Below, piece by piece: positions 1 through 64,000 of a DNA stretch of 64,000 bases (positions are counted from its first letter, which is position 1; each line of letters opens with the position of its first letter). This DNA comes from Hypanus sabinus (taxonomy: Eukaryota). The stretch spans positions 16,802,001-16,866,000 of the forward strand of contig NC_082734.1 in assembly GCF_030144855.1 (NCBI RefSeq), written 5' to 3'. The notes beneath the pieces are model-generated. The model made no database searches. It saw only the letters and a program-made list of their open reading frames with translations, and was not told the origin of the DNA. The position numbers were made by a program, and so were the translations under genes.

Positions 1-2073
1 TTTGTGCTGAATCATTGTTTCATTTCTGATTTTATTGCAGTTCCAGTCACAAGCTGCTTTGGCAGGCAGCCAGTTTCAATAGAGGGTTCTGGAGGGTTGA
101 GTTACTGCAGTAACTTTCCACAACATTTCACTTCAAGCTTAGCAGTATTGTATCACGTTCTTAACATAGGAAGCTGCTGGGAAACATCTCGCAGGAGCAA
201 GGTTCTGGGTTTAAAAAAAAACAAGTTCATAAAAAAGGGCAGAGATATAAAAGGGGTAGAAGGCATTTGAAAATCCAGATCTTAAGGCCCAACTAGGAGA
301 AGGTACAGCAATCAAAATCAGGAATCCCAAGAGGCTGGACAAGGGAAGATGCAAAAATCTGGATACGTAGGCAGCTTTGGAGCCAGTGTGGTTCAAAGTT
401 CACAAGTTGAAAATAATATTTATTTTCAATAATATTTTACTGTATGTAAAACCCTGAGATTCTTCTTCCTGCAGGCATACTTAGCAAATTTGCAGAGCAG
501 TAACTGTAAACAGGATCAATGAACAACAAATTCAGATGTAAATAAATAGAAATAAATATTGAGCATGAAACAAGATAAAGAGTCCTCTAACGAGTGTCGT
601 TAGCCCCTTTAGTTCAGGAGCCTGAAGCCTGAGCACAAAATCTTGTGCTGTGCAATTTTTTGTGCACACTGAATAAATTTCTTCAATAAAAAGCCAGTTC
701 AAAAATCTGTTTGTTCTATTCTACATTTATTCTAAAATAAATAAGCCAGTTCTAAAATCTGCAGACAAATCCTCACAGACTCCACGTTGTCAACACACCA
801 TCTGCATCAGGAAAAGGAAATGTGATTGTGTACGATTATGAGATGCACTCAGCGCGCCGATGAGGAAGAGGGTGACAAACTGTTGCGCGCGGTTTAAATT
901 CCCTTGTGCGCCGGTAGCAAAAGAGGTGTGCACGCGCACACACACGCACAGCTTAGAGGGAGCATTGATGATGGACGATGGAGGCGCGAGAGCACGGAGG
1001 GACTTGAACCCAGCAACACTCTGGATGCTGTTTGTAAGGAGTTTGCAGGTTCTCCCCTTAAACATGAGAATTTCCTCCAAGTGCTCCGGTTTCCTCTTGC
1101 AGTCCAAAGCCGTGCCAGTTGATAAGCTAATTGGTCACTAGGCTAGGGTTAAATTGGGGTAACTTTAATAAGTAGTGAACATATTCAATAATCCATTCCT
1201 TCCCAATGTATTGGAGAAGAAAAAGTAAAGGTTTCTTGTTACAATTTATGAGAGTTGTTCTTGGCTTCCTGCCTGGAATAATCAGCCTTGTTGACTTCAA
1301 GCAAGCTGACGTGCTTACTGCCCACACACCAGTAACTAAGCAATCAATCAGTTGAGTCCTTTGGCCGATCATACATTGCAACAGTTGTCTACTTCTGATA
1401 AAAACTGCAGCTGCAGAGCCAAGCTTTCCCTACTTCCACCTGCTGCAGTGATAAATTCAAAGAGATCAGTTCAACTGCCCTAGTACTGGTGACACAGCTA
1501 TATAGGCTATAGGGTGACTGTTGCAATGTTACACCACAGAAATAGAGCCCAGTCCTGCTCCCTCTATTTTGGAAAACACAAAAATGGAAAATATTGGCAT
1601 TTCTCCAAAACATTGACACCACTTCACGACCTTAATTGTGGTTTTGATGTCTGAATCCCAGGGTCTCCCGCAGTCCGGCTACTTCCATTCACTTTGTGTC
1701 CGAGCAGATATCCTTGATGACCCACAAAATCTTGACAACCTCAGGGAGCTGCCCTGGGCCAGTTGAAGGAGAAACCTTGTGTAGCCTGAGCGATGGTGCT
1801 GCTTGAGAGCTGTGGGAGGTGAAATGGTGCCCTCAAGGAAGATGCATCGAGGTCCTGAATGTGGACACCGAGTGACTCCATTGGGGATTGGATGACAATC
1901 CTGTTGGCACTCACTCTGCCCTACTGATGTTTCACCATCCAGGGCTGAGCCACCTGACAGGTATCTGTCTGGTCCCTGGAGACACAAGATGTTGTCACCT
2001 ATGGAGGGAGACGGGCAGTCAACTACTTTTGGTGTGACCCTTCATCTGGATCCTGCTATCTTGGCGGTTCCTT

Positions 2074-2338
2074 CTAGAGATGTCTCGTGCAATCTACACG
2101 TGACTCTGCTCACTAGAGTCATCTCGTGCAATCTACACGTGACTCTGATCACTAGAGACAGCTCGTGCAATCTATGTGTGACTGCCCACTAGAGTCATCT
2201 CATGCAATCTACGTGTGACTCTGCTCACTAGTCATCTCGTGCACTCTATGCGTGACTCTGCTCACTAGTCATCTTGTGCAATCTATGCGTGACTCTGCTC
2301 ACTAGAGACAGCTCGTGCAATCTGTGCGTGACTGCTCA
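2074..2338. repeat. Minisatellite, 7 units of 37-39 bp (consensus CTAGAGTCATCTCGTGCAATCTAYRYGTGACTCTGCTCA)
   Basis: Units start at 2074, 2113, 2152, 2189, 2228, 2265 and 2302. Confidence 0.95.
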
Positions 2339-2829
2339 CAAGGAAGAGAAGTGTGAATGGAGGTGGAAGGGAGTACATCACTGTGTATTATAATTCACTG
2401 AGGTGTAAATTAAAATAGTAACTGGTTGCTGTATCTTTGATCGAGCGTGAGGGTTTGCTCACGCTGGATTTGTGTCCTGCTAACGTGTGCATGTGGGAAC
2501 AGAGAGCAGCCACGGGCTCTATCCCTGCATGTACTGGGAGGAGCGTTGCGGTCGCACATAGCATCCTGCTTCACAAACAGGGCTGCAATCTGTGCGTGAG
2601 TAGCAATGAACCAAAGCAAATGGATCCAGAATGAAGGGAGGCACTGATGGTTTGTTACTGTTCCTGAAGAGCTTCAAGCTGCTCGTGCAGTGGAACGCAC
2701 AGCCTCCGTCCTCCACTCGTCTGAGCCAGTCAGCTCCGTGACAGGACTGTCACTGAGTCCTTACAGCTTCCGAAGAGGCACCGGTCTCCAGGCTCCTGGG
2801 GGAGCTGGACTGGCAGTCGTAACGGATGG

Positions 2830-3437
2830 TGACTTCATCATTTACATCCTTCACATACATGAGCAGTAAAAATACTTACGTTACGCCTCTGTCTAAATGT
2901 GCAATTATAGTAATTTATAATATTGTATAACAGAATAGTCAATATAACATAGAAATACAGTTGTATCAGCATGAATTAAGCAGTCCGATGGCCTGGTAGA
3001 AGAAGCTGTCCTGAAGCCTGTTGGTCCTGGCTTTTATGCTGTGGCACCGCTTCCCGGATGGTAGCAGCTGGAGCAGTTTGTGGTTGAGCTGACTTGGGTC
3101 CCCAGTGATCCTTCGAGACCTTTTTACACGTTTGTCTCTGTAAATGTCCTGAATCGTGGGAGGTTCACATCTACAGATGCGCTGGGCTGTCCGCACCACT
3201 CTCTGCAGAGTCCTGCGATTAAAGGAGGTACAGTTCCCATACCAGGCAGTGATGCAGCCAGTTAGGATGCTCTCAGGCACTGCCCCTGTAGAAAGTTCTT
3301 AGGGTTTGGGAGCTCATACCAAACTTCTTCAACCATCTGAGGTGAAAGGAGCGCTGTTGTGCTTTCTTACCGCACAGCCGGTTAAGTACAGACCATGTGA
3401 GATCCTCGGTGATATTTATGCCGAGGAACTTAAAGCT
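2830..3437 (-). mobile_element. Rex1/Babar (L2-related) LINE 3' fragment
   Basis: Minus-strand ORF ESILTGCITAWYGNC...LQRVVRTAQRI...LLPSGKR...SFFYQAI is typical of the Rex1-type RT C-terminus. Confidence 0.8.
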
Positions 3438-3479
3438 GGAGTGTACCTTTAAGAGCTGAGCAACTAGCTAAAGGGCTCA

Positions 3480-4280
3480 GAGTTAAAGTGACACAGGAGG
3501 AATTTAAAGGAGACCCGAGCAAGATATTTTTCACACAAGGGTGGTGAATATATGGAATGATCTGCCACATTAGGTGGCAGATTCAGAAACATTTAAAAGG
3601 TATTTGGGTGGTAGGCTACGGTGGGATATAGACAGGATGCAGAGCTGGGCAGAAGAGTGGCAGATGGAGTTCAATCCAGAGAAGTGTGAAGTAATAGACT
3701 CTGGAAGATTGAACTTAAAGGTGCAGGGCAAGGTTAATGGCAGTACGGGGAAACAGAGGGACCTTAGGGTCCACGTCCATAGACCCCTCAAAGTTGCTGT
3801 GCAAGTTGATAGGGTGGTTAAGCAGGTGTATTGACCTTCATTAGTTGGGAGATCGTGTTCAAGATTAGTTGCAAATTAGTGGTGTTCCAGATTAGTTGCA
3901 AATCTCTAAAACTGAGGTTAGACCACACTTAAGGGTATGGTGCTCCGTCGTGGTGACTTCAGTATAGGAAGGATGTGGAAGCTTTGGGGAGGGTGAAGGG
4001 AGATTTACCAGGATGCTGCCTTTTCTCTTCAGAGCAAAGGAGGATGAGAGGTGACTTGATAACAATATGAGAGGCATGGAGAGAGTGGGCAGCCAAACCC
4101 TTTATCCCAGGATGGCAAAGACCAACACCCATTTAAGGTGAGTGCAGAAAAGTTTGGGGGGTGTCAGAGGTGGGTTTCTCTTTGATAGAGAGAGGTAGGT
4201 ACCTGAAATACATTGCTGGGATTGGCGATAGAGACTGATACAATAGGGACATTTAAGAGTCTCTTGGCTTGGCATACGGA
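3480..4280 (+). mobile_element. CR1 LINE ORF2 fragments (degenerate)
   Basis: WAEEWQMEFNPEKCEV...RDLRVHVHRPLKVAVQVDRVVK is a CR1 RT C-terminal signature. Confidence 0.85.
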
Positions 4281-7200
4281 TATAAGAATATTTACTCCCC
4301 ATTTACTCAAAATATTTTCATAACCTCAATCTGACTTCTTCTCAACATCTCTCCATATTATGTCACAAAATTTCGTTTCCCGCTCTTGATCTGCAAAATC
4401 AATAAAATGTTTCACAATTTGTTTGTTTCTGTGCAACAAAATAGTCCCTGCTCAGACCTGCATCTCAGGAGAGAGAGTGTAGCAATGAAACAACAGGGAG
4501 CCTCTCTCCTGCTGGGTCTGGCTCCGGTCCCACCAACATCCCACCTCGTTTGTTCTCGGCCGGACGTCCACAGAGAAGCCTTGCCCAAAGTTGCTGCCGT
4601 AAGGTGAGCGTGCCTTGTCCACCAGCTTGTGATGACTGGATGCTCCTCTTTGCCAAACTGGTCGCGGCAATGAGGCCATTACCCCAGTGGTCATCTTACT
4701 GGGAGCCCCAGTGCACAAAATGTCTCCCTTTTTGCTGCTTTGGACAATCTAAGAAGGTGTGGAGATTTCTTTGATCCTAACCTTCCTGAGCTCATTTCTT
4801 GAACCCACCTGTTTTTGCTGTTGCCTTTGGCAACACCTTGAATAATTTTCCCTTGAGCTACTGTCCTGTAATTCCCATCCGTCACCTTCATTCTTGCTTT
4901 GATTTAACCAAGTAGCTAACTTAGTCCACAAATTTAATCGCTCTTTCAAACCACCCAGCTGTAGAATTCTCCACTTTCTCTGTTTAAAGCACCTAGAGAC
5001 CTTTCCACTTGATTGCACTGTGTTAGACCTGAACACAAAGTTGCTGACCAGTGCTGTGCTTAACCTAGATCCTAGGAGCAGGAGGCTTAGAGGTTGAAAC
5101 AGGCTTTTTCATTACGGGGTTGTTCAGAGAAGTAATACGTATATGGAAAGGACCATGATGGACGAATCCAGAACAGAAAGTTATAACCGAGTTACAGTAG
5201 GCTGTTCAGGAAGTGCTTCACACTAAAATGATTAAACCTTGGAGCTCTTTCCTCAAGTGCTCTTGACCAGGAATGGGGAATGACAGTCCTTGCAATTGAA
5301 TTTCCATTGCTGATCACGACATGTTCGAATGCCCTCCTAATTCAGAAGCATTTCGAGAGTTCAATATAGGGAGGTAGGGGTTGGAACAGCTTTACGGGGC
5401 TGAGTGGCCTCTATTGCCCTGCAGTTCCAATGATATTGCTCTGGAAAACCAAAGACCAATTTGGTAAGTTAATTGGTAAATCGGATTATTATCGTCACCT
5501 GTACTGAGGCACATGAAAAACATCATTTTCCAAGCCGTCCATACAAATCATTTCATCGTATCAGTACGCTGGTAGTACAGGAGGAAGGTGATAACAGAAT
5601 ACAGAATAAAGTGTTCCAGTTATAGGGAAAGGGCAGTGCAGGCAGACAATAAGATGCAAGGCCATAATGGGGTAGATTGTGAGGTCAGGAGTCCATCTTC
5701 TCCAGTGCTTTGCTTTTCTTTCAGTTTCTAGCATCTGCAATCTCTTCTGTCTCTGATTATATACGAATTCCAATCAGACATAATCTATCTAAACTGTATA
5801 ATAGGCCTGAGGGGTTGAATAGCCTTTGCCTTTTTCGATATTTACATCTCTAGTGACGAACAAAGTTACACTAGGGCACTCCTTTCACGTCAACCAGCAA
5901 CACACGCAAACTGCTGGAGGAACTCAGCGGCTCAGGCAGCGTCTGTGGAAAAGGGTGAACAGCTGACGTCTTGGGCTGAGACCCTTCTATTTACCATCTT
6001 GGTTTGCTGCTAAATTTCACTTTGCTCTTGCTTTCACGTCATCCATCCTTAACTCTACTCTGTCCTATCTATACCTATCCTTCTGACATGCCTTCCATTC
6101 CCCCCTCACTGTAGCTTCCTGGGATCTCAACTGCACTGATTTTAATATTACCCTCACCTGTCTCCATTCCTCAATGAGATGCTACCATGGAACACATCTT
6201 TCCTTCCCTTCTCAACATCTAATTCAGTGTTCTATCAACCCCAATATCCATAGTCCTTCCCACAGGAGATACAATGCCTGCCCTTACACCTCATCCTTTC
6301 TCACCATACAGGAACCCAAACACAAATCTAGATGATGTTATTGAAGAGATCACATAATCACACTGTAAAATTCTTCGAATGCAGCAAGTGCTCACAATGT
6401 AGTCTCTTCTACAAAGAAGAAACTAAATGAAGAATGAGCAGCCATTGTAGGGCACTTCAGTTCAAACTGCAAGGATAATCCTGAGTTTTCAATTGCTTAT
6501 TACTTTAATTCTCCATCCTACTGTCACTCTGAACACTCTATTATTGGTCTATTGTCCAAAACATACCTGAGGAAAGTTTGAGGAACAGCACCTCAACTAA
6601 ACACCAGACACACATCAGGACCCAACAATTTCAGATAGTCTCCTTTCTAGTCTGGGTCAGAACTGGCCATTTCTGGTAAAAAAAATAAGGAGCAAACTGT
6701 AACGATACTTTAGTTCAAATCTTGCCACACAGATGCTCCCTAGTCAGCTGATCTGATCTGCATGAATCTATTTAGACTTTGCCAACTCCTACCATTGGTG
6801 GGATTTTAATTTTTTTCCCTATTCAGCCTTATTCAGGTCCCCTTTCCCACTTTATTTTTGACTATATGAGTGATACTTCCCACTCAGGCACTGAACCAGA
6901 AAGTATCTTCATCTTTGCTGCCAATTTCCACTCTGCGTGCTGACAACAAGCCATCGTCCTGTGTTCTCCACAACCCGCCAACTCCCACAGCTATCAGGAC
7001 CACACTGCCTCCCACCCTGCTTCCAGATGTTATGTCACATCTGTTCTGATTCCATAGCTCAACTTGAGATACGTCTTCCTTCCAGCATTACCTTTCAGCA
7101 TCAGGGAGTTCGGGTTCTCTCTTTCCAGTACTTGCCCCCTTTCTATTTTACCCCCCCCTCCCTTCCATGGTTCTATAAGCCTTTCCACATGAAGCTGCAT

Positions 7201-10200
7201 TAATTAATAAATAATTTGAACGTCTAACAGCATTTAGATTTGCTGCTCACGATTTGGTTCCCTCCCTTCCGGGGAGAACAAGTACAGACTTGGTGACCAT
7301 TTTTACAAAACACCACTATTCGGGCTGAACAGTAACCCTTGACTTTTGATCAGTTCTCACTTTGAATCTCTCTGTCTACAACCCACTCCATCCTCTTCCC
7401 TCTACAAAGCACAACAGAGTTCAAGAATCAGTTCTCATTTTATGATGAGGCATACTATAACCTTAACTTCTGAAAACTGAGCGATTCTCTTCTAATTTAT
7501 GGTGTCAACAGTGATTTCCTGTGCTAAGTTTAGATCATTATTCTGGTTCTTACCTATCTGGTAAACAGATCCTTTATTTTTTTAATTTGCTTCTTTCAGC
7601 TTATGGTTGTTTTTGTCATATCTTCCAATATGCCAAAAATAATCCCTTTTGTTGTTTCCTCGCCTTCTCACTTTCTATGCAGCTTAACATCTATTTTATG
7701 ACTATAAGACATAGGACCAGAATTAGGCCATTCAGCCCATTGAGTCTGCTCTGCCATTCCATCATGGCTGATTTATTATCATTCTAAATCCTGTTCTCCT
7801 GCCTTCTTGATACCCTTACTAATCCAGAACCTATCAACCTCTGCTTTACACGTACCGAAGCATTTGGCCTCCACAGCCATCTGTGCAATGAATTTCACAG
7901 ATTCACCGCTCTCTGGCGAAGAAATTCCTCCTCATCTCCATTCTAGAGGGGCATCCTTCTTTTCTGAGGTGATAACCTTTCTCTTTTCCAATAATGATGT
8001 CAGATTATTGACTCATGCCTCTCCTTCTAAAGGTATTGCCTACCCACGGAGTGTTTCCAACATAGAAGGGTTAGCAGTCGAGAAGATGGTGACTTGAGGC
8101 TGTGCTGGCCCTATTTAGGGAAACTCAGCATCTCTTTTCCAGCTCTGTTCCTATAGTCCTGCTAACCTTCAACCGCCCATCCCTTCTTCCCCATTAACTA
8201 CCCTCCCCCCTCACTCTCTCAAGAGCCCATCCAGTTCCCTTTTGTTTCAGATTAGGGCAGCACAGTTGTGTAGCACTAGCTACCCGGTCTGTAAGGGGTT
8301 TGTACCTTCTCCCTGTGACCATGTAGGTTTCCTCCAAGTACTCCAGTTTCCTCCCACATTCCAGAAAGACGTACGGCTAGTGGGTTAATTGGTCACATGA
8401 GTGTAATTGGGTGGCTCGGGCTTATTGGGCTGGAAGGGCCCGTTATTGTGCTGTATCTCTCTAAATATAACAAAAACAAAATTTCTAGTGTCAGCATTGT
8501 TTTGCTTCTGTAAGTACTTTAATTGTGCAAGAGTCAATGATGGGGAAGAGGGTGAGAGGACAGGTGGGGCTCCTTTCATCACATCACTGTGAGTTGGATC
8601 AAAGCCAGCTCAAGGAGCTGAAAGGTCAGAGAGGGTAGCCCACTAAAGGAAGCAGCATCAGAACTGAAGGGACCACCGATCAGACAAGCAATGCACAAAG
8701 GGGAAGGCCTACTCAGTGAGGAGGAGGATGCCAAAAAGCTTCTGAACAGGCGACCCAAGGATGGGATGACCAGCTCGGGGTGGAAAGTGAGCATGATCAT
8801 TTTCCATGTTATTGCCTAATGTTTCTATTTTGATGCAGGGGCAGTGAGGGTTTAAGTGGAGGGAATGGACATCCTGTCAGTTCCTGCTGTGTGGTCCTCA
8901 GAACCAGGCCACGTGGTAGGAAATAATCCACGAGTAACTAAAGGCACAGGGACAATAGGCTTCAGAAGACATTTGTACAGGTGCAGGGACTGGAAAGATT
9001 TAGAAGAATATGGGCCAAATGCAGGCAAGCACCTTGTTCAGCACGGATCAGATGGGACAAACGGCACATTTTTCCGTGCTGTATTACTCTGCGTCTCTTC
9101 GACTAATAACTAATACAATTCATTTCCATGGAGATGGTGGGTGGGGTGTGATGCTGGGGGGGGAGGTGAAGGGGAGGACAGAATTGAGAGGATTATGGAG
9201 AAATGGAGAAATGGACAGAGCATGTCAGGAGAACGAGAAAGAATGATGGAGTGAGGAGGGTGAATTGAAGTTAAGATAGTTAAAGTCTGTCCTGAGCCTT
9301 ATAGCCAGCTCCCGTGGCATGAAGCGACTGAGAGTATATGAATGAGACCACCACCCCCCCACCCCCCCGATAGGACACCAATCTATCGCGAGGTTAACCC
9401 TCAGCATTTTGCTGGTACCTGTTTTCAGCTGAGTGGACTGGAGCAATGTGTGGTTAAGTGCCTTGCCTCGGCTGGGGCTCGAACTCACGACCTTCAGATT
9501 GCTAGTCCAACACCCTAACCACTTGGCCACACACCACACATGAAATGAAGTGGATGGGATAATAAGCAGAAGGGTCTGAGTTTGCAGGGAGAGATAGCAA
9601 TTAGGTTTGTGGGAAGTGACAACAAGAGCGAAAGGGGACAAAGATTGTGAGGGGAGAAGGAGGTGAGGGAGGAGAGTGTCTTTACACTGTCACCTTCCTA
9701 ATAGTGACCAGTGTGCAAACATCAGACTCTTCCACCTACTGGGTTACCTTGCAGACAACTTTTCTGCCTGAGGGTTTACGTCACTATCAGAGGTGGCATT
9801 TATTGATGGGACACAGGTCCCAGACATTTTCTGTGAGTGCAAAAGGTCTTGGGGGACCGTTTGGGAGAAGGGAGAGTTCTCTGCGTACCAGCTTGCGATC
9901 AGTACCACAAAAGTACCTGCTCCATCCACTAAAGTGCGGAACTTGGCCGCTCGTAGATTGACTGTACTGATAGAAAACCTCAGCGGGCATGAAATGTCTC
10001 ACAACCTGCAAGCTCCATCTTGCTTCCTGAGCCACACCGTGACTTTCCACAGACTCCTCATCTTGTAAGCAGCAACCAAGGGGTTAAAACCCGGGCAGAG
10101 TTCTGCTGATGCCGATTCCCAGCCTGACTGAGATAACCTAAAGCCACAAGGGAGCAGACTGTGGTCCCTCTTCTCTTGCTGTAGCGGGGAGCAGTGGACA

Positions 10201-10294
10201 ATCCCTGAGGTAATAAAATCAACCAGCCCCAGGGCGGTCTTATTGTGCAAACCCCGTCATGCGAATGGTGGGAGGGACCTGGCGACAAAGACAA

Positions 10295-10335
10295 CCCCTC
10301 GGCACGTCACTAAAGCCCGAGAGGGAGATAAAAGA
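10295..10335 (+). promoter_or_regulatory. Putative HMOX1 core promoter (CACGTCAC CRE/E-box-like motif and GATAAAA TATA-like box)
   Basis: ggcacgtcact at about 10301 and gataaaa at about 10327, roughly 100 nt before the exon-1 ATG. Similar arrangement to the E-box plus TATA-like box of mammalian HMOX1. Confidence 0.45.
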
Positions 10336-10430
10336 GACTGAGGCTGCCCACTTCCAGCAGACGTTTCATCAGGGAGTCCGAGAATCGGAAGCAACGAGGG
10401 GGAAAAGAGCAAGAGGCGAAGACATTCCCC

Positions 10431-10444
10431 ATGGACGCTGAAGG
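10431..10444 (+). CDS. HMOX1: HMOX1 coding exon 1 (MDAE+GG, phase 2)
   Basis: ccccATGG start followed by GG|GTAGGA donor. Phase 2 matches the C-ATG start of exon 2. Lies downstream of CACGTCAC and GATAAAA promoter-like motifs. Confidence 0.7.
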
Positions 10445-13400
10445 GTAGGAGAGAGCGGATCTGAACCAGGACCGAGGCTGGGATTGGGAGCAGGCAGAGT
10501 TAGAGGAAAAAGTGATCCGAGTTTCGGAGCGGATGGGGAACCGGGAGCGGGAGAGGGGATGACAGACAGCAGAGCGGAGGGATTGAACCGGGAGTTAGAG
10601 TAACGGAGTAACCCAAGATCTGCTGTTGGGAGGGGGAGCCCAGGATTTGAGGTTGGGGAGGGAATTAACCTAGGAGATGGAGCGGGGGTGGGGGGTAACC
10701 CAGAGAATGAAACAGTGAGGAGGGGGTAACCCAGGAGATGGAGCGCTGGTTGGGGGTGGGGGTTGTGACCCAGGAGATGGAGGAGTTTGGGGGGGGTGAT
10801 GCAGGAGGTGGAGGGTTTGGGGGTGGGGGTTGTGACCCAGGAGATGGAAGAGTTGGGGGGGGGGTAGTGACCCAGGAGATGGAAGAGTTGGGGGGGGTTG
10901 TGACCCAGGAGATGGAGGAGTTGGGGGGGGGTGATGCAGGAGGTGGAGGGTTTGGGGGTGGGGATTGTGACCCAGGAGATGGAAGAGTTGGGGGGGGGGT
11001 TGTGACCCAGGAGATGGAAGAGTTGGGGGGGGGGGTTGTGACCCAGGAGATGGAAGAGTTGGGGGGGGATTGTGACCCAGGAGATGGAAGAGTTGGGGGG
11101 GGATTGTGACCCAGGAGATGGAGTGGTTTGGGGAGGGGTGATGCAGGAGGTGGAGGGTTTGGGGGTGGGGGTTGTGACCCAGGAAATGGAGTGGTTTGGG
11201 GGGGTGATGCAGGAGATGGAGGGTTTGGAGGGGGTTGTGACCCAGGAATAGGGAGGTTGGGGGGGTTAGAGTAGGGTGGGGGGAGGGAGCCGGAGCCAGA
11301 AGTGAGGCACCCAGGAGTTACAGCAGGAGTGGGGGGACTTACTCAACCTGATTAACTCCTCCTGTCCTGCCCAGGGATGTGTTTAACTAGGATAACTCCC
11401 TGTGTACGGCTGCACTTGACCCAATTTAACTATACCCTTTGACCTCTTTGTCCTAGCATGCCCACCGACTTATCCGAGGCTCTGAAGCTGGCCACAAAGG
11501 AGTCACACGAACTTGCTGAAAACTCCGAATTTATGAGAAACTTCCAGAAGGGTCAGGTCACACGGGATCAGTTTACTGTAAGCATCTACCTTTACAATTC
11601 GGTCAAACCAATATACATGGGGGGGGCGGTTAAGTGGGATGGAACCCCTGCTCAGTGTTATTCCTTCTAGTTTTGATGGTCTCCCTTCAAATGTAGGCCA
11701 TCATCTCTCAGTCAACTTCTAAGGTGACAAGGTGAAAGATCTGGTCAGGGCCAACACTGCTTTACTTTCTTTGAAGTACTACAGTGTGATCTCCCAATCT
11801 CCTGCCTTCAGCAAATATGCCCAATCCGTGTAACCTGTTCTCTCGACCCAGTCCCTCACTACAGAGGCACTTCTGATATGGAATCTGTAGTAATGTGGGA
11901 AAGAAGGCCGCCAATTTGACAGAGGCATGATCCACACTATAGATAAGATTTCCTATCCTTGTGATGTTGATTGAGAAACAAATATGGGCCAGGTTCCCAT
12001 GGAAACTGAATGGATTCTGTGTCAACTGGGCCAATGTAGTGTTTCCTTTGTCAAGTTTGGAAAGAAGGCGGAATCTGATTATCTGGGAAGGCTCACTCTG
12101 ACCCCACCCTTCTTTGTCCCTGTGCCCTCTTTAATGTTACTCTCTCTACCCATACCCCCTCATTCTGAACTGTCATATTCATTCCACCCTCATTCTCTCT
12201 CCCCACGTGCCTTTTCTACATTGTTTGAATAGTGAGTTAAGCCTTGTTTACCAAACTCTCTCTCCCGTCCCCACTCCAGCTGCTACTAGACTCTCTGTAC
12301 TTCATCTACTCTGCCCTGGAGGAGGAGAGTGAGCGAAACAAGGACCACCCAGCCTTCGCCCCCGTCTACTTTCCCTCCGAACTGGATCGGAAGGAAGCCT
12401 TGGAGAAGGACCTGGAATACTTCCATGGGCCGGAGTGGAGGAGCCGCATTCAGTGTCCGAAGGCCACCGAGAAATACGTGAGCCGGATCCGGCACGTGGG
12501 GCGCGAGGAGCCGGAGCTGCTGGTCGCCCACGCCTACATCCGCTACCTGGGGGACCTGTCCGGGGGGCAGGTGCTGAAGAAGGTGGCCCAGAAAGCTTTG
12601 CAGCTGCCGATCACCGGCGAAGGGAGCGCCTTCTTCACCTTCGACCGCGTCACCAACGCCAACAAGTTCAAGCAGCTCTACCGCTCGCGCATGAACACGC
12701 TGGAAGCTGTTGGAGAGACTCGGCAAAGGATCCTGGAAGAGGCAAATAGGACCTTTCAGCTGAACATGGAGGTAAGGGAGAGGTCCTGGTCAAGTATCTC
12801 ACTGGGTGTTTTTAATATTATCAAAGGCCATTTGGATTTGTTTCTGGTGCATGCTCAGCTTTAGTAGGAAAGTTGTTTGTCCTTGGTACAAATAGCTCAC
12901 TAACTTCCTACTGAGGGTTTATGTTTGGCCTGATACTTGAGACTGGTCTCAAACTGCCTCAATTTATTTCCACACTACAGGTTTTCAATGAGCTGCTGCG
13001 GCTGGGAGCTCAGAACCAGAAGGACAGCAACCACCTGAATGGCAGGTAGGACTTCAGCTTGTAACACAGTTATATGCAGAGTGACGCTCCAGCTTCCCAA
13101 GCCAAACAAAAAGTCCCAAAGCCACTCCTTAATATTTAATTTGGTAATTTGGGGGGGAAGGGTATTACAGTTATTGACCCAACAAAATATTGGGTAGGGG
13201 AACCATGTGATGGATGTGATTAGTTGAGAAAGTGAACAGGATACCATAAGGACAGATTAACCACTGAGCTGATCAGTATGGTTCAGTACAAAAGTCTTAG
13301 CTAGGATTCCTAAGACTTTTGCACGGTACTGTATTTGTCAACGTGGAGCGGAGAGCAAGTACGTAAATCTGGTGGGAGCAAGGGACGTTGGGAATGCTGA

Positions 13401-16400
13401 GGGTAGAGTGCCACGGGAGGGTTGTGGGACAGGTGGCAGAGGAGTGCCAGGGACAGAGGTTGGCACAGGTCCAGACATGCCCAACCCTAAGACACCCGGT
13501 ATGGTCAATTGGTTTATTGATATTATAGAATGCCTCTCTCCCTTCCCCCTTTCCCAACCATGATGCCCCCTCTCCCTGCTCCCCTTCCCACTCTCAGTCC
13601 ACAACAGAGACCAATATCAGAATCAGGTTTATCATCACACAGATGTCATGAAATTTATTTTCTTTTTGTTTGAGGCAGCAGTACAGTGCAATAAATAAAA
13701 TTACTACAGTACTGTGCAAAAGTTTTGTCCACTTTATCTATATAGGCCCAAGACTTCTGCATAGTACTGTACAAGTATCACTCATTCTCTGTCCTTTGCC
13801 CAAGTGGAGCACGATGACAACAAACCTACTGGACTCGGGAGGCACACAAGATGGATGGGGAAGAGCAAGAAGGGGGCTTCCTCAATCCAAACCCAAATTA
13901 GTCACTTAAAATGCCCAGATAAAGGTTTAGCGAAAAGTGCTCTTCATGCATTGCGGTCCCCATGGATGAGATTGCTGTCCTCAAATTGATATCTGCTACA
14001 TGGTAATCCATCCCCACTTCACACCAGCCACGCTTTGGTGTCCAATGTTGGTAAACCCAGCATTTCCCGGTGGTGAGGAGGCCAAGCAGCAGGTGACTGA
14101 ACTACTGCAGTGTGAGTTGGAGAGGAAGTGGGTAGGAGTTGTAATCTAATACAACATCCTGAATTGGAGAATGGGCTGGCAGGAAAGGTGTGTGCCCACA
14201 CAGCTCTGGGTCGAGATAGGCAGAGGGTATTAATTCCCTGTCGTGGATTGGGGAGCGTAGAATAGCACAAAAGACACCAGAATGCCTCGGCATTGCCCTG
14301 GGTTGAACCAGAGGCATAATTGAACTCTGGCCTTTAAAACACTGAGCAGAGATCCGAAAGTGTACACTGGGAAAGGCTTGGTGTACTCGCGTTCACAGCT
14401 GAATAAGCTTCTATTTCCCTCCATAAAGCTATTGGTTGGAAGAGAACTAATCAGGAATTGTGCATGTGCTTTGGAGATGGGTCTGTTTGAACCAAGGAGT
14501 TTGTCTGTGGAGACTGAACTGACATTGGACTCATCCAAACTAATTCCCTTTCGACTTCTTCCTTCAGCATGCCCAGTGACCTGTCAGAAGCTCTGAAGCT
14601 GGCCACAAAGGAGTCCCATGAATTGGCCGAAAATTCTGAGTTCATGAGGAACTTCCAGAAGGGACAGGTCACCAAAGATCAATTTACAGTAAGGATACGA
14701 GAACGTACCATTCTCTTAGTTTGAAGTTGGACTGTAATTATATATCCTGTTTCATATTTTCTTCATTGTTTGGCCTGCACTTGGCCCATCCCTTCTCTTT
14801 TTCTATCCTTCCCACATCTCTCTTCCCTAAGTTCAGCTGGTCTTGCTGCTTTCTTGTGTGGGGTGGTAAGACAAATGTTTGTAATACACTAGTTGAGAGC
14901 AGCTAATTCTGACCAAGGATGAAACGGAGAGGTACAACTGATCAGTAGAGCATAATACCAACTCGAGGAGGATGTGGGAGAAGGCCTCTTATGATTCTCC
15001 GCGTATACCATATTCCTTTAATACAGCCTCTGCTGCATTGTTTCTCGAATGAGCACTCTTTCAATATTGGTTACAAATCTGGCTCTCAGATCAATGAATT
15101 CAGAACCATGGGAGTTCTTTTTCTACCTTCCCCTTTGTGTTCAATTCTGGTCACCTCATTATAGGAAGGATGTGGCAGCTATGGAGAGGGTGCAGAGGAG
15201 ATCTACCAGGATGTTGCCTGGTTTGGAGAACAAGTCATATGAAGCAAGGTTAGCAGAGCTGGGACTTTTCCCTTTGGACCGTAGAAGAATGAGAGGGGAC
15301 TTGACAGAGGTCTACAAGATTGAGAGGCATAGATAGGGTGGATAGTCAGCAACTGTTTTCCAGGGCACCAATAGCAAACACCAGGGGGCATATGTACAAA
15401 ATTAAGGGAGGGGAGTTTAGTGGAGACATCAGGGGTAAGTTTTTTTACACAGAGGGTTGTGAGTGCCTGGAATGACTTGCCAGGGATGGTGGTGGAGGCT
15501 GAAACATTAGGGGTATTTAAGAGCCTCTTGGACAGGCACATGGATGAAAGAAAAATGGAGGGTTATGGGGTAGTGTGGGTTTAGTACTTTGTTTTAAGGA
15601 TTATATGGGTTGGCACAACATGGAGGGCTGAAGGGCCTGTACTGTGCTGTAGTGTTCTATGGTTCTATAGTACCCTCGTATTGCTGGCAATCTCACTGAG
15701 CTGAGCCAATGTCTACTCTGCCCTCTCCCTCTGTCCTTTCCCATGTTGATACTCCAGTCATGAGTCAAGCCTTGTTTACCAAACTCTCTCTTCCATCCCC
15801 GCTGCAGATGCTACTAGACTCTCTGTACTTCATCTACTCTGCCCTGGAGGAGGAGAGTGAGCGAAACAAGGACCACCCAGCCTTCGCCCCCGTCTACTTT
15901 CCCTCCGAACTGGATCGGAAGGAAGCCTTGGAGAAGGACCTGGAATACTTCCATGGGCCGGAGTGGAGGAGCCGCATTCAGTGTCCGAAGGCCACCGAGA
16001 AATACGTGAGCCGGATCCGGCACGTGGGGCGCGAGGAGCCGGAGCTGCTGGTCGCCCACGCCTACATCCGCTACCTGGGGGACCTGTCCGGGGGGCAGGT
16101 GCTGAAGAAGGTGGCCCAGAAAGCTTTGCAGCTGCCGATCACCGGCGAAGGGAGCGCCTTCTTCACCTTCGACCGCGTCACCAACGCCAACAAGTTCAAG
16201 CAGCTCTACCGCTCGCGCATGAACACGCTGGAAGCCGTCGGAGAGACTCGGCAAAGGATCCTGGAAGAGGCAAATAGGACCTTTCAGCTGAATGTGGAGG
16301 TAAGACGTGCTGAATGCTACGTAACCAGGAACCACAGTTTCTGGTTAAATTTGTATGCTCTGTGGGTCAGCAAATCATTTAAGTCTGGCAGTGTGCAGCG

Positions 16401-18249
16401 GTGGTTCTGCTCATATCTGTATGTTCTATTTTTTGTTTCAAACACTGCAGAGGATGTAACCTCACTCTGACTAATACAATGATGGAACATGTCACAAATC
16501 CTCTCTGCACCACCTCCATCCTAACCGACAATGAAATTATTCTGAAAATACTTTTTTTTTAAAAAAACAACAACTACAGATGCTGGCAATCTGAAATATC
16601 CGCAGTTCTGAGAAAGGGTCACAGACATGAAGGTTTGACTGATCTGAATTTTTTTTTCTCTCTTTTCTGCAGCATTTTCAGTTTTTGCGATTACTTAAAC
16701 CTTTTTTTTGATGGGATGGGAAGACGTTTTGTGGTTTTTCACATACAGTGCGGAGGGGATGCAGTGATCTTATCAGACCATGGTATCCCTTTAGCTAGTC
16801 CAGAACTCCTGCCCAGTTCTCCACTCGACCTTCCGGGAGGGCGTTCCACCACTGCTCCTTTGATTCAAAGGCGTGTATGCTGCTACCCAGCTCAAGTCAA
16901 CCTCTCGAGCCAAAGTGTCCAGTTAGCTAGTCCAGAACTCCAACTCGCTGTCGTCTCACTAAGACCTTCCAGAAGGGAGTTCCACCACTGCAGCTTGGAT
17001 TCAGAGGCAGGAATGCTGCCACCCAGCAAAAGGCTCGCTCCAGTAGCCAGGCTTGCATGGCAATGTATTTCGTGTAGTACGGATGGGGGGTGGGGGGGGG
17101 AAGAATGATAATTGGTTTACTTATAGTCGCTTCCTCCACCCCATCCCCAACCCTCCCCCACCACCACCGTACTGCTGACACCTTGTGGATGGGGTGACCC
17201 TGTATCCTTCGATTCCCTGTCCAAATGTTGACCATAATATTTAAATATAGCATCCCAGCAGTCAGGCAATGGAATATTTCCTGCCAACTTGAACAACAGT
17301 GGTCAATTGTATCCCTTTTACTTGTTTTAAAGATCAGCTGCTCCGAACCTCTTTGGGGGTTGGAGCCCAGCCTTTTCGGACTATGCCACATTGATTTGAG
17401 TTGCTCAAAACATCCCTTCCCACCCTTCCTTAAACCACCATTTCGCGCCCCCCCCCCCCAAGTGGCAGCTGCATCCTTTGGAATAAAAACCGCTCTTCGT
17501 TTCCAATTGCAGGTTTTCAATGAACTCCAGAGACTGAGCTCTGGGTCAGAGAGAAATGGCACTGTGCACGAGAGTGAGATCCGGAAACGTACCGTTTTTC
17601 AGGGTAAGGGAAATGCGAGGGGGCATAACTTTGTATGGAAGATGCCGGGCGGGGGGGGGGGGGGGGTGTTGATTCTAGTGGATGATCGGAAAGGAGAACT
17701 CTAATGGTGGGTCAGTGGGTGGAAATAGGATGGGTTACTAACCCTAGCCCAGCCTAGGAGTCAAATAACAAAAGGAGGGCAAAAGGAGGGCGTAGAAACA
17801 AATCGAATACAAAGGCTTGCATGAGGATAAAACAATATTCGGTTTTAACGTAAACACAATGATTCTTGCAACCACTGGCATAGGAAATTCTGCAAATCTT
17901 GGAAATCTTGGACAATGCACACAAAATGCTGCAGGAACTCCCAAGTTGGGCAGTGTCTGTGGAGGGGAATAAACAGTCGGCCTGAAACATCATAGGTTAT
18001 TTCCCTCCAAGTTGCCTGACTTGCCAACTTCCTCCAGCATGTTTGTGTATTACTTACAACCACTGGCTAGTCATAATTAACCAATGACAGTAATCTGCTT
18101 TCTTCACAGAACGGGCAGTGCACAAAAGGAACACCCCAGATCTGCCTTCACAACCACACGATTTGCTGGCAGACAGTCCCAGCCTGCGATTCGCTCTCTT
18201 TTTTGGCTTGGTGGTAGTATCACTTGGCTTTGGATGGTATCTGCTGTGA
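10431..18249 (+). CDS. HMOX1: Heme oxygenase 1 with internally duplicated catalytic domain; 8 coding exons join(10431..10444,11457..11577,12280..12771,12981..13045,14568..14688,15808..16299,17513..17603,18110..18249) = 1536 nt, 511 aa
   Basis: Two copies of the HO motifs (proximal His in KESHELAE; [14 protein letters not shown]; [11 protein letters not shown]). Exon sizes 121/492 match the HMOX1 structure. All introns are GT-AG with continuous phase. Single C-terminal hydrophobic tail. Lies upstream of MCM5 as in other vertebrates. Gene identity is firm; the fused two-domain splice model is inferred. Confidence 0.85.
10665..11270. repeat. G-rich minisatellite (about 30-bp unit GTGACCCAGGAGATGGAAGAGTTGGGGGGGG) in HMOX1 intron 1
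   Basis: More than 15 imperfect copies, with a GTGATGCAGGAGGTGGAGGGTTTGGGG variant interspersed. Confidence 0.9.
11457..11577 (+). CDS. HMOX1: HMOX1 exon 2, domain A ([40 protein letters not shown])
   Basis: tcctag|C acceptor and |gtaagc donor; 121 nt; contains the heme-ligand His. Confidence 0.95.
12280..12771 (+). CDS. HMOX1: HMOX1 exon 3, domain A
   Basis: ctccag| acceptor, GAG|gtaagg donor; 492 nt; YLGDLSGG distal helix. Confidence 0.95.
12981..13045 (+). CDS. HMOX1: HMOX1 shortened exon 4, domain A / inter-domain linker ([21 protein letters not shown]+AG)
   Basis: ctacag| acceptor; homologous to 17513-17603 (VFNEL..RL..NG); CAG|gtagga donor in phase 2. Confidence 0.8.
13283..13772. 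mobile_element. Tc1-derived non-autonomous element in the intron between HO domain A and domain B
   Basis: Inverted copies of CAGTACTGTGCAAAAGTCTT-like termini at about 13284, 13313-13333, 13706-13726 and 13751-13772. Confidence 0.55.
14568..14688 (+). CDS. HMOX1: HMOX1 exon 2, domain B ([40 protein letters not shown])
   Basis: ccttcag|C acceptor, |gtaagg donor; 121 nt; 38/40 aa identical to the domain A exon. Confidence 0.95.
15135..15668 (+). mobile_element. CR1 LINE 3' end in the domain-B intron 2
   Basis: [31 protein letters not shown]...[14 protein letters not shown], followed by a TTCTATGGTTCTAT tail. Absent from the paralogous domain-A intron. Confidence 0.9.
15808..16299 (+). CDS. 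HMOX1: HMOX1 exon 3, domain B
   Basis: ctgcag| acceptor, GAG|gtaaga donor; 492 nt; near-identical to 12280-12771. Confidence 0.95.
17513..17603 (+). CDS. HMOX1: HMOX1 exon 4, domain B ([30 protein letters not shown]+G)
   Basis: ttgcag| acceptor, G|gtaagg donor in phase 1 as in canonical HMOX1 exon 4. Confidence 0.9.
18110..18249 (+). CDS. HMOX1: HMOX1 exon 5, C-terminal membrane anchor (...[25 protein letters not shown])
   Basis: ttcacag| acceptor, phase-1 compatible, hydrophobic tail ending at TGA 18247-18249. AATAAA at 19111-19116. Confidence 0.9.
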
Positions 18250-21200
18250 GCCTGTTGGACACGAAGCACAGGATTTCAACCTAAGTGGACCTCTTCTCCT
18301 ACATGTCTGTATCTGCAGCGCTAACTGAATTGAATCAAATGTCAGCTGTGGCTCGGTGGATTGTAGTCAGAGGGGTGTGGGTTCAAGTCCCACTCCAGTG
18401 ACTAGAACACCTGATCAAGGCTGATTATCCCAGTGCAGGATAATCAGAGGTGCTATGTTTTGGACAAAAAGTTAAATTAAGATCCCACCAGCCTATCTGA
18501 GAATTCAAGAGCAAAGTAGAACAGAATTCTAAATTCTTGTGGTGCCAGCAATACTTGGCTCTATGCCAACTCGCATTGAAATCGATAATCTGGACATTAT
18601 TGCACAACTGTTAGAGGTTCTCAGGGTTTCTAAGTACTTCAGATGCTCTTGAAAAAGACATTTTTGTCAATCTTCTTTGAGGTCCTGTGGTGCTCTGCCC
18701 ATGCAGAAATAGTGCTCCAGACCCATGCACTGGAAGACTGGGCCAGTGTCCAGTTGCTCAGGTCCTTGCCTGATCTTGGTCCTGCACTGACTGTATCGGC
18801 ACTGGAACAACCTCAGGGAAGAGAATGCAGGATCAGGAAGGAGCACGGGAACAGGAAGCATCCAGATCCTTGAGTTGGATCCATGATTCAATTAAATCAA
18901 AGCTGATCTGCACCATTCACCAGCTTTACTCAATATCTATTAATATTCTTACCAAACAGAAGTCTATCGGTCTCAGTATTTAAAGGTAATAATTGATTCC
19001 CCCCACTATCTACAGCTCCTGGAGAAAATCCAGGTCTGTGTGTCCTGCCTTTCAACAAAGTGCATCAGACAATGAGAAACACGAAACGGAGAATTTGTGT
19101 ATTTTCTTAAAATAAAATTCTTTTTTTTGTTTTGCTTTCAAATGTGAACTGTTGTAGTTGTTAATGGTAAGAGTACAATTAACAGTTGGATCCACCTCTG
19201 TGTTGCAATCAGCAACATACCTTTTAGCTGCCCAGCCCATAAACTTTGTACTCCCTGCCTTTTAATTTCCCTACCCCAGATCTCTCTCCTCAGACCAAAT
19301 CTTGGAGTCCTATTAATCTGGCATTAAATTTTGTCTGATTGTCCCTTGAGGTATGTGAAGTTTTTAAAAGTTATAGACATTTTTCTATTTTTTTTGATGT
19401 TCTGTATATAAATATTTGTACAAATTATTTTGCAATCATGTTAATCCAAACTACTGCTTTTGAATTAAAATTTGCATCAATTATATACTGCATGATGTCA
19501 TTCAGTGATTGTGGAAGTAGATGGAATAAGAGTTTGAGAATTTGATGGGTTAACTCAATGGTGAGATACACAAAGCCCCTTTTGAACTCTGGTTCTGTGC
19601 TGATCTCAGTTAGTACTGTCACGAGATATTAACTGATCACAGAACCACTGATAGAGGAACTTTGTCAGTAAGGGGAACGGGTAATGTGGGGAGAAATTCA
19701 CTCACATTCTTGCCCCCGTCACCATAACCAATGCAAGCAGCTGTACACCAGAAATAGCTTTGGATGTAATGCCACTTTGTACTTAAAGAGCATTGGATAA
19801 TTGGGTGAAATACCTTAGAGGCACGAATGCTTTTAAAATACACAGAAACTAGTGGGCACACTCACTGCAAAACTGCAGCTTTAAAAATATCCTGCGGAGA
19901 ATGTGCAGACGGTCTCTGACTTGCAACATGAAGCAAGGGGAGTGTTTTCACAAAACTGGACTGGAAGTTGAGGGTTACAACTCTGGGACAGGAAGGGCTT
20001 ACAAAGTAAATGTTATTATCAAAGTACATATATGTCACTTTATACAACCCTGAGATCATTTTCTTGCGGGCATAAAACAATAAGCCTTACAGAATCCATA
20101 AGATTTTACTCAACTAGGGCATTCAACCAGATTGCAGAAGACAACAAACAACGTAAATACAAAAAGAACAAATAATAAATATCAAGAACATGAGATGAAG
20201 AGTCTCTGAAAGTGAGTCCAGTGGTTGTGGGAATACTTCAATGATGCACCTTCAGGAGACATGAGAGATGGCCTTCAATGGAAGAACCAGAAATCGAGAA
20301 TGTAGACTGGGCCATGGGATGTAATGTTAAAATAGGTGTTAAGCTGAACAAGTATTGAGCCATCCAAAACAAAAGCCATGACGTGAAACCCATAAAATTA
20401 TGATTTTCAGTTGGTAATTGGTTTATTTTTTCACCTGTACCAAGGTACAGTGAGACTTCCATTTTGCATATCTTCCATACTGATATTTCCAAGATAGTAC
20501 AAAGGGAAAAGCAATAACAACATGCAAAGCTGCCGAGAAAGTGCCGTGCAGATAATCAATAAGGTGGAAGAGCCATGACGAAATAGACTGAGAGATCAAG
20601 AGGCGTATGAAGAGCATTGTTGGGTTTCCTTGTGTAACACCGTGCCGTCTCCATTGTAGTGCTGCTGCTTCTAATAAACTTGTTTTTGGGAGGCCTCAAC
20701 GAGGCTCTTCCCAGCTGTTTTCAGATGATCTTGTCAAACACGCAGTCCGTGAGGTGGAAGGTGATTTTCTAATCTGCACCTCAGCCCTCTCAAGGGCAAC
20801 GTGCAGCAAGAGCGATTTTCCGGCTGCCTAGGAAGAATCCGATGGGGAGGGTCCCTCTCACGACAGTTGGGAGGGGTTTGGCGATGAGGCCTCTGCCGAA
20901 TAACAAACAGGTCGCATAGGAGACCACCCCACCAGATCCACCACCTGCACCAGATCCACCAGCTGCTTCATCTGCAGAGCTTCCAGTTCATTCTGTGCTG
21001 ATGGATGCTGTCAAAGGTGTTCTTTACTGCTGAAACTTTTCCATGAAGGGCCTAGGTCTAAATGAGTGTAATATTGAATGGCACTGAGGCCAGGATCCTC
21101 CTTTGCAAAGGCATGGGTGGAGGAGAGAGTTAGCCACTCTAGATGGTTGCGTGCTCCAGCTTGATGCAGGCACATAAAAAGGTGGCCGTTGAGATCGTGT

Positions 21201-23258
21201 CAACGCTGGGACTCCTTTCTCTGGACACCATTCAAAACCTCCAGCTGAATCTAAAGATGGGTTGGCTGGCTGCTGTTAGACAGCAGTGCGATACGGGCCA
21301 CACCTTCTCCACATACTCCGCTAAGAAGTCTCTGGATCGGAAGACGATCTTCGTGGACACCAAGGCAAACATCAAGGCCTGCTGACACTTTCCTCTCAGA
21401 GTTCCTCCTCTACATCCATCCCATTGTTTGCAGCAGTAGCAGATTAGAGTTTATCCAATTTCTCTGAGGCAGCCTTGCTTTCTGAATGCATTGATGAATT
21501 CCCATTGACGTCCTTCAATTCTCCCCGCTAGACATCAGGGAGTCTAAGAGTGTCTTCATGGTCTCTCCACCATTTAATACCTCCTATTCTCAATAACATC
21601 TGAGTCAGCAACTTGACATCCAACTTTAATATTCCCCTGGTCAGCCCTGAGGTACGTCTGTAGGTCACGGTCAGCCAGAAGGAAGCAGTGCCAGAACCAC
21701 TGGTGGGATCTGACCACAAGTACTTGAAGGACAAAGAGGAAGTCCATCTGAACCGTTTGGTCTCGACCAGGAAAACTGTTGTTGTGCTCCACCTGCAGGC
21801 TGTCGAAGACATTGCACAGTTTCTGCTTCATGAGGACCCTGGAGATGATAATCCAGTTTGCTGTTGGAACTGCAGGGAGTCACCAGTCGGAATGACTAGG
21901 TAGAAAGTGCCAGCAGTGGTGGTAGTGGAAATAGTGGAGCTCTGGATTTAAGCTCCCCCAAAAAAAAAGCACGAGACTTTTCATGATTTTATTTCAAATT
22001 CAGTTTTCATATCAGTAGAATCTGGGGGGATTCATAAGGATGTGGGAGAACACAAAATGGGGTTAGCAGAGGATGATGGCCAATGCGGACTTGATGGGCT
22101 AAAGGGCCTGATTTCTATAAACTATCACTCTATGACTTGTTTATTTATTGAGATACAGCTCAGCAACCCCCGATTTAATCCTAGCCTAATCATGGGGCAA
22201 TTTACAATGACCAATTAACCTATCGCCAGATTGTGGGAGGAACCTGGAGCACCCGGAGGAAACCCACATGATTAAGGGGAGAACGTACCAACTCCTCACA
22301 GGCAGCGGGAAGAATTGAACCCAGCTCGCCGGTATAGCAAAGCATTGTGACATATGCCACAACACTGCTTGTTTCAGCTGGTTTAATGGGTTTACCAACA
22401 GTGGTGGAAAAACCCTTCAATACCATATGCAAAAATGTAGAAATAGTTTCTACATGGAAAAATATAGTCTATGAAACCCTGAAAAAATTGTCAATAGCAA
22501 TTTGTGCTCAACTGCTTTGACCCAGTTTTTTGATGGAACAATGATGTGTTACACATACAGTCTTCTTCAGCTGTCCATCGATTTCGATGTTGACTGAAGT
22601 CTGGGCAAGGTTATATGGAAGACCGGCAGTTGCCCATGTTGCAAGTCTCCCCTTCTCCATGCAACCAATGTTGTCCAAGGGAAGGGCAAGGGCTGATACA
22701 GCTTGGCACCGGTGTCATCGCAGAGCAATGTGTGGTTAAGTGTTGTCACTAGACCAATACCCCAGCAACTTGGCCACGCGCGCCAATATCCATTGTGGAC
22801 AATCTGGCACATCCTCTCCATAACCTATTGAACAGACCTCCCTTTCGAACAGACTCACTCAGCTCCACTGTCACAAGGATCGTTACAGAAAATCTTTCCT
22901 ACCAAACGCAATAAGCACACACAAACAGTTCATCTCTGTGTGACAGGAGAAAACACATCATGGTACAACAGTCTCTGTTTTATTATTTCATACATTATTA
23001 TTACACACTGGCTGGTGGTGTAGTGGCATCAGGGCTGGACTTCGGGGCCAGAGGTCCCGAGTTCAAATCCGGCTGGCTCCCTTGCACGCTCTTCATCCGT
23101 GTCAGGGTTGAGTGTCGAGCCAGCAACTCAACCTTGTAAAGAAAGACCTGGAGAGGGATGGGCTCGGCCAGGTTTCAGATGCCCAAGCCACGGTGTACGA
23201 TGAGCAATCACCAAAAAGATTGGTGCAAAAAGCTTGTCATGACAGCGCCCCAACGACT

Positions 23259-23260
<2 letters not shown>

Positions 23261-23339
<79 letters not shown>
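23261..23339. repeat. (CA)n microsatellite
   Basis: About 39 perfect CA units. Confidence 0.97.
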
Positions 23340-23341
<2 letters not shown>

Positions 23342-24009
23342 GTTAATGGTTAAACAGGACCAATTGGGACCAGAACATTTTGACCCAGTTAAGCAGATGC
23401 CCCAATTAGCCAAAGTTTCATGGAAATAAGTCAAACTACCACCACTAACAATACTAAGTAATTATTACTATTGTAATAGTTATCAATGGAGGAATTTATC
23501 GAGTGTACACTGCTGTGTTCTTTTGATTGACTGTAAGTGAACAAAATCAGTGGAGACACCTAGTACAGATAACAGACTGCCTTCATTGCCTTCCTGCAGG
23601 TGGATGGCTTTTAATTTGGTCCAGTCGGGTAATTTTTTTTTCAGCTACTGTAAAATCCTTTTGTGAAATTCTGAAATTCTTAAAAGTCAAAATGAAAACA
23701 AAATGGTCAAAAATCATTGCTTTTTGAATCGTTTTCTGTTAGCTCAAACGGATAACACAATGCAAGTACACACAATGCTATTTAAAACCTGCTCACTCTG
23801 AACGTGGTGTAGCATCTAACGGCCACACAAATGCGCACAACTGATGCTAGTTAGAAAATACTTAGCAACAATACTTAGAAAGTCCTGTCCCAAATAAGTG
23901 GCATAGTGTCCCAAATAAATGAAGGGAATTCTTGCTATTTTCTGGATTATCTTTTCTTCCGTAAGAATTGTCCTAAATAAGTGGCTACCCCAATTACCCC
24001 ATTAACCAA

Positions 24010-24895
24010 ATAATTGCCTTCTTGATGAAAGAAGACATAGAGAGAATATTCTTGTGGGAATCACCCATATGGACAGAACCATAGGCCACAGGGAAAGAAG
24101 GGAATAGCCACTCTGATGGGACTGTATTATAGGCCCTCCCCTCAACAATCAATGGACATTGGAGGAGCAAATATGTAGAAAGATTTCAGTCAGTTGTAAG
24201 TATAATAGGGTAGTTGTAGTGGGAGATTTTTAACTTTCCTAATATTGACTGGGCTGTCCACGGTATAAAAGACATGGACCTTTATCATTAAATGGAGGGA
24301 ACTACGAGAGAGTGGACTTCCTGCTGGGAAATGAAGTAGAGCAAGTAGCGGAAGTGTCCGTCAGTGAACACTTTGGGATCAGTGACCATAGTTCAGTGTT
24401 TCTACCACTATGCCACAGGGGTCAATGCTGGGACCTTTGCAGTCTGTAATCTGTACAAAATGAATAGGATATGAATGCACAAGGCACGGTTAGTAAGTTT
24501 ACAGATGATACTGAAATAGGGGTGTTGTAGGTAGTGCAGGCTATGAAAATGTACAGGAGGATATTGGTCGGCTAGCTATTTGGGACGAAGTGGTTTTCAA
24601 TCCAAATAAATGTTGGATATTGCTTTTTGGGAGATCAAACCAGGGCAGGACTTAGACAATGAGTGCCAGAGCCCTGGGGAGTTTTATGGAACAGAGGGAC
24701 CAGGGAGTGCAAGTGCATAGCTCGCTGAAAGTGGCATCACAGGTAGACAGGATGGTGATTTGACATGCTGGCCTGAGCACAGAATATAGAAATTGGGAGG
24801 TTATGTTGCAATTATATACAATGCTGGTGAGGCTGCACTTGATGTATTGTGTACAGTTTTGATCACCATGTGTGAGGAAAGATGTTATTAAACTA
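24010..24895 (+). mobile_element. Degenerate CR1 LINE (endonuclease to RT pieces)
   Basis: GDFNFPNIDW-like and SDH-like remnants, a KFTDDT-like RT motif, and YCVQF-like 3' pieces. Confidence 0.65.
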
Positions 24896-25139
24896 GAATC
24901 ACAATTACAATCATGTTTAATATCACCAGCATATGTTGTGAAATCTGTTAACTTAACGGCAACATTACAATGAAATACATAATATGGGAAAAAATAAATA
25001 CAGTGCCTATAAAAAGTATCCACCTTACCTGGAAGTTTTCGCGTTTTATTGTTTTACAACATTGAATCACAGTGGATTTGATTTGGCTTTTTTGACACTG
25101 ATCAACAGAAAAGACTCTTTTGTGTCCTGTGCTTTCCTT

Positions 25140-25960
25140 GGCCACATCTTCTTGGTCCTCAGTACTGGTGATGCAGTCTTTAGTCTCTGCCGATACTCAG
25201 GGAGTTGAAGTACAGCCAGGCGATCAGACTTCCCAAAGCACAGGTGTGGAATAGCACGGTAGGCATTGGCCCAGTGTGTTGCTTCCTCTGATACTACCAA
25301 TGATTTGTTGCTGATAATTATTTGGTGACTTCTTCAAGCTGGCCTGGTTAAAACTCCCAAAAACGATGGTGAAGTCATCAGGGTTTCCTGTTTCCTGCAT
25401 GTTGATCACCTCACTCAGATCATCTAGAGCCTGTTGACATTGGCCTGAGTTGGAACGTACACCGCTACCAAAATTATTGCTAAAATTTCCCCTGGTAGGT
25501 AAAATGGCTGACATTTCATTGCGAGAAATTACAGGTCTGGTGTGCAGAACTAGGACATCGCTGACACGCTTGCGCACCAAGAAGAGTTGATCATGAGGCA
25601 TACATCTCCACCTCTGCTTTTGACAGTCCCATCCCGATGGTGTATAGTGAACCTGTTCTCTGAATCGCTGTGTCCGGTAAGGAAGGATTCCATGAAGCAG
25701 AGGTCCCAACGCCCCTCTGTTACAGATACCCTACCTCTGAGATTGTCAGTTTTATTTACCAGGATACATATATTTGCCAGCAATATAGGCAGTGCTGGGA
25801 GTCGATAACCTCTTTTTTTTAAACACATTGTCGCCCGGTACAGCAACGACGCTTCTGACGAGGAGTAAGGATACTACAGCCACAGCTGACATTATTTCCA
25901 TCGGTTTCAAGCAGCGATAGACTGTTTGATCGCACTAAAACATCTTTATTAACTGTATAG
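25140..25960 (-). mobile_element. Rex1-type LINE 5'/endonuclease fragment
   Basis: Minus-strand LPILLANI..LVNKTDNLR, RGGDVCLMINSSWC, FNQASLKK and HFGKSD-like motifs. A related short piece lies at about 27740-27900. Confidence 0.7.
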
Positions 25961-28900
25961 ACCCTGGATGCAATTGTGATTCTCCGCTGTAGCAGGCGGA
26001 AATGGGAATATTTAATTGTATCGAGCCGTATCGAGTCCACCCTGAAAGTGCCCCGGAAGCTAAACAAAGTGTGTAGAAAAAACTTACCTGGATGTTGCCT
26101 GGCCTTGGGGGCCTGAGTTACAAGGAGAGGTGTTGTAGACTAGTGCAAGAAGAGGGAAATGGATCAACCTTGATGAAATGATGGAGCAGACTCGATGGGA
26201 CAATTGACTTAATTCTGCTCCTATATCTTAAGGTCTTTGTTCCCTGGAATACAGAAGGCTGAGGGGTGAAGATCATGGGGTACATAACCAGGATAAAAAA
26301 CACAGTCTTTTTTTCCCAGGGAGAGGGTACTGAAAAACAAAGGGGCATAGATATAAGATCAGTGGTAGCAAAGAGTGGTGAGTATTTGAAGTGAACTGCC
26401 AGAAGTAGTGGTTGAGGTGGCCATATTAGAAGCTATTTGGAGCAGTGCATGGGTAGGAGAGATTGTGGGCTGTGAGCCAGATTGGACTTGCTTGCTGGGC
26501 CACGTAGTTGGCATGGATGAATTGGACTAATGGGCTTATTTCCATTCTCTATGACTTAACAATTCCATGTGGCAGAGAATAACATCATAGAGACAGAATC
26601 TAGCCAGGAAGCATTGGTCATGGTTAGAAAATAAATCAAAGGAAAGACTGCAGATGATGGAAAAAACTGAAATAAGAACAGAAAGTGCTTGAAAAACCCA
26701 GCCTGACCTGCTGAGATTCTGCAGCATTTTTGTTGCGATTCTTGATCTCGGTTCCAGCCCGTCCAGGGTTCTTGCAACTTTCTGCTCAGCTGCTGGCCTG
26801 ATTTAAAATTTCCCCAAATCACTCAGATTTAAATGCCATGCATTTCATAATCATTGATAGTAAGTGGCATGCTTAACACCACTACCTTTAACAAAAAGAT
26901 CAGTGGAGAGATTCAGCAATTTCTGTACCCTTATCGCCCTGTGAGATTGCTGCGCCTCTCCGATTACTGACACTCACCACAAACCAAATTTTTTCTTTCA
27001 CCACTGGCAATTATGACTTCAGCTACTTAAGCCAAGCTATAGTATTTCCACTCCAAAGCTCTCTATATGATACTCACTGAATCCTAACTCGTAGCCAGGA
27101 TTTTGATTGGCAGTCCGAGTGCCAGCTGATGTGACTCGATATCAAAATGTTTTTTGAGAGCATCACTGTGAAATGCCTCGGAATAGTTTCTCGCCCTTCA
27201 CAAATGAGAGCAGCAATTGAGAGAGATGCTGTTGCTCGATTTGTCAATGGGACAAACTTCTCAGGATTTTCAGTCGCTAGGATTGCCCAGCTGTTTTCAA
27301 GATTAACCCTCGGCCAAACATACATAATACCCAAACACACTCTTATTTCACTTCCACTAGGAGGGCACGGTAGCACAACGGTCAGCGCTTTGACAGCGTC
27401 AGCTGCGAGAGGAGTTTGATTCCCACCACTGCCTGTGTGTTCCCCCGAGGCTTCCATCGGTTTCCTCTGGCTGCTCCAGTTTCCTCCCATGTTCCAAAGA
27501 CGTAGGGGTTAGGAGCGTGTGCAAAGATGTGGGCATGCAACGTTGGTGATACCAGCGAACTGCCCTCATCGTATTATCCATGCAAAAGACGCATTTCCTT
27601 GAACGTTTCCATGTAGGCGTGACAAATAAGGCTGACGTCCTTCGTTTATTCCGCACCCCCCCCCCCAACATGTCACACAGTAGTACGTTTAACAGCAAGC
27701 ATGGTGTGTTTAAAGGAAGCGGGAACTATACAAGCATCTGCACCCTTGGTCCTCACTAATGGTGTCTTTAGTCTCTGCCTATACTCAGGGAGTTGAAGTT
27801 CAGCCAAGTGATCAGACTTTCCAAAGTGTGGAACAGCACAGTAAGCACTCCTGATGGTGGTGTAGCAATGGCCCAGGGTGTTACTTCCTTTGTAGCACTG
27901 GCTACAGGACTCACCCATAGTCCTGGCTGTACATCTGGTCCCCAATCGAGAAAGAGCCCAGCCCAGGCTATACACCCTACTTGTACTTTGGACCCTGACT
28001 CACACTTGGATTAATAAGTGACACAAATATCAGGCTATCAGGATTTCCAAGTAATTGAATGGTGTAGTCAGAGTTCCACTGTAAATAGTTGAAAGGCTAG
28101 TGGAGATGAAAGGATCAGAATAATAATGCGGGTGCAAAATCAGGCAATAAAGGCTGTATTAAGCCTTCATTTTTTTTTTAAAGATGGGGAATTGCACGAG
28201 TGGGTTACAAGGGATTAATAAGCTGCTAGAACTAAACAGAAGGTGGAGGCTCCTGTGTAACATGACAGCGTGGATCAACTGGGCTGAATTAATGTTTTTT
28301 TTCATTGTACATTTTCTGCAATGCAAAGGTAGTGATTTCAAAATTTGTGCTCAGAATGAAAAATAATAGTAAATGTAAGTTGGTAAACTGGTTAAATGGA
28401 CAAATACAAGATTACATTTAACAAAAACTGCTGTAGTTCCCAGAGTCCAGAGAACTTCAAGATAAAAATCCCTCTCAATTTAAAATGTTCAATTGGTCGT
28501 TTTTTCCTAGTTCTGATGAAAGTTCTTTGAACTGAAATCTGACTTACTATTTCAGTTCCCTGTTGCCTGTATGTTAATTTAATGCCGTCAGGATGGGTTA
28601 AAGAGGCTGTCATAAAGATGCCTGTGATTCCTTAGCAATAGCAACTAATGCACAGGAGGTGTAGTACACCTTTACTGCCAATCAGACTTCCACATCATGT
28701 CTAATTTTGGGAAATTTAGAAGGAGCTGGGGCTTCAGAGCAGCCTTAAGTTCCTGGATCTTCCTTTCATAAGATCTGTTCTTAGGAGTGGCATCAATCAT
28801 ATCAGTGCCCAAGAGCGGGATGGCGTGCCACACAATTTCCACCTGACAGAGTACAAATCTGCTGTTGGTCATGGTGGATTTTAAATATGGAAGAAAACAT

Positions 28901-29639
28901 TGAGCTCGAATGGGTCAAGGACAGTGGAAGCAGACAGATCAATTGTCTTTCTTCCTGCCATGTGCCTGGAGGTGGGGGCTGCCATCTTGTGGAACTGTTT
29001 TACGTCCTCCATTTTGTGAGACAGAGTTGCTTTAACGTAGACACAGGTTTCAGGTAATCTGCTGTACTGGAGATCATTTCCAAATAAGAAGTTACTTGTG
29101 AGGTGTTTTTTGATATAACATAACATGCAGGTTTGTGAATGTTGGGGCTGGTGCCTGCCTGGAGTGATTCGAGCTGGTTACTGAGGAGAACAAAGAGCCA
29201 TAAATCACCGACTGTCACTTGCTGGAAAGAGCGCAATAAGTGGATGCTGGCCTGGAGCAGAGCCAGTAAAATATGCTTCAGGTCAGTCAGATGATCGACA
29301 GCCAATGACACTGGAATGTAATATTTGAATTGGTAAGGAACGGGTATAAAAGTGGACTCTTCGAGCGTGCTTTCAGTGATAACTCTCTCATGAGGCCTGC
29401 CATCGCAAGGAAGAACCCCCATGCCAGTGGCTGGGCGAAGAAAGGATTAATTATCTGTTATAAAACAGACAAGTGATCTGAGTGCGTATTGGTATGGAGG
29501 GAACAGTAGAATTCATGTTTTGACTTATTGGTCCAGGGTCAGCATAATATGTTGTTGTTTGCACAGAGACAATAAAGTGTGAGCTTCGATTAATTATGAG
29601 TTGGGCAGCAAATTTCCTAACCTAGTTCTGTTGACGAAC

Positions 29640-30660
29640 GGTCAACACTGCTGTGATGAAATGCTTTGAGAGTTTGGTCAAGAGCAAGGACCTGGATCAC
29701 TACAGTTTGCAACAAATTTACCGCAGACACAATCTCACCCCCTTTTCTTGACCTTGGAGCACCTAGACTACAGCAACACAAAGGTCAGTCTGCTGTTTAT
29801 CAGTTACAGCTCGGCATTCAACACCATCAGCCCAGCAGTACAATTCCACAAGCTTTAAAACCTGGGCCTCTGGACCTCCCTCTGCAACTGGATCCTTGAC
29901 TTCCTCACTGAGAGACGAGTCTGTATGCGTAACACCTCCTCCTTGCTGACTATAAACGCGGCTGCACCTCATGATTGAGACGACCTCGCACTGCACGCCA
30001 GCAAGACCAAGGAGCTGTTGGTGGTGATCTTCAAGAAGAGCAAGTCTGGAGAATACACAATAGTCTTCATTCAGGGGTCAGTTAGGGAAAGAGTGAACAG
30101 GTTCAAGCTCCTGGGCATCAACATCTTAAAGGATCTATTCAGGACCCGACATATCGATGCAATCAGGAAGAAGACACACCAATGGCTCTACTATATTTAG
30201 GAGATTTGGTATGTCAGCAAAGACTCTTGTAATCTTCGACAGATGCACGATAGAGACCATCCTGATAGGTTGCATCACCACCTGGTAAGGAGCTTCCAAT
30301 GCACAGGATCAAAAAGAAACTGCAGGATGTTGTAGACTCAGCCAACTCCGTTATGGACACAGGCCTCCACACCATCGAGGACAAGCCTCAAAAATTCATC
30401 ATCCATCATTAAGGACCATCACAAACATGCCCTTTATGTGTTACTTCAGGGAGGAGGTACAGGAGCCTGAAGAACCACACTCACCGTTTTGGGAGAAGTT
30501 TCTTCAGTGTTTCTTTCTGAATGCTCCATGAAACCATGAACACCCCCTCGTTATTCCTCTTTCACGCTGTTTATTTATTTTTTTGTAACTTTTACAGATT
30601 GAATTGCACTGATGCTGCAAAACAACAGATTTCACGACACGCGTCAGTGACAGCAAGCCT
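29640..30660 (+). mobile_element. Rex1-type LINE RT/3' fragment (degenerate)
   Basis: LLFISYSSAFNTI, SLCNWILDFL, SKTKELLV and FKLLGINI motif remnants across frames. Confidence 0.75.
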
Positions 30661-31879
30661 AATTCTGAATACCTGGATTCTTCGAGTACCTGTGACAAGG
30701 TGGTGAACACAAGGTAACAAGAGCCAAGCTACTATCACGGAAAGAAGATCGGTTGTTTGTCAGAGAGTGGAGATAAAAGCTTCCTTTTCAGGATGATGTC
30801 AGTGACTAGTGGGATTCTGCAGTGGTCAGTGTCGGGACTGCAACTTATCGCTTCCTACTTGAATGGCATTGTGGCCAAGTTTGCAGACGATGGTGGAGTG
30901 TCAAGAGTGTCGCAGTGGCATGGGGTCTGCAGGCCGTGTACAGGTTTTAAGAGTGGGTCAAGAAGTGGCAGATGGAAACTTAGGGGAGTGTATTACACCT
31001 TGGTAGTAAGTATAAAGATGCAGGCTATTTTCTCTGTTGTCACAGAGGGCTAAGATGTTGGGTGCTTTTAAGTTAAAAGAGTGATAGATCTTTGAAAATT
31101 AAGGGGGCAAAGGGAGAACCAAGATTAGGGTTTAACAAAATCAGCCAAGAATAAAACAAATGTGATCGTCCAAATTCTGTTCTAAGAGGGTGGGTGTTGG
31201 GGAGAGCGCGGCGGGGTGAGTGAGATACTCTTACACTGTGGCGAAGAGATTTCAAACCCCGTTATTCATTGAGGTTTGTTGATTTTTGCATTTTGCACCG
31301 TTTGCTGTTAGTTGATCCTGTTTTCTGTAGATTTGCTAAGTATGCCCACGGGTGGGGGAAGCATCTCAGAGATGCTGCCAAGCCTGCTGCTGTCCATCAG
31401 CATTTCGTGTGTGTTGCTTGAATTATCAGCATCTGCAGATTTCCTCGTGTTTGCATCTCAGGGTGGTACGTGTTGCTGGAATGTGCTCAGATGCTTTGAA
31501 CTGGAATTCACTTCATGGAAGATTTGTTTGTTTATTTCAAAATAAAAGTTTATTCATAAAGATAAGGAACACTAAAAAAGCATTTATCTGTAGGTTTTTT
31601 TTTGAGTCTACCTGGCTGTCTTTCGATATCTGCAATGTTGCTGCGTTCAGTTACAGGTTCAATGCATTGGTAGTGTTGGCATTCTGTGTACGCCAGCACC
31701 AACTGCGACCCATGTGGCATTAGACAGACTTGTCCACGGGGCCCAGCTCCTCGGTGTCCAGAATCACCCTGGACTGCAAGCGTTCTCCACAAAAGCTCTG
31801 TACTTCATGACCCTCCCGTCCGCAGCGCCCTGCTTCCGGGATGCCGACGGAACTGCAACTGGAACCCAAAGCAACGTCG

Positions 31880-32100
31880 CGATTGGTTCGCCCAGGGCGC
31901 CGCTGTTCTACAGAACCCCGCCTCCCGTTTACGTCATGTCCGCTCTTGTTTCGCGCCATCGTTTCACAGGAGGGCGGGGCCGTGGCTGACACTGACCAAT
32001 GACCCATCGCTCTCGGTCCGGCAGCCAATCCGAGCGGAGTGGGTGGAGACTGTTGCTCGGTTTTGGCGCGAAACCCCGGCCGGCGCGGAAGCGGCAGCGA
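31880..32100 (+). promoter_or_regulatory. MCM5 CpG-island promoter with E2F sites, CCAAT boxes and GC box
   Basis: TTTCGCGCCA at 31949, TTTTGGCGCGAAA at 32061-32073, CCAAT at 31996 and 32025, ATTGG at 31882, GGGCGGGG at 31972. MCM genes are established E2F targets. Confidence 0.8.
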
Positions 32101-32155
32101 GTCCTCGGGTTGTTGTGTTCCAGTTCTCAGCTTTGTCTCTGGTGCCGGCTCCGCC

Positions 32156-54603
<22,448 letters not shown>

Positions 54604-55049
54604 TGGCCGCCGCCCGGCCTGAGAGAGACGAGGTGACTCCTGCAAGAATGGCAGTTCTGGGTGCCCCTGTCCGATGGTGCTCACCCATAGCCCTTCCTAT
54701 CTCCCATCCCAGCCAGGTCACTGGTAGTCAAACCGGACAATAAACCGTGTCCCAGCTCCGAACGCACTTCATCCGGGCTGAATTTTTACCTACCTTGATT
54801 TTGATAAAGAAAGGAGTTTGTCACACACAACACAGCTGCTTTTGTTATTCCCTAATAAAGTTGCTTGTCAGAATGAATTGTGTTCCTGTGTTCTCAATAG
54901 GTTTCAAATGGGTACATTTAATGTCAGGTAAGTGTATACAACATACATCCTGAAATTCTTTTTCTTCGCAAACATGCATGAAAGCGGAGTGCCCCAAAGA
55001 ATGAATGACAGTTAAATGTCAGAACCCCAAAGCCCCCCTCCCACGCAGT

Positions 55050-56560
55050 AGCAAATTGACGACCTATCATACATCACCAGCTCCCACTGATGCCCTCCGT
55101 CCCCTGGACTGTCGCTGCACCCAGATCTCTTAAGAGGCATCGCAGCTCGTGATTGTGAGTGTCTGCCAATGCGGTGTGGAAAGGGTGCAAGCTTCGAATG
55201 GTAGATGAGTGACCACCAGGAGCAGCAGGGGGAGTAATCAGTCAGTGTGGGGTTCCCATCGGTGGATGCTGCTGGGGAGAGGGGTGACCTGCCAGGGCAC
55301 AGCAGCAGCCAGGCCAGTGGAACTGGCCAGCTCTGAGGCTCAACTGGGAAGGGTAAAGTCAGGCAGAACGCTAGTGAAAGGAGATTTGATTGCTGGGGGT
55401 GGGGGGGGGGGGGGAGAGATGAACAGGAGATTCTGTGGCTGTGAAAGTGATCGGGTTGATGTGTTCCCTCCCAGGTGATAGGGTCACAGATGTCTCGGGA
55501 ATGGCTGCAGAATATTCTCAAGAGGGGAGGGTGGGCAGCCAGCCAGAGTTTGTGGTGCATGTTGACACCAGTGACATGGGCAGAAAGGGGGAAAAGGTCC
55601 TGTGCAGTGAGTATAAGGAGTTAGCAAAGAGGAACCTGATGGTAATCCTGGATTACTCAGTACCATGAACAGGTCAGGGCAAGAACAGACTGATGGCACA
55701 GGTGAAGGAGTAGCTGAGGAACTGGTGCAGGGGGCAGGATTAGGATTTAATGATGGGATTTATGGCTTTTTAGTTGATGGAGGGGCAGGCAGTAAGAAGT
55801 CTGAAGGTTTTGGATAGATTTGGAGAATGGGCAAAAAAGCAGCAAATGGAATATAGTTAAGGAAGTGTATGGTCGTACTTTGAAAGTGTGGACTTTTTAA
55901 AATCTGGAGTAATTTCAAAAATCAGGTGTGAAAGGACTTGAGAGTCTTCGTGCGGGATTCTTTAAAAGTTAACTTACAGGTTGAGTCAGTGGTAAAGGAG
56001 GCAGATGCAATGTTAGCATTCAATTCGATTGGCTAGAATGGGTGCAATGCTGAGGCTTTATAAGGCATTGGTCAGACCACACTTGGAGTATTGTGAGCTG
56101 TTTATCTAAGAAGACTGCTGGCATTGGAGAGGGTCCGGAGTAGATTCTGGGAACGATAGGGTAAATGTACACAGAGCATTCGATAGCTCTGGGACAGTAC
56201 TTGCTGTAATTTTAAGAAGAATGGCGCGGTGGGGGTTCTTACTGAAACCTGTTGAAAGGCCTAGATAAAGTGGACCTGCAGAGAATGTTTCCTATAGTGG
56301 GTGAGGCTAGGACCAGAGGACACAGCCTCAGAATAGAGAGATGTCCATTTAGAACAGAGGTGAAGAATATCTTCAGCCAGAGAGCAACGAATCAGGAATT
56401 CATTGCCACAGACCATTGTAGGGCCCAGGTCATTGAGAATATTTAAAGTGGAGGTTGATAGGTTCTTCATCAGTCAGGACATCAAGGATTATGGGAGAAG
56501 ACAGGAGAATGGGGTTGAGAGGAGCCCTCAACCTGGAATGGCAGAGCAGACCCAAAAGTC
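55050..56560 (+). mobile_element. Internally deleted CR1 LINE (ORF1 esterase and ORF2 3' pieces)
   Basis: LPGDRVTDVS...QPEFVVHVDTSDMGRK (CR1 ORF1-like) and KGLDKVD.QRMFP.VGEARTRGHSLRI (ORF2 C-terminus). Confidence 0.75.
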
Positions 56561-57736
56561 TAATTCTGTGTTCTGGAAAGGGTAAACTAGTCTGTGTGAA
56601 AATGGAGAGAGAGAGAGAGAGACTGTAGTATGTCGAATACTACATGTTGAATGCTGGGTAAACAACGTAGTCTTTGGGGTAACTGCAAGTCTTGCTTTGC
56701 TCATACGAGTGCTCAGTAGTGATGCAATTATTTTTGTCTGGGGGGGAGGGGGATTGTTGCTCGCTGCCACTTACTCGCGGGAGGGGGGAGTTGGGGGGAC
56801 TTTGGGGTTCTAACATTTAACTGTCGTTCTTTCTTTGGGGGCATTCTTGTTTTTGTGGATGGCTGGCTGCAAAGAAAAAGCATTTCAGGATGTATATTGT
56901 ATACATTTCTCCGACATTAAATCATACCTTTGAAAATGTGCTGCTACTGAAATATATTTCTTTGCCCATGTGCTGTTCCCATTAACCCTTCCTGTTCCAC
57001 ATTGGCATTGGTTTGTTACATGTACTGAGAGAGTGAAAAGCTTGTCTTGTGGACTATTCATACAGATCACAATGCAATGAGGTAGAACAAGGTTAAAACA
57101 ATAACAAGTGTACAGGCTACAGGAGAAGTACAGTGCAGGTAAAGCAAGTGCAAGATTATAATGAGGTTGATTGTGAGGTCGAGAGCCCATTTTGTTGGAA
57201 AAGAGGTCCATTCAATCGAGAGTCTGTTAACAGCAGCACAGAATCTCTCCTTGCTCCTGATGTTACGTGCTTTCAGGCGTTTGTATCTTCTGCTCGATGG
57301 GAGAAGAGAGAATATTCAGGTTGGTTGGGTTCTTAGTTATGCTAGTTGCTTTACTGAGGCAGAAAGAAACAGAATCCATGGAGGTTTTTATGATATATAC
57401 TAAGCAGGTGATGGCCATTCTGCTATTGAACCCTCTATCTCCTGCTGTTGCAGCCCATGCACAGCCTGCCCCTTTCGGTTCCAGAGCACCACTCTGCTTC
57501 TCTAGAACCTCTGCTTTCTCCTTTGACCTGCCTTCTATGTTTGTACCATTCCATTCTAGAATCTTCTCTTTTGAAAGCAAACCGTGTGTGCTGACTTGGA
57601 TGAAGGCAGCTGTGAGTGTCAGCTGGTTCCCGTTGGCACCTTTGGGCGGCTGGGTGTGGGCACAAGGGGAAGGGGGTAGGCGGGACTCGGTGGAACCAGA
57701 GCAGAGGCCGCCCCTGGCGCGGTGGGATGGGGCAAG

Positions 57737-60225
57737 ATGCTGGAGCAGCTTCAGAAGATCGACCAGCTAGGCCTGGCAGTGGACGAGGCGTTTTATTCGT
57801 GGACTACCAGGAGTTGTGAGAGGCTGAGGGCCATTCCCTCTGTCCGGCTGATGTTGAAGTGTTGCCGCTGCTTGTTGGCCTTCCTGGGGAGGGTGCTGTG
57901 CTTCAGGACGCTGGTGGCTTACTGGGGCTGGGCAACCAACTGGCTCAATGAATGGGTGGCAGAGTTCGAAGCCATAGCACATCTGGATTTGAAAATGCCG
58001 CTGGGGGTCCTGGAGATGAACAGGTAATGGACAAAGCGGCAGGGTGAAGTTTTATTGGTCAAAGAGCCGATTGCCCAGACCGAGGCAGAGGTGCCATCTT
58101 TCACTCAAACGTCCCGCAGTGCTACTTGTGAGAAGGCCAGGAATCCTAGGCCCATAGCACCAAAACAAAATGGCTTCATTTTATAACCTCACTGTTGGTG
58201 GACATTTGCTCTCTTTCCCCCTAACTGAGAGGAACTTTTTAAAAAAAAAACATTTTTTAATGTAGTCAAAAACTGCAGAGACCTATTGGGAGATTACTAT
58301 AAGTTTGGTTGGGGGAAGAGGGAGGGAGATTTCTCAGAAGGTGGAACTGGGCTCTATAAGGGTCGAGAGATAGCTCAGTGAGGCCAGAAATGAGGACGGT
58401 TACTGGGGAGGATTGTCGAGTGACCTGGCTAGAGAAATGGGAAAGGGTATCAAGAGAGTCACAGGGAGAATGGAAAGATAAGGAAAAAAGAATTGGCTGC
58501 AATTGAATAGGCGTGTATCCTCGATGGACTGAATGGCCTAATTCTGCTCCTAAGAGCAATGGGATGTGGATGGTAAGTTAGCGGGGTGACGTTGGAGAAG
58601 GGCCAGGTGGTGCTACAAGGCCAGTGTTGTAGTGGGGAGAGCGGGTGGGGTGTTGGAGATGTTTGAATTGGAGACAAAATGTTTTGGGGATATCTACTAC
58701 ACACCCTCTCCTTTTCCCCAAGCCCTTCGCCCCTCCCACTGCCCCCACTCCTTTGTAGCTCCTCTCCCCATCCAACCCCCCCCCCCCCCCACTTCCTCAC
58801 TGTCCTCTGTGCCGTGCACTGCTCAGCCCTCCGCTCTGTGTTTAGGAAAAGGTATAGCTACTATCGGAGCCTGCAGGATCAGATACTGCCACTTAACTGG
58901 GACCCGAGCACCCGCCTGAAGCAGGATCTAGCGGAGGCCATGGCCCTCAGGAAGTACCGCAATCATCTCCTCGACGTGCTGGAGTGGGCCAGCCAGTCTG
59001 CCGACAAACAGAGGTACACGGTGTCTGGCTCACAGCTGGGGCAGTCACAAAGCGACCATCCTTGCTGTTGCGGCGAGGCATCCGTTGCAAACCAACCCCC
59101 CCCCCCCCCCACCATCACCTGCTGCCGCAGCAGGATACAGGAGCGGAGGCCCTCACGTCCAGCTGGTGGGCAAAGACAAAGCTCTCCGAGATGTGTGTGG
59201 GGGTCAGTGAATCCCAGGATTGAGGGGGGGCTCTCTGAGTCCCCTCACAATGTCTTGTCTATCCCTTGGCCCAGGCTCATGTTATACCTAAGCAACATGC
59301 ACAAAATGCTGGAGCAACTCAGCAGTCCGGGCGGCATCTATGGAAAAGAGTGAACAGTTGACGTTTCGGGCTGAGACCCTTCAGCAGGACCGGAGGAGAA
59401 AAAGAGGAGAGGTGGGGGAGGAGAGGAAGAAGCAGAAGGTAGCAGGTGGTAGGTGAAACTGGGAGAGGGAGGGGTGAAGTAAAGAGCTGGGCAGTTGATT
59501 GGTGAGAGAGATACAGGGCTGGAGAAGGGGGAATCTGATAGGCGAAGCCATGGAAGAAAGAAAAGGGGGAGAGGAGTTCCAGACGCAATGGACAGGCAAG
59601 GAGAGAGGGAAAGGGGAATGGGAATGGTGAAGTGGGGGATTTACCGGAAATTTGAGAAAATCAATGTTCATGCCATTGGTTTGGTGGCTACCCAGATGGA
59701 ATATAAGGTGTTCCTCCAACCTGAGTGTGGCCTCATCACGACAGTGGAGACACGATCAGATTAAACACTATTCTGATTCCTATTCACAGGCTGTTAATAG
59801 CTGTGTGTGTTGAACTACAATTGCCCTGTCCCAGACTGGGATGTATACAGATGGGTGGGAGTAGGTTTGGGTCTGGCTGAATGACCCTCTGCTGATGTAA
59901 AATGGGCCTGGTCGATCAATCCCCACTGGTCCTGATGCTGCATTTCTACGGAGGGACGTTGGGGAGTGTTTTTGGGGCTTTGCTGGTGTGACTGGGGAGA
60001 GGAGAGTGGCTGCTTTTACAGCGGAGACCATCAGGGACTGCTGTTTATTGCAGGATCATAATTCAGGAGGGAGAGCTGGCCCGCAACCTCCAAGCAATGG
60101 AAGATCTTAAGAAGATCTGGAGACTCCTCATCAAAGAAGAGAAGCGACTGAGTGAGGAGCTGAAGAATTACCCAATGCAGAGTTTTATACAGGAAACCTC
60201 CAGCCCAGGCTCTCTGCCCGATTAG
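57737..60225 (+). CDS. Uncharacterised 3-exon protein-coding gene; join(57737..58023,58846..59013,60054..60225) = 627 nt, 208 aa
   Basis: gcaagATG Kozak. Both introns are GT-AG in phase 2 (AG|gtaatg...tttag|G; AG|gtacac...ttgcag|G). Open frame to TAG, with tandem AATAAA at 60258-60267. No family recognised. Confidence 0.65.
59295..59750 (-). mobile_element. Penelope-like element 3' fragment
   Basis: Minus-strand EEHLIFHLGSHQTNGMNIDF resembles the Penelope GIY-YIG C-terminus, with the associated terminal-repeat-like AAGGGTCTCAGCCCGAAACGTC segment. Confidence 0.7.
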
Positions 60226-62241
60226 CCTTTTGTCCCATCTGCAAGATTCTTATAAATAATAAATAAAAGCATTCAAAGAAAGATAAGTTGACAATTTGTT
60301 TTAATAGCCCAGTGGTTTCTTAGACTGCAGACAAAACGGGTTTTGGGGAGTTATTTCTGAACAGGCCTTGTTGGAAATGGTACTTCACTCAAAAAGGTAA
60401 ATAAAAATGTCACACGGCAACAATAGTTAAAAGTTGTGCTTGCGGAATGAAGGTTGCATGTAACGTTCAGACGTGGCACCAAATGGAGTGCACTGCCCTG
60501 GGAAGAGATGTTCACTTCATCTGCTGTTTCAGATGGAGTTGACAGCCCAAAGTAAGATGGGTGGCAGGGCAGGGAGTATGTGTGTATGTGTTTTGTGCTC
60601 TCACTGCATCCCCAATCCGATAACTGAACTCTCAACTGGCACCAGTGACAGCAGGTCATCTACTGTGTTTCAGTGGGTGGAACCTTCCTGTGCCTGGAGC
60701 ACTTGCCACTTTTCTGACAGAGCTATGCTGAGGTGAAAGGGGTTTTGAAGCGACAAGTGCTCTTATAGGCCATGTTTTTAGACCGCTTCTGCACTGCTCT
60801 ACACACGTTGAAAGTATGTTTATTATCGAAGTATATTTACAGTGTACAACCCTGAGATTCGTCTTCTTGCAGGCAGTCACAAAAGAAAGAAGCCCAATAG
60901 AACCCATCCAGAGAAAAACCCCACACGACAAGACCATCAAATAGCCAATGTGTGGGGGAAAAACTGAACACATCACGCGAACAATAGGAAGTCAACAAGT
61001 GGCATTAACTGCAGACGTTCCAACAGTGAATCCTCGGCTCTGTGCCGATGGCCACGGGCCACAGCTGCAGGGTCAGTTCAGCGCTGAGGCGGCCCGATCA
61101 ACTCACGCAAATAGTAAAGGAAGAAGTAGTTGACAAAATGCACAAGGAACATGAACTGCGGAGTCCACAATTGTGGAATGTGTTCTGCGCTGAGGTGGCC
61201 CAATGGTTGCATAAGAACGTAAGAAATAGGATCAGGAGTCGGCCATCTGGCCCATCGAGCCTGCTCCGCCATTCAATAAGATCATGGCTGTTCTGGCCAC
61301 GGACTCATCTCCCACCTACCTGCCTTTTCCCCATAACCCTTAATTCCCCTACTATGCAAAAATCTATCCAACCTTGTCTTAAACATATTTACTGAGGTGG
61401 CCTCCACTGCTTCATTGGGCAGAGAATTCCACAGGCATCAGCTGTTTCTGAACTCGACGGCTTGGGACCCAAGGCTTCTGCATCTTCCACCTGTGGGTAG
61501 AAGCTCGAGAGACCGGTCAATCCCAGGCAGACTGTTTGTTTACCGCTCGTCCTCAACAATTTCAACCTTGCTTGATACTTTCATTGGCTCGGAGCAATGG
61601 AGCCAACCATAGGTTCAAGTTCCACCATTAGGGATCAATAGAGAATCTCAACCATGCCCCACCCTCCCACCCCCAGGAGATCGCAGCAGTGGCAGATTGT
61701 TCAATTGGTTCAAAAATATATTAAGACCATAAGACAGGAGCAGAATTAGGCCATTCAGCCCATTGAATCTGCTCTTCCATTCCATCATGGCTGATCCTGG
61801 ATCCCACTCAACCCTTTCTGGCTTTATCCTTTGACGCCCTGACTTATTAGGAAACGGTCAACTTCCTCTTTAAATATACCCGCAATCTGTGACAGAGCAT
61901 TTCACAGATTTACTACTCTCTGGCTAAAAAATTTAATCTATTTTTATTGCTTACCCGCCTGCACTGTACCTCTTTAAATAATAACTCTGTTAACCCCGGC
62001 GCTTGTGATTGATGTAAATATTAACCAATAAATGAAGGGGAAATGACTCTCAGCAGCGGCAGAACTCGAAGTCAAATATCCACCAATTAGTGCAAAGAAG
62101 GGTGCAGATGACACATGATTGATGTAAATATTTACCAATCAGTACAAAGATGTGAAAACTTTACCCTGTTCTCATGAGGTACGCACCAATAACCTTCCAG
62201 TGGCCTCCCTCCGGCGGCGGACATTGCGCTTGAGTGAAATA

Positions 62242-62374
62242 ATGGCGGCGGCCGGCCGCGCCGTTGCGGCTTCGGGAAAGGTGGTGAAGCCGTTCCTGTC
62301 CCGGGACCAGAGCGAAGCCAGGCGGCGGGTGCGGGAGTTGTACCGGGCATGGTACCGAGAGGTGCCCAACACCA
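62242..62374 (+). CDS. NDUFA6: NADH dehydrogenase 1 alpha subcomplex subunit 6 (LYRM6), exon 1; gene continues beyond the window
   Basis: [44 protein letters not shown] with the LYR motif; A|gtaagg phase-1 donor; CpG-rich context. Confidence 0.93.
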
Positions 62375-64000
62375 GTAAGGAGCGGCGCTGCAGTGTGCAC
62401 GGGGGTCGGGTCAAGGTCGGCGGGCGGCCGGTTGCCTGGCTGCGAGTCCGGGGAACCGCGGCCTAGACTGCCTGGCTCTATCGCCGGGATCTGGGAGTGG
62501 TTGAGGGGAGAGCCCCAATGTGGTCACTGACTACCCGGTCTTTTGGTAGGAGATGCCCCAGGGAAGGTTAATACTGGCTAGTGACGTCCTGGAATTTAAG
62601 CATAAAAATATAAGTAGGAAGCAAGTCTACAGGCACAGCGAGTAATTGGAAAGGAATATTAACGGAGTACTAACACTTCCTTTAGCTTTTAGTCTCACTG
62701 GGATTGTCAGAGGGTGGAGAGGCTTTGTAGGCAAAATGGCTGGGTAGAAATTAGATAGGTTTATGATTGGTAAAGGGGGTTAAGAAGGTCAGAGAATGGA
62801 CTTTTAAAAAAACAAACATGACCGAATGGTGGAACAGACTCAATAGATGTGATGGCCTGAAACTGCTCCCATATCTTATGGTGTGATTCATTGTAAAACC
62901 AGAGAGGTTATGCAGACTGTGGATACTGGATTTTGGGGCAATGAACAATCTGTTGGAAGCAGTCAATGAGCAGAGAGGAATTGAAGTCCTCCTTCATGAT
63001 TTAGATCCAAAACATTGACAATTCCTGTCCTCCCTCAGATATTGCTCAACCCACTAACTTCTTCCAGCAAACTGTTTGTCAATCAGGAGGTTATGCTACT
63101 GTTATATAGGGTCTATAGGGTTATATAGGGTCTTGGTGATATCTTAATTCCAATAATCTCTTTGTAAAACCAAGTCTGTATTGAATGTACAATTACTGAG
63201 TTTTCTTGGGCAGAGATTTCAGAAGATTTCTAGACTCTGGGTAAGAAATTTCCTCTCGTCCCAGCCCTGCATGGCAAACCTCTGGTTTTGAGTCTGGTTC
63301 TAGACAGCTCAGCTAGCAGAAGCTTCATCCCCTGTCAGACCCTAAGATTTTAGAATCTGAGGGTTAATTCTCATTGTATTAGCAATGTTACTCCTATGTC
63401 TTATGGTCATTATCAGAATTGATCTTGAGGGTTATTGTACTCCTGAGCAGTATAGAAGTATACAGGTCCTCTCTAGGTTCCTGCAGGGTTTTGTTCATTT
63501 GAACCATTCATAACTTAATCAGTTCACAAATCACAAATCGGAAATACTGCCGTGAATGGAGTTCCCACGTCGCTGAGGTTTCCCGTAGCAGCTACTGTCT
63601 GATTGTTTATCAGTATAGGCTGTGCAAAAGATGGGTGTTTGTAAGCTGAGTCGGGATGTTCCAGATGTGATCGCAGGAACATCCCATAAAGTTGGAGCAA
63701 GACATCTCTACTGCGATAAATCCTCTTCACAGTCAAATTCAGTTTATTGTCATTCAACCATATATGCGTATACCACCAAATGAAACAATGTTCCTCCAAA
63801 CCAAGGTGTGCAAGACAGTGGATGTAATTCACACACAATGTAATAATGCCTCAAATAAAGTAACAAATAATGTGTATATACTATGCACGTAATAAACAGT
63901 GTAATGCTTACCTGCCGATCACCTCCCTCTGGTGGTGCTCATCCTTTTCTTTTTTCCATGGCCTTCTGTCCTCTCCTATCAGACTCACCCCCTTGTATCT

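Follow-up and report, generated by a model that had tools for sequence, protein, structure and literature searches.

The heme oxygenase 1 locus of the stingray Hypanus sabinus probably consists of one transcription unit, an HMOX1 orthologue (hmox1a) located 5' of MCM5, whose default eight-exon mRNA would encode a 511-aa tail-anchored enzyme with two catalytic cores. In the 64 kb stretch of DNA that was analysed (hereafter, the window; gap-free, with zero N), eight exons of the + strand, between positions 10431 and 18249, are chained in frame over 1536 nt with no internal stop, and the resulting 511-aa protein is composed of two complete heme oxygenase (HO) domains and one C-terminal membrane anchor. 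The initial annotation had described exons 2, 3, and 4 as occurring twice, with a single 5' coding exon and a single anchor exon, and all of these coordinates were verified. In a tblastn search of the window with the whole protein, the only matches were these eight exons, and no tRNA genes were detected in the window by ARAGORN. The chain is identical, at every residue, to RefSeq XP_059809766.1, named "heme oxygenase 1a," a gene model that is thus already publicly available. The features of the locus, where A and B refer to the first and the second copy, respectively, are as follows:

10256–10336, + strand: proximal promoter/5' leader block, 95–175 nt 5' of the ATG
10431–10444, + strand: coding part of exon 1, 14 nt; ATG plus 11 nt (MDAE-G); donor GG|gtagga, phase 2
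11457–11577, + strand: exon 2A, 121 nt; proximal helix of domain A, with His22
12233–12776, + strand: gene-conversion tract, copy A; exon 3 and the 47 nt of intron preceding it
12280–12771, + strand: exon 3A, 492 nt; catalytic core of domain A, GDLSGG at residues 136–141
12981–13045, + strand: exon 4A, the linker exon, 65 nt; donor CAG|gtagga, phase 2
13046–14567, + strand: inter-unit intron, between the two domain units
14568–14688, + strand: exon 2B; proximal helix of domain B, with His248; strong acceptor ttccttcag|C
15761–16304, + strand: gene-conversion tract, copy B; partner of 12233–12776
15808–16299, + strand: exon 3B; catalytic core of domain B, GDLSGG at residues 362–367
17513–17603, + strand: exon 4B; canonical exon 4, 91 nt, phase 1
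18110–18249, + strand: exon 5; stalk, single C-terminal transmembrane tail anchor, and TGA stop

The block upstream of the ATG contains an E-box-like CACGTCAC and a TATA-like GATAAAAG element and is the sole non-exonic part of the locus that can still be aligned to the skate Amblyraja (77%). Enrichment in CpG is confined to exon 1, with an observed/expected ratio of 0.58–0.65 at 10200–10799 versus 0–0.40 in the intron 5' of exon 2B. The gene is adjoined by MCM5 (MCM_lid and MCM5_C matches, + strand, at ~50.3–54.6 kb of the window), which is also beside the HO gene in Mustelus and in Amia, and adjoins human HMOX1 as well.

The joining of the two units depends on the first copy of exon 4. As proposed in the initial annotation, this copy is cut to 65 nt and ends in a phase-2 donor, whereas the second copy ends in phase 1, and the frame is open from exon 4A into exon 2B. 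Because the donor phase of exon 4A is that of exon 1, it can be spliced in frame onto the second exon 2; it joins in frame to exon 2B alone, a direct join to exon 5 being out of frame. Its content is the start of exon 4 (the end of the last core helix), followed by a flexible linker of ~9–12 residues. Exons were mapped in Hypanus and in Mobula, Amblyraja, Leucoraja, Heterodontus, and Mustelus, and the acceptor, phase 2, and the donor CAG|GTRRGA of the linker exon were all kept in the six species. The exon is 65 nt long in all of them except Mustelus, where it is 53 nt long, this difference of 12 nt being the single length change in the mapped set. Exon 1 likewise ends in phase 2 in the other five. 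The linker exon can be aligned with those of Amblyraja and Heterodontus, while the flanking introns cannot, and its coding constraint is moderate (pN/pS roughly 0.3–0.6 over 63 nt). At its 3' end, the linker exon of elasmobranchs bears a weak resemblance to exon 1 (final residues xDS, donor GTAGGA). Given this weakness, we do not claim that it is a chimera of exons 4 and 1, a structure that is plain only in Amia.

Between the two units, little else was found. In agreement with the earlier statement that no transmembrane exon is visible in 13046–14567, tblastn with the anchor and exon 4B peptides gave no relic of either exon in this interval (best match to the anchor exon, E 0.35). The intron (13052–14533) has no conserved block relative to Amblyraja, Heterodontus, or Mustelus and no CpG-rich stretch before exon 2B, its CpG being at background level, and it contains one AATAAA, at 13690. 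The acceptor of exon 2B, on the other hand, is conserved in every mapped species, and the keeping of so strong an acceptor indicates an internal exon. The first full codon of exon 2B is GTG in Mobula, encoding Val in both Mobula species, and Rhinoraja has a 3-residue deletion where the Met of domain B would stand, so that domain B has no start Met in three species. Taken together, the retained splice sites and phase of the linker exon, the Met-less domain B, and the lack of any other conservation between exons 4A and 2B argue that the fused reading frame is probably maintained by selection.

Both domains have the properties expected of HO-1. Two full-length matches to Pfam PF01126 were obtained, the best of them spanning positions 2–204 of the 204 of the profile (E 2.7e-160). 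In domain A, K15, H22, Y55, Y131, R133, G136, D137, G140, G141, K176, R180, and N207 are invariant in 14 elasmobranch species, and so are their 12 counterparts in domain B. The claim that both domains retain the proximal His and the GDLSGG motif was thus borne out: H248 aligns to human His25 (6eha_A), and the equivalents of human G139, D140, G143, and G144 of the distal helix are found in G136-D137-L-S-G140-G141 and in G362-D363-L-S-G366-G367. Both heads would be predicted to bind heme and to cleave it to biliverdin, CO, and iron. Exon 5 aligns to residues 266–287 of full-length human HO-1 (6eha_A) and is the only exon of this kind in the window. The protein resembles human HMOX1 (PDB 1N3U, 6EHA) in its HO fold, in ~65% of its residues, in the equivalent of His25, and in the tail anchor, but mammalian HO-1 has one core per anchor, while that of the stingray has two, joined by a short linker exon. 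Since HO-1 is characterized by one catalytic domain per polypeptide, the presence of two marks the protein as a variant. No Cys-Pro heme regulatory motif of the HO-2 type occurs before the anchor (residues 436–488); the only Cys-Pro pairs, C104-P105 and C330-P331, are both within the catalytic cores.

The AlphaFold2 model, for which an alignment of 60 sequences was used (14 near-identical sequences gave a mean pLDDT of 39.8), had a mean pLDDT of 83.9 and contains two confident HO folds (pLDDT 85–98). The linker (residues 223–231) and the stalk (448–486) have pLDDT values below 50, and the anchor helix is predicted at 489–510. With a pTM of 0.47, the model does not predict the orientation of the two heads relative to each other. 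When compared by Foldseek, each modeled domain matched human HO-1 or HO-2 with a target TM-score of 0.95–0.98 and an rmsd of ~1 Å.

The two units have diverged unevenly. Exons 2A and 2B share 81% DNA identity (23 of 120 sites differ) and encode the same residue in 38 of 40 whole codons (pS 0.78, pN 0.037), while exons 3A and 3B differ at only 5 of 492 nt. The tracts at 12233–12776 and 15761–16304 are 98.2% identical over 544 nt, and the rest of the intron sequence cannot be aligned. Within each species, the exon 3 copies are 98–99% identical, and each A copy in the exon 3 tree groups with the B copy of its own species (support 99–100% in four species and 88% in Mobula). Judged from these alignments and trees, exon 3 is homogenized by gene conversion (concerted evolution). 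In the exon 2 tree, on the other hand, the ray 2A copies form a clade apart from the ray 2B copies, the shark copies being unresolved, and the divergence of exon 2 shows the duplication to be, in all probability, old. That it predates the split of sharks and rays is concluded from the shared linker exon, and not from the exon 2 tree.

Although the initial annotation considered this architecture unknown from vertebrates, the layout is already predicted in databases, both for elasmobranchs and for some primitive bony fishes. Automated models with two to five domains exist for 21 elasmobranch species from ten orders, among them XP_072127869.1 (Mobula birostris), XP_032869067.1 (Amblyraja radiata), XP_078093687.1 (Mustelus asterias), and XP_041033773.1 (Carcharodon carcharias), and also for bowfin, eels, tarpon, and arowanas. 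As the annotation had advised, other shark and ray loci were inspected, and the exon plan e1-[e2-e3-linker exon]n-e2-e3-e4-e5, with the linker in phase 2, was found in Hypanus and in the assemblies of the five further mapped species. In Mobula, the locus is collinear with the window across the entire gene. As in Hypanus, the other elasmobranch models have this plan of exons with a linker exon in phase 2, and their exon 3 copies evolve in concert, but the number of domains varies: there are two in Hypanus; three in Leucoraja, Pristis, Heptranchias, and Cetorhinus; four in Carcharodon; and five in Stegostoma. Even relatives differ, such as the whale shark (two) and the zebra shark (five), the basking shark (three) and the white shark (four), and two skates (two and three). 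A linker was obtained from 20 of the 21 elasmobranch models (that of Scyliorhinus canicula, flagged as low quality, gave none), and it is 25 or 21 aa long except in Rhinoraja, where it has 22 aa. All these length differences are of whole codons, and the 25- and 21-aa forms follow the phylogeny, with orectolobiform, lamniform, and carcharhiniform sharks having the linker that is shorter by four codons. A search of two length ranges and of 90% clusters, with 288–292 aa lying outside both ranges, gave no single-domain elasmobranch HO-1 model.

RefSeq and the other models are automated, and an open frame alone could in principle cause exons to be chained. An independent annotation of Chiloscyllium, a partial model, also joins exon 4A to exon 2B. 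No junction-spanning transcript contig was found among the four matches to a 91-aa piece around the skate junction, three of which were gene-model or genomic pieces with exon 2 but without exon 4A, the fourth being the Chiloscyllium partial model. The only elasmobranch transcript contig found (skate, Logan) starts inside exon 2B, directly after adapter sequence.

The same locus could be read in other ways. Splicing might mostly skip one of the units, giving a single-domain HO-1 of 285 aa and leaving the 511-aa form minor or unproductive. The chains from exon 1 to exon 2B and from exon 3A to exon 4B are indeed both open, at 285 aa each; the donors of exons 1 and 4A share phase 2, and Ensembl has 287-aa single-domain isoforms beside a 530-aa form in Scleropages (arowana). 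We consider this unlikely because skipping would leave exon 4A useless, yet its acceptor, donor, frame, and phase are kept from rays to sharks and it is in frame with exon 2B only. Moreover, the introns of the Hypanus gene are short (209–1522 nt) and its splice sites are good, so that the inclusion of all exons would be the default, and within the length ranges and clusters searched, none of the 21 elasmobranchs has an annotated single-domain isoform. It is very unlikely that copy A is produced mainly as a soluble, anchor-less HO-1 of 231 aa by read-through of the exon 4A donor, with copy B used only via transcripts that skip A. Read-through gives AGG TAG, that is, R and an immediate stop, and an AATAAA is present at 13690, but any phase-2 donor of the type AG|GTAA or AG|GTAG makes that stop, which is seen in all mapped species; being automatic at such donors, it is uninformative about design. 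Donor positions that are unneeded for the stop (-1 G, +1 G, and +5 G) are also conserved, the AATAAA is in sequence that cannot be aligned to skate or shark loci, and transcripts that retain this intron but splice the exons after it would presumably be subject to nonsense-mediated decay.

The opening of exon 2B in Hypanus, AG|C ATG, would also allow for two neighboring genes, a truncated A and a B that has a promoter of its own and begins with this ATG. This arrangement is highly improbable, as the 1.5 kb 5' of exon 2B has neither conservation nor CpG enrichment, the acceptor of exon 2B is conserved, the codon is Val in both Mobula species and deleted in Rhinoraja, and gene A would have no anchor exon. 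Lastly, the near identity of the exon 3 copies (99%) is what a falsely duplicated segment would produce, and assembly error had been named in the initial annotation as an alternative. We regard it as scarcely credible: the exon 4 copies are unlike in length and sequence, the introns cannot be aligned, Mobula is collinear, four further independent assemblies are alike, and the window is free of gaps. The differences between the exon 2 copies, together with the recurrence of the structure in independent assemblies of five species, mean that this is not an assembly duplicate. The observation is real, and the reading of a single fused frame is supported by the agreement of the chain with XP_059809766.1 and by the splice sites and phase 2 of exon 4A in six species; its novelty is below that initially claimed.

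According to this fused-frame reading, the layout would have been created long ago, when exons 2 to 4 were duplicated within the gene, after which the first copy of exon 4 may have been shortened into a linker exon with a phase-2 donor like that of exon 1. The fused mRNA would be the main product of the gene, and the default protein would have two near-identical cores joined by a flexible linker and, after them, a disordered stalk and one helix as ER anchor. Soluble truncated HO-1 is active with the reductase in vitro, and the membrane-distal head might therefore be reduced by cytochrome P450 reductase via ordinary collision. The variable number of domains and the continual homogenization of exon 3 fit with unequal exchange in a domain array in which selection would act on the catalytic dosage per anchor and not on any special cooperation between the heads.

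To our knowledge, HO-1, a much-studied stress enzyme, has been treated throughout as a single-domain, tail-anchored, membrane-bound oligomer, and no description of multi-domain heme oxygenases or of the structure of shark or ray HO-1 was found in the literature searched. A natural covalent tandem, elasmobranch-wide and variable in copy number, would be a test case for the role of oligomerization in stability, for the distance from the membrane that still permits reduction by P450 reductase and the transfer of the product to biliverdin reductase, and for the way in which gene conversion keeps enzyme repeats identical. It also implies that the fish HMOX1 sequences of 500–1200 aa in the databases are probably real, and that trimming them as mis-fusions is unwarranted. 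More broadly, we think it rather likely that HO-1 is natively multi-headed in elasmobranchs and, independently of these, in bowfin, eels, and bony-tongues, with two to five domains per anchor, a number shifting by unequal exchange, and heads kept identical by gene conversion; there would be at least two vertebrate origins via fusion of exons 4 and 1, and others in a chiton and a fungus. If so, HO-1 would be an unusual case of an enzyme whose dosage is tuned by the copy number of domains within one polypeptide.

Double or triple HO-1a occurs in the early-branching ray-finned fishes Amia ocellicauda (XP_066563488.1), Anguilla, Megalops, Conger, Arapaima, Brienomyrus, and Scleropages. These proteins resemble that of the stingray in their tandem HO domains, one C-terminal anchor, and near-identical repeats. 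However, the Amia linker is a 59-nt exon in which the start of exon 4 is visibly fused to the end of exon 1, while the eel linker is composed of two exons, of 106 and 52 nt, and eel exon 3 is split in two. These different constructions suggest an origin separate from that of the elasmobranchs, or a remodeled one. The engineered fusions of HO-1 and NADPH-cytochrome P450 reductase (6J79, 6J7A, and 6J7I) have, according to their entry titles, a linker of 13–17 residues at the C-terminal end of HO-1 and show that the enzyme tolerates a further folded domain, but these are artificial constructs, in which the reductase takes the place of a second HO core. The chiton Liolophura sinensis (XP_064613781.1) has four tandem full-length HO domains with a C-terminal hydrophobic tail; this protein differs from that of the stingray in being from an invertebrate, ~53% identical, and of clearly separate origin. 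A transcript contig of the chiton contains an unbroken ORF of 985 aa with four HO domains and, as it is derived from RNA, shows that a multi-domain HO mRNA exists in nature.

The HMOX1 gene of the Atlantic stingray Hypanus sabinus lies on the + strand of the window at 10431–18249, where we found eight coding exons bounded by canonical GT-AG splice sites (A and B denote the first and second heme oxygenase, HO, domain unit):

Coding exons of the stingray HMOX1 gene (window positions)
10431–10444, +: e1, 14 nt, phase 2 donor
11457–11577, +: e2A, 121 nt
12280–12771, +: e3A, 492 nt
12981–13045, +: e4A, short linker exon between the domains, 65 nt, phase 2, donor CAG/gtagga
14568–14688, +: e2B, 121 nt
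15808–16299, +: e3B, 492 nt
17513–17603, +: e4B, canonical exon 4, 91 nt, phase 1
18110–18249, +: e5, 140 nt, membrane anchor and stop

Joined in order, these exons form 1536 nt encoding a stop-free chain of 511 amino acids, in which the domains meet at NHLNG-S-MPSDL. By tblastn, the 511-aa protein matched these eight exons only, and no anchor-exon-like sequence was found with it in 13046–14567. The initial annotation, which had proposed a tandem double-domain heme oxygenase-1 here, was right in every detail: exon borders, phases, open 511-aa frame and single anchor exon. The fused gene model is already public in RefSeq, and the locus is not undiscovered: XP_059809766.1 (Hypanus sabinus), found in the 90% cluster of the Mobula protein, is the window chain residue for residue. 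A profile-free search with exon 3 retrieved proteins with two to four HO domains, the best match being a Mustelus protein of 532 aa, and multi-domain models named "heme oxygenase 1a" or "1-like" exist in nearly every annotated elasmobranch. Exons of MCM5 follow downstream on the same (+) strand at 50316–54603 (MCM_lid and MCM5_C matches), and MCM5 also adjoins the multi-domain gene in Mustelus and Amia, a neighbourhood that fits orthology with HMOX1. Full-text searches found no literature on multi-domain heme oxygenases or on the structure of elasmobranch HO-1. We regard the protein as a real and widespread new form of a known enzyme that has apparently gone unremarked.

Pfam recognized two full-length HO domains in the chain. 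Across 14 elasmobranch sequences no variation was seen at twelve positions of domain A (K15, H22, Y55, Y131, R133, G136, D137, G140, G141, K176, R180, and N207) or at the twelve matching positions of domain B. Alignment of domain B with full-length human HO-1 equates them with K18, H25, Y58, Y134, R136, G139, D140, G143, G144, K179, R183, and N210, residues with known roles in human HO-1. An AF2 model built with a 60-sequence alignment had a mean pLDDT of 83.9, with both cores at 85–98, values <50 in the linker (223–231) and stalk (448–486), a helix at 489–510 and a pTM of 0.47. Superposition of either core on human HO-1 or HO-2 gives a target TM-score of 0.95–0.98. The model describes two beads on a string, and it predicts no fixed contact between them. 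Each core also carries a Cys-Pro pair (C104-P105 and C330-P331, encoded in 12280–12771 and 15808–16299), a possible heme regulatory motif, which is invariant in the 14 elasmobranch sequences, forms part of the majority consensus in the 60-sequence vertebrate alignment and is absent from human HO-1.

Exon maps were obtained by placing each public protein on its own genomic locus with an exact spliced mapper:

Exon lengths and domain number in six elasmobranchs
Hypanus (window): e1 14 nt, e4A 65 nt, 2 domains
Mobula: e1 14 nt, e4A 65 nt, 2 domains
Amblyraja: e1 14 nt, e4A 65 nt, 2 domains
Leucoraja: e1 14 nt, e4A 65 nt, 3 domains
Heterodontus: e1 44 nt, e4A 65 nt, 2 domains
Mustelus: e1 56 nt, e4A 53 nt, 2 domains

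All six have an exon 2 of 121 nt, an exon 3 of 492 nt and phase 2 at the ends of both e1 and e4A, and in 6/6 the linker exon has a polypyrimidine-AG acceptor and a full consensus donor (CAG/GTAAGA or CAG/GTAGGA). In 20 of 21 species models (the low-quality Scyliorhinus canicula model yielded none), the linker, counted from where exon 3 ends up to DLSEAL, has one of three lengths, always differing by whole codons: 25 aa (batoids, Hexanchiformes, Pristiophoriformes and Heterodontus), 21 aa (orectolobiform, lamniform and carcharhiniform sharks) or 22 aa (Rhinoraja). Most species have two domains; Leucoraja, Pristis, Heptranchias and Cetorhinus have three, Carcharodon four and Stegostoma five. In multi-domain models the internal linkers are all of the e4A type, and e4B and the anchor are confined to the last unit.

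Several observations bear on whether the two units are one gene or two. Between the stingray and skate loci only the exons align, plus a block 95–175 nt upstream of the e1 ATG; the sequence before e2B (13052–14533) gave no alignment with skate or sharks, and CpG enrichment is present at e1 and absent before e2B. The start codon that a separate second gene would need is Val in both Mobula species and falls within a 3-residue deletion in Rhinoraja, and the conserved acceptor of e2B marks it as an internal exon. The linker exon aligns with skate and Heterodontus, its flanking introns do not, and its only in-frame partner is e2B, to which it is also joined in the independent annotation of Chiloscyllium. 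That e4A has been kept spliceable, open and in phase 2 from rays to sharks is the strongest argument that it is the fused frame on which selection acts. Reading through the e4A donor meets a stop (AGG TAG) in all mapped species; this does not argue for a designed switch, as it follows automatically from a phase-2 AG/GTRAG donor.

Exon skipping may also produce single-domain isoforms: the chains e1-2B-3B-4B-5 and e1-2A-3A-4B-5 are likewise open, at 285 aa each, and Ensembl lists single-domain forms for arowana. A direct e4A-e5 splice is out of frame, and the searches and clusters, which covered lengths on either side of 288–292 aa, yielded no single-domain elasmobranch HO-1 model. The sole elasmobranch transcript contig found, from skate (L009, Logan SRR13269345), begins inside e2B; its positions 1–20 are Nextera adapter sequence (GATGTGTATAAGAGACAG), so that this 5' end is a library-preparation artefact and not a transcript start.

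For the fused product, we propose that one promoter would give one pre-mRNA with short introns and every exon included by default, yielding an HO-1 with two heads and a single tail helix as its ER anchor. The heads would work independently of one another, each binding one heme via its own His and turning it over, and the outer head would lie farther from the membrane by one domain and a short linker. Soluble, truncated forms of HO-1 are known to work with P450 reductase in vitro. According to structure-entry titles, engineered HO-1-reductase fusions with 13–17-residue linkers have been crystallised. The outer head is therefore expected to be reduced by P450 reductase through ordinary collision.

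In Hypanus, the A and B copies of exon 3, taken together with 47 nt of the preceding intron, share 98.2% identity, exon 2 copies are 80–81% identical, and the introns of the two units do not align. For exon 2, a pS of 0.78 against a pN of 0.037 marks the copies as old and both under purifying selection, and in the exon-2 tree ray A copies form a clade separate from ray B copies, which places the duplication before the ray radiation; the shared linker exon would date it before the shark-ray split. Among five species compared, e3A and e3B are 98.2–99.4% identical within species and 81–93% between species, and in the exon-3 tree A and B copies pair by species (support 99–100% in four species, 88% in Mobula), which is concerted evolution. 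The varying number of heads and the ongoing homogenisation of the copies suggest that dosage per anchor is under selection.

Double or triple HO models also occur in bowfin, eels, tarpon, conger, arapaima, elephantfish and arowana. The linker of the triple-domain HO-1a of Amia ocellicauda (locus L010) is a 59-nt exon (4693–4751 and 6302–6360) that begins like exon 4; its final 9 nt, its donor and the 10 intron bases that follow are identical to their counterparts at exon 1. This visible chimera is direct evidence that an unequal exchange joining exon 4 to exon 1 created the repeat, and it explains why the linker exon has the phase of exon 1. Eels have two double-domain genes (541 and 529 aa). 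In the double-domain gene of Anguilla anguilla (locus L007, 8576–9057) the linker consists of a 106-nt exon in phase 1 followed by a 52-nt exon that ends in phase 2, and exon 3 is split into 216 + 273 nt. Such linker differences suggest that in ray-finned fishes the layout arose separately or was remodelled. Natural multi-domain HO mRNA exists elsewhere: in a transcript-like contig (L008, 948–3905; Logan SRR26493809), an uninterrupted ORF of 985 aa encodes four full HO domains plus a hydrophobic tail and is close to a protein of the chiton Liolophura sinensis. Multi-domain HO proteins also occur in fungi, namely in Basidiobolus ranarum (796 aa, three HO stretches) and B. meristosporus (818 aa).

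The stingray introns also contain repeats. Intron 1 carries a G-rich minisatellite (10648–11265; about 18 units of 30–36 nt, starting 200 nt past e1) with runs of at least 8 G on the coding strand, and a matching array lies at the equivalent place in Mobula (locus L001, 10277–10789). In the intron separating the domain units, an inverted repeat at 13270–13340 (31 nt, 74% complementary, spacer of 9 nt) looks like a small foldback element; related sequence recurs near 13700–13780. Copies of an interspersed repeat in intron 2B (15136–15680) also occur in Heterodontus (locus L003, 12824–13371) and several times within the locus of Mustelus; this repeat is probably an old retroposon tail of elasmobranchs.
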